A stretch of DNA of 61,987 nucleotides, taken from Clostridia bacterium (GTDB lineage: Bacteria > Bacillota > Clostridia > TANB77 > CAG-508). A program made the translations under genes and the position numbers. Shown piece by piece: positions 1 through 61,987 of the stretch (the stretch's first letter is position 1; every line of letters begins with the position of its first letter). The notes beneath the pieces are model-generated. The model was not told the DNA's origin. It saw nothing but the letters and a program-made list of their open reading frames with translations, and ran no database searches. Location: the NCBI GenBank assembly GCA_017397545.1, contig JAFQIK010000037.1, positions 1 through 61,987 on the forward strand. Direction: 5' to 3'.

Positions 1-75
1 TATTTTATATTATTTGTAAAGAATTTTCGTATTCTAAAAATCGACAAAAAAGTAGAAACCAATTATTTGTTTTTC

Positions 76-155
76 GGGCGAACGCAGTTCGCCCCTACAG
101 CATTTGCAACTAAATTATAATAAATTTCGGGCAGGGATTGAACCCTGCCCATACA
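76..155. repeat. two GC-rich REP-like hairpins (GGGCGA-N-TCGCCCCTACA; GGGCAGGG-ATTGA-ACCCTGCCCATACA) just downstream of galK
   Basis: GC-rich palindromes ending in CCCTACA/CCATACA in an AT-rich background; same family recurs at 11 other sites in the window. Confidence 0.8.
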
Positions 156-157
156 TA

Positions 158-1333
158 TTATAATATCGTTGGTCCGTTTCCTATTTCTACTGCATAGAAA
201 TCTGCGTCATAACCTATTTTTTCTTTATAGGCATTTCCAACATTTTTTATAAAGTCTTCTACTTTATCACTTTTTACTATACTTACTGCACAACCACCAA
301 ATCCTGCACCTGTCATTCTTGCACCAATTACACCTTCTTGTTTTAAGCTTTCTGCAACAAGTGTGTCTAATTCAATTCCTGTTACTTCGTAGTCGTCTCT
401 TAAAGAATTGTGTGATGCAACCATTAATTCTCCTAATAAATCTATTTTATTATCTTTTAATGCATTTACTGCTTTTATTGTTCTTTGATTTTCATATACG
501 GCATGTTTTGCTCTTTTTTGTCTGTTTTCGTCTTTTATTAAATGTTTGTTATTTTCAAATTCTTCTTCAGTTAGCTCTCCTAAAGATTTTATATTTAATT
601 TAGTTTGTAATTCTTCTAAAGCTTTTTCACATTCTGCTCTTCTTTCGTTGTATTTTGAATCTCCAAGACCTCTTTTTTTGTTTGTATTCATTATTACTAT
701 TTTAGCATCTTCTAGTTTTACAGGTGCATATTCAAAATTTAAATTTGAAGTATCTAAAAATGTAGCGCAGTCCTTTTTACCATTAGCAATTATAAATTGA
801 TCCATTATTCCACAATTTACACCTATATATTTATTTTCTGCTTTTTGTCCTAATAATGCAAGTTTTGTCATGTCTACATCTAGGTTAAACATATCTTTTA
901 ACACAAAACCTGTTAATACTTCTATTGATGCTGATGAAGAAAGTCCAGCTCCATTTGGAATTGTTCCATTATATAAAATATCAAATCCAGTATCTATGTT
1001 GAATCCTTCTTCTTTCATTACCCAAATCATAGATTTAGGATAATTAATCCAATCTTCTTCTTTTTTATATCCTAACTCATCTATTGTAGATTCTAAAACT
1101 CCAAGTTCTTCAAAATTCATTGAATATAATCTTAATTTATTGTCTTCTCTTTTTCTAGCTACTGCATATGTTCCCATTGTTAATGCACATGGAAATACAT
1201 GTCCACCATTATAGTCTGTATGCTCTCCTATTAAATTTACTCTCCCTGGTGCAAAATATGTTTTAATTTTTCCTTCGTTTCCAAATAATTCTTCAAATTT
1301 AGTTCTTATTTTTTGTTCCATATTATCCTCCAT
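158..1333 (-). CDS. galK: galactokinase
   Basis: 391-aa ORF with GRVNLIGEHTDYNGG signature and GHMP-kinase motif PNGAGLSSSAS. Confidence 0.95.
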   Translation of the reverse strand: MEDNMEQKIRTKFEELFGNEGKIKTYFAPGRVNLIGEHTDYNGGHVFPCALTMGTYAVARKREDNKLRLYSMNFEELGVLESTIDELGYKKEEDWINYPKSMIWVMKEEGFNIDTGFDILYNGTIPNGAGLSSSASIEVLTGFVLKDMFNLDVDMTKLALLGQKAENKYIGVNCGIMDQFIIANGKKDCATFLDTSNLNFEYAPVKLEDAKIVIMNTNKKRGLGDSKYNERRAECEKALEELQTKLNIKSLGELTEEEFENNKHLIKDENRQKRAKHAVYENQRTIKAVNALKDNKIDLLGELMVASHNSLRDDYEVTGIELDTLVAESLKQEGVIGARMTGAGFGGCAVSIVKSDKVEDFIKNVGNAYKEKIGYDADFYAVEIGNGPTIL

Positions 1334-1473
1334 TTATATTTAAATATTTTAATATGAGTAAATTGTTTTACAAATGTTATTGTATCATAAACTTTTTTTA
1401 AATCAATAGGTTTTGATAGATAATTGTATATTTTAAAATTATAATCTAGCTTAGAAATCAAATTACTTTTTAT

Positions 1474-1556
1474 GAGGTGTGAAGTGTGACGTGTGAGGTG
1501 TGAAATTTGTAGTTTAAATATTAAATTCCCACTTCTCACATCGCACTTCCCACTTC
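1474..1556. repeat. GT-rich/CA-rich long imperfect hairpin repeat (family copy 1)
   Basis: GAGGTGTGAAGTGTGACGTGTGAGGTGTGA ... CCCACTTCTCACATCGCACTTCCCACTTC; arms complementary; related copies at 8256, 35744, 53609. Confidence 0.75.
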
Positions 1557-1592
1557 AATTGTATAAATTCTAATTTTTTTACTGTACATTAA

Positions 1593-2192
1593 TTATTTTA
1601 ATTTCTTAATTAATTTCTTTAACGCTTTTTCTCTATGTGTTTCTCCTAATTCTTCCTGGGTTAATTCATTCATTACTCTTCCAAATTTTTCTGGAATAAA
1701 TATCGGTCCATATGTTAATTTTCCCATTAGTCCTGGTTTTGTTGCAATACTCCCTTTTGTTTCTCCTCGTACAGATATAACTTCTCCTTTTGTTAGAATT
1801 GCTGTAAGTACACATACAAATGTAGCTGTTCTTTTACTTTCTGGTACATCTTTTAATTCATCTAATAATTTGTTTATTGTTTCTTCTTGTGATGCATGAT
1901 CTCCAGCATATCTTGCACTATATACACCTGGTGCTCCATTTAAAGCATCTACACATAGTCCTGCATCATCTGTTACAATTATTTCGTTTATATTATTTTC
2001 TAAGCAAAATTCTTTTATTGCTTTTGCTTTTATTAAAGAGTTTTCTTCAAATGTTTTACCATTTTCGTCTATTTCTTTATTGAAATTTATATCTTTTAAA
2101 GATAATATTTCTATATCTATTTTATTTGCATCAAAATATTTTTTTACATTTTCTATTTTTGCTTTGTTTCCACTTCCATATATTATTCTCAT
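1593..2192 (-). CDS. rdgB: non-canonical purine NTP pyrophosphatase (RdgB/HAM1 family)
   Basis: 199-aa ORF, N-terminal SGNKAK and TDDAGLCVDALNGAPGVYSARY motifs typical of dITP/XTP pyrophosphatase. Confidence 0.9.
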   Translation of the reverse strand: MRIIYGSGNKAKIENVKKYFDANKIDIEILSLKDINFNKEIDENGKTFEENSLIKAKAIKEFCLENNINEIIVTDDAGLCVDALNGAPGVYSARYAGDHASQEETINKLLDELKDVPESKRTATFVCVLTAILTKGEVISVRGETKGSIATKPGLMGKLTYGPIFIPEKFGRVMNELTQEELGETHREKALKKLIKKLK

Positions 2193-2216
2193 TATTTATA
2201 CCTCTGTTTTTAATTT

Positions 2217-2266
2217 TGTAGGGGCGAACTGCGTTCGCTCGCGGGCGATCAAAGGTCGCCCCTACA
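2217..2266. repeat. paired REP-like element (TGTAGGGGCGA..TCGC / GCGGGCGA..TCGCCCCTACA)
   Basis: two GC-rich hairpins bounded by inverted TGTAGGGG / CCCCTACA; the pdxK stop codon (TAG in ATGTAGGGG, minus strand) lies inside it. Confidence 0.8.
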
Positions 2267-3095
2267 TGTTAATTCTATTTATTAAATATGGTATTTTGCT
2301 TTCAAAATTCACTCCATATGCATCTTCTTTTTTTTCTATATATGTGTCATTAATTGTTTCCCATACATAATCTACTGCAATTTTTAGAGCTTCTTCTAAA
2401 GATTTTTCATTTACTAATGCTCCAACTAAAGTACTTGCAAATATATCTCCTGTTCCATGATATTTTACATTTATTTTTTCTCTAAAGTATGTAAAAAATT
2501 GATTTGTTTGTTTATCGTAGCTCATAACTCCTAGTTCATTTTCTTTAAAACTAACTCCTGTGAGTACTACTTTATTTGGTCCTAGATTGCTTAACTCAAT
2601 TAATAATTCTTTAATTTCTTCTTCTGTATAGTTTTCTTTATACTCTTTGTGTAGCATATAGCTTGCTTCTGTTAAATTTGGAACTACTATATCTGCTAAA
2701 TTACATAGTTTTGCCATTTCATCTGCAAATTCTTGATTAAATCCAGTATATAGTTTTCCATTGTCTCCCATAACTGGGTCTATAAATATAAAATTATCTG
2801 GTGTTTTAAATTCTTTAAAAAAGTCTTTTAACATATCTATTTGTTCTATAGAACCTAAGTATCCAGTATAAATACTATCAAAATTAATTTTTTCTTCTTT
2901 CCAATGTTTTTGAATAAGTGGTATATCTGTACTTAAATCTCTAAAAGTAAAATTTTTAAACATTGTATGTGTTGAAAGAACTGCTGTAGGTACAACTGCT
3001 GTTTCTACTCCCATTGCAGATATTATTGGAAGTGCAACTGTTAAAGAACACTTTCCTACACATGAAATATCTTGAATTGTTACTATTCTTTTCAT
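2262..3095 (-). CDS. pdxK: pyridoxal/pyridoxine/pyridoxamine kinase
   Basis: 277-aa ORF; N-terminus IQDISCVGKCSLTVALPI and C-terminal GTGDIFAS ribokinase-like motif. Confidence 0.85.
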   Translation of the reverse strand: MKRIVTIQDISCVGKCSLTVALPIISAMGVETAVVPTAVLSTHTMFKNFTFRDLSTDIPLIQKHWKEEKINFDSIYTGYLGSIEQIDMLKDFFKEFKTPDNFIFIDPVMGDNGKLYTGFNQEFADEMAKLCNLADIVVPNLTEASYMLHKEYKENYTEEEIKELLIELSNLGPNKVVLTGVSFKENELGVMSYDKQTNQFFTYFREKINVKYHGTGDIFASTLVGALVNEKSLEEALKIAVDYVWETINDTYIEKKEDAYGVNFESKIPYLINRINM

Positions 3096-3169
3096 TTAGA
3101 TTCCTCTTCTCTAATATAAATTTAATTCTATTGCATTTTATCATATATATATTTTTTTTACAATAAATT

Positions 3170-3219
3170 TGTAGGGGCGACTAGTAGTCGCCCGCAGGCA
3201 AACGCAGTTCGCCCCTACA
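3170..3219. repeat. paired REP-like element
   Basis: TGTAGGGGCGACTAGTAGTCGCCCGC + GGCAAACGCAGTTCGCCCCTACA. Confidence 0.8.
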
Positions 3220-3238
3220 TTCTCTATAAAATTGTATT

Positions 3239-3919
3239 TTAAATTTTCATTTTTCTTAATTCTTGCTTTTTATCGTCTGTTATTCTATAAGATTCTATTG
3301 CTTTTTGTATTGCTTTATTGTGTGTAAATTTATCTAAGCTTGTGTTTTTTAAAAACGTCTTTGTTTTTTCATAATATTTTACTAAACATTCTGAAATTGC
3401 CCAAGCATTTGCCATTTGAACATAGTATTTATCGGATTCTACATTACCTAAAATCTCTAATACTTCATCAATATACTCATCATTTATGTAATAGTCAAGT
3501 AGCATTACTATGCTAAATCTCAATTCATATTCTTTTTTAGATTTTAAATATAATTTAACTACCTCAAACATTTCTTTTGGATATTTTTTTGTTATTTTAA
3601 GCCCTGCTGAGAATGTATCACATACTGCCCAGCTATTTATTTTAGGAACAAACTGTTTTATTTGTTGTATTACATTTTCTATATTTTCCTTTATTTGAAA
3701 ACCTATTATCATTCCTTGAAGCATTAATTCTTCATAATAATGGTCTTCTATTTTTATTTCATTAAGTTTGTTGTTTTTGTACAATTCTTTAGCATATTTT
3801 CTTAAATCAGGAATTCTTACTCCTATTATATTGTCTACATTAGGACACAAATCACTATTAAATTCTTTATATTTTAAATCTTGCATTTGAAATAATTTAT
3901 TTCTAATTTCTTGTTCCAT
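3239..3919 (-). CDS. DNA alkylation repair protein (AlkD-like HEAT-repeat family)
   Basis: 226-aa ORF; YKEFNSDLCP..GVRIPDLRKYAKEL and WAVCD motifs resemble the DNA_alkylation family. Confidence 0.7.
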   Translation of the reverse strand: MEQEIRNKLFQMQDLKYKEFNSDLCPNVDNIIGVRIPDLRKYAKELYKNNKLNEIKIEDHYYEELMLQGMIIGFQIKENIENVIQQIKQFVPKINSWAVCDTFSAGLKITKKYPKEMFEVVKLYLKSKKEYELRFSIVMLLDYYINDEYIDEVLEILGNVESDKYYVQMANAWAISECLVKYYEKTKTFLKNTSLDKFTHNKAIQKAIESYRITDDKKQELRKMKI

Positions 3920-5144
3920 ATTTTTCTCCTACTAAAATCTCACTCTTCTCCGCCACATAATTCTTTGTGTTTAATTTACTCTTTCTTATATAAATCAAAT
4001 AATATGCTATACCAATTTGAATTGATACAAATAGGGATGATAATCCTAGCATATACCTAAGACCTTTTTCATACATCACTCCACAAAGGAATATTCCAAG
4101 TGCCTCTCCCAGATATTTTATTGTATATCTAAGGTTTGTATATCTCAGCTGATATTCTGAACTAATATTATTAATATAGTAACCATCAGCAATATTTTCA
4201 TATGAAGTGGAAATTAATAGTGACCAAGTTATAGCAATTAATGAAAAAACTATATTATTTGCAAAAAATGCTATTGCATAAACTATACATCTTATTCCAA
4301 ATTTTATAAAAATTGTTACATAGTCATTTTTAGGAGTTAGATATTTTAATGCTAATATACCAATTACATCTGCTAATAAACCAATTATTAATAAATAATT
4401 AGTCGCTGTACTATCTGTAAAATTAAAATGATTTGTAAAAGTTAACATTTTTAATCCTAATGCAGTTGAAAATGCTGTAGCCCCTACAAATGTATATACC
4501 ATATATACAGTTTGTAACTTGCTTTTTAAAATCACTTTTAATGTTGAAGTCTTATCTTCTTTTTTATCTTCAATCGATTTACAAGCAGTCATATTAACCA
4601 TAAATATTATAGAAAAACCTAAAAATATTATTGAAATTAATAAACAAACATTATAATTTACCAATAGTCCTGCAATATTTTTCCCAATTAATAATCCGCC
4701 TATTAAAATTCCTATGTCCTGAAATAAGTATTCTGTTAATTTTCTTTTACTATAAATTGTATTATTCTTTACAATTGTTGTTATTAATGGGTATACACTA
4801 GTAGTTATTATATATCCTGTTACTACATCTATTATTATTGAAATATTTATAAAAAATGTATTTATTGTATTGTTTAAATTTAGTAAAAATATTAAATTTA
4901 TAAATTTAATTAATAACGAACAAGTAATAAAACTTTTTAAGTTTTTTAGCTTTATGTATTTTCCCACTAAAAGTATTCCGAACACACTAGCTAGTGTTCC
5001 AATACTAAGTATATTACTAATATTTGTTGCAGTAAAGCTGTTAGCTTGTAGCCAAAGCTGTCGAAAGTTTTTCCATAGTCCCATTGAAATACTAAAAAAT
5101 GCTAACATTATTAAAATTTGATTTTCTTTTTTAATTTTACTCAT
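3903..5144 (-). CDS. MFS-type transporter
   Basis: 413-aa ORF, about 12 hydrophobic segments. Confidence 0.7.
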   Translation of the reverse strand: MSKIKKENQILIMLAFFSISMGLWKNFRQLWLQANSFTATNISNILSIGTLASVFGILLVGKYIKLKNLKSFITCSLLIKFINLIFLLNLNNTINTFFINISIIIDVVTGYIITTSVYPLITTIVKNNTIYSKRKLTEYLFQDIGILIGGLLIGKNIAGLLVNYNVCLLISIIFLGFSIIFMVNMTACKSIEDKKEDKTSTLKVILKSKLQTVYMVYTFVGATAFSTALGLKMLTFTNHFNFTDSTATNYLLIIGLLADVIGILALKYLTPKNDYVTIFIKFGIRCIVYAIAFFANNIVFSLIAITWSLLISTSYENIADGYYINNISSEYQLRYTNLRYTIKYLGEALGIFLCGVMYEKGLRYMLGLSSLFVSIQIGIAYYLIYIRKSKLNTKNYVAEKSEILVGEKYGTRN

Positions 5145-5279
5145 TTGTTACTCCTGAAATTAATCTTTATATAATTCTTTTGTATTGCTTTATTTCACAA
5201 TTTCCAATCATTTTTATTTTTTCTATATCTCCATCTTCTGGTATGCCATTAAAGTAGCATTCTATTGCCTTTGATACTT

Positions 5280-6528
5280 TTACACTTTTATTTTCTGCTT
5301 ATTTATTACCTTTTCTTCTTTTTCTGATCTTAATATTGAAAAAAATTTAATAATCAATAATATTTCTATAATCCCTATAACCGCCATACCTATCATTACA
5401 TATATCATTTCTAGTTTTAAAAGGACTGCAGATATTATGAGTCCTAAACTACAACCTCCGAGTTTCCTGCTAAAATGTAACCATGTTAATCCCGCTTGTT
5501 GTTTATTTGTCTCAGTATGTTTTAAAACTAAATCTTGAAAGCATAGTTTTATTGGGTCTCTTACTGCAAGTATTATAAAAAATCCTATAGCCATAATTGT
5601 AAATTTTATGATTAATGCAGTATTTATATAAAATCCAATACTAAAAAATACAAATGCTAATCCTAACATTGTTATTAACACTAATGAAGTTTTATCTTTT
5701 AATTTATAATATATTTTTCCAAATGCTATATTAGATATAATTCTCATTATTCTAGATATTGCAACTATTAAACTTAAATATGTTACGGTTAAAGTTTCGT
5801 TATAATGTTTAAATAATTCGTTTTGTATAAAAACTTTTCCATCTAATTGTCCATTTATTATTAATGCATAAGCTACCCCGTATAAAACAAACATGAATAA
5901 TATTTTTTTAGAAAATTTATGTTTTTTATTTTCTTTACTTTGTATTAGCCTATCATTTATAGATATATCTTTAATTGAAAAAGACATTACTAAAGTAATT
6001 AAACATATAAATATACACAAATACATAGGAAGATAATTGTTGTAATTAAACAAGTTTCCTGCTATAAATGCAATAATTGCAGTAAATATTGCATACAATG
6101 TTGTAGCTTTGTTTCTCTCCTTCATAAAATCTTGTTCTTTTTCTTCAACTATTAGGTTGTTTTTTAAAACAATAGTTTCCATATTTTTAAATACCCAAGC
6201 TATTTCATATGTAACTCTTCCTAATAAAATAATAACATATGAATTTCCAAATGTAATAAGTACTGCAGATACTAGTAAAAGAAATGTTCCAAATCTTGTT
6301 GATTTTGTATTACCAAGTTTTTCTACAATTTTTAATAAAGGCACTTGTAAAAAAACAGATATTAATGTTCCAATCGTAGGTAAAAAAGCAATTTGAGCAG
6401 GCGATAATCCCTTTACTAAAGTTAAGAATAAGCTATCTATTGCTATATAAAACATTAAATCTCCGTGATAATGCCATAAATACTGGATTTATTTTTTTGA
6501 AAAATTTTAAATACTTTTTCTGTTCCAT
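5280..6528 (-). CDS. MFS-type transporter; N-terminal 21 codons in another frame, joined by a +1 shift at CGG (6463..6465)
   Basis: ATG at 6528 with AGAGGA RBS encodes MEQKKYLKFFKKINPVFMALS, then in-frame CGG; skipping C at 6465 reads GDLMFYIAIDS.. and continues into the 391-aa ORF 5280..6455. Confidence 0.65.
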
Positions 6529-6630
6529 TTTATCCTCTAATTTTATAATATATTCTATAATCCGTTACAATTCTAACATAATACATTTTCTTTTACAATA
6601 ATTGACATCAAAATGAAATATAATAAACGT

Positions 6631-6671
6631 AACTCGGGGAAAAAGGGGTCTAGCCCCTTTTCCCCCGAGTT
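6631..6671 (-). terminator. GC-rich nested hairpin terminator downstream of 6684..7763
   Basis: ACTCGGGGA AAAGGGG TCTAG CCCCTTT TCCCCCGAGT. Confidence 0.7.
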
Positions 6672-6683
6672 CTACTCTTTATT

Positions 6684-7763
6684 CTATTTTTCGACATATT
6701 CGTTTAAAGCTTTTGTTTTAAAGTTTAATTCTCCTATTTGTGATGTTGGCACAAATCCTGGTTTTGCATTTACTAAATCTGGTAATCTGTTTACAATTGT
6801 TGCACATGTTAATTCTACTGTTGCAGGTCTTGCTACTGTTATTGTTGTATCTGGTTCCCCATATACTGTCCATTCGTTTTTATCAAAGTCTTCACTTGAA
6901 TATACTTTACCAATACATTCAGATTCTATTGTAATTCCTTCGTTAGTTTCTGTTGTAACTATTGCACTCATTCCTGTTGCGTCTCCTGCTTTAACTGTTT
7001 CTCCTAAAGTTTCAGAATAAATATCTTCTTTATATGTTGTTGGAACTGTTACTTGTGTTTGTGATTTTACTGTTAATCCTAATTTGTCACATAACCAACC
7101 ATTTACATTCCACATATATGAAGGTAAATATTCTCCTGCTTCTATTATTTTTTGTCTTTCTTCATCACTTATTTTATCTACACTTGCTACTTGTTCATCA
7201 AATTCTTGCATTGTAAGTCCTGAGCCATGTGCTCTTGCTAATGCTATTCCATAGTCTTCTACGTTATAGCTTGAGCTTCCTTTTATTTTTGTAATTTTTT
7301 GTGTTGAACCACAAATACTTGTTATTAATTGTCCCCAATATATATCTTGGTATCCGCTTCCTGTTATTGTACATCCTGTTTGTTTTGCAAGGTCATCTAT
7401 CTTTTTAGTTAAACCTGGATTTGAATTCCAAGAATAAAATGCTTCTTCACATGTTGTAATAGCATTTATTCCAAGTTTTGCACATAGCATTAATGGTTCT
7501 TCTAAATCGCTTAATAAGCTCATTGTTTCTACAATACATACATCTGGTTTTGTTTGTTTTAACATCTCTTCTGCATCTTTAAAATCTATTACTTTTATTC
7601 CTAAATTGTCTCCACCAATTACTTCTCCTATGTCTTTTCCTATAACAGCTGGGTTTACATCAATTGCTCCTACAATTTCTCCACCTTTTTCTAAAACATA
7701 CCTCATAGTATATTTTGCCATTTTTCCTGTTCCTAGTTGTACTACTTTTAGTTTTCTTTCCAT
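6684..7763 (-). CDS. NAD(P)-binding DapB-like oxidoreductase (resembles the 2,4-diaminopentanoate / amine dehydrogenase family)
   Basis: 359-aa ORF; N-terminal Rossmann LKVVQLGTGKMAKY; overall resemblance recalled, not searched. Confidence 0.5.
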   Translation of the reverse strand: MERKLKVVQLGTGKMAKYTMRYVLEKGGEIVGAIDVNPAVIGKDIGEVIGGDNLGIKVIDFKDAEEMLKQTKPDVCIVETMSLLSDLEEPLMLCAKLGINAITTCEEAFYSWNSNPGLTKKIDDLAKQTGCTITGSGYQDIYWGQLITSICGSTQKITKIKGSSSYNVEDYGIALARAHGSGLTMQEFDEQVASVDKISDEERQKIIEAGEYLPSYMWNVNGWLCDKLGLTVKSQTQVTVPTTYKEDIYSETLGETVKAGDATGMSAIVTTETNEGITIESECIGKVYSSEDFDKNEWTVYGEPDTTITVARPATVELTCATIVNRLPDLVNAKPGFVPTSQIGELNFKTKALNEYVEK

Positions 7764-7890
7764 AAATCTTTCCTCCTTTAAATATAATTATATTTTTTAC
7801 ATCTTGTATAATTTTATTCAGGTATATATTTTTTATATCATATAAGTATAAAAAATACCATAGAATTTTAATATCTATGGCATTTATTTT

Positions 7891-8196
7891 TTAGATTTCT
7901 TTTAATATGTTTTCTTTGCTTGTTACTCCAACAATTTTTTTGTATTCATTTCCGTTTTTGAAAATAATTATTGTAGGAATGCTCATAATGTTATATCTTA
8001 CTGCTAGTTCTTGATCTTCATCCACATTTATTTTTCCTACTTTTAATTCTTGATTTTCTTCTGCAATACTATCAATTATTGGTGACATCATTTTACATGG
8101 GCCGCACCAATCTGCATAAAAATCTATTATTACTGGTTTATCTGAATTTAAAACCTCTTCCTCAAAATTTTTATTTGTAATTTTTAATACGCTCAT
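7891..8196 (-). CDS. trxA: thioredoxin
   Basis: 101-aa ORF with WCGPC active site. Confidence 0.95.
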   Translation of the reverse strand: MSVLKITNKNFEEEVLNSDKPVIIDFYADWCGPCKMMSPIIDSIAEENQELKVGKINVDEDQELAVRYNIMSIPTIIIFKNGNEYKKIVGVTSKENILKEI

Positions 8197-8255
8197 ATTA
8201 TGGCCTCCTTATATTTATACTTAATAATCAATTTAATAAGATATATATTTGTAAA

Positions 8256-8350
8256 GAAGTGAGAAGTGTGAGGTGTGAAGTGCGAATTTATAGAAATGCT
8301 ACGAAGCTTATCTCTAAAATCACAACTCACACATCCCACATCACACCTCT
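8256..8350. repeat. GT-rich/CA-rich hairpin repeat (family copy 2, inverted relative to copies 3 and 4)
   Basis: GAAGTGAGAAGTGTGAGGTGTGAAGTGCG .. core CTACGAAGCTTATCTCTAAAATCACA .. CTCACACATCCCACATCACACCTC. Confidence 0.75.
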
Positions 8351-8377
8351 AAATTGCAATTTATTCCAACCTAATTT

Positions 8378-9243
8378 TTAGATTTTATTTTTCAAAAACT
8401 TTGCTATTTCTAATCCTGCTACTGTACCTTGGTACACAGCTTTAGATATTTGAAGTAATCCTCCTGTACAATCTCCACATGCATATACACCTGGTATGTT
8501 TGTTTCCATTTTCTCATTTACTATTATACTATTTTTTTGCATTAATATTCCTAATTTTTTTGCAAATTCTGAGCTTCCTGCAATACCCTCAGCAATAAAT
8601 ATCCCATCTGTTTTTAAAGTAGTATTATCAGTAAATCTAATTTCCTCTACTTTTTGTTCTCCTCTAACTTCTAATATTTCTTTTTCGTTTATTTTAACAT
8701 TATCTGCTCTAATTTCTGGTGACTTTTCTCCATTTGTTAATATAGTTATTTCCTTACTTATATTTATTAAATCATTTGTTTCTGAAATTGCATAATTTCC
8801 GCTTCCAATTACTGCTACATTTTTATTTCTATAAAAGAATCCATCACAAATTGCACAATAGCTTATTCCTCTACCTTCAAATTCTTTTATTCCTTTTATT
8901 TTTGGTGTATTCTTTTTATTTCCTGTTGCAAGTACAATTGTTTTTGCCTCAAATTTATTTTTTTCTGTAGTAACACCAAATCCATCTTGCTCAATTTCTA
9001 TTTTTATTACTTCTTCGTTTTTTACTTCTATTCCTAAATTTTTAGCTTGATTTATTCCATCTTCGTATAATTTTTTACCGTCTATTCCATTTTCAAACCC
9101 ATAATAGTTATCTATTTTTTCTGTTTTTTCTAAACTTGATTTATCATTATATATAACTAAAGTTTTTAAATTACTTCTTCCGCGTATATAAACTTGCTGT
9201 TACTCCGAGCAGGTCCTGCTCCTATTATTATAACATCATACAT
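8378..9243 (-). CDS. trxB: thioredoxin-disulfide reductase; frame interrupted twice by +1 shifts at CGG (9205..9207 and 9180..9182)
   Basis: Length 866 nt = 288 codons + 2. Reads [33 protein letters not shown]... CAICDGFFY ... GVYACGDCTGG when the C at 9207 and the C at 9182 are skipped. No ORF in the track because the long frame lacks a start. Confidence 0.85.
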
Positions 9244-9289
9244 AAAATAACTCCTTTATTAATATTTATGCAATTAATTTAACAATTTC

Positions 9290-9997
9290 CTAAACAGAAT
9301 AAGCACCATCAATAGTTATAGATGCTCCATTTATATAAGAAGCTTCTTCAGAGGCAATAAATTTAATTAGTTTTGCAATTTCTTTTGTATTACCTAGTCT
9401 TTTCGCAGGTATATCTTTTATTAAATTACTATAGTAATTCTCTTTTTCTTCTTCATTATTTGAATATATATCTGCAAATTTATTAGATACTTCAGATTCA
9501 AATGTTCCTGGTAAAATAGAATTAGAAGTTATACCAAATTTTGCATACTCTTTTGCAATGGAATTCGATAATCCTACAAGAGCATATTTAGATGTATTAA
9601 ATGCGGTTAACTCTTCTTCAACTCTTATAGCATATACCGATGAAATATTAATTATTCTTCCAAATTTATTATTTTTCATATGATTTAATGATTTTTTAAT
9701 TATATTAAATGGCAAAACAACATTTGTTAGCATTACCTCAGCAAAACTTTCAGTAGATATATTTTCTGCTCTGTCTATTTCTCCACTGATTGCTGCATTA
9801 TTAATTATAATATCAAAATCAAATTCTGCATTATCTAATTCGCCAGTCTGCATATATTTACAATTAAATTTATTTGCTAGTTCTACAGCTCTTTCTTTTT
9901 GAGTATGATATGTAAATGTAACATCATACTCTGAAGCAAATTCTTCAATAATAGCCATTCCTAAGCTTCCTGTACCACCTGTTACTAATACTTTCAT
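9290..9997 (-). CDS. short-chain dehydrogenase/reductase family oxidoreductase
   Basis: 235-aa ORF; VTGGTGSLG Rossmann and NNAA motifs; 4-nt overlap with the upstream gene. Confidence 0.8.
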   Translation of the reverse strand: MKVLVTGGTGSLGMAIIEEFASEYDVTFTYHTQKERAVELANKFNCKYMQTGELDNAEFDFDIIINNAAISGEIDRAENISTESFAEVMLTNVVLPFNIIKKSLNHMKNNKFGRIINISSVYAIRVEEELTAFNTSKYALVGLSNSIAKEYAKFGITSNSILPGTFESEVSNKFADIYSNNEEEKENYYSNLIKDIPAKRLGNTKEIAKLIKFIASEEASYINGASITIDGAYSV

Positions 9998-10494
9998 TCT
10001 CTTACCTCCTTCAATTTTTCTATATCAATCTCTATTCTTCTATCAACATCTATATTTTCTGTATCTCTTTTATATATTTCTAAAGGCATTATTTGAAAGA
10101 ATCTATAAACTGGCCACTCATCTTTTAGAAAATATTCAGGTTCTGCTTCCCAAGCTTTTCGTTCTTCTTCATTTGGAAAAACTTGCAGATAATAATCTTT
10201 TACAATTTCATTAAGTTTTTCTTTTTCTACTTCCCCTACTATACCTTTTATCTGCAATCCATCTATTTCACTTACATTTTTTGTAGAATCAAAAATAGAA
10301 AAACATACATATGGATTTTCTCTAATATGTTGTATATGTTTCGATTCTACATCTGTTGTAAAATAGAAATTAAAATCTTTATCAATTGAGTATGATAATG
10401 GTGCAATCCATAATTCTCCCGCATTATTTGTTGTTGCTAGTGATAAAAATTTATTCTCCTTTATTATTTTCTTAGTCATTTCATAAATATTCAT
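9994..10494 (-). CDS. pyridoxamine 5'-phosphate oxidase-like FMN-binding split-barrel protein
   Basis: 166-aa ORF with general resemblance to the PNPOx-like family; overlaps both neighbours by 4 nt. Confidence 0.55.
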   Translation of the reverse strand: MNIYEMTKKIIKENKFLSLATTNNAGELWIAPLSYSIDKDFNFYFTTDVESKHIQHIRENPYVCFSIFDSTKNVSEIDGLQIKGIVGEVEKEKLNEIVKDYYLQVFPNEEERKAWEAEPEYFLKDEWPVYRFFQIMPLEIYKRDTENIDVDRRIEIDIEKLKEVRE

Positions 10495-12272
10495 TTTGTA
10501 TCCTCCTCTTTTATTTTTTTCATTAAAATTGGTATTATATTATCTACGTCCTCTATTATGCCATAATCGGCTATATCAAAAATTGAAGCTTTAGGATTAT
10601 TATTTATTACAAGTACTATTTTGCTATTTACTCCTAAAATATGTTCGCTTGCTCCTGATATACCACATGCAATATATAAATTTGTGTCTACAGTTTTACC
10701 AGATTGTCCAATTTGATATTTATAATTTGAAAAACCTAAATCCACTAATCTTCTGGTAACTCCTACTTTAGCCTCAAGAATATTAGCTAATTTTTGCAAT
10801 TTCTCAAAGCTCTCCTGTGTTTTTACTCCTCCACCAGCTGCTATTATAAATTTTGCATCTTCTATATTTTCTTCATTACTATAATTAATTTCTTTTACAT
10901 TTATATTATGCTCGCTACTTTCTATATCATCATCTATAATAAAGATATCTCCTTTATGATTTTTATTATACTTTGTTTTAAATATATTAGATGATATAGT
11001 TGCCATTTGAGGAAATGTATTTGGACATATAATATTTGCCATTAATTCTCCATTATATACTACTCGTTTTTGTATTAATTTTTTATCATCATCTATGTCT
11101 AAATCAATACAATCTGCTGATAATCCTGTATTTAATTCTGAAGCTACGTATGCAGCAATTATTTTTCCGTAAAAAGTTTTTCCTAATAAGAATATTTGAG
11201 GATTATGCTGTTTTATAATTTTTAATATTTTTTTAGATATACTACAATAATTTTTAGTATTGCTATTAACACAATATACCTTATCCGCACCATATTTTAT
11301 TAATTTATCTAAATTAGATGTTTCATTTGTTACAATTATAGCTTCTAAACTAGAAGAACTCTTATCTGCTAATTCTCTACCCTTTCCTAATAATTCAAGA
11401 GTATTCTTTGTAATTTCACCATTATTTTCTTCGGCATATATCCATATTTTATGAGTATCACTATTATTATTCTCTTCAAAAGTCTCTTCATTATTATTTG
11501 CATTTATATTTTGGTTTTCTCTTATTATTTCTAATATCTTATTAACTTTAAAATCTATTGTTCCTTCTATTATTTTGCATTCTTTTTTTCTATTATTAAT
11601 TCGAAACGTGCTAATAACTTTTGTTGGTGAACCTATTAATCCACAATATTTATCTTCTGTTTCTATATCTTCTGAATTATATTTTTTTACATTTTTATTT
11701 TGACTTTCTAAAATTTGCTTTATTGTTGGTATTCTAGGAACATTAATATCTTTCAAGACTGTTATTAGAGCTGGTAATTTTAATATAGTTTTAACTGTTC
11801 CAAATTCGGTAATAGACTTACATTCTATAGTTTTATCATCAATTACTTTTACTTCAATAACATTAATTGCAAAAGGAATACTTAATTTGTTTGCTAATTC
11901 TATTCCCACTTGTCCAGTAGCACTATCAGATGAATTATTACCACATATAATTAAATCATATTGTTTAATTTTAGTTATTGTTTTACTTAAAACATATGCT
12001 GTTGCATTAGTATCTGAACCTGCAAATTTATTATCTGTTACCAAAACTGTTTCATCAATACCTAAAGACATAGCTTTTTTTAAAACTACTTCTGATAATT
12101 TAGTCCCCATAGTGATACCAATTGTTTTTCCTCCTAATTTTTCTTTTAATCTTATAGCCTCTTCTATTGCATTTAAATCTATCTCATTAATACCCTTTCT
12201 GTCCAAATTATTTTTTGTAGTTACAGGTTTTATACAAACAATACTATTCAAAATGTCCTCCTTAGCAAACAA
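10491..12272 (-). CDS. fused electron transfer flavoprotein, EtfB-like N-terminal half + EtfA-like C-terminal half
   Basis: 593-aa uninterrupted ORF; N-half has VLVTD..AGSDTNATAYVLSK..DLIICG (EtfB); C-half has IAAGGGV..GQSGKTV..LYIACGISGASEHILG (EtfA FAD site); Asn/Glu-rich linker between. Confidence 0.8.
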   Translation of the reverse strand: MFAKEDILNSIVCIKPVTTKNNLDRKGINEIDLNAIEEAIRLKEKLGGKTIGITMGTKLSEVVLKKAMSLGIDETVLVTDNKFAGSDTNATAYVLSKTITKIKQYDLIICGNNSSDSATGQVGIELANKLSIPFAINVIEVKVIDDKTIECKSITEFGTVKTILKLPALITVLKDINVPRIPTIKQILESQNKNVKKYNSEDIETEDKYCGLIGSPTKVISTFRINNRKKECKIIEGTIDFKVNKILEIIRENQNINANNNEETFEENNNSDTHKIWIYAEENNGEITKNTLELLGKGRELADKSSSSLEAIIVTNETSNLDKLIKYGADKVYCVNSNTKNYCSISKKILKIIKQHNPQIFLLGKTFYGKIIAAYVASELNTGLSADCIDLDIDDDKKLIQKRVVYNGELMANIICPNTFPQMATISSNIFKTKYNKNHKGDIFIIDDDIESSEHNINVKEINYSNEENIEDAKFIIAAGGGVKTQESFEKLQKLANILEAKVGVTRRLVDLGFSNYKYQIGQSGKTVDTNLYIACGISGASEHILGVNSKIVLVINNNPKASIFDIADYGIIEDVDNIIPILMKKIKEEDTK

Positions 12273-12336
12273 TCAATTCTTTATTATTTCTATATTAATA
12301 TATCACATAAAGCGTTATATCGCAATAATAGTATTA

Positions 12337-13203
12337 TTAATAATTATGTATTTTGTAACATATATTTTCTATTTTATATCCTCTTTCCTTAATTTCTCCC
12401 CTCTTTCCATATTTAGTATTTTTTACATATTGTATTTCGTAATAGATTTCATCTTTATTTGTATTAAACCATTTTATTATTTTTTTAACTGCTAATGGTT
12501 TAAAGTATACTTGCCAATATTCATTTTTAGTTAAGTCTTTTATTATTGCTATATGCTCATCTTCATAAAAATGCTTATATGATATTTTATATCCTAATTC
12601 TCTTGCTATTGCTCCTATTAAATTTGAGTGTGGAATTTTATTTTCAGAATATAGTCCTAGTTGTTCTGCTATGTCAGATGATAAGCAGTAATTATTTTGA
12701 ATTTTTATATCAATTGATGATTTAATATTTTCAATTTCGTTTTTCACTTCTTTTAATCCTAATTCCAAATTATCAACTCTCAAATTATTTTCTTTCATAT
12801 AATTTATTGCATTTTGCATTAAATCAATTAGTTGATTTGAATTATTGTTAGTATTTATGATTTCTCTATATCTTTTTTCAGTTTCAATAAAATATCTTCT
12901 TATAAATCTGCCTTTTTCGTTATTTTCTACCATACATAATTCTTTGGCCATATGTATTGTTACAAAATAATCAATTTGTGGTTTCTTTAAATTTCCAACC
13001 ATCACAAAATTGTGATGCTTAATAAATTCTTCATTTTCAACAAATCCATATTGCTCTATTCTTTGTTTTATCCAGTCTGCAAATCTTCTTTTATTTTCTA
13101 ATTCTCTGTGCAATTGTCTTGCATTAATTAGCCTTTCTTTTGATTAATTTTCATAAATAGATATAAGGCCTTCTTCAATTTTCTTTAATTCTATAACCAT
13201 CAT
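12337..13203 (-). pseudogene. phage antirepressor (AntA/KilAC-type) with in-frame TAA at 13144..13146
   Basis: ATG ATG at 13203/13200 with RBS, MMVIELKKIEEGLISIYEN, TAA, then SKERLINARQLHRELENKRRFADWIK.. in the same frame; the ORF-track ORF 12337..13113 starts at an internal TTG. Confidence 0.65.
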
Positions 13204-13324
13204 TCCTTTCATTATTTATTTTTAATTCATTTGAAATTTATTGGCGAAATGCCATGAAATAAAATTAATTGATTTAAATTTATTTTATATTATCATATTT
13301 TACATTTTTTGTAAATATATTTAT

Positions 13325-13350
13325 CACATTTCACAAATTTGTGAAATGTG
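13325..13350. promoter_or_regulatory. perfect 26-bp palindrome, candidate operator upstream of the antirepressor gene
   Basis: CACATTTCACAAA|TTTGTGAAATGTG. Confidence 0.45.
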
Positions 13351-13387
13351 GATAAATTTTTATTAAAATCTGGATTATGTATTATAA

Positions 13388-13419
13388 AATCTGCTTTCGC
13401 ATTTTTGAGAAAGCAGATT
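13388..13419 (-). terminator. hairpin terminator just downstream of ABC gene 13426..15084
   Basis: AATCTGCTTTC gcattttt GAGAAAGCAGATT flanked by A/T runs. Confidence 0.6.
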
Positions 13420-13425
13420 TATGTT

Positions 13426-15084
13426 TTATACGATCATTCCATCTTGCATAGTAATTATTTTATTGCACAATTTTGTTGTTTCTAATCTATGAGCAATTAT
13501 TATACTTATTTTTTCTTTTGTTACTTCTTCTATTGCATTTTTTACAAGCATTTCTGTGTTATTGCTTAAATTAGATGTTGCTTCATCTAATATTATTAAA
13601 TCTGGATTTATAGCCATTATTCTTGCAAAGTTTATAAGTTGTTTTTCTCCAGTTGATAAAACATCTGGATTATCAAATATATTTGTGTTATATCCATCCT
13701 CTAAAGTCATTATTTTATCATGTAGTTTTAATCTTTTAAATATATTTTTTATTTCCTCTTCTTTAATATTTTTATTAACATATCTTATATTATCAATTAT
13801 TGTATGTGGCAATATTTGTACATCCTGCATTATATATCCTATATTATTTCTTAATGATGCTATGCTATATTCTTTATAATCACTACCATTAATTAGTATT
13901 TTTCCGTTATTCGGTTCATAAAACCTACACAATAAATTGGTTATTGTACTTTTTCCGCTTCCAGTTTTTCCAACTAAAGCAATTTTATCATTTTGATTAA
14001 TTTTTAAATTAAAGTTTTTAATTGTTTTTTGATTGTCATTATACGAAAAATTTACATTTCTAAATTCTATAGAATTTATTTCTTTTAGTTCTTGCCCATT
14101 GTCAATTTCTTCTACATTTTCTATTTCTAAAAATTTAAGTATTTTAGAATATGAAACAAATGCCTTATTAAATCCTGTTAAATGCCTAATAAACCAATTA
14201 AACTCATATCCTAGATTTCCACTGTAATCAATCAGTAGCATTATTTCTGCATAACTTGCCAATCCTTTAACAATATTATTTCCAGAAAAATATATTATTA
14301 GAGGTATTGAAAATGAAGTTATATATGTAAATATGCTATTATATGTTGCCACTATTTTTTCTACCTTTTTATTTTCTGAAACAAATTCATTTAATCTTGC
14401 TTCTAATTCTTGTATTTTATTATCTATAATTTCTAAAGTCTTTATTGTTAAAAATCCTTGAATTCCTTCATTTATTAATGTATAAATTTCTATACTTGTT
14501 TTTCTTATCTCATATATTTCTTTTATTGTTTTTCTGTTAAAATATACAGTTACTGTATATCCTATTATATATAATCCTACAATTAATAAAGTTACTTTCA
14601 AATCTATAAACATCATAAAAAATGCTATTATTAAAAATCTAATAACTCCCATAAAGTACATTTCTACAATAATATCAGGAAACAATCTTCCTGCTTCGTT
14701 TGTATCATTTTGCATAAATTGCAATATCGTTCCAGATTCGTTTTCGTCATAAAATTTTGTATTAACTTTTTGTAACTTATTAAATACTTTTTCTCTTAAT
14801 TCTCCTTGCATTATTCTTTCTAGAATACATCTCATATTGCAATGTTTTAATACCATATAGCTTTGTATTAATATAATGATGATATATAAAGCTGAATATG
14901 TAAGTATTCCTTTTATATTTTGATTTGGAATTTCTATATTTATAATTTTTTTTGTAATATATGTAACTAATATAAGTTCCATAATTACTGTTACAACAAT
15001 AAGTAAAAATAACTGCAGCATTTTTTTATGATGTCCTGCATCTTGATACATTTTATATAATTCTTGTAATTTTTTTGTTTTCAT
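13426..15084 (-). CDS. ABC exporter, fused permease/ATP-binding protein
   Basis: 552-aa ORF; 6-TM N-half; Walker A GKTGSGKST, signature LSTGEKQ, Walker B IILDEATS. Confidence 0.9.
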   Translation of the reverse strand: MKTKKLQELYKMYQDAGHHKKMLQLFLLIVVTVIMELILVTYITKKIINIEIPNQNIKGILTYSALYIIIILIQSYMVLKHCNMRCILERIMQGELREKVFNKLQKVNTKFYDENESGTILQFMQNDTNEAGRLFPDIIVEMYFMGVIRFLIIAFFMMFIDLKVTLLIVGLYIIGYTVTVYFNRKTIKEIYEIRKTSIEIYTLINEGIQGFLTIKTLEIIDNKIQELEARLNEFVSENKKVEKIVATYNSIFTYITSFSIPLIIYFSGNNIVKGLASYAEIMLLIDYSGNLGYEFNWFIRHLTGFNKAFVSYSKILKFLEIENVEEIDNGQELKEINSIEFRNVNFSYNDNQKTIKNFNLKINQNDKIALVGKTGSGKSTITNLLCRFYEPNNGKILINGSDYKEYSIASLRNNIGYIMQDVQILPHTIIDNIRYVNKNIKEEEIKNIFKRLKLHDKIMTLEDGYNTNIFDNPDVLSTGEKQLINFARIMAINPDLIILDEATSNLSNNTEMLVKNAIEEVTKEKISIIIAHRLETTKLCNKIITMQDGMIV

Positions 15085-15126
15085 CTTTTGCTCCTATATT
15101 AACATTCATTTTATTAGCAATGCCTA

Positions 15127-15158
15127 TGTAGAGCGGGCGAACACAGTTCGCCCCTACA
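15127..15158. repeat. REP-like element between the two ABC exporter genes
   Basis: TGTAGAGCGGGCGAACACAGTTCGCCCCTACA. Confidence 0.8.
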
Positions 15159-15181
15159 TTTCCTCTATAAATTTGATTTAT

Positions 15182-16877
15182 TTATGCTAGTTTTAGTTGA
15201 TTAGTTTTTTTAACTGTTGTTGTTTTGTTTTCTATATATATTACTTTATCTACATATTCTGTTATTTTTAATTCGTGTGTTATAAATATCATTGTTTTCT
15301 GGTTATACTTGTTTACTAAATTCTCTAATATCTTTTCTTTTGTGTTGTTATCAATTTTATTAAATGCTTCGTCAAAAATAACTATCGGCTTATTATTTAC
15401 TAATGTTCTTGCTATTGATATTCTTTGTTTTTGCCCTCCTGAAAGTTTTGCTCCTTTTTCTCCAACTAAAGTATTTTCTTTTTCTTCAAATCTTTGAATA
15501 TCATCATAAATTTCTGCATCTTTAAGTACATTTTCTATATTGTTTGCTTTACTGTTTTTTAATAACACATTTTCTAAAATTGTGCCTTTAAATAAGTATG
15601 AATTTCCATCAACTAATTCTACATATTCTCTTATATTTCTTTTATTTAACCTTTTGCTATTATGATTATTTATATATATATTTCCATTGTGTTCATTAAA
15701 TCCCAATATAGCTTTTGATAATAGACTTTTTCCGCTTCCATTATCACCAAGGATTGCAACCTTTTCCCCTTTTTGTATAATAAAATTCAAATCCTTAAGC
15801 ATTAATTTATTTTCAGCAAGTATGCTTACATTACTAAAAATAATATCTCCATCAAGCTTATATGAATCTTTATTTTTACTTTCTTCTTTTAGTTTAAGCA
15901 TTTTACTTATTTTTTTACTTACTGCATAAAAATCGTCTATCGATTCTAAGTTTGCTCCTAATTGTAGAAAATAATCAAATATTGTTCCTGCATAATTTAA
16001 TAATACAGTTATTCCTCCGAATAGTCATTGTTCCATTTATAACAGACATTCCTCCGATTATAAATATAATTGGAGTTTTTAAATAAGTAATGTGATCACT
16101 CATTATTTCATAAAACAAAATTAGTTTAATTAGTTTTACATTACTTGCAGTACATTCATCATTTAAAACTTTATATTTTTGTTTTTCTTCTTTTTGTTTG
16201 TTTAACATTCTTATTAATTTAAAATTATTAAGATTTAGCATAGTTGCTCCTAATAATTCTTTTCTTGTTCTAATACATTCTCCTATTTGCTTGTCCAATC
16301 TTTTTAAATACCAAAAAGAAAACAATATCATAACTAAAAAAGTGATTACAAAATATATTGTTATAGCTATATTTAAACTAACTGTTTCTGTTATTATAAA
16401 AATAGTTAAAAATATAATGTCAATTATCATATTAAACTGATTATTAAAAAAGTTAGAATAAATGTCTGCATCTTCTGTAATTCTTTGTAAAATCTCAGTT
16501 TTATCGTATGAGTTATAGCTTTTATATTCTAAGTTTAAAGTATGTTTAAATAGTTTTAATTTTACATTTGTATTTATTTTTAGTTTAAACTTACTTGTTA
16601 TTATACTTCTTAAATAGCTTACAAACATAAGTAATAAATTTATTACAATAATAATTGCCGATATTATTAATAAATTATGCATATAGCTATTTGTTAATAT
16701 TTTGTTAATAAATATTGGTAAATTTTCATAATCATTGTAGATTACATTATCTATTGCATATTTTACATATATTGCTGTTTGCAAAGTTAAATAAGAAAAA
16801 ACTATACTTAAAATAAGGAGCCAAAAAATATATCTTTTTGTTCCTTTTAATCCAATTGTTATTACATTATTTTTCAT
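15182..16877 (-). CDS. ABC exporter, fused permease/ATP-binding protein; TMD and NBD ORFs joined by a +1 shift at CGG (16017..16019)
   Basis: ORF 15975..16877 (TMD) ends shortly after ..VINGTMTI CGG; skipping C at 16019 reads GGITVLLNYAGTIFDYFLQLGANLESIDDFYAVSKKISKMLKLKEE.. in frame with NBD ORF 15182..15901 (GDNGSGKS, LSGGQKQR, VIFDEA). Confidence 0.85.
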
Positions 16878-16888
16878 TTGTTAATCCT

Positions 16889-17053
16889 TTAAAATTTAAT
16901 TTCTTTATTTATATATGGATTTTTGCTGTCAAATTCCATATTTAATTCATTTGCAATACCATTTTCAATATTGCTAAGCATATAATTTGTGTATTCTCCT
17001 TCATTTATACTGTTAAGTCCATTTATATTTTTATTAAAATTGTATATGTTCAA
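16889..17053 (-). CDS. possible 54-aa small protein immediately upstream of the ABC exporter pair
   Basis: TTG start 8 nt after GGAGGTG; (M)NIYNFNKNINGLNSINEGEYTNYMLSNIENGIANELNMEFDSKNPYINKEIKF; stop is 11 nt before the ABC start codon; below the ORF-track size cutoff. Confidence 0.3.
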   Translation of the reverse strand: MNIYNFNKNINGLNSINEGEYTNYMLSNIENGIANELNMEFDSKNPYINKEIKF

Positions 17054-17154
17054 TATAAAAACACCTCCAATTAAATCTATTATAATTATAGATTTGATTA
17101 AAAGGTGTTTCTCTACTTTTTTGATACTAGTTTTGTTGTTTTATACTACTAATA

Positions 17155-17841
17155 TTAACCTTCTCCTATTGCAACTCCCTCTGCTGACTTTTCGTTTTCT
17201 TCTTTACTTAATACTTCCACAGATACTTTTGGTGGATAACTAAAATAATCAATTTTAGCTTTATACCCTTTTGATAAGAGCTTAGCCATTAGTGTTTCTA
17301 CAGATTTATAAAGATTCTCAGGGAAATCTTCCTGAGCATTAATTTCTATTGTTTCGCCTTCTTCCATTCCTTCTAATTTTTCTTCCCATTTAGCCAAAAA
17401 AGCTGTTATTCTTTCTCTATCAGAACCTTGTTTTACCGGTTCTTGGTCTTCTCCAGAATAAAAAGTATAATAATCCTTAAATTCAGAATTACCATCTTGC
17501 ATTGTTTTTGGTTCATTCCATTTTACTTCCATTATTCCTTTTTCTGCACTAATTATTGTAGTAAATCCTGCTTCTTCTAATGCTTTTTGACATTTTTGAT
17601 ATACTTCTTTCCCTTTAGATTTATCTATATGTATAGTATGTGTTGTAAAAGGTTTATCTGCCGATGGCCAATTAGATGATCTACTTGTTGTAAGGCAAGC
17701 CAAAAACTGATTTCTTATAAAAGTTTCTTTCTCATCTCTTGCTTCTCCATTTGAAAAAGAATTTATTAAAATTTGTGCAATTTCCTCATTACTTAAATCA
17801 TGTTTGTTACAAAAATCTGCTGTTATTAAATGTTGTTTCAT
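17155..17841 (-). CDS. hypothetical protein
   Basis: 228-aa ORF with RBS; no family recognised. Confidence 0.6.
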   Translation of the reverse strand: MKQHLITADFCNKHDLSNEEIAQILINSFSNGEARDEKETFIRNQFLACLTTSRSSNWPSADKPFTTHTIHIDKSKGKEVYQKCQKALEEAGFTTIISAEKGIMEVKWNEPKTMQDGNSEFKDYYTFYSGEDQEPVKQGSDRERITAFLAKWEEKLEGMEEGETIEINAQEDFPENLYKSVETLMAKLLSKGYKAKIDYFSYPPKVSVEVLSKEENEKSAEGVAIGEG

Positions 17842-17897
17842 TTTATAACCTCCTATACAAATTATGTTTATATTATAACATTTATTTTATGTAGATG

Positions 17898-18440
17898 TCA
17901 ATTTTTGCTAATTTTTTTCTCTTTAAAATACCCGTATGTCGCAGATATAGTTAATATTGTTTCTAATATTATTCCAAATATAGACATTATATAAATATTA
18001 TATGTTATCCATAATATTCCCATTGGTAAGCCTAATAGCTTATACACAGAAGTTTTCTTTTGCCAGACAGAATATGTATATATCATCGTTATAACAACAG
18101 GTATTAAACTCAATATACCATCATATGTAAATATTGTTGATATTACAGATATTAAATATAGTACAGCTAATATTACTATATCCTTTTTTTCTATTTTCTC
18201 AGTCTTACCGTTTATCTTTTCATCAATAAGAAAAATAATATTTCTTAATATTGCTACAAAGCACATTGCAAGCCCTGTATATGCTTGCAAGAAAATATAT
18301 GCTATACCATTTGCAACTAATGATATATTACTTAATACTAAAATATTTTTTCTTGATTTTGCTTGATAGCTTAACACTAAGAGAAAATAACTTACTATAA
18401 CAAATACTTGTGATAATATATATTCTAGACTTAATTCCAT
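17898..18440 (-). CDS. small multi-pass membrane protein (YgjV-like)
   Basis: 180-aa ORF, about 5-6 TM segments. Confidence 0.5.
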   Translation of the reverse strand: MELSLEYILSQVFVIVSYFLLVLSYQAKSRKNILVLSNISLVANGIAYIFLQAYTGLAMCFVAILRNIIFLIDEKINGKTEKIEKKDIVILAVLYLISVISTIFTYDGILSLIPVVITMIYTYSVWQKKTSVYKLLGLPMGILWITYNIYIMSIFGIILETILTISATYGYFKEKKISKN

Positions 18441-18455
18441 CTTTTTATCTCCTTA

Positions 18456-18992
18456 TTATAATTTCATTTGATAGATATCTCTTAAATGTCCGTTTGCTAC
18501 AGTTGTTGTTTTTACATATTCTAATCCTAATCTTTGCAGTGCTTTATTACTTCCCATGTTATCAGGATGTGCCATTGATATAACATAGTCAAATCCTAAT
18601 TCTCTTGCTAATTCTGTTTGCATTTCTATCAATTTTCTCATTATTCCCATTCCTCTATATTCTGGAAGAACAAGATTACCTCCCAATTCGCATACTTTAT
18701 AGTCATTTAATCCTAATACATCTATAAATTCTTGAAGCATTTCTCTTTTTACATATAGTTGAGCCATACCTACAAGTTTATCTCCATCATACGCTCCATG
18801 TAAAGGCGCATAATTTTTATCAAAAATTTGCTCTAATTCCCATTCTTCATAAGGAATAAAGAACTCTGGTCTTTCTAAGTTCCCTAAAACTGTACTTATT
18901 AACTCCCTTAATTGTTTTTCATCTTTCTTTTCAATTTCTTTATAAATCAATTCACTCATTTTATATACCTCTTTCCTTTTCTCTTTTTTCAA
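18456..18992 (-). CDS. GNAT family N-acetyltransferase (likely true start ATG at 18959)
   Basis: acetyl-CoA motif PEYRGMGIMRKLIE; the ATG at 18959 follows AAGAGG and lies 1 nt after the upstream stop. Confidence 0.8.
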   Translation of the reverse strand: MKKEKRKEVYKMSELIYKEIEKKDEKQLRELISTVLGNLERPEFFIPYEEWELEQIFDKNYAPLHGAYDGDKLVGMAQLYVKREMLQEFIDVLGLNDYKVCELGGNLVLPEYRGMGIMRKLIEMQTELARELGFDYVISMAHPDNMGSNKALQRLGLEYVKTTTVANGHLRDIYQMKL

Positions 18993-19857
18993 CGATTTTA
19001 CTTAATGCATCTTTAGTAAAATATGAGCTGTCATAAATTCTGCTTGTTTTTTTAACTGAACATAAGTCTATCAATTCAAAAGGTGTGACATTATTATTCT
19101 TTATCCCCCTATGGTTATAACATCTAGCCAAATTTATGGTTTCTTCTCCTATTCTTATATTTACATCTGAGACTGTTAATTTTTTAATCATGTCATCTTT
19201 CATTTTTTCTGGTAATGCTTCTAATATCAGTTGTTGTAATTCGTCTCCTAATAATTCTTCTTGTGTATACGTACTTAAAAATTCTCCTAATTCGATGTCG
19301 TTTTCTCCTTCTATTTGTTCAAACTGTCTTGTGTCTCCTTGTAAAATACCACCAAAGTATCTTGAACCTTTAAACTTTCTTATCCCTTCAAAAGAATCCT
19401 TATATTTAACTTCATATAAGCACTGATATTTTGCATCTTCTATTCTTGATCTAAAAATTTGTAAAAATCCTTTTAATTCATCTATTGTAAATTTCCTTTC
19501 ACTTGAAATTTCTTCTCCAAAAGTTTTATACCAAAAATCGCTAAAACTATAAAAACTCATCCTACTTTTATCTAAATCTTTTGGATATAAATAGCCTCCA
19601 AATCCTGCTCTTCCTCCTGGCAAAGCATGCAATCTATATTCTATAAAATCTTGGATATCTTCCATATTTGTAGCTTTTATCCTGGCTGTAGGATATTTAT
19701 ATAAATTTGAGTCACTAATTTGTTCTCTTAAATAGATAAAAACATCTCTGCCATATTCGCTATTTGGATCCTCCTTTACCCTTACTTCAATTTCTGAACT
19801 AGCATATGTTTCTTCTTTTTTTGTTAAATCTTTAAGTTTTTTTATAAAGCTATTCAT
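18961..19857 (-). CDS. hypothetical protein
   Basis: 298-aa ORF; no family recognised. Confidence 0.6.
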   Translation of the reverse strand: MNSFIKKLKDLTKKEETYASSEIEVRVKEDPNSEYGRDVFIYLREQISDSNLYKYPTARIKATNMEDIQDFIEYRLHALPGGRAGFGGYLYPKDLDKSRMSFYSFSDFWYKTFGEEISSERKFTIDELKGFLQIFRSRIEDAKYQCLYEVKYKDSFEGIRKFKGSRYFGGILQGDTRQFEQIEGENDIELGEFLSTYTQEELLGDELQQLILEALPEKMKDDMIKKLTVSDVNIRIGEETINLARCYNHRGIKNNNVTPFELIDLCSVKKTSRIYDSSYFTKDALSKIVEKREKERGI

Positions 19858-19888
19858 AATTATTTTCCTTTCTACATTCTTGACACTT

Positions 19889-21121
19889 CTAGTTCTTTAG
19901 TACTTTTTTTAAATCTTTAGAATATTTTTTAAGTTCTTGGAAACAATTATATGCCTCTTCGACCTCCTTCCTATTTATAGAAACATAACCTCTTTCTTTA
20001 TTTCCTGCTGGTAAGTCAAGAATTAAAGTATTATTGTCAATTCCATCCCAGCCGTTCCCTACTATTTCTATTAGTTTTGGATTCTTTTTCATAATTTCGT
20101 CATAATCAACAAATAGTGTGTTTATATTACTTTGCATATATATTTTTAGTGTTTTGTTGTTTCTAAATTCTTTTATTTTAGTTTTGCTAAATATAAAAAT
20201 TCTATCTATTTTTGCACCTCTGTTTGCAGCATCTAAATTAGCTACTCTAAAATTCATTTCTGCAGGTTCTTCTGTCCATTCATCTTCCATCATAGTAGAT
20301 GCACACCATAAATATGAATCTTTGTTTAAGCTTTTAAAATAGAAATCTAAAACTTTATAAAATTCTCCTGCACAAAATGCTTTTGTTTTTCCATCTTTAT
20401 TAAACTGTATGTATCCTGCATTTGTAGTTATTGAATTTCCTGTAGTATTTTTGTATTTAATTACCATATCTGCAACATCTATTGCTACTTCTTGATAATC
20501 AATTAGTAAATTACCTTTAGTTGGAATATCCAGATTTACAGCATTTATTCTAAGTCCTATTTCTTCTTTAAATTCTTTTGCTAGTTTTTGTTCTAGTTTT
20601 GTTTTTACATCACTTACATTATTTACTAAAACTATACTAGAAGTACAATTCATTTTTTTAGCAAATTCTCTTATTAAAAACTCACTATTTTTGCCTGTTT
20701 TTTCTGATTCTATAAATACCATACTATCGTAATATTTTTCTGTGTTTTTGATAGTTTGTACTATTTTATCTGTGCTAGTAAAATCCATTTGCAGTAATTG
20801 CAAATCAGCTTCATTTTTTATATTTATTACTTGATTTTCTTCATAAATTCCTGTTATTGTGTATCCTTCTTTTTTTAGAAGCGGAATTAAATAATTTCCT
20901 ACCTCGTTATTAATATTTAGAATTACTACAGATTTTTTAGTTTTTACATATTTAGAAATTTTTGTTCTTTTATCGTATGGTTTAAGCGTATCTTCTGGTA
21001 TATTCCATTGTCTTCCGTTTTTTACAGCACCATTTATTCTGTTTTCCATACAAAGTTTTATTATTCTTCTTTCTGATATTCCCCATTTATCAGAAAATTG
21101 TTTTGCTGTTAAATATCCCAT
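19889..21121 (-). CDS. HTH-domain protein with uncharacterised middle and C-terminal domains
   Basis: 410-aa ORF; N-terminal MerR/excisionase-like HTH LTAKQFSDKWGISERRIIKLC. Confidence 0.55.
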   Translation of the reverse strand: MGYLTAKQFSDKWGISERRIIKLCMENRINGAVKNGRQWNIPEDTLKPYDKRTKISKYVKTKKSVVILNINNEVGNYLIPLLKKEGYTITGIYEENQVINIKNEADLQLLQMDFTSTDKIVQTIKNTEKYYDSMVFIESEKTGKNSEFLIREFAKKMNCTSSIVLVNNVSDVKTKLEQKLAKEFKEEIGLRINAVNLDIPTKGNLLIDYQEVAIDVADMVIKYKNTTGNSITTNAGYIQFNKDGKTKAFCAGEFYKVLDFYFKSLNKDSYLWCASTMMEDEWTEEPAEMNFRVANLDAANRGAKIDRIFIFSKTKIKEFRNNKTLKIYMQSNINTLFVDYDEIMKKNPKLIEIVGNGWDGIDNNTLILDLPAGNKERGYVSINRKEVEEAYNCFQELKKYSKDLKKVLKN

Positions 21122-21260
21122 TTAATCCCACCTCCTTTTTGTATTGTTCTTTATTCGGAATAATGTTTGTATTTTATATTTTATACCATTTTCGGAACAA
21201 TGTCAATAAAGTTTGCAAAATAATTGTGTTTTGTTGTTTCAGAATTTGCTTCGAGGAAAC

Positions 21261-21342
21261 GGGTCGCTGTGGGCAGCGACCCCTACATTTTGTTTTTTAA
21301 GCAATTGCTTCGAAGAGCGGGCGACTACTAGTCGCCCCTACA
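21261..21342. repeat. two REP-like elements in a divergent intergenic region
   Basis: GGGTCGCTGTGGGCAGCGACCCCTACA (identical copy at 61959..61985) and CTTCGAAGAGCGGGCGACTACTAGTCGCCCCTACA (identical copy at 51070..51104). Confidence 0.85.
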
Positions 21343-21449
21343 TTTTCTCTACAAATTCTAATTCATAATAAAGTTCAACTTTTTAGATATCAAAAAAGTC
21401 TATTCAAATTTATGTAAAATGTGGTATAATTTTATATAGGAGTGTTTTT

Positions 21450-22259
21450 ATGTTTAAAGGTAGTATTGATAAATTAAATGAACTAATTAAATATATAGAA
21501 GATAATTTGGACAAAGAGTTGGAATACAAAACACTTGCAAATATTTTATGTGTTAATGAGTATTCTCTTCATAGGATATTTTATTTTGTAACAAACATGT
21601 CTTTAGCTGAGTATATAAGAAAAAGAAGATTAACTGTTGCTTGTACAGATTTATTAAATGGAGTAAAAGTTATTGATGTTTCTGTTAAATATGGTTATGA
21701 ATCAGCAACTTCTTTTGGAAGAGCATTTAAAAAAATGATGGGGTTTAGTCCAAAGGATATTTTAAAGAACAAAAATAATTTAAAAGCTTTGCCTGTTTTT
21801 GATTTTACTAAAATCAGTAAAGCTTCTGAAGAAATAAATTATTCAATAGTTAAAAATATAACTTTTAATTTATATACCGTTAGTAAGTCTATGCCTATTG
21901 ATATTATTCCAGATGTTGCTTCTCCTTTTTGGGATGAAATGCTTTCAAATAAAGACTTTATTTTTGAAGACAAGAGATATGGAATAGTTGAATACGATAA
22001 ATTTACAGAAGAACCTCAAATGGCTACATATCATATAGCTAGCACTTGTAATTTTAAAGGAAGTAAAAGCTATGTCATAGAAAATAAAACTTTCTTAAAA
22101 TTTAGTATAGATAGCAGAAAAGCAATTGATATTAGTAGTTTTACTAATATGATATATGCTTGTGTTATACCATATTTAGGATATAACTTAGATACAATTC
22201 CTGATATAGAAGAATATGAAGGAGAAATTACTACTAATATTTATATACCAATAATATGA
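21450..22259 (+). CDS. AraC family transcriptional regulator with GyrI-like effector-binding domain
   Basis: 269-aa ORF; N-terminal AraC HTH (YIRKRRL..., GYESATSFGRAFKKMMGFSP). Confidence 0.8.
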   Translation: MFKGSIDKLNELIKYIEDNLDKELEYKTLANILCVNEYSLHRIFYFVTNMSLAEYIRKRRLTVACTDLLNGVKVIDVSVKYGYESATSFGRAFKKMMGFSPKDILKNKNNLKALPVFDFTKISKASEEINYSIVKNITFNLYTVSKSMPIDIIPDVASPFWDEMLSNKDFIFEDKRYGIVEYDKFTEEPQMATYHIASTCNFKGSKSYVIENKTFLKFSIDSRKAIDISSFTNMIYACVIPYLGYNLDTIPDIEEYEGEITTNIYIPII

Positions 22260-22279
22260 AAAATAATTTTGGTTAATAC

Positions 22280-22306
22280 GGTCTGTCGAGGACGCCAGCC
22301 CCTACA
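22280..22306. repeat. degenerate REP-like element
   Basis: CGGTCTGTCGAGGACGCCAGCCCCTACA. Confidence 0.5.
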
Positions 22307-22366
22307 TGTGATTTTTCCATTATATAAAAAATAATCCTCTGTATTTTAGTTTTACAGAGGATTTTT

Positions 22367-23173
22367 TTATGTTCCTGTACTTCTATATTTTTTTAATGCT
22401 AAATCCCATAGCTTTACCGCAATTATCCATAGTATAATTGCAATTAATGGTGATAAATAGAGCATATATTTATCCATTCCTAAATAGTTCATTGTTGGAT
22501 AATATGCAACAAATGCAAATGGTAATATTACAGTTATTAATATTTTTATAAATTTGTTATATATATCTATTGGATATTGTGCAAAAGTATATATTCTATC
22601 AAATGACCATATTATTTCATTTGATCTATGTGTCCAAAATGATGTAATACTAAATATTGTATCAATTGCACCAATAATTGCAGCTCCACATATGCTAAAA
22701 ACTATTATTTTTATAATTAATAGTGCCGTTACTGGTATAGCAAGTTCTATAAACATAATAATCGTCATTATCAACCCTAATACTAAATATCCAAATGCTA
22801 CAAATTCTTTTGTTGATCCTATTATAGATATTATTGGATGGACTGGTCTTAATAATATTTTATCAAATTCTCCATTTCTTATATATGTAGGGCCTAATTC
22901 GTACAAGCCATCAAATAAAAATGTTTTTAGCGCAACTGAAATTAAAGTTATACCATATAATAATAGAATCTGTTTAAAGTTCCATCCAGCTAAATTTTCT
23001 GTATTTTGAAATACTATCCATATAAATATTATTTCTACTAATTGAGTAATAATTTGAGATACCATTCCTACTAAACAATCTAGTCTATATATTAGCATTT
23101 CTCTTAATGACGCACTCAAAAATGAAAAATACAATTTTATATTATCTAAAGCTTTAGTCATTTTATCCTCCAT
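22367..23173 (-). CDS. ABC-2 type transporter permease
   Basis: 268-aa multi-TM ORF, last gene of the ATPase + two-permease operon. Confidence 0.7.
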   Translation of the reverse strand: MEDKMTKALDNIKLYFSFLSASLREMLIYRLDCLVGMVSQIITQLVEIIFIWIVFQNTENLAGWNFKQILLLYGITLISVALKTFLFDGLYELGPTYIRNGEFDKILLRPVHPIISIIGSTKEFVAFGYLVLGLIMTIIMFIELAIPVTALLIIKIIVFSICGAAIIGAIDTIFSITSFWTHRSNEIIWSFDRIYTFAQYPIDIYNKFIKILITVILPFAFVAYYPTMNYLGMDKYMLYLSPLIAIILWIIAVKLWDLALKKYRSTGT

Positions 23174-23954
23174 TTATTGTTATCTTTTTTATAGAATAAT
23201 TAAAAAATATTTTTGCAATCACATATAAAATGATTGTCCATATTAATTGCTTTAATATTACAAATATTATTTCATTTGTAGGTACTTGTCCTAACCAAAT
23301 ATTTATTGGAGTATATATTAAATCTTTAAATGGTAATATATTCGCTATTTTTTGAAACCACATTGGAAATAAAGCAATTGGTGCAATTATTCCAGAAAAA
23401 ATAGATATAATTGCATCTTTTAATATTTCCATCCCCCAAATAGAACTACTATAAAATCCAACAGTTCCTACTATTACTTCAATAAAAAATGTTAATGGTA
23501 TTCCTAACATTATTACTATTAAAAATAATATAAAACTAGTTAAATTTGCAGGTAAAATTATTGTCCAAAACACACTACAAATTACAAATGTCGCAATTCC
23601 AATAACTAATGCAAATGCCATTTCTCCTAAATTAACTCCAAAACAATATTGAAAATACGAAATAGGATTTAGTAATTCCTTATTTATTTTACCATTTCGT
23701 ATAGAATATGCTATGTCTGAATTAATGCTAAACAGTGCAATTGGTCTTATTGATACTGTTAAAATATAATATGTAACTAATTGATTAATAGTAAATCCTC
23801 CTGCATCACCTGTTTGATTATATATTGCTTGCCATACGAAAATATATACTATTACTTCTATAATTCTATTTAATGTCCATAAATAGAAATTTGATTTATA
23901 AATGTTGTACTGGTTAAATTGCATTTTTGCAAGTGCTAGCATTGTTTTTAACAT
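23163..23954 (-). CDS. ABC-2 type transporter permease (start taken at MLKTMLALAK)
   Basis: multi-TM ORF; ATG at 23954 overlaps the ATPase stop (ATGTTAA); the ORF-track N-terminal extension to 24032 overlaps the ATPase. Confidence 0.7.
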   Translation of the reverse strand: MLKTMLALAKMQFNQYNIYKSNFYLWTLNRIIEVIVYIFVWQAIYNQTGDAGGFTINQLVTYYILTVSIRPIALFSINSDIAYSIRNGKINKELLNPISYFQYCFGVNLGEMAFALVIGIATFVICSVFWTIILPANLTSFILFLIVIMLGIPLTFFIEVIVGTVGFYSSSIWGMEILKDAIISIFSGIIAPIALFPMWFQKIANILPFKDLIYTPINIWLGQVPTNEIIFVILKQLIWTIILYVIAKIFFNYSIKKITINGG

Positions 23955-24946
23955 TTGTGTGCTCCTTTGTATATTTCTTTTAATATATCTTCTAATTCCG
24001 CTTCCTTCATATGTATATCTTCTATTTTGCAATAATTAGATATTTGCTCCATTACTTTTACAATGGTTGTTTCCTCATGTTTAAATTTTAGTTTTAATTG
24101 ATTTTCTGTCTCTTCTAATATTTCTATTTCATCTATTCTTATATTGTCATTTATATTTAAATTTTTATCTTTAACAGTAAACTCTGCTATTACGTATTTA
24201 CCATATGTATCTTTAAATTTTTGTTTACTTCCATCATAAATTATTTGCCCTTTATCCAACAATATTATTCTGTCACATACATCTTCAATATCTTTTAAAT
24301 CATGTGTTGTTAGTATAACTGTTACATTTTTTTCTTTATTTATTTCTTTTATAAATTTTCTAATGTTTTCTTTAACAAAAACATCTAGTCCTATTGTTGG
24401 TTCATCTAAATATACTATTTTAGGATTGTGCAAGAAAGCTGCTGCTATTTCGCATCTCATTTTTTGACCCAAACTCAAATTCTTTACTTGTTTTTCTAGT
24501 AATTCGTCTAACTCCAATATTTCTGTAAATTTTTTTAAATTTTTTCTATATTCTCCTTCTGGAATTTTATACATTTTCTTTATAAGTCTAAATGATTCAA
24601 TTACGGGTAAATCCCACCAAAGCTGAGTTTTTTGTCCAAATACTGCACCTATATTTTTATTGTTTTCAATTCTACTTTTATATGGTTTTAGATTGTTTAC
24701 TATAACTTCTCCAGACGTAGGAGTAAGTAAACCTGTTAGCATTTTTATTGTAGTTGATTTTCCTGCTCCATTTTCTCCAATATATCCAACCAATTCTCCC
24801 TCTTCTATACTGAAATTTATGCCTTTAACTGCATCAAATTCTTTATATTTAGGTTTTACTAAATTTTTAAAATATCCAAAAAGGCCACTTTCTTTCTGAA
24901 TTACTTGATACGTTTTTACTAAATTTTCAACTTTTATCATCGCCAT
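23948..24946 (-). CDS. ABC transporter ATP-binding protein
   Basis: 332-aa ORF; Walker A GENGAGKST, signature LSLGQKMR, Walker B VYLDEPT. Confidence 0.9.
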   Translation of the reverse strand: MAMIKVENLVKTYQVIQKESGLFGYFKNLVKPKYKEFDAVKGINFSIEEGELVGYIGENGAGKSTTIKMLTGLLTPTSGEVIVNNLKPYKSRIENNKNIGAVFGQKTQLWWDLPVIESFRLIKKMYKIPEGEYRKNLKKFTEILELDELLEKQVKNLSLGQKMRCEIAAAFLHNPKIVYLDEPTIGLDVFVKENIRKFIKEINKEKNVTVILTTHDLKDIEDVCDRIILLDKGQIIYDGSKQKFKDTYGKYVIAEFTVKDKNLNINDNIRIDEIEILEETENQLKLKFKHEETTIVKVMEQISNYCKIEDIHMKEAELEDILKEIYKGAHKC

Positions 24947-24956
24947 TTTATACCTC

Positions 24957-25202
24957 TTATTTTATATTTACAAATTCTATATCTTCTTTTTTATATTCCT
25001 CTGGTTTTAGTCCTATGCTTGTTCTCATATAGTCTAAAACTACTACTATAATAGCTAAGAATAAAAGTCCAACTATTAAATATGAATTTTCTACACATAT
25101 TATATCTAGTAGTAATCCTCCTAATATATACCATACCGATTCCACCAACCAACTTTCCAAGATTTTTTCTATATATATATCATAAAAGCAGATAAGTATC
25201 AA
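24957..25202 (-). CDS. small membrane protein
   Basis: 81-aa ORF with two hydrophobic segments, 10 nt upstream of the ABC ATPase gene. Confidence 0.45.
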   Translation of the reverse strand: MILICFYDIYIEKILESWLVESVWYILGGLLLDIICVENSYLIVGLLFLAIIVVVLDYMRTSIGLKPEEYKKEDIEFVNIK

Positions 25203-25232
25203 CTACTTATCTGCTTAATGTTTTTATTAATA

Positions 25233-25862
25233 TTATTGAATTTTGCAATCTGATATATCAGGTTTTACAATATCTTCATCTTTTACTATATCAAAAGAAT
25301 AATAACGATTTGTTATATATGTAAAATCCATTACTCTTATTATAATTCCTGTTTCTTTTTCTACCCATATTTTATAATCTTTTGATAATTCTATTGAATA
25401 ACATTCTTTATTATTACATTCTTCTGTTTTTAATTTTGATGTAAGTGCTAATGGTATTTTGAATTTAATATCATCATACTCACTAATTGTATTAACATAT
25501 ACTGGTGATATATTTCCATTTGCTAATAGCACTTTATCTTCTCCAGCTTGTATAATTACTATTTTTTCATCATCTTTATTGTATGCGATAATTTTTCTTT
25601 CATCTAAAATATTATGATTAAAAGTTTGTGATGTACTTAAAAGATTTCCATCTTTATAGTATGTTTTTGTTAATGTCACAGAATCATTTGTTAAACCATA
25701 TGTATCTACCACAAAATTTGTTTTGCCTACATAATCTTTAGATACATTTACAAGTTTTGTTATGATTATATATTTTCTTAATGTAAATATGGCAAATACT
25801 ACAAGTAAAGCTAATACTACAAGTAATAATTTTTTCCATAATTTCATTCTTTTCTTCTCCAT
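25233..25862 (-). CDS. membrane-anchored hypothetical protein
   Basis: 209-aa ORF with an N-terminal TM helix. Confidence 0.55.
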   Translation of the reverse strand: MEKKRMKLWKKLLLVVLALLVVFAIFTLRKYIIITKLVNVSKDYVGKTNFVVDTYGLTNDSVTLTKTYYKDGNLLSTSQTFNHNILDERKIIAYNKDDEKIVIIQAGEDKVLLANGNISPVYVNTISEYDDIKFKIPLALTSKLKTEECNNKECYSIELSKDYKIWVEKETGIIIRVMDFTYITNRYYSFDIVKDEDIVKPDISDCKIQ

Positions 25863-26005
25863 ATAAATCTCCTCCTCTTTTGTGCAACCAAGCTATCTTG
25901 AGTTCTTTTAGAACTTTTAGACCTTTGGCTTTGCGTACATAAACTTTCGTTTATTTTGCCTTTTTACAATATCTAATTATATTTTAGCATATTTTGCTAT
26001 TTTTT

Positions 26006-26695
26006 TCAAGATTTACCTCCTTTCCACTCTTCTTCTGATTGCACTTTCATATTTTTATTCCATATTTCTTTTAAGTTATTCTTTGTATCTTTAATAAGTA
26101 TCTTTTCAATATAATCATCTAGCATAAAGGATATTTCTAAACCACTACTATCAAATTCAACACCTTTAGGCAATTGTTTTGCAGCAATATTGTAATATAT
26201 TTCAGTTTCTCCACTTTCTAATTCGTATCCTCCAGTTAAATACATATTCTTATATTCATCAGAGTATAAATAAACTTGTAATGTTTTATATTTAATCGTT
26301 TCTCCTGTTGTTTCATTTCTACCTTCATTTTCTTTTATATACATATAATCTACATTAAATTTATTTACATCTACATATAATAGTCTATCTATCAAAATAT
26401 TTTTATTAACTACATTAAAAGCAAAGACAATTAATAAAATACTTATAGTTATTGCAATAGATAAAATTACAATAGTTTTTTTTCTTTTTTTAAATCCTTT
26501 TAAATAATCTATTTTTTCATCTTGATTACCTGTATATGAGATGTCTATATCTTTATTCATTTTTTCTAATACAATTTTACAATTCTTACATTGTTGTAAA
26601 TGCTCTTCAACTAACGAATTAGTTGCTTTACTTGATATTTTATCGCTATAGCTTGGTAATAAATCTTGAATAATATCACACTCTAATGTTTTCAT
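26006..26695 (-). CDS. anti-sigma factor (zf-HC2 type), single-pass membrane protein
   Basis: N-terminal C..H..C..C motif (CDIIQDLLP...HLQQCKNCK), central TM; overlaps the sigma gene by 4 nt. Confidence 0.75.
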   Translation of the reverse strand: MKTLECDIIQDLLPSYSDKISSKATNSLVEEHLQQCKNCKIVLEKMNKDIDISYTGNQDEKIDYLKGFKKRKKTIVILSIAITISILLIVFAFNVVNKNILIDRLLYVDVNKFNVDYMYIKENEGRNETTGETIKYKTLQVYLYSDEYKNMYLTGGYELESGETEIYYNIAAKQLPKGVEFDSSGLEISFMLDDYIEKILIKDTKNNLKEIWNKNMKVQSEEEWKGGKS

Positions 26696-27174
26696 ATAAT
26701 ATCCTCCTTACTTAATTTTTGTTTTCCTCTAAAGAATGTCACTCTAGCCCAATTTTCGCTTTTGTTCAAAATTTTCCCTATTTCTTTAAAAGTTAAATCT
26801 CCTGTGAGTCTTAAATACATTACTTCTCTAGTAATAACATCTAAATTTTGAAGGGCTTCATATAATCTTAATTTGTTATCATTTTTAATACACTCTTCTT
26901 CAATACTTTTATTGTCTGTAATTTCTAATTCATCAATAGGTATTATATTTCTTAAATTATGTTTTTTAGTTTCTTTATAAAGAATTTTTTTCGCAATTGA
27001 ACAAAGCCATACAGAAATCTTACATTCTCCTCTAAAATTATCTATCTGATTTATTGCTACAACAAATGTTTCTTGCATAATTTCTTCTGACAATTCTTTA
27101 TCTCTTGTTATAGAAAAAATATAGTTTTTTATTAAATTAGCATATTCACTATAGATTTCATCAATATTTTTCAT
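26692..27174 (-). CDS. RNA polymerase sigma-70 family factor (ECF-like)
   Basis: regions 2 and 4 recognisable (QETFVVAI, VMYLRLTGDLTFKEIGKILNKSENWARVTFFRGKQKL); start taken at MKNIDEIY. Confidence 0.8.
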   Translation of the reverse strand: MKNIDEIYSEYANLIKNYIFSITRDKELSEEIMQETFVVAINQIDNFRGECKISVWLCSIAKKILYKETKKHNLRNIIPIDELEITDNKSIEEECIKNDNKLRLYEALQNLDVITREVMYLRLTGDLTFKEIGKILNKSENWARVTFFRGKQKLSKEDII

Positions 27175-27282
27175 TATCTTGTACCCTTCTATAAATATAG
27201 TGTTAAATTTTATCAATTTCGTTACAACATTAATAATATTTTTTTAATTGTATCACAAATTATAAAATACATATTTTATTTT

Positions 27283-27660
27283 ATAATGTAATTATAATAT
27301 TCCTTTTTCCAAATCCCTTGAAACATCTGCATTATACCTTTAATCAAATTTGACTTTTTAATGTAATTATAATGTGGTTTTTTTGCATTTTAATGTAATT
27401 TTAATGTAATTTTGTGATTTTTTTTTGAAATTTATTGAAACTTTTAGAACTTTTTAGAAACTTTTAGATTTTAGATTTTTTCCAAAACTCGCTATTTTTC
27501 GGCATTTTAGCCCTTTTTAGCAAGTTTTAGAAACTTTTAGAAACCTTTAGAAAAAACGGTTTTTGGAGCTTCCAAACAGTTTGATAAGAATCGAAAACCT
27601 TGTGGTTCTAGGGTTTCATTTCGCAAATTTCCATTTTTAATGTAATTTTAATGTAGTTTT
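27283..27660. repeat. repeat block A: TAATGTAATTT repeats + about 10-bp-phased CTTTTAGAAA repeats + tRNA-3'-like fragment
   Basis: direct repeat of block B (29590..29799); about 27570..27640 (GAATCGAAAACC..) resembles the 3' part of the tRNA-Thr gene. Confidence 0.7.
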
Positions 27661-27878
27661 TTATTGATTTTTTCCCATTTTTTCCCGTTTTTTTAATTAT
27701 ACCCGCTTTAGCCGCCAATTTAATTATGATACTATTCACCAATTCAATTGTTTTTTTCTGTTAATTTTTTTCATTTATTAATACTTTCTCTATAAATAGC
27801 AAAATACCTAAAATTATTTAATTGTTTGAATTTAATAATTTTAGGTTATTCTTAAATTGCTTTATAATTTTGTTTTTA

Positions 27879-28337
27879 TTAAAGTTGTTTTCCGCATTTC
27901 TTACAAAAACTAGAATCTGCATCAAGTTGTGCTCCACAATATTTGCAATAAATTGCATTATCTTCTGACATTCCTTCTTTTATTCCCTTAGAAATTTCTT
28001 TAGCTGCAGTTCCCATTGAAGGTGACATTTTTTCAATACCTTCTTTTGCTATAGGCATTCCTTCTTGAACCTTATAAGCCATTATACTTCTTTGATTTCC
28101 AACCACAAAACGTATCATACAACCAATTATAGTAAGGCCAATACCAAACATCTTAAACTTTCTACTCTTTGAACTTAATTCAAACCAACCATCTTCACCC
28201 ATTTCTGGTACTTTTATAACAAATAAACCAATAATAAGCATAATTATACCAATTGATAATACTATTAATCCTGCAACTTTTACCTTTTTATTATTTTTTT
28301 TGAATTGTTCTTCATTTAAATATTCATTCTTTTCCAT
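27879..28337 (-). CDS. zinc-ribbon domain membrane protein
   Basis: start MEKNEY after GGAGGA; two TM segments; C-terminal CKYCG..CKKCG. Confidence 0.6.
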   Translation of the reverse strand: MEKNEYLNEEQFKKNNKKVKVAGLIVLSIGIIMLIIGLFVIKVPEMGEDGWFELSSKSRKFKMFGIGLTIIGCMIRFVVGNQRSIMAYKVQEGMPIAKEGIEKMSPSMGTAAKEISKGIKEGMSEDNAIYCKYCGAQLDADSSFCKKCGKQL

Positions 28338-28459
28338 TTTACATATCCTCCTATGTACTAAATTCATATATTATTATATTTCTTTTTATATTTTTTTGCA
28401 ATATATTATAACAATAAAATTAAATAAAAAATCACTACACTTATTTAGCATAGTGACAA

Positions 28460-28957
28460 TTATTGCTCTTTATTTCTATATGTATTTTCTTTTTTTAACT
28501 TATTTTGTTTTTGGTTGTTTCCATTATTATTTGCTTTTACTAATATTTTTAGTAATTCCGAAAGATTGTCCTTAAATAAATACTTAACAATTACTCTCAC
28601 CAATAAAAATACCTCTGCAATTCCTCCTGTTATAAAAATATTAAATGTAGTATCTGAAAATTGAACTATAGCAAATCCTTTTAATCCGAACCACACATTA
28701 AGAAGTATTAGTTGTCCTATTAATATCCAAATTAAGTAAACCGCATATTTGTACTTTAAGTCTTTCTCTTGTTCTATTTTATCTGCAAACAATTCAACTA
28801 ACTTATCATTCATTCCCCATCTTTTTGTAACTTCATCTATAGGTTTTGTTTCTTCTTGCTTATTTACTTCTGTAATCTTATCTTTTGAATTAAACATTTC
28901 GTTAATTATTTTATCAAAATCTATTTCTTTTTTTGCAGGACTTTTATTATCTCTCAT
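28460..28957 (-). CDS. hypothetical membrane protein
   Basis: 165-aa ORF, two or three TM segments; 4-nt overlap with the ImmA-like gene. Confidence 0.55.
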   Translation of the reverse strand: MRDNKSPAKKEIDFDKIINEMFNSKDKITEVNKQEETKPIDEVTKRWGMNDKLVELFADKIEQEKDLKYKYAVYLIWILIGQLILLNVWFGLKGFAIVQFSDTTFNIFITGGIAEVFLLVRVIVKYLFKDNLSELLKILVKANNNGNNQKQNKLKKENTYRNKEQ

Positions 28958-29439
28958 AATAGATTTAATACATCTAACCTTACTGTCATAGCTGAAATAG
29001 ATACTTTAAATATCTGCGCCAACTCTGTTATTGATGTATTTTCTTCATACATTTTTTCTAATAGTATCTTATTCATAAGTAGAGCTCCTGCAAAATAATC
29101 TACTTCTTTTTCTTTTTCGTCTGGCATTCTATACATAGTATCAATGTGAATTTCATCATTTTCAAGTATATTTCTATGCAAAAAATAATGACCTAATTCA
29201 TGTGCTATTGTAAATCTTTGTCTAACAGCAGAATCATTTTTATTTAACAATATAGCAAATTTTTTATTTTCTTTATCATAGCGTATTGCTCCTGAAATTT
29301 TTTTGTCTAGATCCCCCTCATACACTTCAATATCATTTATTTTTGCAATTTTTAAAATATCAACAGGAATTTTATACATATCATTATCTAATAAAATATT
29401 AGACGTTAATTCTTCTAATCTATTATTAATTTTATTCAT
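28954..29439 (-). CDS. ImmA/IrrE family metallo-endopeptidase
   Basis: 161-aa ORF with HExxH (FTIAHELGHYFLH). Confidence 0.75.
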   Translation of the reverse strand: MNKINNRLEELTSNILLDNDMYKIPVDILKIAKINDIEVYEGDLDKKISGAIRYDKENKKFAILLNKNDSAVRQRFTIAHELGHYFLHRNILENDEIHIDTMYRMPDEKEKEVDYFAGALLMNKILLEKMYEENTSITELAQIFKVSISAMTVRLDVLNLL

Positions 29440-29589
29440 AAAATCCCTCCTTCTATATTTTTAATTATTATATTACAGTTTATTCTTGATTTCAATATTG
29501 AGATACACTTTTTATACTATAAATGCAAAAATTAACATATCCTATTATTTTTTTAGTTATATTAAAATCTAGAATAATATATTATAATT

Positions 29590-29799
29590 TTATAATGTAT
29601 TTTTAATGTAAATATTTTGGTCTTTTTAATGTAATTTTAATGTAGTTTTGAAATCATTTTTAGAAACTTTTAGAACTTTTTAGACACTTTTAGATTTTAT
29701 ATTTGTCCCAAACCTTTCTATTTTTCGCTATTTTAGCTCTTTTTAGAAAACTTTAGAAAGGTTTAGAAACTTTTAGAAATTTACCAAACATCTGTTCAG
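29590..29799. repeat. repeat block B, abutting the 3' end of tRNA-Thr
   Basis: TTTTAATGTAATTTTAATGTAGTTTT followed by multiple TTTTAGAAAC-like units; roughly four-fifths identical to block A by eye. Confidence 0.7.
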
Positions 29800-29875
29800 T
29801 GGGGCTTATAGGCGGAATCGAACCGCCGACCTACAGGTTACGAATCTGTTGCTCTACCAACTGAGCTATATAAGC
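29800..29875 (-). tRNA. tRNA-Thr (anticodon CGT)
   Basis: GCTTATATAGCTCAGTTGGTAGAGCAACAGATTCGTAACCTGTAGGTCGGCGGTTCGATTCCGCCTATAAGCCCCA folds as a cloverleaf; CCA encoded. Confidence 0.9.
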
Positions 29876-29895
29876 ATATTAATCATATATCATAA

Positions 29896-29922
29896 GCGGG
29901 CGAGCATTGCTCGCCCCTATAG
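29896..29922. repeat. REP-like element
   Basis: GCGGGCGAGCATTGCTCGCCCCTATAG. Confidence 0.75.
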
Positions 29923-29945
29923 ATTTTCTGTAATTTTAATATATT

Positions 29946-31139
29946 CTAAACATTTGTATAGTTATCAAAATATCCTTGAATAAATACAACTGGTGTTCCT
30001 TTATCTCCACTTCCAGATGTTAAGTCACATAATGAACCTATTAAATCTGTTAATCTACGTGGTGTTGTTCCTTGTGATTCCATAGAACCTACTAAATTAT
30101 CGTTTTTATTTTTTATATACTCTTCTATTGCTGTTCTTAATTCTTCTCCTTTTAAATTAGCAAAATTGTTATCTGCAAGATATTTTAATTTTACTTCGTT
30201 TGGAGTTCCTTCTAATCCTTTAGTATAAGCTGGTGATACAACTGGATCCGCAAGCTCCCATATTTTCCCTACTGGATCTTTAAACGCTCCATCTCCATAA
30301 ACCATAACTTCTACATTTTTTCCTGTTCTTTTTAGCATTTCAGCTTGAAGACTTGTAACAAAACTTTCGCAATCCCTTGGGAATAGTTTAATTTTATCCT
30401 CTGTTGCTTTATTTGCTCCTAAAAGTCCGTATTGTTCGTTATATCCACTTCCATCTATTGAGCTTGTTAATATTTCGTCTAATCCTAAAACTACATTTGC
30501 ACCATTTTCTTTAAGTATTCTTTTTGTTCTTTTTCTTGTATGAATATCACATGTTAGTACATCTTTTGTATAGTCAAGTATTGTACGAGGATTGTTAGAA
30601 AATACTATTTCTACTTCTGCTCCTGCTTCTTTAATTATTTGGCTATAATAATCAACATAGTCTACTCCTGTAAATGGATGTTTATTTTCTCCAAATAATT
30701 CTCTATATTTTTCTAGTGTTAAAACATCAGAATATGGATTAACTCCTTTTTCATCCAACATATCTAAAGAAACAAGATGATTTCCAACTTCGTCTGAAGG
30801 ATAACTAAGCATTAAAACTACTTTTTTAACACCTTTTGCTATACCTCTTAAACAAATAGCAAAACGATTTCTACTTAATATTGGGAATATTACTCCAACT
30901 GTGTCGCTTGAAAATTTATTTTTTACATCTGCTGCAATATTTTCTATTGTAGCATAATTGTTTTGTGCTCTTGCAACAATAGCTTCTGTAGCTGCAATTA
31001 TATCTCTATCTCTTATTTCAAATTTTTCTTCTTCTGCTGCAGCAAGAACTGAATCAGCTATAATTTCTACTAAATCATCTCCACTACGAATAATTGGTGT
31101 ACGAATACCTCTAGATACTGTACCTACTGTTTTACTCAT
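29946..31139 (-). CDS. F420-0:gamma-glutamyl ligase-like (CofE-domain) protein
   Basis: 397-aa ORF; resemblance to the Clostridial CofE-like family recalled from memory, no search. Confidence 0.45.
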   Translation of the reverse strand: MSKTVGTVSRGIRTPIIRSGDDLVEIIADSVLAAAEEEKFEIRDRDIIAATEAIVARAQNNYATIENIAADVKNKFSSDTVGVIFPILSRNRFAICLRGIAKGVKKVVLMLSYPSDEVGNHLVSLDMLDEKGVNPYSDVLTLEKYRELFGENKHPFTGVDYVDYYSQIIKEAGAEVEIVFSNNPRTILDYTKDVLTCDIHTRKRTKRILKENGANVVLGLDEILTSSIDGSGYNEQYGLLGANKATEDKIKLFPRDCESFVTSLQAEMLKRTGKNVEVMVYGDGAFKDPVGKIWELADPVVSPAYTKGLEGTPNEVKLKYLADNNFANLKGEELRTAIEEYIKNKNDNLVGSMESQGTTPRRLTDLIGSLCDLTSGSGDKGTPVVFIQGYFDNYTNV

Positions 31140-31273
31140 AAAAAACCTCCATTCAAAGCTTTACACTTTAACATATATTTATTAACTTGATTTTACATCA
31201 CAAATAAATTATAATAGTAATATAACCATAAGTCAAATTACTATTTTTACTACCTGGTATAAGGAGGATTAAT

Positions 31274-32167
31274 ATGAATTTCAGAATAGAACAATACAGA
31301 ATTTTTAATGTTGTAGCAAATTGTCAAAGTTTTTCTAAAGCAGCTGAAACTTTATTTTTGACACAATCTGCTGTTAGTCAAGCTATAAAGCAATTAGAAT
31401 CTTCTATAAATATGACTTTATTTAAAAGAACTTCTAAAGGTATAGAATTAACAGAAGCGGGAAATATTTTATACAAATATACTTCTTCTGCAATGGAGCT
31501 TTTGGAAACAGGGCTTTTAAGACTTGAAGCATTAAAATCTTTAGATGATGGAGAATTAAAAATAGGAGCAAGTGATACAATTTCTTCTTATTTCCTATTA
31601 CCTCGTTTAGAAATGTTCCATAAATTATATCCTAACATTAAAATTAAAATAATAAATAGAGTAACTTCAGAAACCATAGATTTATTAAAAAGTGGTAAAA
31701 TTGATATTGCTTTTGTAAATTTACCAATTAAAGACGAATCGCTTGAAATTGTTAAATGTATGGCTGTTCATGACACTTTTGTTGCTGGTAATGATTACTT
31801 AGAATATAAAGAAAAAATATTTAGTCGTAAAGATATATCTAAATTACCTTTAATTTTACTAGAAAGTAAATCAAATTCAAGAAAATATGTTGATAAAATA
31901 TTTTTAAAATCTGGTCAAGTACTTACTGCTTCTGTTGAACTTGGCGCACATGAATTATTATTACAACTTGCAAAAATAAATCTTGGTGTTTCTTGTGTTG
32001 TAAAAGAGTTTTCTAAAGAATATTTAAAAAATGGTTCTGTATTTGAACTTAAACAAAAAAATCCTATCCCAGAAAGAGCTATAGGATATTGCTATTCAAA
32101 AAACCTTCATCTTACACCAAGCATGAAAGAATTTATTACATTTTTAAACACAAGCTTTACAAGCTAA
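31274..32167 (+). CDS. LysR family transcriptional regulator
   Basis: 297-aa ORF; N-terminal HTH FSKAAETLFLTQSAVSQAIKQLE; divergent from 29946..31139. Confidence 0.9.
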   Translation: MNFRIEQYRIFNVVANCQSFSKAAETLFLTQSAVSQAIKQLESSINMTLFKRTSKGIELTEAGNILYKYTSSAMELLETGLLRLEALKSLDDGELKIGASDTISSYFLLPRLEMFHKLYPNIKIKIINRVTSETIDLLKSGKIDIAFVNLPIKDESLEIVKCMAVHDTFVAGNDYLEYKEKIFSRKDISKLPLILLESKSNSRKYVDKIFLKSGQVLTASVELGAHELLLQLAKINLGVSCVVKEFSKEYLKNGSVFELKQKNPIPERAIGYCYSKNLHLTPSMKEFITFLNTSFTS

Positions 32168-32207
32168 TGAAAAAAAGTTCAAACTAAAATTAAAAATATA
32201 AACTAAT

Positions 32208-32365
32208 TGTAGGGGTCGCCACCATTCGGCGACTCGCGCTTTAAACAAAGACAATATTATCAATTATATTTTAGCATTTCTGTCAAGGCGGGGCACTGTA
32301 AACAGCGTTCCTTACATTCTATTTGGACATAAATTAATGAGCAAGCCCTTAGGCCTGCCCTTACA
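32208..32365. repeat. cluster of three REP-like elements (one good, two degenerate)
   Basis: TGTAGGGGTCGCCACCATTCGGCGACTCGCG; GGCGGGGCACTGTAAACAGCGTTCCTTACA; GAGCAAGCCCTTAGGCCTGCCCTTACA. Confidence 0.65.
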
Positions 32366-32404
32366 ATCAAAAATTAATTATTTTAGCTTAAAATATAATA
32401 TTTA

Positions 32405-33871
32405 TTAAAAATGTTTTCCACCTTTTGGTTTATTATCTTTATCTTCATTTGCTTCTGTTTCACTAATACTTTGTGTTTCTATATTTTCTGCTACCTGACT
32501 ATTATTTATTTCATTTACTTTTTTTAGTTTATCTAATAATACTTTATATTTTTTATAGTCTACTATAATGTATATAGATAACCCAATTAAAGCTACTATA
32601 CAAAGTGCTAATGCACCCATTATTATTTTTGTTTGATTTTGCGCATACCAAGCAGTTATTCCTGCTAATGTTCCATTAAACCAATTTGATATTCTTCCCA
32701 TTAGTGTTGGTGGTGCTGGTTCTTCTTCTTTATTAAAGCTAATTGCATATGTTTTTATTTCTTCTGATTCTTTTGTTTCTTCTCCTGTTGCGACATCACC
32801 TTCTACTGTTACAGGAATTTTTGCTATAATTGTTATAATGTTTTCTCCTGTTTTTAATTGTTCGTTTCCTTGTATATCTATTGTTGCTCCTTCTATATTA
32901 GCAATTGCTTCTATGTCTAATTTTTCTACCCAATACTCTAAATCTTGTAATTTATATTCATATATATCAAAACTAAATGTTGGGTTTAAAGGTAGTTCTA
33001 TTAATTCTCCATTTTGATTCGTATATTTTATTATAAGTGTATTTAAAGATAATGCTGGTCTTGACCTTGTTACTTTTATAATATAATCTGTTGTACTTCC
33101 ATCTTCTGCTTTTACTGTTATTGTAACAGTATTTTCTCCTTCTTTTAATTCTGTATTTCCTTCCACAATATAACTTGCTTTTTTATCTGTTGTTGTAGCA
33201 GCTACATTAACAGTATTTACTTCGTTTGGAACTGTTAATGTATATTCTTTAACATCTTTATTAAACTCTGGTGTAAGAACACCTTCTGCTACTGCAAGTG
33301 TTGCAAGTGAGCTATCTTTTGATTTTTCTTCTTCTTTAGTTGTTGTTTGGCTACTTGGTTTAGTTGTTGTTGTTGGTTTACTTGTTGAAGGCTTATTATT
33401 TGTTGATGGTTTATTTGTTGTTCCTCCAGAACTACTTCCACTTCCTGAAGTACTTCCCCCTGTGTTTGTTTGTGGGGGTTTAGTAACTTCTGGTTCTTTT
33501 ACTGTTATTGTAATTGATTTACTAACATTTTGTTTTTTTAAATCACTACCTGCTATTTGACCTGTTAAATAAATGGTATATGTTCCTGCAGAATTAGCAG
33601 AAAAAGTAGCATTTATAACATTTTTAGAAGTTTCTCCATCACTAGCATCTGTACTATCTGTAGTACCAGATAAACTTCCTCCACTTGCACTAATTTTTAA
33701 ATTCCATGTTTCTGTAGAATTTATAGATACAGATATATTTGTACTTTTTCCTTTTTCTATAGTTTTGTTTCCAGCTGATATACTTGCGCTTGCTGCACAT
33801 ACTATATTAGGAATTAATAATAACAATATTAAAACTATTAATCCAGTTGTAACTTTTGTAATTCTATTCAT
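32405..33871 (-). CDS. cell-surface protein with cadherin-like beta-sandwich domains, S/T/P/G-rich linker and C-terminal TM anchor
   Basis: signal peptide; LATLAVAEGVLTPEFNKDVKEYTLTVPNEVNTVNVAA...YIIKVTR repeat type. Confidence 0.7.
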   Translation of the reverse strand: MNRITKVTTGLIVLILLLLIPNIVCAASASISAGNKTIEKGKSTNISVSINSTETWNLKISASGGSLSGTTDSTDASDGETSKNVINATFSANSAGTYTIYLTGQIAGSDLKKQNVSKSITITVKEPEVTKPPQTNTGGSTSGSGSSSGGTTNKPSTNNKPSTSKPTTTTKPSSQTTTKEEEKSKDSSLATLAVAEGVLTPEFNKDVKEYTLTVPNEVNTVNVAATTTDKKASYIVEGNTELKEGENTVTITVKAEDGSTTDYIIKVTRSRPALSLNTLIIKYTNQNGELIELPLNPTFSFDIYEYKLQDLEYWVEKLDIEAIANIEGATIDIQGNEQLKTGENIITIIAKIPVTVEGDVATGEETKESEEIKTYAISFNKEEEPAPPTLMGRISNWFNGTLAGITAWYAQNQTKIIMGALALCIVALIGLSIYIIVDYKKYKVLLDKLKKVNEINNSQVAENIETQSISETEANEDKDNKPKGGKHF

Positions 33872-33886
33872 ATTTAAAAATCTCCT

Positions 33887-35593
33887 TTACTTTATAGTAA
33901 TTGCTTGTTTTTGAGATATATGTCTTTTTAATAATGCCATATCTATTATATCAATATCTGAAACATTTTCTTGTAGTATTCCAGCTTTAAGATATATTTC
34001 TGAAAGTTTTGCTCTTCCTGAAATATGTCTTTTAACTAAAGCCATATCTATTATATCTACTTCTCCATCTCCATTTACATCACCAAGTTTTACTACTGTA
34101 TATTTTTCTACTCCATCTATTTTTATTTTTGCTCCTGTTCCAACTAATGTATCTCCTGTTATTTCTGTTCCTTCACTATTTAATATAATAGCATTTTCAT
34201 ATTTTTCTTTTATTTTATCTACTGTTGTATTTGGTTCTGTTGTTATTATATTATTTTCATCTGGTTCTGAAAATCTATTATTTGTACTTGTATCTACATC
34301 TTTTTTATCTTCTGGTTCTATTAATGTTAATGGAACTAAATAAGTTTTACTATTGTCACTTGCTGCTCTTGCCATATATCCTTGTCCATAAGGTGTTATA
34401 ACTTTATCATAATAATATCCACCTGTTTTTGTTGTAGCTTTTTCTGTTCTTAAAATTATTTTGCTAGCATCTATGCTTAATATATGTTTTCCATCTGGTG
34501 CATCTTTTAATTTTAATGAATCATTTACATTTATATATACAAGTTCTCCATCCATTTGAGGCATATTTTTGTATAATGGAATTGTAAATACAAATTGATT
34601 ATTGTATATTCCATATTTTATGTATTTACTTCTCATTATTCTTCCTTCTGAATACGCTCCCCATACATTAGTCATATATTGATGTCCATATAAATTACTT
34701 GTATCAACTACATTAAATTTTTGAAAATATGTTGTACTTTGTCCTTTAGCAATATAGTCATCTTTTAAAAATTTTGAACCTTCTACTATAGCTTTGTACA
34801 TTGTTGTCCAACCTTTTTCCTTAGCATATTTTAACCCATTTTCTATTGTTCCCGCATCTTCTGTTGGATATGCACCTATATTAAATAAATTGTATACTCC
34901 TACATATTCTTTTTTTCCGTCTCCATTTATATCATAACCTTTTCCAAGTGATAAATCTGAACCTTCATTTGATTGTTCTTGTATTATCTTTGCTGTTATA
35001 AAATATGGATTTATATTGTATGTTGTTGCAGCATTCATTATTCCTTTTACGCAGTCTTCTCTATTGGCATCTGTATCCATAAAAGTACCACTAATCATTG
35101 CTCTTACAGCTGCTTCATCTCCATTTGATGAATTCAACTCTTGAAATTGAAATATATCGTATTCATTTAAAAAATTTCTTGGATCCATCATATATGAAAC
35201 AGCAGCATGTGATGCACATTTCCAACTTTCTCCATCATATGCTTTGTTACATGAACATCCCCAGTCTGAAGTATAATATCCTACTTGTACTAAATTCTTT
35301 CCGTGATTGCTTTCCTTAGATATAACCGTATTCCAATCTAAACCTGTTTCATATAAATTAATTGTCCATGTTGGATGATTTTTAACAAGTGTATTTATTA
35401 AAATTCTGTATCCTGGGTATAATGCATCAAAATTTGATGGTAAATTATTAGATGAATTAGTGTATGTATATGTTGCTCCATATGATATTATTTGTGTTTG
35501 CTTATTAAAGCTAAATAACGAATATATAATAACAAAAAGAATCAAAATACATAGAATTTTTTTATTAAATTGTAATGTTTTATTTCTTTGCAT
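33887..35593 (-). CDS. secreted N-acetylglucosaminidase-like (GH73-type) peptidoglycan hydrolase with C-terminal dockerin-type repeats
   Basis: signal/TM; FITAKIIQEQSNEG...YNLFNIGAY region; C-terminal duplicated GDVNGDGEVDIIDMALVKRHI / DIDIIDMALLKRHI. Confidence 0.65.
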   Translation of the reverse strand: MQRNKTLQFNKKILCILILFVIIYSLFSFNKQTQIISYGATYTYTNSSNNLPSNFDALYPGYRILINTLVKNHPTWTINLYETGLDWNTVISKESNHGKNLVQVGYYTSDWGCSCNKAYDGESWKCASHAAVSYMMDPRNFLNEYDIFQFQELNSSNGDEAAVRAMISGTFMDTDANREDCVKGIMNAATTYNINPYFITAKIIQEQSNEGSDLSLGKGYDINGDGKKEYVGVYNLFNIGAYPTEDAGTIENGLKYAKEKGWTTMYKAIVEGSKFLKDDYIAKGQSTTYFQKFNVVDTSNLYGHQYMTNVWGAYSEGRIMRSKYIKYGIYNNQFVFTIPLYKNMPQMDGELVYINVNDSLKLKDAPDGKHILSIDASKIILRTEKATTKTGGYYYDKVITPYGQGYMARAASDNSKTYLVPLTLIEPEDKKDVDTSTNNRFSEPDENNIITTEPNTTVDKIKEKYENAIILNSEGTEITGDTLVGTGAKIKIDGVEKYTVVKLGDVNGDGEVDIIDMALVKRHISGRAKLSEIYLKAGILQENVSDIDIIDMALLKRHISQKQAITIK

Positions 35594-35743
35594 TTTTATC
35601 TCCTCTTTCGTAATTTTTTGGTCTATTTTCTACATTTACAGTATATATTATTAAAAAATGCAAGTCAAGGTAAAATAAGAAAAAACGCTTGGTAATTTCA
35701 AGGAATTTTGGGAGGTTTTAGAGAATCAATTTTAAAATATAAA

Positions 35744-35840
35744 TTATAATTTGGCGGTGTGATGTGGGATGTGTGAGGTGTGCTTTTAAGGAGTGGCTTC
35801 GTAGGCTTTACCTTAATTTCACACTTCACACCTCACACTT
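35744..35840. repeat. GT-rich/CA-rich hairpin repeat (family copy 3)
   Basis: GGTGTGATGTGGGATGTGTGAGGTGTG .. TTTTAAGGAGTGGCTTCGTAGGC .. CACACTTCACACCTCACACTTCACACTTCCC. Confidence 0.75.
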
Positions 35841-35909
35841 CACACTTCCCTAACAAAAACAAAAGGATTAGAAAATTCTAACCCTTTTTGTAAGTACTTT
35901 ATGGATTTC

Positions 35910-36068
35910 TTAGCAACAACCTCTTCCACATCCACAACCACAGTTTGTAAATAGTAATAAGAATATTATTATAAAGAATAATATAGAGCAATCATCTCCA
36001 CATCCTCCAAATAATCCTCCTACACCATTATTATTGCATCCGCATCCGCAATTTCTTTCATCTGGCAT
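35910..36068 (-). CDS. 52-aa Cys/Gly-rich small membrane peptide
   Basis: AAGGAGGT RBS 8 nt before ATG; MPDERNCGCGCNNNGVGGLFGGCGDDCSILFFIIIFLLLFTNCGCGCGRGCC. Confidence 0.55.
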   Translation of the reverse strand: MPDERNCGCGCNNNGVGGLFGGCGDDCSILFFIIIFLLLFTNCGCGCGRGCC

Positions 36069-36149
36069 ATTTTTACCTCCTTAAATATATGTTATATGGT
36101 ATAGTATGCAAATTTTAAATTTTTGTTACACTTTTTAATTGTATAAAAA

Positions 36150-36187
36150 AAGACATCCTAAACAAATTTCTTTGTTTAGGATGTCTT
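36150..36187. terminator. perfect 17-bp stem hairpin, probably a bidirectional terminator
   Basis: AAGACATCCTAAACAAA tttc TTTGTTTAGGATGTCTT with flanking A and T runs. Confidence 0.7.
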
Positions 36188-36192
36188 TTCTC

Positions 36193-36294
36193 TTACTTAA
36201 GTACTATTCCACAAATAGCACAAAGAAGTAAGACGGCAAAAAACATGCAAATTGCAAATTTTGCACCAAATTCGCCCATTTTATCTTCCAGCAT
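36193..36294 (-). CDS. possible 33-aa hydrophobic peptide
   Basis: AGGGAGGA RBS; MLEDKMGEFGAKFAICMFFAVLLLCAICGIVLK. Confidence 0.3.
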   Translation of the reverse strand: MLEDKMGEFGAKFAICMFFAVLLLCAICGIVLK

Positions 36295-36437
36295 TAAGTT
36301 TTTCCTCCCTTGCTGGTTTTTTCAGTTGCTTTTTTCCCTAAAAAGATTTAAGGAATACATTGCCTTCCAATTAGAAAGCTCTATAAAAGCGACTGTTATT
36401 GGTTATTTTAACATATTTATCTTATTTTTGCAAATAA

Positions 36438-36463
36438 GGGCGGATATGGAATCCGCCCCTACA
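36438..36463. repeat. REP-like element just downstream of adhE
   Basis: GGGCGGATATGGAATCCGCCCCTACA. Confidence 0.8.
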
Positions 36464-36495
36464 TTATGTTTATCTTTAAAATTAGTTCGTAAATT

Positions 36496-39084
36496 TTATT
36501 CTCCATAATATGCTTTTTTGTATATTTCTTTTATTTCTTCAACTAATGGATAACGTGGATTTGCTCCTGTACATTGGTCATCATGTGCTCTTTCTGCTAA
36601 ACCTTGTAAGTTTGCCATAAATACATCCTCAGGTACTCCACAATCTTTTATAGACATTGGCATATCTAAGTCTCTCATTAATTGTCTTACTGCTTCTATT
36701 AAATTATTTACGCTTTCTTCATCAGAATTTCCTGCTACTCCAGCAAATTTTGCTGCTTTTGCATATTTTTTATCTGCTATAAAGTATTCGTATTTTGGAA
36801 ATGCTGCAAATTTTGTTGGTTTTTCTGCATTATATTTTATTACATATGGAAGTAATATTGCATTTGCTCTTCCGTGTGGTATATGGTATTCTCCACCTAA
36901 TTTATGAGCCATACTATGGTTTAATCCAAGGAATGCATTTGTAAATGCCATACCTGCTATACAGCTTGCATTATGCATTTTTTCTCTTGCTTCTATATCT
37001 TCTGCTCCATTATCGTATGCTCTTTTTAGGTAATCAAATACTATATCTATTGCTTGAAGCGCTAATCCATCTGTATAATCACTTGCCATATTAGATACAT
37101 AAGCTTCTAAAGCATGTGTTAGTACGTCCATACCTGTATCTGCTGTTGCACTTTTTGGAAGTGAAAGTACAAATTGTGGGTCAATTATTGCAACATCTGG
37201 TCTTAGTGCATAATCTGCTAAAGGATATTTTATATTTCCATTTTTTCTATCTGTTATAACAGAGAATGCTGTTACTTCGCTTCCTGTTCCTGAAGTTGTT
37301 GGAACAGCAACAAATTTTGCTTTATCTCCTAAGTTAGGGAATTTTACAACTCTTTTTCTTATATCCATAAATTTTTGTTTTAATCCATCAAATGTAGCTT
37401 CTGGATGTTCGTAGAATAGCCACATACCTTTTGCAGCATCTATAGCTGAACCTCCACCAATTGCAATAATTACATCTGGATTAAAGCTTTTCATTTCTTC
37501 TACACCACGCATTATTGTATCTACATCTGGATCTGGCTCTACATCTGAATATATTTTAGAATGGCAATATTGTTCTCTTTTTCTTAAATAATATAGTGCT
37601 TTATCTACATATCCTAATTTAACCATTGTTGGATCTGTTACTATAAATGCTCTTGATATATTGTTCATTTTTTCTAAATATTGTATTGCATTTTTTTCAA
37701 AATAAATTTTTGGTGGAATTTTAAACCATTGCATATTAACTCTCCTTTTTGCAATTTTTTTCTTGTTAATTAAGTTTTGTGTTGATACATTTGATGTTGT
37801 ACTATTTTTTCCATAAGAACCACAACCAAGTGTAAGTGATGGTGTGTTTGTATTATATATATCTCCTATTGCTCCTTGTGCTGATGGAGAATTAACAATA
37901 ATTCTTCCTACTTTCATTTGAGTTCCAAAGTTTTCTATAACTTCATCATCTTCACTATGGATTATTGCAGAATGTCCTAGTCCACCAAACTCTAACATTT
38001 TCTTACATTTATCAAATCCTTCTTCAGTACTATTTACAACAAAATACGCAAGTACTGGAGATAATTTTTCTCTAGATAATGGGTAATCTGCACCTACATC
38101 ATCTAACTTTGCTAATAATATTTTTGTTTTTTCTGGAACTGTTATTCCTGATTGCTCAGCTATCCATGATGCTGATTTTCCTACAACATTTGGATTTAGA
38201 GTTTGTTTTTCAGGATTTATAACATAGTCTGATACTTTTTTAATTTCTTCTTCATTTAAGAAATAACAATTATTTTCTTTCATGTATTGCTCAAATTCTT
38301 CTTGAATTTCTTTATCTACTACAACTGCTTGTTCAGATGCACATATCATACCATTATCAAATGTTTTTGAAAGCATTAAATCTGTACATGCTCTTTTTAC
38401 TTTTGCAGTTTTTTCTATATAACATGGTGCATTTCCTGGTCCAACTCCTAATGCTGGTTTACCACAGCTATATGCTGCTCTTACCATTCCAGAACCACCT
38501 GTAGCAAGTATTAATGATACTCCTGGATGATTCATTAATGCGCTTGTTGCTTCTATTGATGGGAATTCTATCCATTGAATACAGTTTTCTGGTGCTCCTG
38601 CTTTTATTGCAGCATCTCTTAAAACTTCTGCTGCTTTTACAGAACACTTTTGTGCTGATGGATGGAATCCAAATATTATAGGGTTTCTTGTTTTTGCACA
38701 AATTAAAGACTTAAACATTGTTGTAGATGTTGGGTTTGTAACAGGTGTTACACCTGCAATTACTCCTATTGGTTCTGCAACTTCTACATATCCTTCTAAT
38801 TCATTTTCCTTAACTATACCAACTGTTTTTTCATATTTAATAGAGTGCCAAATATATTCTGTTGAAAATATATTTTTTATAATTTTATCTTCATACACTC
38901 CTCTTCCTGTTTCTTCTACTGCTAATTTTGCAAGCTCTGTATGATTGTCAAGACCTGCAAGTGACATGTTATATACAATGTCGTTTATTTGTTTTTGGTC
39001 TAGCTTCATGTATTCTTCTAATGCTTTGTTAGCATTTTTTACTAGTTTGTCTATCATTTCTTGAATGTTTACTTCCTCACTCAT
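36496..39084 (-). CDS. adhE: bifunctional acetaldehyde-CoA/alcohol dehydrogenase
   Basis: 862-aa ORF; N-terminal ALDH domain and C-terminal iron-ADH domain ([18 protein letters not shown]). Confidence 0.95.
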
Positions 39085-39219
39085 TTTTTACCTCCTAAAA
39101 TTTATTATGTGTGATTCAAAAGTAATTATATACGATTAGTTTATACTTTTCAATGAAATCTTGAAAAAAATAAATTTATATGTTACAGTTCAGACCAAAA
39201 CATAAAAATGTAGAGTTTC

Positions 39220-39322
39220 TGTAGGGGTCGCCGCCCTCGGCGACCCGTTCTTCGAAGACATTGCTATTAATATTTTTTTGTAAGGCTCTGTGAGAGGCGG
39301 GCGATTGCTAATCGCCCCTACG
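39220..39322. repeat. two REP-like elements
   Basis: TGTAGGGGTCGCCGCCCTCGGCGACCCG and TGTAAGGCTCTGTGAGAGGCGGGCGATTGCTAATCGCCCCTACG. Confidence 0.8.
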
Positions 39323-39423
39323 TTCACTCTACTATTTCCCATTAATTGCCGGACATTAACATTAGAAAATCAAATTGATTTAGTGAATAGTTAATAATGA
39401 ATAAATAATAATGAATAGTAAAA

Positions 39424-39452
39424 AAACGCCAAACTTTAAGTTTGACGTTTTT
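39424..39452 (-). terminator. hairpin + T-run after the tRNA-Tyr gene
   Basis: AACGCCAAACT tta AGTTTGACGTT flanked by A6/T6. Confidence 0.7.
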
Positions 39453-39765
39453 TGGTGGGCAGGGATGGATTCGAACCATCGTACTCGTATGAGAACAGAT
39501 TTCTTACTACTATAGTTTTCACTACCATTTTAAATGTTTGTAGTCTGGACTTTCTCTTCATCTTTTATAAGATGCCAGGTATAAAGTCTCTACACTCAAG
39601 AATTTCTTCTTTAGCTCGGGATTATCATCAGCTTTATCTGTTAAGACTTCCCCGAATTAGCCTAGTTTTCACCATACAATCACTTGTATGGGCTGCAATT
39701 TCTGATTTTTTGATTATAAATCAAAGCCTACAGTCTGCCGCCTTTAGCCACTCGGCCACCTACCC
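39453..39765 (-). tRNA. tRNA-Tyr (anticodon GTA), class II, interrupted in the anticodon loop by a group I intron
   Basis: exon 1 (39765..39730) GGGTAGGTGGCCGAGTGGCTAAAGGCGGCAGACTGT; exon 2 (39502..39453) AAATCTGTTCTCATACGAGTACGATGGTTCGAATCCATCCCTGCCCACCA; joined they give an 86-nt cloverleaf with loop CUGUAAA. Confidence 0.85.
39503..39729 (-). ncRNA. group I intron (IC3-like, tRNA type), 227 nt
   Basis: 5' exon ends in U and the intron ends in G; CTAATTCGGGGAAGTCTTAAC, TAATCCCGAGCTAAAG and GAGTGTAGAGACTTTA match the conserved cores of the Azoarcus/Anabaena tRNA introns (..AAUUCGGCGAAACCUAAG.., ..GGUGUAGAGACUA..). Confidence 0.75.
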
Positions 39766-39793
39766 ATATATTTATATTTAAAAAAATTTGCGT

Positions 39794-39870
39794 TGGTGCT
39801 CCCTCAAGGATTCGAACCTTGGACCCACCGGTTATGAGCCGGTTGCTCTGACCAACTGAGCTAAGGGAGC
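39794..39870 (-). tRNA. tRNA with CAT anticodon (elongator Met, or lysidine-type Ile2, which it resembles more)
   Basis: GCTCCCTTAGCTCAGTTGGTCAGAGCAACCGGCTCATAACCGGTGGGTCCAAGGTTCGAATCCTTGAGGGAGCACCA; G1-C72 pair argues against an initiator. Confidence 0.85.
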
Positions 39871-39941
39871 ATTTGTTCAACGCGAAATTTATTATAAGAT
39901 ATTTTTCGCGCCCTGTCAATACATTTTTTAAATTTTTTTAA

Positions 39942-40430
39942 TTATTTTTTTACATATGTTATATATTCGTAATCGTAAGGATTTGCTTCGTTTTTTATCC
40001 CTTTTTCTTTAGATATTTCTTTCCATATGTCTTCTTTTATTTCTGGAAACCATACATCTCCTTCAAAACTTTGATTTATTTTTGTTATATACATTTTATT
40101 TGCATATGGCATAAGAAGTTTATATATAGTTGCTCCACCTATTACAAAACATTCTTCATCTGAATTTATATATTTATCTAATTTAGATATATCATCTAAA
40201 ACTTCAACATTTTCATTTTCTATATCCATTTCCATATCATTGCATAAAATAATATGTTTTCTATTTGGTAAAACCCTTCCTAAAGACTCAAAAGTTTTTC
40301 TTCCCATTATTATTTTATGTCCTGATGTTATTTCTTTAAATCTTTTTAAATCTTCTGGCAAATACCAAATCAATTGATTATCTTTTCCTATTACATTTTC
40401 ATTTGCAATTGCAACTATTATTGATAACAT
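39942..40430 (-). CDS. folA: dihydrofolate reductase
   Basis: start MLSIIVAIANENVIGKDNQLIW after GAAAGGAAAG; GRKTFESLG motif; the ORF-track extension to 40511 lacks support. Confidence 0.9.
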   Translation of the reverse strand: MLSIIVAIANENVIGKDNQLIWYLPEDLKRFKEITSGHKIIMGRKTFESLGRVLPNRKHIILCNDMEMDIENENVEVLDDISKLDKYINSDEECFVIGGATIYKLLMPYANKMYITKINQSFEGDVWFPEIKEDIWKEISKEKGIKNEANPYDYEYITYVKK

Positions 40431-40512
40431 ATTTATCTTTCCTTTCATTTTCAATCTATTTAATTTAATTCTAGTATAATGTTTTTTAGTGAACGCTGTA
40501 GGAACCGACAAC

Positions 40513-41304
40513 CTATACTGCTACATCCATTTTAATTTTTCCTAAATGCTTATAATCTATCAATTCTATATCTTCTGGTTTAAAATCGTAAAAATCTTTT
40601 ATTTCTGGGTTTATCCAAAGTTTTGGTGCAGGATAAGCTTGATTTCTTCTTGATAATTGTTCCTTCATTCCTTCTACTTGATTTTCATATATATGTGCAT
40701 TACTTATACATACAGTAAGCATTCCTGGTTTTAAATTTGTAACTTGTGCAAGTAAATGAATAAATACTGCGTATTGGGTTACATTAAATGGATGTCCCAA
40801 TGGTATATCGTTTGATCTTATTGTAAGCATACAATTCAATTTTGCATCTGTTACATCCCAACAACTATTAAATACACATGGATATAATGCTCCTGTATCT
40901 AAATAAGGTATTTGCCATAAATTTATTACCATTCTTCTATCTTGCGGATTTGTTTTTAATTGATTTATTAATTTATCTACTTGATTAAATTCTTTAACTA
41001 CCCAGCCATATGATGTTCCTATTGTTCCATCTTCCATTTCCCATTCATCCCATATATGAACGTTTTGTTCATGTAAATCGCTTATTTTGTTTGATTGTTT
41101 TTGAAATATCCATAATAATTCTTTTACCGCAGCTTTAAATGCTACAAATTTTGTTGTAAGTATTGGAAATTCTTCTTCTAAATTGAATTGTAGAATTTGA
41201 TGTGGTAATTTATATGTTGCTATTCCTGTTCTATTTTGATCATAATATCCTTTTGTTAATATTCTTTCTACTAGGTCTAAATATTGTTCATCATACTTGC
41301 TCAT
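40513..41304 (-). CDS. thyA: thymidylate synthase
   Basis: 263-aa ORF; ..[17 protein letters not shown].. and other ThyA motifs. Confidence 0.95.
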
Positions 41305-41321
41305 ATTTTCCTCCTATTTTC

Positions 41322-41350
41322 AAAAAAACAGAACGGAAACAACTTCCGTC
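41322..41350 (-). terminator. intrinsic terminator of 41363..42214
   Basis: ACGGAA gttgt TTCCGT followed by TCTGTTTTTTT on the minus strand. Confidence 0.7.
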
Positions 41351-41362
41351 CTAATTTTATTA

Positions 41363-42214
41363 TTAATTTCTTTCTCCTCTACCTTCTGGAAGTGCTGGAA
41401 CATCTAATCTTACTCTTATTTTTGTTATATAAGATATTGTTCTAACTAATTTACTATTTTTAATTCTTTGCCATAATGAAGGTTTAACTTCAAATCTTGT
41501 TTCTTCATAATATGTATCTTCTACAGATTCTAATATAGATGTTTTTACTGTTTGCTCTTCTTTTACTTTCTCTTCTGTTGCAACTGGTGTTGGTATTCCT
41601 TTTAAGGCTTCTGCAACTTCTATTCCTATATAACTTAAAGCCTTACTTCTGTCTTCTATTCTTTCCATATCTATTTCTATATGTAAATTACTTTCTAAAT
41701 TAGAAACTCTAGCTTTTATTAATTTTACAGCATCATCAAAATTTGCTGGTTTTTTTGTTTTACATTTTCCAACTATAATTAAAGCTTCTACTATATCTTC
41801 TGAGATAACTGTGCTAATTTGTTTTACTCTGTTTTTCCATTCTTTATCCTTTGATTGAACTGCTTCAAATACTTCTTTTAATTCTGCTGCTTTTGATATA
41901 TTATTTTCTCTTTGTCTAATAAGTGTTTCTATTTGTTTTGTATTTTCTTCAAATTGATTTGTAGCGAACTCTACCAAACCATACGCAGCTTTATATACAC
42001 TGTATGGAAAATTTTTCTTTTTTGGATATTCTATTAAATATGTTTTTATCGAATCTATTAAATCCTTAAAGTACGCATCTTCTTCCAATTGTATAATTTG
42101 TTTTTTATTGTTTGGATTAATCATTTTTTGTACTTTATCGATATTTGATAAAATTTTTTCTTCTGTAATTATCATTTTTACGTTTACTATGCCTGGCTTA
42201 TGAAAAAAAAGCAC
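41363..42214 (-). CDS. hypothetical protein (GTG start after AGGAGGGGA)
   Basis: 283-aa ORF; no family recognised. Confidence 0.55.
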   Translation of the reverse strand: MLFFHKPGIVNVKMIITEEKILSNIDKVQKMINPNNKKQIIQLEEDAYFKDLIDSIKTYLIEYPKKKNFPYSVYKAAYGLVEFATNQFEENTKQIETLIRQRENNISKAAELKEVFEAVQSKDKEWKNRVKQISTVISEDIVEALIIVGKCKTKKPANFDDAVKLIKARVSNLESNLHIEIDMERIEDRSKALSYIGIEVAEALKGIPTPVATEEKVKEEQTVKTSILESVEDTYYEETRFEVKPSLWQRIKNSKLVRTISYITKIRVRLDVPALPEGRGERN

Positions 42215-42370
42215 CGTAAACTCCCCTCCTTTGTCCTAAGTAATTTATATAAGATGTTAATAGGACTTTTAATATCTTATATTCACTTTAGTAATATTTT
42301 AATATAATTTAAACTATTCTGTCAATAGAAATAATTTTATTTTTTAAAATGTAACATAATTGTAATATTT

Positions 42371-44242
42371 CTATTTATCTTTACTTATTTCCGCATGTCT
42401 TTTTATCTTCATTGTTGTTGTTTTTACGAACTCATCTTTTTTTATCTCTAAGTTTTTTATTGCCTTATATGATGTTAAACTATGGTTTACTTCTTTAATT
42501 CTTTCCCAAATTATATTGTATATTTGTTCTTCACTTAAATTTTTACCATATTTTTCTTCTATGTCCTCGTAGTTTGGAATTACTTTAACAGAAACAACTA
42601 ACTCTTTTTCGCCTTCTACTTCTTTTCCATATACCATACATTCTTTAATTTCTGATACATTTCCAAGCATTAATTCTATTTCTTCTGGATAAATATTTTT
42701 ACCATTTTGAGTTACTATTACATTTTTACTTCTTCCTGTAATAAATAAAAATCCTTCATTGTCTAAATATCCTACATCTCCTGAATAGAACCATCTATTT
42801 CCTTCTTCATCTATTTTTATTACTTCATCAGTTGCTTTTTGATCTTCGTAATATCCTATCATTAACGTTTCACTTTTTATTAAAATTTCTCCCTCTCCAT
42901 TTTCATTAGGATTATCTATTTTTAATTCGGCACAGGTAACCGCTCTTCCTGCAGAACCTATTTTTGTATCAAAATCTGGTGTTAACGCTGTAATAGGTGC
43001 TGTTTCTGTAAGTCCATAACCTTGCAGAAAACAAATTCCTATATCTTGAAGCCATTTTCCTACTTTTGCATCTATTGGAGCTGCTGCTGATACAACATAT
43101 TTTATATTTCCACCTAAGTTTTCGTAAATTTCAGAAAATACTTTTTTCTTTATATCTACTCCTACACTTTTCAAAGCATTTGTTACATGTATCATAGAAT
43201 TTACAAGTCCTGCTTTTCCACTTTTTTCAATAGTAGCATTAATCTTTTTATATAAACTTTCTATTAATAATGGCACTGCAAGCATTGCTGTTGGTTTAGT
43301 TTCTTTTAAATTTGGAACTATATATTTAAGTCCTTGACATACTGCAATAGAAGAACCTTTAGCAAGAGGTATTAAAAATCCTATTGTAGACTCGTATGTA
43401 TGATGTATAGGTAAAACTGAAAATAATCTATCTTCTTCTGTTAAATCAACATATGCACTTACTGCATTTATGTTTTCTGCTAAATTTCTATTACAAAGCA
43501 TAACACCTTTTGAATTAGATGTTGTACCAGAAGTAAATAACAGTACTTTAAATTCTTCTGGGTCTATTTCTATTTTTGTAAAAGAAGTATCTCCTTCTTT
43601 TATCATTTCTTTACCTTCGTTTAGTACTGTATTAAATCCAACTGTTCTTCCTACCAATTTTTCGTCTGAATACATTTGAATAAAATATTTAACTCTTGGC
43701 AAATCATCTTCCACTTTTTTAATTGCTTCTTTTTTCTTTGCAGAATATATTACTGCTGTTGCTTTTGAGCGTTCTATTACATTTTGAATTTCATTTGGTG
43801 GTAATTCTTTATCAACTGGAACAGCTATTCCTACACCACAAAGTATTGCCATATATGATAGATACCAATTATATGTAGTCTCTCCTATTATAACAATTCT
43901 TTCATCTTTTAAATTATATTTGTTTACAAGTGCAGTTCCTAAAGCTATTACATCATTTCCGAACTCTTTAAATGTTATTTCCTTAAATGCCTCTTTTGGA
44001 TTAAATTTTTCTAATATAAATGTTTTATCTGCAAATTTTTCTTGCGATCTTAAAAATACTTCTTTTATTGTTTTAAAATCAGATTGCTCATAATTTTTAT
44101 TTTTTCTTTTTTCTTCATTTTGTTTTTTAGTTATTGCTTCGTAATCAACTTTTACTTCATCTATATTTTCCACATTTTTCATTTTTAATTTCGGGAATTT
44201 AAAGTCTGGTATATTAAAGTCTTTTAATATTCTCATTTTCAT
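42371..44242 (-). CDS. AMP-dependent synthetase / long-chain fatty acid-CoA ligase
   Basis: 623-aa ORF; AMP-binding motif LFTSGTTSNSKGVML and GYGLTET. Confidence 0.85.
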   Translation of the reverse strand: MKMRILKDFNIPDFKFPKLKMKNVENIDEVKVDYEAITKKQNEEKRKNKNYEQSDFKTIKEVFLRSQEKFADKTFILEKFNPKEAFKEITFKEFGNDVIALGTALVNKYNLKDERIVIIGETTYNWYLSYMAILCGVGIAVPVDKELPPNEIQNVIERSKATAVIYSAKKKEAIKKVEDDLPRVKYFIQMYSDEKLVGRTVGFNTVLNEGKEMIKEGDTSFTKIEIDPEEFKVLLFTSGTTSNSKGVMLCNRNLAENINAVSAYVDLTEEDRLFSVLPIHHTYESTIGFLIPLAKGSSIAVCQGLKYIVPNLKETKPTAMLAVPLLIESLYKKINATIEKSGKAGLVNSMIHVTNALKSVGVDIKKKVFSEIYENLGGNIKYVVSAAAPIDAKVGKWLQDIGICFLQGYGLTETAPITALTPDFDTKIGSAGRAVTCAELKIDNPNENGEGEILIKSETLMIGYYEDQKATDEVIKIDEEGNRWFYSGDVGYLDNEGFLFITGRSKNVIVTQNGKNIYPEEIELMLGNVSEIKECMVYGKEVEGEKELVVSVKVIPNYEDIEEKYGKNLSEEQIYNIIWERIKEVNHSLTSYKAIKNLEIKKDEFVKTTTMKIKRHAEISKDK

Positions 44243-44301
44243 CTACTCCTTCAAAAATCATATTGGGTATTATATATTATTTTATTATTTTAATCAAGGT
44301 C

Positions 44302-46166
44302 TTATTTATCCATCATTATCTCTTTTATTATTTCTTCATTATTTAATTTATATTTTTCTTCTAGTTGTTCTAAGCTTCCATGTTCTACAAAACAATCGTC
44401 ATAGCCAAAAGTTTTTAATTTAACATTTTCTAAATATCTATTATTAACAGCTTCTAGAATTGCACTTCCGAAGTCCTCCCTTTATACTTCCATCTTCTAT
44501 TGTAACAACTCTTTTTGTTTTTTCTACAGATTTAAGTATAGTTTCTTCATCAAGTGGTTTTAAAAACCTTGCATTTATTACTTCTGCATTTATATTTTCT
44601 TTTTGCAATAATACTGATATTTCAAATGCTTTTTCTACCATTTTTCCAATAGCTACTATTGTAATATCTTTTCCTTCTTTTATAATTTCTGCTTTACCTA
44701 ATTCTATATTCTTGTTTTCTTTAAACTTTATTTTCCCATCTCCACCTCGTGGATATCTTATGGCTACTGGTTTGCTTAAATTAATTCCAAACTCCATCAT
44801 AGCCTCAAATTCTTCAAAATTTTTTGGTGCCATTATAACAAAATTAGGAATAGAACATAAAAATATCAAATCAAAAAGTCCTTGATGTGTTTCTCCGTCT
44901 GCCCCCACAATTCCAGCTCTATCTATACATATAGTAACTGGAAGTTTTTCTATTGCTACATCATGTATTAATTGATCATATCCCCTTTGTAAAAATGATG
45001 AATATACAGCAAATACTGGTTTTAACCCATCAGCTGCCATTCCAGCAATCAAACCGGACTGCATGTTGTTCAGCTATCCCTACATCAAAAAATCTATCTG
45101 GAAATTCTTTTGCAAAATCTTTTAACCCTGTTCCATCTTTCATAGCTGCCGTTATTGCAACTATTTTGTCATCTTTTTTTGCTAAATCTATTAATTTATC
45201 TCCGAACACTTTAGAATAGTCTTTATTACTTTTACTTAATGGCTCACCTGTTTCAATATTAAAACTAGAAATCCCATGAAATTTATCTGGATTTTCTTCT
45301 GCATATTTATATCCTTTTCCTTTTTTTGTACTTACATGTATTAAGACTGGACCTTCTATATGTTGGCTCTTGTTTAATACATTTTCTAATTCTTGTATGT
45401 CATGTCCATCAACTGGTCCTAAATATGTAAAACCTATATCTTCAAAATACATATTTGGAATAACAGTTTGTTTTATTCCTCTTTTTATTAAATGAGCGAA
45501 ATTTACAATTGTTTTACCTATAATTGGTACTTTATTAAAAAATCTTTTTACACAATTGTTTGATCTTGTATATGTTTTTTTTAGTCTTATTTTTGTAAGA
45601 AGGGAAGACATTCCTCCAACATTTTTAGATATACTCATTTCATTATCATTTAATATAACTATTATATTTGTTTTACTACTTCCTGCATCATTTAAAGCTT
45701 CTATTGCCATTCCACCTGTTAAAGAACCATCTCCAATTATAGCTATTACTTTATTGTTTTTATGTAATAAATCTCTTGCTCTTGCCATTCCTAATGCAAC
45801 AGATATAGATGTACTACTATGTCCTGTATCAAAATTATCATATTCTGATTCACAAACTTTAGGAAATCCAGATATTCCTCCAAACTGTCTTAAAGTTTTC
45901 ATTTGTTCTTTTCTACCAGTTAATATTTTATGGACGTATGCTTGATGTCCCACATCCCAAACGATCTTATCTTCTGGACAATTAAACACACTATGTATTG
46001 CAATTGTTAGCTCTACTACTCCTAAATTTGATGCTAAATGTCCTCCATTTTTTGATACTATTTCCAAAATATATTTTCTTATTTCTTCTGCTAATTGTTG
46101 TTTTTCTAGTAAATTCAATTTTTTTAAATCTTTAGGATAATTTACACTATCTAAAATTTTGTCCAT
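44302..46166 (-). CDS. dxs: 1-deoxy-D-xylulose-5-phosphate synthase; three ORF pieces joined by +1 shifts at CGG (45054..45056 and 44468..44470)
   Basis: 1865 nt = 621 codons + 2. ..[13 protein letters not shown] -> skip C at 45056 -> [28 protein letters not shown]..; ..IKGGL CGG -> skip C at 44470 -> [36 protein letters not shown] stop. Confidence 0.9.
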
Positions 46167-46272
46167 ATACTCACCTCAAACTATTGTATATCTTATCACA
46201 TAAATTTAATAATTGCAATTGAGAGGAAATTGGTCCGCCTCTTTTCCCCTCAATTCTTCTTTTTTCAATATA

Positions 46273-47538
46273 TTATCTAATTTCATTTTCTATATTTAAT
46301 AGTCTATTATATTTTGCAACCCTATCTGTTCTACATGGTGCGCCTGTTTTTATTTGAGCAGAATTTACAGCCACTGCAATATCTGCAATCATTGTATCTT
46401 CTGTTTCTCCAGAACGATGTGAAATTATTGTTTTATACCCATTATTTTTTGCAAGTTCTATTACATCTAAAGTTTCTGTTAATGTTCCTATTTGATTTGG
46501 CTTTATTAGTATTGTATTTGCTGACCTTTCCACTATTCCCCTCTTTAATCTTGTAATATTTGTTACAAATAAGTCATCTCCTACTATTTGTATTTTGTTT
46601 CCTAGACTTTTATTTAATTCAATCCAACCTTTCCAGTCCTCTTCTCCTAAAGCATCCTCTATTGAAATAATCGGATACTTGTTTATTAAATTTTCAAAAT
46701 ATTCAATCATTTCTTCTGTTGTTTTTAAATTTTCAGTTTTCCAAAAATAATATTCCCCTTCTTTACCTATTTTTAGCGCTTCTTGATACATTTCTGAAGC
46801 TGCAACATCTAAAGCCAAAGCAATTTCTTTCCCCGGCTTATATCCAGCTATCTCTATTGCCTCTACTATTAGTTTTATTGCTTCTTCATCATTTTCTAAA
46901 TCTGGTGCAAAACCTCCTTCATCTCCTACTGCTGTATTCATTTTCTTTTCTTTTAAAACTCTTTTTAATGTATGATATACTTTTACTCCCATTTCCATAC
47001 ATTCTGTAAAGTCTTTTGCTCCAACTGGTACTATCATAAATTCCTGAATATTTACAGTATTTCCAGCATGTTTTCCACCATTTAAAATATTCATCATTGG
47101 CACTGGTAACTTTTTAGCATTTACTCCTCCTAAATAATTGTATAAAGGAATATTTAAGTAATTGGCTGCAAGTTTTGCTATCGCAAGAGACACTCCAAGT
47201 GTAGCATTTGCACCTAGTTTTTGTTTATTCTCTGTTCCATCTAATTCAATCAACATTTTATCTAATTTATTTTGTTCCAAAGCATTCATTCCTTTTAAAG
47301 CTGGTCCTATAATTTTATTAACATTATCTACTGCTTTTTTTACACCTTTTCCTAAATATCTACTTTTATCATTATCTCTAAGTTCCACAGCTTCAAAACT
47401 TCCTGTAGAAGCACCTGATGGAACTATTGCTGTTCCACATATACCTTGTGCTTCTGCTTTAACCTGAACAGTAGGATTTCCTCTTGAATCCAAAACTTCT
47501 ATAGCCCATATTTTTTCTATTGCCAAATATTTTTTCAT
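46273..47538 (-). CDS. eno: enolase (phosphopyruvate hydratase)
   Basis: 421-aa ORF; [17 protein letters not shown] motif. Confidence 0.95.
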
Positions 47539-47550
47539 AACAAAAAACCT

Positions 47551-47580
47551 CCATACTACTAAATTATATTAGTAGTATGG
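47551..47580 (-). promoter_or_regulatory. 10-bp hairpin + U-run overlapping the eno Shine-Dalgarno sequence
   Basis: minus strand CCATACTACT aatataattt AGTAGTATGG AGG TTTTTTGTT ATG. Confidence 0.35.
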
Positions 47581-47766
47581 AAGTTTATGGCATTTTTTAT
47601 TCAAAAATATTTATCTATGTTTAATCAGTTGATTTTTATTGTTTCACTAAGCTTTTCTATTATATAATGAACATTAACGACTTTTTAAAATAAACAATAC
47701 AAATTTAGAAAAACTACTTGACACTAATGATTGAAAATGCTAAAATAAACATTGTCAAATAAATAT

Positions 47767-47850
47767 GCGGATGTGGCGGAACTGGCAGACGCGCTGGTCT
47801 TAGGAACCAGTACCAACGGTGTGGAGGTTCAAGTCCTCTCATCCGCACCA
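47767..47850 (+). tRNA. tRNA-Leu (anticodon TAG)
   Basis: GCGGATGTGGCGGAACTGGCAGACGCGCTGGTCTTAGGAACCAG..long variable arm..GGTTCAAGTCCTCTCATCCGCACCA. Confidence 0.9.
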
Positions 47851-47852
47851 AA

Positions 47853-47890
47853 AATGGTCAAACATTTTGTTTGACCATTTTTATTTTGTT
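47853..47890 (+). terminator. intrinsic terminator after tRNA-Leu
   Basis: AATGGTCAAAC atttt GTTTGACCATT TTTTATTTT. Confidence 0.8.
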
Positions 47891-47925
47891 ATTTCTCTAT
47901 GTTATTAAAATCTGTTTTACATAAT

Positions 47926-47960
47926 AAAAAGTCTCTGGATAAGTTTCCAAAGACTTTTTA
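47926..47960 (-). terminator. hairpin terminator downstream of the P-type ATPase gene
   Basis: AAAAGTCTCTGG ataagttt CCAAAGACTTTT. Confidence 0.65.
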
Positions 47961-47970
47961 TTATAAAATT

Positions 47971-50676
47971 TTATACTTCATCTTTTGTTGTATTTAATTT
48001 TAACAATTTTAATATCTCAACTATTACTACTGGAGCAAATACTAACAGAGCTACTTCTATTATATGCTCGGTTGGTAATAGTACTAAACCAAACACATTT
48101 CTTAATCCTGGTGTGAATAATATTATAAACATTAAAGCAGCTGATGCAAATGATGCTAAAATTAATTTGCTATTATTAAATATTCCTGTTTTAAATATTG
48201 ATTTTTTATTATCTCTTACATTATATACATGTACAAGTTCTGAAAGTGCTAATACGTAAAATGCCATTGTTTGACCTGTTTTTACTTTTTCAGTTTCACT
48301 TATTCCTTCTGTGCTTAATCCTATTATAAATGCTGCAAGTGTAAGTAATCCTATCATTACACCTTGATATACTATTCTCCAAGTCATTCCTTTTGTAAAT
48401 ATGCCTTTTTTAATATTTTTAAGTGGTTTTCTTTGCATTACATCTTTAGCCGCAGGGTCTACTGCAAGTGCAAGCGCTGGAAGCGAATCTGTTACTAAAT
48501 TTACCCATAATATGTGTATTGGAAGCAGAGCTTCTATTAATGCAATTTCAACTCCAAATGCATCTCCAAGTATTGGTGCTATTAACATTGCTGTAAACAA
48601 TAGTACTATCTCTCCTATATTACTTGATAATAAGAATTGTATCGCTTTTAGTATATTATCATATATTCTTCTTCCTTCTTCTACTGCTGATACAACTGTT
48701 GCAAAATTATCATCTGTTAATATTACATCTGCCGCTTCTTTTGAAACGTCCGTTCCAACTATACCCATAGCACAACCTATGTCTGCAATTTTAAGTGATG
48801 GTGCATCATTTACTCCATCTCCTGTCATTGCAACTATTTCTCCATTTGCTTGCCATGCTTTTACTATTCTTACTTTGTGTTCTGGTGAAACTCTAGCATA
48901 AACAGAATATTTTCTTACATTTTTAATTAAGTCTTCATCACTCATTTCTTCTAATTCTGTTCCTGTTATAGCTTCATCATCATTTTCTAATATTCCTAAA
49001 CTTTTTGCTATTGCTGTTGCTGTAATTTTGTGGTCTCCTGTAATCATTACTGTTTTTATTCCAGCTGATTTACATTTTGCAACTGCATCTTTTACTTCTA
49101 ATCTTGGTGGATCTATCATTCCAACCATACCTATATATGTTAAGTCAGATTCTAAATTTGCTTTATCATCCTCTGTAGGTTTATGGTCTAAAACTTTGTA
49201 TCCCATAGCTAAAACTCTTAATGCATTTTGAGCCATTTCCATGTTATATTTTCTAATTGTTTCTTTATAATTTTCTAAATCTTGTTTTATTTCTCCATCT
49301 AAAATATATGAATTACAATTAGCAAAAAGTTCATCGACTCCACCTTTTGTATAAACTATATATTTTCCATCTTCTTCATGCACTGTTGTCATTAATTTTC
49401 TATCTGAATCAAATGGTATTTCTTCAACTCTTGGAAACATTTCATATACAGACGGATCAAAATCCAGCTTAAATGCCATATCTACTAATGCAGTTTCAGT
49501 TGGATCTCCTGTAAGTTTATTATTGTCACCTATTTTTGTATCATTACATAGCATACTTGCATATACTAGTTTTTTTATATCTGTCATTTCTTTCGAATTA
49601 ACTAATTCTACTAGTTTCCCATCACAGAATACTTTTTCTACTGTCATTTTATTTTGTGTTAGTGTTCCCGTTTTATCAGAACAAATAACAGATGCACTTC
49701 CTAAAGTTTCTACTGCTGGAAGTTTTTTAACAATAGCATTTCTTTTTACCATTCTTTGAACACCTATTGCAAGTACTATTGTAAATACTGCTGGTAGTCC
49801 TTCTGGTATTGCTGCAACTGCTAAACTTACAGCTGTCATAAACATATGGATTGGCTCTTTGTTGTATAAAAATGTTCCTATTAAAAACATTATTGCACAT
49901 ATTACTAATGCAACTATACCTAATGTTTTTCCAAGTTTATTTAATTTTTGTTGTAGTGGTGTTCCTTGGTCTTCTGCAGTATTTATTATATCTGCTATTT
50001 TTCCTACTTCTGTATTCATTCCTGTTTCTACAACAAGTGCTTTTCCTCTACCATAAGTAATTAAGCTAGAAGAAAATAACATGTTTATTCTGTCACCAAT
50101 ACCTATTTTTTCATCATCTATTTTATCTGATTTTTTCTCTACTGGTACAGATTCTCCAGTTAAAGCTGCTTCTTGTGATTTTAAATTTATTGATTCTATT
50201 ATTCTTAAATCTGCTGGTACATAATCACCTGTATCTAATATCACAATATCACCTGGTACTAATTCCTTTGATGGAATAACTTCTAGTTTTCCATTTCTCA
50301 TAACTTTTGCCACATGTGAACTTAATTTTTGAAGAGCTTCTAATGATTTTTCTGCCTTATTCTCTTGTGCTACACCTATTATAGCATTTACAAATACAAC
50401 TAATAAAATAATTATTGTGTCTGTAATACCTTCTCCTTCCGCTACTCCAACTATTCCTGAAATAATTGCAGAAATAATTAAAACTATTATCATAAAATCT
50501 TTAAACTGCTCTAAAAATTTTACAAATAAGCTCTTTTTCTTTTTTGCCTTTAATTCGTTTAGTCCATATTCTTCTTGTCTTTTTTTGATTTCTTCTGTAG
50601 ATAACCCTTTTTCTACATTTGTTTTTAAATTAGATATTGTTTCATCTACTGTTTTGTTAAACCAATTTGTTGCCAT
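47971..50676 (-). CDS. P-type (type II, Ca2+/Mn2+-transporting) cation ATPase
   Basis: 901-aa ORF; CSDKTGTLTQN phosphorylation site, MTGDGVNDAPSLK, PEGLP. Confidence 0.9.
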   Translation of the reverse strand: MATNWFNKTVDETISNLKTNVEKGLSTEEIKKRQEEYGLNELKAKKKKSLFVKFLEQFKDFMIIVLIISAIISGIVGVAEGEGITDTIIILLVVFVNAIIGVAQENKAEKSLEALQKLSSHVAKVMRNGKLEVIPSKELVPGDIVILDTGDYVPADLRIIESINLKSQEAALTGESVPVEKKSDKIDDEKIGIGDRINMLFSSSLITYGRGKALVVETGMNTEVGKIADIINTAEDQGTPLQQKLNKLGKTLGIVALVICAIMFLIGTFLYNKEPIHMFMTAVSLAVAAIPEGLPAVFTIVLAIGVQRMVKRNAIVKKLPAVETLGSASVICSDKTGTLTQNKMTVEKVFCDGKLVELVNSKEMTDIKKLVYASMLCNDTKIGDNNKLTGDPTETALVDMAFKLDFDPSVYEMFPRVEEIPFDSDRKLMTTVHEEDGKYIVYTKGGVDELFANCNSYILDGEIKQDLENYKETIRKYNMEMAQNALRVLAMGYKVLDHKPTEDDKANLESDLTYIGMVGMIDPPRLEVKDAVAKCKSAGIKTVMITGDHKITATAIAKSLGILENDDEAITGTELEEMSDEDLIKNVRKYSVYARVSPEHKVRIVKAWQANGEIVAMTGDGVNDAPSLKIADIGCAMGIVGTDVSKEAADVILTDDNFATVVSAVEEGRRIYDNILKAIQFLLSSNIGEIVLLFTAMLIAPILGDAFGVEIALIEALLPIHILWVNLVTDSLPALALAVDPAAKDVMQRKPLKNIKKGIFTKGMTWRIVYQGVMIGLLTLAAFIIGLSTEGISETEKVKTGQTMAFYVLALSELVHVYNVRDNKKSIFKTGIFNNSKLILASFASAALMFIILFTPGLRNVFGLVLLPTEHIIEVALLVFAPVVIVEILKLLKLNTTKDEV

Positions 50677-50833
50677 TTAAATTTCCTCCTTCAAAATTTG
50701 CGAAGAGCAATTTTTGTACTATTCACTATTAATTCTTCACTCTTCATTATTAATTAAAATTTAAAGCTTCTTTTATGCTGTTAAAATCTTTATCACCGTT
50801 AAGAACTATCTATATCATATCACTCATTAAATT

Positions 50834-50950
50834 AAAAAGACTTTTAAAGAAACCCTATAGTTTCTTCAAAAGTCTTGCTTACCATTTAGGCTTACTAACC
50901 AGTTAATAACGCGTATGTTGATTAGTAAATTCCAAGCTACTCCCTTTCAA
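50834..50950 (-). promoter_or_regulatory. yybP-ykoY (Mn2+-responsive) riboswitch with terminator expression platform
   Basis: minus strand GAAAGGGAGUAGC...AUCAACAUACG...GGUAAGCAAGAC followed by AAGACUUUUGAAGAAAC uauag GGUUUCUUUAAAAGUCUU UUU; conserved GGGAGUAGC / ACAUA / AGCAAGAC blocks as recalled for this class. Confidence 0.65.
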
Positions 50951-51069
50951 AATTTCGAAGAAATTTTGTACTCTTCATTATTCACTTTTCACTCTTAACT
51001 ATATTAAGTATAATATAGTTTTTGCATATTTTTGTCAAGATATTTTTAATGTTTTTTGCTCTAGTATCC

Positions 51070-51104
51070 CTTCGAAGAGCGGGCGACTACTAGTCGCCCC
51101 TACA
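51070..51104. repeat. REP-like element downstream of the hydrolase gene
   Basis: CTTCGAAGAGCGGGCGACTACTAGTCGCCCCTACA, identical to 21308..21342. Confidence 0.85.
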
Positions 51105-51128
51105 TTTACTCTACACTTTTATATTTTG

Positions 51129-52013
51129 CTATTCATTAATAAACTTTACAATTTCTTTTCCTAGAATTTCTTCTTTATTTGTATAACCATGATCAGTATC
51201 TTTTATATAGCTTATGTCTAATTTGCTATTACTTATTTTTGATTTCAGAAATTCTATAAGTTCCTCTAAATTTTGAATAACTAAATCTTTTTCTCCCCAT
51301 CTCAAAAATAAAGGATTTTTAATATTATTTATTTCTTTAAAATCATATTCTTTATCAGAAAATTTTGCAAAGTCTATATATTTATTGTCTCTATAATATC
51401 TTAAATATGTTTTAACACTTATTGGATGGTCAAAACTATCACTAGGTAATAAATCCATTTCTTGATTTTCTTTTTCTTTTTTAATTGCTAATTCTAATAC
51501 TTTGTTATATTTTTCTATACCTAAATCATATTTTTGTAATTCTACTAAATCAACCCATGATAATAGTATTACAGATTTTATATATTCTAAATTTATATAG
51601 TTTTCTTGTTTTAATTTATTATATGAATATACTATTTTAGTACATCCTAAACTATGACCTTGAATGTGTATTTTTTTATATCCTAGTTGTATCATTTTAT
51701 CTATTGCACCTTTAATATCGTAATAACTTTCCAAAACATCTTCATATGCACATCCACCGTTTAATATTTTACTTCCATCTATTCTTTTAGTATAACATGC
51801 TATTTCTGTTCCTCTATTGTTAAATGCAAAATATGCAACTCCTGATTCATTTATCACGTTTCCTAAAATATTTTCTCTTTTTTTATAGCAATTACTTTGC
51901 ATTCCATGTACTGATATTACTACTTCATCCGTTTCTAAGTTCTTATCTGGTCTGTGTAACAAACCAAATAACTCTATATTATCATCAGTATTAAAATATA
52001 TTTTTTCTAACAT
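51129..52013 (-). CDS. alpha/beta hydrolase
   Basis: 294-aa ORF with nucleophile elbow GHSLG. Confidence 0.7.
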   Translation of the reverse strand: MLEKIYFNTDDNIELFGLLHRPDKNLETDEVVISVHGMQSNCYKKRENILGNVINESGVAYFAFNNRGTEIACYTKRIDGSKILNGGCAYEDVLESYYDIKGAIDKMIQLGYKKIHIQGHSLGCTKIVYSYNKLKQENYINLEYIKSVILLSWVDLVELQKYDLGIEKYNKVLELAIKKEKENQEMDLLPSDSFDHPISVKTYLRYYRDNKYIDFAKFSDKEYDFKEINNIKNPLFLRWGEKDLVIQNLEELIEFLKSKISNSKLDISYIKDTDHGYTNKEEILGKEIVKFINE

Positions 52014-52025
52014 TTATTCCTCCAA

Positions 52026-53069
52026 TTAGAATTTAATATTTTTAATCTCATCACCAACAACATCTTCTATATCTTTTAAATGTCCTGTCTTCTTATCTTT
52101 TAGTTTGAAGTATTGAATTATTCCATAGCCCGGATACTCATTTCCTTCAACTATTACTGGACCTTTATCAGAAAATGCTACATCCCATCCAACATATCTA
52201 ACTTCTGGCACTTCTAAAGCTGCTTCTTTACACATTTCAAAAGCTTCTTTAACTCCCGGAATTTTTACTTTGCTAAATTCTTTGCTTGTTAATGGATGTG
52301 TTATATATATATTTCCATAATCATCTATTACTTTGCTATCTATTTTACCTTCTTCATTTAAGCTAAAATATACATCATTTGTACATCCTATTACTTCAGA
52401 ATCAAATTGATTTACTCTTAAAGCATTTCCTATAATATATGCTTTACCGTCTTTAACTAATGTTACTATTCTATAAGAATTAACAACTTTTGGATTTATT
52501 TCATTTAATTCTTCACATTGAATTATTGCTTCTTCTAATAAGTATTGTTTGTTCTTTATTAGTTTTTCATATAATTCATTAGCGTCTTTCACTTCGCTTG
52601 TTACTATTTTTTCAATTCCATGCCCACATTCACCAAGAGGATCTTTTGCAAATACTACTTCATGTTTTTCTAAAAAGTTTTTAAATTCTTCTATTGTACA
52701 TTTTTTTAAATTTAAATATTCTCTTTTTATATATTCTTTAAAATATTTATTGAATATTAGTTTATCATGAAATAGGCTAATGTATTCATAATTATTAAAA
52801 TAATGAATAACTTTATAAAAAGATTTTGCTGTTACAAATGTATCTTTTTCTTTTTTGCTTAAATTTATATAATCTCCTCTAAAATAATCTGTATATCCAA
52901 TTCCTCTTTTTAAGAAATTTATAATCATATCAAATTTTATATAAAATTTTGATTTATTATTTTCTTTTGCAATAATATCAACTATTGTATCCATTTTTTT
53001 AAAATTTAAATCTTGAATTTTTCTAAGCATTCTCTTTGTACTTTTTTTCATAATATCACCCACGTACAC
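52026..53069 (-). CDS. ATP-grasp-like protein (sugar-transfer-associated ATP-grasp type)
   Basis: 347-aa ORF; family resemblance recalled, not searched; the true start may be MKKSTKR at 53051. Confidence 0.4.
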   Translation of the reverse strand: MYVGDIMKKSTKRMLRKIQDLNFKKMDTIVDIIAKENNKSKFYIKFDMIINFLKRGIGYTDYFRGDYINLSKKEKDTFVTAKSFYKVIHYFNNYEYISLFHDKLIFNKYFKEYIKREYLNLKKCTIEEFKNFLEKHEVVFAKDPLGECGHGIEKIVTSEVKDANELYEKLIKNKQYLLEEAIIQCEELNEINPKVVNSYRIVTLVKDGKAYIIGNALRVNQFDSEVIGCTNDVYFSLNEEGKIDSKVIDDYGNIYITHPLTSKEFSKVKIPGVKEAFEMCKEAALEVPEVRYVGWDVAFSDKGPVIVEGNEYPGYGIIQYFKLKDKKTGHLKDIEDVVGDEIKNIKF

Positions 53070-53140
53070 TATAGCACTTTTTAAGAAATTTGTCTATATT
53101 TGTTTGTTATTGTTTTTCAACTCCTCCAATTTAAAATCAA

Positions 53141-53178
53141 AAAATAAAACCACAGCTTTTAGCTGTGATTTCATTTTT
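53141..53178 (-). terminator. terminator after ssrA
   Basis: CACAGCT aaa AGCTGTG + GTTTTATTTTTT on the minus strand. Confidence 0.7.
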
Positions 53179-53534
53179 TGGTGGAGATGGAGGGAGTTGA
53201 ACCCTCGTCCAATAATTTTTCCATATAAACATCTACGGGTGTAGTTTGTTATTAAAAATTCCCGCTAATTCTCGTTAACAAACAAACTTGAATTTTTGGT
53301 ATCCTTTTATTACCCATTATTTCCAAGGAAAGAAATAATTTTGTTTCCTACTTTAGTCGGCGCTTTATCCATAACAGTAGGCTTTATGGTAAAACGACGC
53401 TCGCACTATTAGGCAGCGTATGCTAATTCTTTATCAGCGTTTATATTTATTTTGCTTTTTTTAAGTGGCCAAAGCAACCATCCACTACTCGCAGTTTATA
53501 CTTCTAAATTACTGTCGAAACCAAATACATCCCC
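53179..53534 (-). ncRNA. ssrA: tmRNA
   Basis: 5' GGGGATGTATTTGGTTTCGACAG, 3' tRNA-like GGAGGGAGTTGAACCCTC..CTCCACCA; internal tag frame ending ..DKELAYAA TAA TAG. Confidence 0.9.
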
Positions 53535-53608
53535 ATGTACATATAATATTATAGCATAGTTATTATATGTTTTACAATGTTAAAAAATGATAAATTATAA
53601 TTTGACCA

Positions 53609-53700
53609 TGTGAAGCGGGATGTGTGAGGTGTGATTTTAAAGATAAGTTTCGCAGACTATACTCTGGTTTCACACTTCCCACCTCTCACTTCACACTTCC
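53609..53700. repeat. GT-rich/CA-rich hairpin repeat (family copy 4)
   Basis: GTGAAGCGGGATGTGTGAGGTGTG ATTTTAAAGATAAGTTTCGCAGAC .. CACACTTCCCACCTCTCACTTCACACTTCC. Confidence 0.75.
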
Positions 53701-53788
53701 ATACACACAACTATTTTATATAATATTTTTTTATTTTTCTCTTGCGTATATTTAAAATATATGCTAATATAATTAAGTAATTTAATTT

Positions 53789-53863
53789 AGGGGTATAGTG
53801 TCAATGGTAGCACATCGGTCTCCAAAACCGCCTGTGAGGGTTCGAATCCTTCTACCCCTGCCA
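53789..53863 (+). tRNA. tRNA-Trp (anticodon CCA)
   Basis: AGGGGTATAGTGTCAATGGTAGCACATCGGTCTCCAAAACCGCCTGTGAGGGTTCGAATCCTTCTACCCCTGCCA; one T:C mismatch at the top of the anticodon stem. Confidence 0.85.
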
Positions 53864-53910
53864 AATCTAAAGCTTTAAAATTCAAAAACTTTATTAGTAA
53901 TGAAGCTAAA

Positions 53911-54360
53911 TTATCTTTGAAAAAACAACCTAATTTTACTAACAATTTTTTTTATTAATGACTTTTTGTATTCCCCTACTTTTGTACTTTCGTTTCCTGT
54001 TATTGCAATTTCAACTTTCTTTCGTTTGTTTTTAAATAAATTATCAGGATTATACTTTTCTCTTAATTCATTTTGATATTTTATTTCGTTATAATTCAAG
54101 ATTTTTTCTAACTCTATTCTCTCCATATCATTGCATATATAATATTTGTATATTACCGTTAATATCTCTTTTGTTGTTGGCAATAAATCTTGTTTATCTA
54201 GTGATAATGACTTGTTTATATTCCAATTATAATCTTTTGATTTATTAATTTCAAAATAACTAATAACTTTCTTTGGTATTACAGCCTTTAAGCTTGGTTC
54301 AGTATATTTTAGAATTTCACTTATTTGATAAAGTGAATTTGAATATTCAGTGTTTTCCAT
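53911..54360 (-). CDS. hypothetical protein (start taken at MENTEYSN)
   Basis: ATG at 54360 is 1 nt after the upstream stop, with a GGAGAA RBS; no family recognised. Confidence 0.5.
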   Translation of the reverse strand: MENTEYSNSLYQISEILKYTEPSLKAVIPKKVISYFEINKSKDYNWNINKSLSLDKQDLLPTTKEILTVIYKYYICNDMERIELEKILNYNEIKYQNELREKYNPDNLFKNKRKKVEIAITGNESTKVGEYKKSLIKKIVSKIRLFFQR

Positions 54361-54361
54361 C

Positions 54362-55525
54362 TTATTCTCCTTTTTTTTCAAGTTTATCTTCTCTATCAGG
54401 CTCCAACCAGTCATCTATCATATTTATTAATGATACGTATCTTTGTTCAACAGTTTCTGTTCCTTGTTCTGTTGCAATATCTTTAAAAAATTTTTTATCT
54501 ATATGTGGGACTTCTTCTTTTTCTTCTCTTTGACAACATAATGCCAATTTTTCTATTAAATATTTTTCATTCTCTTCTCCACTATGATTTCTAGCATATT
54601 CTGCATATTCTTCTGATTGAACTATTGGTACTAAAGCCTTAATTTGATTACCTGTCAGGTTCCATAATTCATGCATATAAAACTCTCTTTCTTTTGAAAT
54701 GTCGAAGATTTCTAAATAAAATTCAAGTACCTCTTCTCCATTCATATTTGTTTTTACTTTACATTCTCTGATTTCTCTAATTTCTATCGGATACTTATGT
54801 CCCTCTCTTTTTTCTAAAAATCCTCTATATAATCCTTCTTTTTTTAAATATTCTATATATTCTTGTTGAAATTGTCTCGACATTTCATCACGATAATCTA
54901 CTAATTCTTTCTTCCTAATATCTTCTGGAGTTAATTGATTTAATACTACAAAAGATAATCCTCTATCTTTAAATAAAAAACTATAATCACTTGAAATCGC
55001 AACATTTCTTTTTTGCATTTCAGAATATAATGTTTTTAATAATTTATTACCTTGTTCATTTATAGATATCAAATCAAATATTCCATCAGTTTTCATAGGT
55101 CCTGCACTCCATAGTGCTACAATTCCGGGCGCTTTTTGTACTATTCCTAATTTTTTTAATAAAATTTCATCCGTTATTTTTTTATCATTATTATCAATAT
55201 ATTTTTCGATAATTTTTCGTCTTTCTTCTTCAGTTTTTTCCATTAATCTAGAATAAGTTTCTGAGCTATTTGTCACCCAAACATATCCATCGCTAAATTC
55301 CATCATGTGAATTTCATCCGGATTTTCAACAATCTCTCCATCAAATGGATGTTCTTTATTTGAACCTTCTGTTTCTTCATATTTAACTTGTTCTTTACCT
55401 CCATACTCTAAATTATGTTCTGTATAAAATCCATGTCCAGCATTAAATCCTACTAATTTACCATCTCTATATAATATCTCTTGCGAATGACTAGCATATC
55501 TACTCATAAATTTCTTCTCCTTCAT
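54362..55525 (-). CDS. hypothetical protein
   Basis: 387-aa acidic ORF; no family recognised. Confidence 0.55.
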   Translation of the reverse strand: MKEKKFMSRYASHSQEILYRDGKLVGFNAGHGFYTEHNLEYGGKEQVKYEETEGSNKEHPFDGEIVENPDEIHMMEFSDGYVWVTNSSETYSRLMEKTEEERRKIIEKYIDNNDKKITDEILLKKLGIVQKAPGIVALWSAGPMKTDGIFDLISINEQGNKLLKTLYSEMQKRNVAISSDYSFLFKDRGLSFVVLNQLTPEDIRKKELVDYRDEMSRQFQQEYIEYLKKEGLYRGFLEKREGHKYPIEIREIRECKVKTNMNGEEVLEFYLEIFDISKEREFYMHELWNLTGNQIKALVPIVQSEEYAEYARNHSGEENEKYLIEKLALCCQREEKEEVPHIDKKFFKDIATEQGTETVEQRYVSLINMIDDWLEPDREDKLEKKGE

Positions 55526-55660
55526 TTTTATATTGCTCTTAATATATTTTTATATAATTTTATCACATACTTTATTTTTTTACAAATATTATGGGAATTT
55601 GGTATGAGTTTTTTTCGTTTCATTTTCACTTTATTTTATTCTTAAAAATTTGGAGGTCTT

Positions 55661-56259
55661 ATGAAACTTTTTAATTCTTTCAGTTTTTCTATCATAATTT
55701 TTACTTTTATTTTAATTTTTAGTTTTTGTTTTTTTATTCCAGTATTTTCTGACTATGGTTATATTTCCACTTATATTCCAGATAATTTAAATTCTAACAT
55801 TAATATTACATCTTCTTCATTTTTATGGCCTACGCCACGGTTTTAACACAATAACTTCAAATTTTGGTTATAGAACAGCTCCTACCTCTGGTGCAAGCGC
55901 CTATCATGGAGGTATAGATATTGCAGTACCTGCTGGTAGCAATATAATTGCAGCATGTAGTGGTAAAGTTACTTTTACTGGCTTTTATGGTGCTGGTGGA
56001 TATACTGTTACAATTACAAATAATAATCTTTCTATTTCATATTGCCATGTTTCTCCAACTTTTTTAGTTTATACTGGGCAATATGTGAGTCGAGGTGATA
56101 TCATCGCAAAAGTTGGTCCTAAAAATGTATATGGTGTTCCAAATAATCCATATAAAGACTCAAATGGTGTTCCTACAAATCGGTGCCACTACTGGACCTC
56201 ATTTACATTTTGCCATAAAGAAAGACGGCAAAGCCGTCAATCCTTTGAATTATTATTAA
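55661..56259 (+). CDS. M23 family metallopeptidase with N-terminal TM; two +1 shifts at CGG (55838..55840 and 56181..56183)
   Basis: ..FLWPTP CGG -> skip C at 55838 -> GFNTITSNFGYRTAPTSGASAYHGGIDIAVPAGSNI..; ..GVPTN CGG -> skip C at 56181 -> GATTGPHLHFAIKKDGKAVNPLNYY stop; HxxxD and HLH M23 motifs are recovered only with the shifts. Confidence 0.85.
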
Positions 56260-56260
56260 A

Positions 56261-58156
56261 TTAAAAATCTAATATGTTTTTAGTGTATTCATAATACATT
56301 TTTCTTAAAGTTTCTATTTTTTCTTCTAATTCTATTGATAAATCAGACGCTAATTTATAATCCTCATCTTTTATCGCTTTTTTAATTCTTGTAAACAAGC
56401 ATTCAAAATGTGTTGAATCTTTTGCTAAATTTTTTCTAATTTCATTTATCTTAGTCCAAGCACTTAAATCATTGTCTAAAGCTTTTTCAGGTATATGTAT
56501 TGCTTTATAACTTCTAATTTCGTTTGTGTACTCTGTAAGAATTCTTTTTGTTAATTCCTCTCTCCATCTTTTTATTACAGATATTTTAAATGAATTTATT
56601 ATCTTTTCTTCAAAAACATTGTTAACTTTTAATATTTCTAATTTTTCTTTTTGTAAATCTAAATTCTCAATATTCTCAATTACACTTTTAGGTGCCTTTC
56701 CAAATAAACTATTCCTTTCTTCTTCAGTATAATCCTCAAAAACATCTTTTTCACTTCTATATTCTCTGTCTTTTTCTAAATATCCAAATTCCTCTCCTTG
56801 CTTTTTTGATAGTTCTTTTAATAGTTCTTCTTCAGTCTTTTTACTATTTAATGCATATTTAATTCCATCAAGCATTGCCATATATGAAACTGCAGTTGCT
56901 AAATATATATTTGTTCTTGGGTTTGGAGATCTAAGTTCAAATCTTGTTGACATTTTGCTATTAATGTCTTTTATTAGAGATATTAATACTGTTCTATTTC
57001 TAGAAGGAATCTTAACATCATTTCCTAGTGATGTAACTATACAAACTGGTGCTTCATATCCTGGTTTTAATCTCTTTAACGAATCATGTGTAGAAGATAT
57101 AAATGGATTCATTATTTCGTAATTTTTTAGTAATCCCATTAATGCTCCATATCCAATATTACCTAAGAAATGCTCTTCACTTCCATTAAATATATTTACC
57201 TTTTTTCCATCTTTTAATCTTGCTTTTGCTCCTAAATGAATATGCATTCCGTTCCCTGCAACATCCTCTATAGGTTTAGACATAAATGTTGTTTCTAATC
57301 CATGACTTAAAAATGTTTCTTGTATTAAATTTTTTATAAACATTTGGTTATCAGAAGTTTGCATAGGTATAGAAAATCTCCAGTCTACTTCTAATTGTTC
57401 CATTACGTGATTATATCTACCATTGGAATCTAATTTTGCTTTAATTCCACCAACTTCTTTGTGTCCCATTTCTGGCTCTAATTCATATTTATCCATCGCA
57501 ATTAATGTTTCTTCTAATGCGCTTCTTACTGGTCCGTTTATTTTGGTCCAGTATTGTTCTTGTAAGCATTCTGATGCAGTTAGTGCTTCTATTTCTGCTT
57601 TATCATTTGGAGTTTTTACCCAAAACTCTAGTTCTGCTGCTGTATCTAATTCTATTTGTTTAACATCTTCTCCATTAAATTCTGTTATAGCATCAGAATT
57701 TTCTTGTATTAGTTTCAAAACTTCTTCTTTAAAAGTTTTTTCTGCTGATTTTAAAATGCTTCTAGAATCTACTGCTTTTCCACCATGATAAAGAAATGCT
57801 GGTATTATTATTGTTCCTATTGGTTTATTTGTTTCTTCATCTATTAAAGAATTATTATAATCTATAAACCAATCACACTCTTTGTCTACTATCATATCAA
57901 TTTTTGCATCATTCAATGTAGCAATCCCTGGAAGTGCTACTGATGAGCCATCTGTTTGAACCGCTATTCCATTTAAAAAATCATTAATGTTTTTTAAAAA
58001 TATATTTGTTGGAATTTTTTCTTCTGTTCCGTTTCCATATAAATCTATCCCCATTAAAGACACAAATTTTATTTCTGGATAATCTGATAGTAATTTTCTT
58101 AAATCTTTTTCATTATGTTTTTCTTCTTTTATTTTATATAACATTTTCTGTGACAT
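56261..58156 (-). CDS. glnA: glutamine synthetase (long, type III-like form)
   Basis: 631-aa ORF; GHKEVGG, KPIEDVAGNGMHIHL, NRTVLI, FELRSPNPRTNIYL motifs. Confidence 0.8.
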   Translation of the reverse strand: MSQKMLYKIKEEKHNEKDLRKLLSDYPEIKFVSLMGIDLYGNGTEEKIPTNIFLKNINDFLNGIAVQTDGSSVALPGIATLNDAKIDMIVDKECDWFIDYNNSLIDEETNKPIGTIIIPAFLYHGGKAVDSRSILKSAEKTFKEEVLKLIQENSDAITEFNGEDVKQIELDTAAELEFWVKTPNDKAEIEALTASECLQEQYWTKINGPVRSALEETLIAMDKYELEPEMGHKEVGGIKAKLDSNGRYNHVMEQLEVDWRFSIPMQTSDNQMFIKNLIQETFLSHGLETTFMSKPIEDVAGNGMHIHLGAKARLKDGKKVNIFNGSEEHFLGNIGYGALMGLLKNYEIMNPFISSTHDSLKRLKPGYEAPVCIVTSLGNDVKIPSRNRTVLISLIKDINSKMSTRFELRSPNPRTNIYLATAVSYMAMLDGIKYALNSKKTEEELLKELSKKQGEEFGYLEKDREYRSEKDVFEDYTEEERNSLFGKAPKSVIENIENLDLQKEKLEILKVNNVFEEKIINSFKISVIKRWREELTKRILTEYTNEIRSYKAIHIPEKALDNDLSAWTKINEIRKNLAKDSTHFECLFTRIKKAIKDEDYKLASDLSIELEEKIETLRKMYYEYTKNILDF

Positions 58157-58176
58157 ACCTTTTCCTCCTATTCACT

Positions 58177-58206
58177 AAAAAAGAGCGCTATAAAAGCACT
58201 CTTTTT
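58177..58206 (-). terminator. hairpin + T-run between the zinc-ribbon gene and glnA
   Basis: AAGAGTGC ttttata GCGCTCTT TTTT on the minus strand (one mismatch). Confidence 0.55.
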
Positions 58207-58671
58207 TTACATATCATCATCTTCATCATTATGGCAAGCTGAACAATCATGTCCACAATCTTCATCATGGCAGTCATGACAATCACATTCATCTCCCCAA
58301 TCTAGTTCTATCATATTATTACATTCTGGGCATTCTATTTCATCTTTTAATTCTTCAGACTCTACTACAAATTCATTATTGCAGTATGGACAAGTAATTG
58401 AAAAATCACATTCATCGTCCACAAACAATTCTCTTTCCATTGATTTTATTTTATTTTCCAAATCTTCTATTTTTTCTTGCATAACTGCCTGTGCTCCTGC
58501 TATAGTTTCCATTCTAGTGGCAGCCATTTCTTCTATTCTATTCATTTCTTCAAAGAATAAATTATATAAATTAAATATTTGTGTTTTTATATACTCTAAA
58601 TCTTCTTTGTTTTGAATATTTGTTTCTAAATCTTCTAAAATTTGTTTGAATTTAACATTTAAATTAGACAT
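58207..58671 (-). CDS. zinc-ribbon protein with acidic Cys/His/Asp-rich tail
   Basis: 154-aa ORF; coiled-coil N-half; CPYC..CPEC then DECDCHDCHDEDCGHDCSACHNDEDDDM. Confidence 0.6.
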   Translation of the reverse strand: MSNLNVKFKQILEDLETNIQNKEDLEYIKTQIFNLYNLFFEEMNRIEEMAATRMETIAGAQAVMQEKIEDLENKIKSMERELFVDDECDFSITCPYCNNEFVVESEELKDEIECPECNNMIELDWGDECDCHDCHDEDCGHDCSACHNDEDDDM

Positions 58672-58692
58672 TATTATTAAAACCTTCCCTTT

Positions 58693-59262
58693 TTAAATTC
58701 TTTCCATATATTCGCCAGTTCTTGTATCTATTCTAATTACATCTCCTGTATTTACAAATAGAGGAACATTTATCGAATGACCTGTTTCTAACTGTGCTGG
58801 TTTTGTTTGTCCAGCTCCTGCTGTGTTTCCAGCAAATCCTGGTTCTGTATATGTAATTTCTAATTCTACAAATATAGGTGGTTCTACAGCAAATACATTT
58901 CCTTTAAATGATAAAATTTTAACTGTCATATTTTCTTTTAAATATTTTAATGTATCTCCTAAATCACTTTCGTTTAATGGAATTTGGTCATATGTTTCAT
59001 TATCCATAAAGTAATATAATTCTCCATCATTATATAAGTATTGCATTTCTTTTTTTTCTATTTCTGCTCCTTGTAATTTTTCTGATGGATTAAAAGTTTT
59101 TTCTAAAACTGATCCGTTAATTACGTTTTTTAGTTTTGTTCTTACAAACGCTGCTCCTTTTCCTGGTTTTACGTGTTGAAATTCTACAACTTTATAAACT
59201 GAACCCTCTAATTCAAATGTTGTTCCATTTCTTACATCTCCTGCCATATAAACTTCTGCCAT
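58693..59262 (-). CDS. efp: elongation factor P
   Basis: 189-aa ORF; [16 protein letters not shown] motif. Confidence 0.95.
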
Positions 59263-59367
59263 AAATTATTACCCCTTTTCTTTTTTATATTTCAATCTTC
59301 TATATTTTAATATATTTTATGGAAAAAATCAAGCATTTATACTTAATAACAGTATAAATGCTTGTTT

Positions 59368-60435
59368 TTATATAACCACATATCCTTTATTTGATTTTGT
59401 AAGAGGAGTGCAGTAACTTTTATTAATTAATACAGTATCTTCTATCCTAATTCCGTATTTTCCTGGTAAGTATATTCCTGGTTCATTTGTTACAACCATA
59501 TCTTCTTTAAAAAAACTTTCGTTTTTACTATTTATATTAGGCATTTCATGTATTTCTAATCCTACTCCATGTCCTAAACCATGTATTAAATTATAATTAT
59601 TAAATTTAAAACTATCTTCTACCCTTCTAGATATATTTTTAATGTTATAATTACTTCTCATTTCTTCTAAAACATTTTGTTGATTTTTAAGAACTAAATC
59701 GTATACTGGTTTTATCTCTTCCAAAATACATCCCATAAATATTGTTCTTGTCATATCAGAACAATATCCATTATATTTGCACCCCATATCAATTAATATT
59801 GGGTCTGCCATTTGTATTTTTCTATCAGACGGTTTCCAATGTGGAATAGAAGAATTTGGCCCACTTGCAACTATTGTATCAAATGCTAAGTCTTCTGCAC
59901 CATTCTTTTTAAAAAACATTTCTATTTCTAGTGCAATTTCTTTTTCTGTCACACCTTCTTTTATATATGTTAATAAATATTCAAAGCATTTATCTGTAAT
60001 TTCACATGCTTTTTTTATATTTTGTATCTCTTGCTCATCTTTTATCATTCTTTGTTTTTCTATTATGCCATCTGTTTCTGCCATGTTATTAATTCTATAT
60101 CTCTGTTTTAATCTTTTAAATTGTTCATATGTTACATAGTTTTCTTCAAATCCTATGTTTTCACAAAACACAAAAAAATTTTCTGCTTCTTCTTTAGATA
60201 CATCTCTTGTATCTACTACAATTATTTCATCGTCTATTGTTAAGGTTTTATTTACATCTTCTATAAACATTGTATACGTCAAATATATATTTTCTTTTCT
60301 TGTAATTAATAATATACCTTCTATTTCAGGATCTATATTAGTTAGATATTTTATATTAATTGGATTAGAAACAATCATTCCTTCTAATTTTAAACTCTTT
60401 AATTTTTCCCTCAATGCACGTATTTTATAGTTCAT
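59368..60435 (-). CDS. pepP: Xaa-Pro aminopeptidase (M24 family)
   Basis: 355-aa ORF; HGLGHGVGLEIHE and NEPGIY motifs. Confidence 0.9.
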   Translation of the reverse strand: MNYKIRALREKLKSLKLEGMIVSNPINIKYLTNIDPEIEGILLITRKENIYLTYTMFIEDVNKTLTIDDEIIVVDTRDVSKEEAENFFVFCENIGFEENYVTYEQFKRLKQRYRINNMAETDGIIEKQRMIKDEQEIQNIKKACEITDKCFEYLLTYIKEGVTEKEIALEIEMFFKKNGAEDLAFDTIVASGPNSSIPHWKPSDRKIQMADPILIDMGCKYNGYCSDMTRTIFMGCILEEIKPVYDLVLKNQQNVLEEMRSNYNIKNISRRVEDSFKFNNYNLIHGLGHGVGLEIHEMPNINSKNESFFKEDMVVTNEPGIYLPGKYGIRIEDTVLINKSYCTPLTKSNKGYVVI

Positions 60436-60516
60436 AAATAAGCACCTCCTACATTATTATTCTTCATTTTTCACTCTTAACTTTTCACTGCCTTAATTTT
60501 TATAAAAATTAAGGCA

Positions 60517-61263
60517 CTAGTACATTCCTAATGTAAAGAATTCCATAAGCATATTAAATAAAAGACTAAATGGTACAAATATTGTTATTACTGTTGATAT
60601 TACTATAAATGGACCAAATGGTATGTAATTATCTGCATTTTTCTTGCTAGCAACCATATATATAACACTTCCAATTGCTCCAATTAAAAATGCTAATACT
60701 GATATTACAACTATATTTTGAAGTCCAAAATATAGTCCTAGTGCTCCCATTAACTTTACATCTCCCATTCCCATTGCTTCTTTACCAGCAATAAGGCCTC
60801 CAAGTAATGTAATAAGTAAAAATATTCCTCCTCCTGCAAACATTCCAAGAAGCATGTTTAATGCTATATTTATATTAGTAAATCCATGTAAAAATACAAA
60901 CACTAAACCAATCTCAAACATAAGTAAATTAAGTCTGTTTGGTATTATTTGTTCCTTTAAATCTACAAAAAATGCACATTCTAGCATTGGGAATAATAAT
61001 AAATATTTTATTAAATCTAAATTTGTATATAATGTATTGCCTATTCCAAATTTATATAGTAATAAAATATATCCAATTGCAGTAATAGCTATTAGTGTGT
61101 AATTTGGAAGTATTATTCTTTTATATTTTGCAAAACTTTCTTTTGAAAATATTTTTTGCTCTTTTAAGAAACATCTGCTACAATAATCAACAAATTGTCC
61201 AACAATACCTCCAACTATCGCTAATATAACGTAATATAATATATGTACATCATTAAAATACAT
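60517..61263 (-). CDS. prepilin peptidase (A24 family)
   Basis: 248-aa polytopic ORF; GMGDVKLMGALG motif. Confidence 0.85.
   Translation of the reverse strand: MYFNDVHILYYVILAIVGGIVGQFVDYCSRCFLKEQKIFSKESFAKYKRIILPNYTLIAITAIGYILLLYKFGIGNTLYTNLDLIKYLLLFPMLECAFFVDLKEQIIPNRLNLLMFEIGLVFVFLHGFTNINIALNMLLGMFAGGGIFLLITLLGGLIAGKEAMGMGDVKLMGALGLYFGLQNIVVISVLAFLIGAIGSVIYMVASKKNADNYIPFGPFIVISTVITIFVPFSLLFNMLMEFFTLGMY

Positions 61264-61987: not shown

Follow-up and report, generated by a model that had tools for sequence, protein, structure and literature searches.

The locus described here raises the question of whether two halves of a tRNA-Tyr gene, lying 227 nt apart on the minus strand, form a single functional gene interrupted by a group I intron, and whether such an intron is new among bacterial tRNA genes. 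The window analysed is a stretch of 61,987 nt from a very AT-rich (25-30% G+C) gut or rumen Clostridia bacterium, which also encodes dockerin-bearing proteins. The 5' exon (39765-39730, minus strand, 36 nt, GGGUAGGUGGCCGAGUGGCUAAAGGCGGCAGACUGU) covers tRNA positions 1-35 and ends with C32, U33, G34 and U35 (...GACUGU); the insert (39729-39503, minus strand, 227 nt, AGGCUUUG...GUAGUAAG) starts with AGGC, ends with ...GUAAG and has no open reading frame; and the 3' exon (39502-39453, minus strand, 50 nt, AAAUCUG...CCACCA, AAAUCUGUUCUCAUACGAGUACGAUGGUUCGAAUCCAUCCCUGCCCACCA) supplies A36, A37, the remainder of the anticodon arm, the long variable arm, the T arm, the acceptor strand and an encoded CCA. 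ARAGORN in its default mode calls four tRNAs and one tmRNA from the window and misses the split gene. Once the insert is taken out in silico, which joins the exons as GGCAGACUGU-AAAUCUGUUC, the program reports a tRNA-Tyr(gta) of 86 nt whose class II cloverleaf is normal; its acceptor stem has 7 bp, its variable arm is long and its CCA is encoded. No second tRNA-Tyr is called by ARAGORN in the 62-kb window. A preliminary description of this DNA had given the same coordinates and lengths (36, 227 and 50 nt), which prove exact, had recognized a class II tRNA-Tyr(GUA) with no further tRNA-Tyr in the window, and had dismissed the overlapping open reading frames as spurious; the ORFs over the region (109, 63, 41 and 45 aa) indeed have no Pfam match, and the longest of them is encoded on the strand opposite to the intron.

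Judged by its sequence context, the split gene belongs to a tRNA(CAU)-tRNA-Tyr operon. A predicted promoter of the sigma-70 type (39919-39891, minus strand, TTGACA-17 nt-TATAAT), which is a consensus match only albeit at 12 of 12 positions, lies 21 nt upstream of the operon's first gene, a tRNA with anticodon CAU (39870-39794, minus strand) that is found by both ARAGORN and the Rfam tRNA model (73.3 bits) and is called as Met, but could also be Ile2. Directly after the CCA is a putative intrinsic terminator composed of a hairpin and seven U residues (39452-39420, minus strand, RNAfold -15.5 kcal/mol), a hairpin that a simple consensus terminator scan does not list. Among the matches listed, 75 of 113 related loci have a tRNA(CAU) gene immediately preceding the split tRNA-Tyr, and the two tRNAs would be co-transcribed from the sigma-70 promoter, with transcription ending at the intrinsic terminator.

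The identity of the insert is less readily settled by database models. A significant hit to the Rfam Intron_gpI family (RF00028), foreseen in the preliminary description, is obtained in a focused search of 551 nt (39.0 bits, E 1.7e-8, full model 1-253), but the score lies below the curated gathering score of 50 bits, such that the intron misses the membership threshold of the family, and a whole-window Rfam search at the gathering threshold does not report it. The score is 42.4 bits for a homologue (L169, see below), as against 53.8 bits for a classical Ile-type intron (L234), and an Intron_gpI search over 38 kb loses most homologues at its filters. According to Williams (2020, bioRxiv 10.1101/2020.01.27.920355), the Rfam Intron_gpI seed holds no bacterial intron. 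The single-sequence minimum free energy fold of the intron, which is 34% G+C, has a z-score of -2.5 and recovers P2, P4-P5, P6a and P8 but not the pseudoknot, and taken alone is weak evidence. We therefore sought comparative evidence, because the Rfam hit is significant but under the curators' threshold.

Homologues were collected with a search pattern combining GACTGT, the end of the tRNA-Tyr anticodon stem-loop, with two intron core blocks, which matches once in the window and not at all in 100 shuffles of it. Scanning one genome per GTDB species gave at least 119 matching contigs, and 113 of the 119 matches listed yield tRNA-Tyr(gta) with ARAGORN after in silico splicing, corresponding to at least 113 other species genomes; a 114th copy (L228), truncated where the stored stretch ends, is likewise the same gene. 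Five other listed matches (in Fibrobacter, Chloroflexota, Peregrinibacteria, Thiobacillus and one more) are introns of other tRNAs that a GACTGT happens to precede, and were set aside as not tRNA-Tyr. All listed carriers are uncultured gut or rumen Bacillota MAGs, labelled as Clostridia, Clostridium sp. (including CAG:567, CAG:575 and CAG:354), Bacillota, Bacilli, Tenericutes, Mycoplasma or Erysipelotrichaceae, and derived from humans, sheep, goats, rabbits, chickens and deer. The 114 listed introns are 214-250 nt long with no coding capacity, and the distinct sequences (112 of 114 among the matches listed) are 57-96% identical to the window intron, with a median of 81%. The closest species genome among the matches listed is an uncultured 'Clostridium sp.' MAG (L128), with 95.6% identity in the intron and approximately 87% in the flanks. 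A generic intron-core pattern lacking the tRNA-Tyr anchor was discarded, as it saturated IMG/VR with unrelated phage and tRNA introns. The Tyr-anchored pattern matches 25 viral contigs, none of which carries a tRNA-Tyr intron, the matches being introns that interrupt a protein-coding gene or tRNA-Leu-like genes, and no phage-borne copy was seen among them.

The structure was evaluated on an alignment (A1) of the 114 introns with 12-nt exon flanks, comprising 112 distinct sequences among the matches listed, using a P1-P9 structure drawn by hand on the window sequence with the P3/P7 pseudoknot included. Among these listed homologues, 95.8% of 7875 pair cells are standard pairs, whereas shifting the 3' partners by 1-3 columns leaves 34-44% paired, although this control favours the drawn structure since that structure derives from one of the aligned sequences. 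The double changes are free of that bias; both sides have changed in 37 of the 71 pairs, and none of 500 column shuffles reaches any of the observed measures. It is difficult to reconcile these patterns with the notion that the Rfam resemblance, with its score under the gathering threshold, is a matter of chance or of misassembly and that the tRNA halves are unrelated fragments, and we give that explanation virtually no weight; assemblies made independently from samples of humans, sheep, goats, rabbits, chickens and deer show the same arrangement, the window's contig is also present in an ENA metagenome assembly, and a natural presence/absence pair described below has the insert as a precise unit.

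The individual elements all lie on the minus strand. The 5' strand of P1 (CUGU|AG, 39733-39728) consists of the last four exon and first two intron bases, and pairs with the internal guide sequence UUGCAG, which is the 3' strand of P1 (39698-39693). The guide is invariant in A1 at T44, T45, G46, C47 and A48, with the splice-site wobble U35.G46 present in 112 of the 112 distinct listed sequences; its two U residues may in addition form a 2-bp P10 with the 3' exon bases A36 and A37. The P1 loop contains an extension hairpin (39725-39701) whose central pair covaries (G-C in 67, A-U in 20 and C-G in 7 sequences), the outer pairs being weak. P2 (39691-39672) is a hairpin with changes on both sides in all eight of its pairs and a GNRA loop (GUGA in the window), in which G59 and A62 are invariant. 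P3 is formed by CUAGG (39665-39661) and CCUGG (39579-39575), which creates the P3/P7 pseudoknot, with compensatory changes in four of five pairs and 99.6% of cells paired. P4 (UUCGGGG/UCCCGAG) closes a segment (39656-39615) that includes the AA of J4/5, P5-P5a and the AA of J5/4; compensatory changes occur in one of three P5 pairs and all three P5a pairs, P5 pair 96:117 is seen as U-A, C-G, A-U and G-C, and P5-P5a carries an internal loop resembling a tetraloop receptor. P6-P6a (39614-39595) is a hairpin with a GAAA loop, compensatory changes in four of six pairs and 99.3% of cells paired.

P7, presumed from what is established for group I introns to be the guanosine-binding helix, pairs a 5' strand with a bulged A (G(A)GACUU, 39590-39584) to AAGUCC (39547-39552) in 112 of 112 listed sequences. 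Between its strands is the P8 hairpin (39574-39559), with compensatory changes in four of six pairs, and the segment formed by J8/7 (AAGAGA) and the P7 3' strand (39558-39547) is invariant or nearly so in A1 and matches the Rfam consensus GAAGAUAUAGUC. P9 (ACUAC/GUAGU, 39544-39506) encloses P9a and P9b; compensatory changes are found in three of three P9a and four of five P9b pairs, whereas P9 itself has one C-G for U-A swap, and the P9b loop is invariably GAAA, just as the P2 loop is always GNRA across A1. Such GNRA loops and a receptor in P5 are the usual tertiary brace of small tRNA introns, as in the structure of the Azoarcus intron. P4 and P7 are invariant yet 100% paired, and as they never vary they give no covariation signal either way; the search pattern preset their 5' strands, but it left the 3' strands free, and these are invariant all the same. 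The P3-P8 core with the P3/P7 pseudoknot, supported overall by covariation, has the make-up of a group I intron.

The preliminary description had also reported three blocks resembling the conserved P3/J3-4, P3' and P7 cores of known bacterial tRNA IC3 introns. The blocks are present, but the helix labels were slightly off, in that AAUUCGGGGAAGUC corresponds to J3/4-P4-J4/5-P5, AAUCCCGAGCUAAAG to J5/4-P4'-P6, and GUGUAGAGACU to J6/7-P7. Placing P4' in the register CNCCGAGC was also tried, and search patterns built on it gave no match in the window.

The splice sites are well defined. Sixty of the 114 listed introns start with G, so that A36 must derive from the 3' exon and the junction is fixed between positions 35 and 36. 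A terminal G can be assigned in all 114 introns as the omega-G (39503, minus strand, the final base of the window intron), but it was required by the filter used to delimit them; an independent assignment comes from two closely related loci, L125 and L285, which differ by an indel with unambiguous ends, CTGT|G...G|AAATC. We envisage that the intron would fold into P1-P9 with the P3/P7 pseudoknot, and that the guide UUGCAG would pair with C32-U35 so as to put U35 into a U.G wobble. The first attack, directly after U35, would come from an external guanosine bound in P7 at the G-C pair beside the bulged A; the omega-G would then occupy the guanosine site, and the freed 3' OH of U35 would attack after the omega-G, ligating U35 to A36 and releasing the intron. 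Modification of the anticodon loop (Q34 and position 37) could presumably be completed only after splicing.

The exons also bear the marks of function. The 29 distinct mature tRNAs predicted from the listed split genes have 99.4% of their cloverleaf cells paired, with compensatory changes in 13 of 23 cloverleaf pairs, including pairs of the acceptor and anticodon stems that span the intron. Because exon pairs covary across the intron, both exons are likely joined in one functional tRNA from which the intron is removed, and these comparisons indicate that the split tRNA-Tyr genes are functional and their exons under selection. We conclude with considerable confidence that the locus is a functional tRNA-Tyr(GUA) gene split between U35 and A36 by a small, ORF-less, IC3-like group I intron; transcription and the chemistry of self-splicing are aspects that we infer, and this may be the only tRNA-Tyr gene of the genome.

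It is conceivable, but on balance unlikely, that this genuine group I intron requires a host protein cofactor and is not strictly self-splicing. The intron is small and 34% G+C in a host of 25-30% G+C, P1 has just six pairs and P10 about two, and group I introns with weak helices often need help. However, the elements with which small bacterial tRNA introns support autonomous folding are all present and conserved, namely two GNRA tetraloops, the receptor-like P5 loop and a complete P3-P8 core, and the genes linked to the locus include no candidate for a cofactor.

The host tRNA and insertion site have to be viewed against what has been reported for bacterial introns. According to reviews, the hosts of group I introns among bacterial tRNAs are limited to tRNA-Leu(UAA), fMet, Ile(CAU) and Arg, in cyanobacteria and proteobacteria (PMC4033280, PMC8450103), and the other papers and reviews consulted mention the classical hosts only, or no bacterial tRNA hosts. 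The preliminary description similarly knew of no such intron established in a tRNA-Tyr of a Firmicute, a point that needs correcting. Williams (2020, bioRxiv 10.1101/2020.01.27.920355) describes a scan of 80,413 bacterial and 1,028 archaeal genomes that expanded the list of types from 4 to 21, with a seed alignment that includes 'Mba143.Tyr.4Ug', an intron of tRNA-Tyr that follows CUGU and has UUGCAG as its guide. A tRNA-Tyr intron is thus not unprecedented, because the type 'Tyr.4Ug' is catalogued at the exact site; the kind is already known from a bioinformatic catalogue and the window intron is a further case.

The window intron lies in a tRNA-Tyr, follows anticodon-loop nucleotide 4, has U at -1 and ends with an omega-G, which are the defining features of the Tyr.4Ug type. 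The Tyr.4Ug seed is alike in the same tRNA, the site CUGU|, the U at -1, the omega-G, the guide UUGCAG, the small size and the lack of an ORF, with a core reading GAUAACGGUGAAA / UACCGU as against CUAAUUCGGGGAA / UCCCGAG in the window. No experimental work on a tRNA-Tyr intron at the 35/36 site was found in the literature. The Clostridia copies are probably among the hits of the preprint, since CAG-type assemblies were reportedly public before its data freeze. The element is not new in kind, and its mechanism is textbook.

The nearest relative among the seeds compared comes from a different tRNA. Plain pairwise scores against 16 of the 26 seeds, whose sequences were copied by hand, put Asp.4Ug first and the Tyr seed fifth, so that the window intron may belong to another sequence lineage than the Tyr.4Ug seed. 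The Asp.4Ug seed (Wba81.Asp.4Ug) resembles the window intron in P3-J3/4-P4 (CUAGGCUAAUUCGGGGAA), P4'-P6 (UAAUCCCGAGCUAAA) and J6/7-P7-P3' (GUGUAGAGACU.UAUACCU.G), and shares the 5' exon end CUGU and a guide ending in GCAG, but it differs in its host, tRNA-Asp(GUC), in the sequence and length of P1, P2, P6, P8 and P9, and in having a P9 that is a single hairpin.

We use the label IC3-like on the basis of similarity to the classical IC3 set, which comprises the introns of Azoarcus tRNA-Ile(CAU), cyanobacterial tRNA-Leu(UAA) and tRNA-fMet, and Agrobacterium tRNA-Arg. These also reside in anticodon loops, are approximately 200-250 nt long with no ORF, have GNRA loops in P2 and P9 and a receptor in P5, and have the blocks AAUUCGG.GAA, CCGAGC.AAG, GUGUAGAGACU and A.AGUCC in common with the window intron. 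Core blocks are likewise shared with the Azoarcus-type intron (L234) found among the listed matches and with the seeds of Williams (2020), and the position at 35/36, the length of 227 nt, the lack of an ORF and these blocks are those of a bacterial tRNA anticodon-loop intron. However, the classical introns follow loop nucleotide 5 (Ile2 and Arg), 3 (Leu) or 2 (fMet) rather than lying at 35/36, and the window lineage is rich in A+T, carries an additional hairpin within its P1 loop and falls below the Rfam threshold. The protein-spliced tRNA-Tyr introns of eukaryotes and archaea are also located in the anticodon loop of tRNA-Tyr, but are short, sit at position 37/38 and are cut by a protein endonuclease at a bulge-helix-bulge, traits that the window intron does not share.

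Intron-less versions of the gene are abundant. A scan of metagenomes with the exact 32-nt exon-exon junction finds an uninterrupted tRNA-Tyr on at least 120 contigs, and in 8 of the 120 contigs listed the mature sequence is identical to the spliced tRNA of the window. The tRNA(CAU)-tRNA-Tyr arrangement is present in 79 of the 120 listed intron-less contigs, and the intron-less flanks are syntenic with the window, with genes for an AMP-binding enzyme and a hypothetical protein upstream, and in one case (L361) also thyA-dhfr. As this is the same orthologous locus in related lineages, the intron-less genes are alleles and not second copies. This bears on whether the split gene could be a decaying copy that has lost intron splicing, with tRNA-Tyr supplied by an uninterrupted gene elsewhere. 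The window shows just 62 kb of the genome and intron-less genes with an identical mature sequence do exist in metagenomes, yet those genes occupy the orthologous locus in other lineages, purifying selection and compensatory changes are evident in both intron and exons across more than 110 species, the perfect promoter and the terminator have been retained, and no uninterrupted tRNA-Tyr is present in the 817 kb of flanks around the 113 listed split genes. We therefore consider decay very improbable, and favour a functional split gene.

If this is the sole tRNA-Tyr gene, then every tyrosine codon depends on a ribozyme reaction, and it is plausible that splicing is essential. Because default ARAGORN and the Rfam threshold miss the gene, carrier genomes will appear to be without a tRNA-Tyr, and its apparent absence from many uncultured gut and rumen Clostridia distorts estimates of genome completeness and inferences about codon usage.

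The closest pair of loci that differ in intron state is L125, a sheep rumen MAG with the intron, and L285, which is without it. Their AMP-binding proteins are 96.9% identical, and the two loci agree at nearly every base of the promoter, tRNA(CAU), spacer, exons and terminator, the sole large difference being a 221-nt block situated exactly between CTGT and AAATC. The ends of this block cannot slide, because the intron begins and ends with G, and this natural indel reproduces the boundaries predicted by group I rules and shows a recent gain or loss. The preliminary description had placed the junction between positions 35 and 36, with a U before the insert and a G ending it as expected of group I introns; both points hold, through the G-initial introns and this near-identical allele for the former, and the invariant U35.G wobble and the ends of the indel for the latter. 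Its central proposal, that the insert is a group I intron, is borne out by the Rfam hit, the covariation of the fold, the compensatory changes in the exons and this natural intron-less allele.

Across a broader set of 35 loci, 20 with and 15 without the intron, we mapped intron state onto a neighbour-joining tree of the AMP-binding protein. At least seven changes are needed, compared to a mean of 11.7 and a minimum of 8 with shuffled labels, and intron state is thus clustered yet repeatedly changed among these loci. None of the 114 listed copies (214-250 nt) contains a homing endonuclease gene, which excludes classical homing, and the patchy occurrence of the intron at a single orthologous locus suggests that it was repeatedly and precisely lost, gained, or both. 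Loss could occur by recombination with an intron-less allele or with a cDNA, and gain by allele exchange through recombination or by reverse splicing. The distance between introns and that between the neighbouring AMP-binding proteins are related with a Spearman coefficient of 0.18 (permutation p ~0.04), a weak and noisy signal as regards shared descent of intron and host that includes suspicious pairs with a protein distance near 0.6, which are probably bad or paralogous HSPs. Overall the case is moderately interesting, in that the intron is under-annotated, occurs widely in gut Clostridia and has a clean presence/absence polymorphism, and the two classes of allele offer a natural system for following the gain and loss of an ORF-less group I intron in a gut community.

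Persistence of the intron in more than 100 species, with its position and fold conserved, could be taken to mean that it is retained because it benefits the host, for example by coupling the supply of tRNA-Tyr to guanosine nucleotides, or by protecting the gene or its anticodon loop against nucleases or integrating elements. We think this improbable. The intron is dispensable for the lineage because intron-less alleles are abundant, near-identical relatives differ in its presence, its distribution is patchy with the seven or more changes of state noted above, and no regulatory feature was observed in linkage with it; the patchy pattern is better explained by a passenger that is neutral or mildly selfish. 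For such a passenger, one tentative possibility, which we put forward as a minority view, is that this endonuclease-less lineage is still moving by reverse splicing or allele exchange and is able to hop among the tRNAs of the queuosine family (Tyr, Asp and Asn). A hop of this type would be possible because the guide needs only CUGU, the common C32-U33-G34-U35, and ongoing movement is allowed by the perfect L125/L285 indel, by the recurrent changes of state on the tree, and by the nearest compared seed being located in a tRNA-Asp, likewise after CUGU.

At eleven loci (L150, L169, L180-L182, L188, L196, L204, L215, L219 and L225) the tRNA-Tyr intron belongs to a divergent subgroup, and all of these loci are carried by metagenome-assembled genomes labelled Bacilli, Tenericutes, Mycoplasma or Erysipelotrichaceae. 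The exons here total 84 nt, and P3 has been swapped in full through compensatory changes; P5 bears a canonical CCUAAG/UAUGG-like receptor. The guide of this subgroup is UUGCAC, and because its final base is C, the pair that the guide makes in P1 with C32 of the anticodon loop is lost.

The first gene of the tRNA operon in the window, at 39794-39870 on the minus strand, is called as tRNA-Met(CAT), with the anticodon loop CUCAUAA closed by an ACCGG/CCGGU stem, and it could instead be a lysidine-modified tRNA-Ile2. Its antisense strand (39796-39870, plus strand) matches the Rfam Plastid-ycf2 5'UTR model at about 42 bits, below the threshold of 65.7, and the same antisense match recurs in L127, L167, L175, L189, L195 and L208. 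The model is itself tRNA-derived, and the sub-threshold match appears to be an artefact rather than a genuine feature. Between the operon and a hypothetical gene lies a thyA-dhfr pair (39942-41304, minus strand), which among the matches listed occupies that place only in the window, the nearest species genome among them (L128), L152, L170 and the intron-less metagenome locus L361. In most relatives among these matches the hypothetical gene directly adjoins the tRNAs, and we therefore interpret the pair as a separate insertion or deletion.

The scans also gave chance matches to other tRNA group I introns (L224, L130, L141, L162 and L234). The L234 intron is Azoarcus-like and resides in a CAU tRNA, as does that of L130 (Fibrobacter), and the intron of a Thiobacillus metagenome-assembled genome (L224, 1650-1811) appears to interrupt a tRNA-Thr(UGU) after loop nucleotide 3. 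The generic core pattern, which describes the intron core alone, matched at least 120 contigs in IMG/VR. In many viral contigs of that database (L012, L032, L094, L365-L367, L370-L372, L376-L380 and L383) a protein-coding gene is split by a recurring group I intron whose core blocks are the same, with exon ends resembling ...GAAGATTTGCTCAACAACACGACTGT.

Elsewhere in the window, whose G+C content is low (25-30%), there is a full-length c-di-GMP-I riboswitch aptamer (25880-25970, minus strand; Rfam, 70.7 bits) with a 209-residue open reading frame immediately downstream (25233-25862, minus strand). A pair of large neighbouring proteins is encoded at 32405-35593 on the minus strand. The protein at 33887-35593 has a dockerin type I domain and that at 32405-33871 a cadherin-like beta sandwich, which suggests that the host is a cellulosome-type fibre degrader. 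A standard tmRNA gene is located at 53179-53534 on the minus strand (Rfam, 173.6 bits), for which ARAGORN predicts the tag peptide ADKELAYAA.
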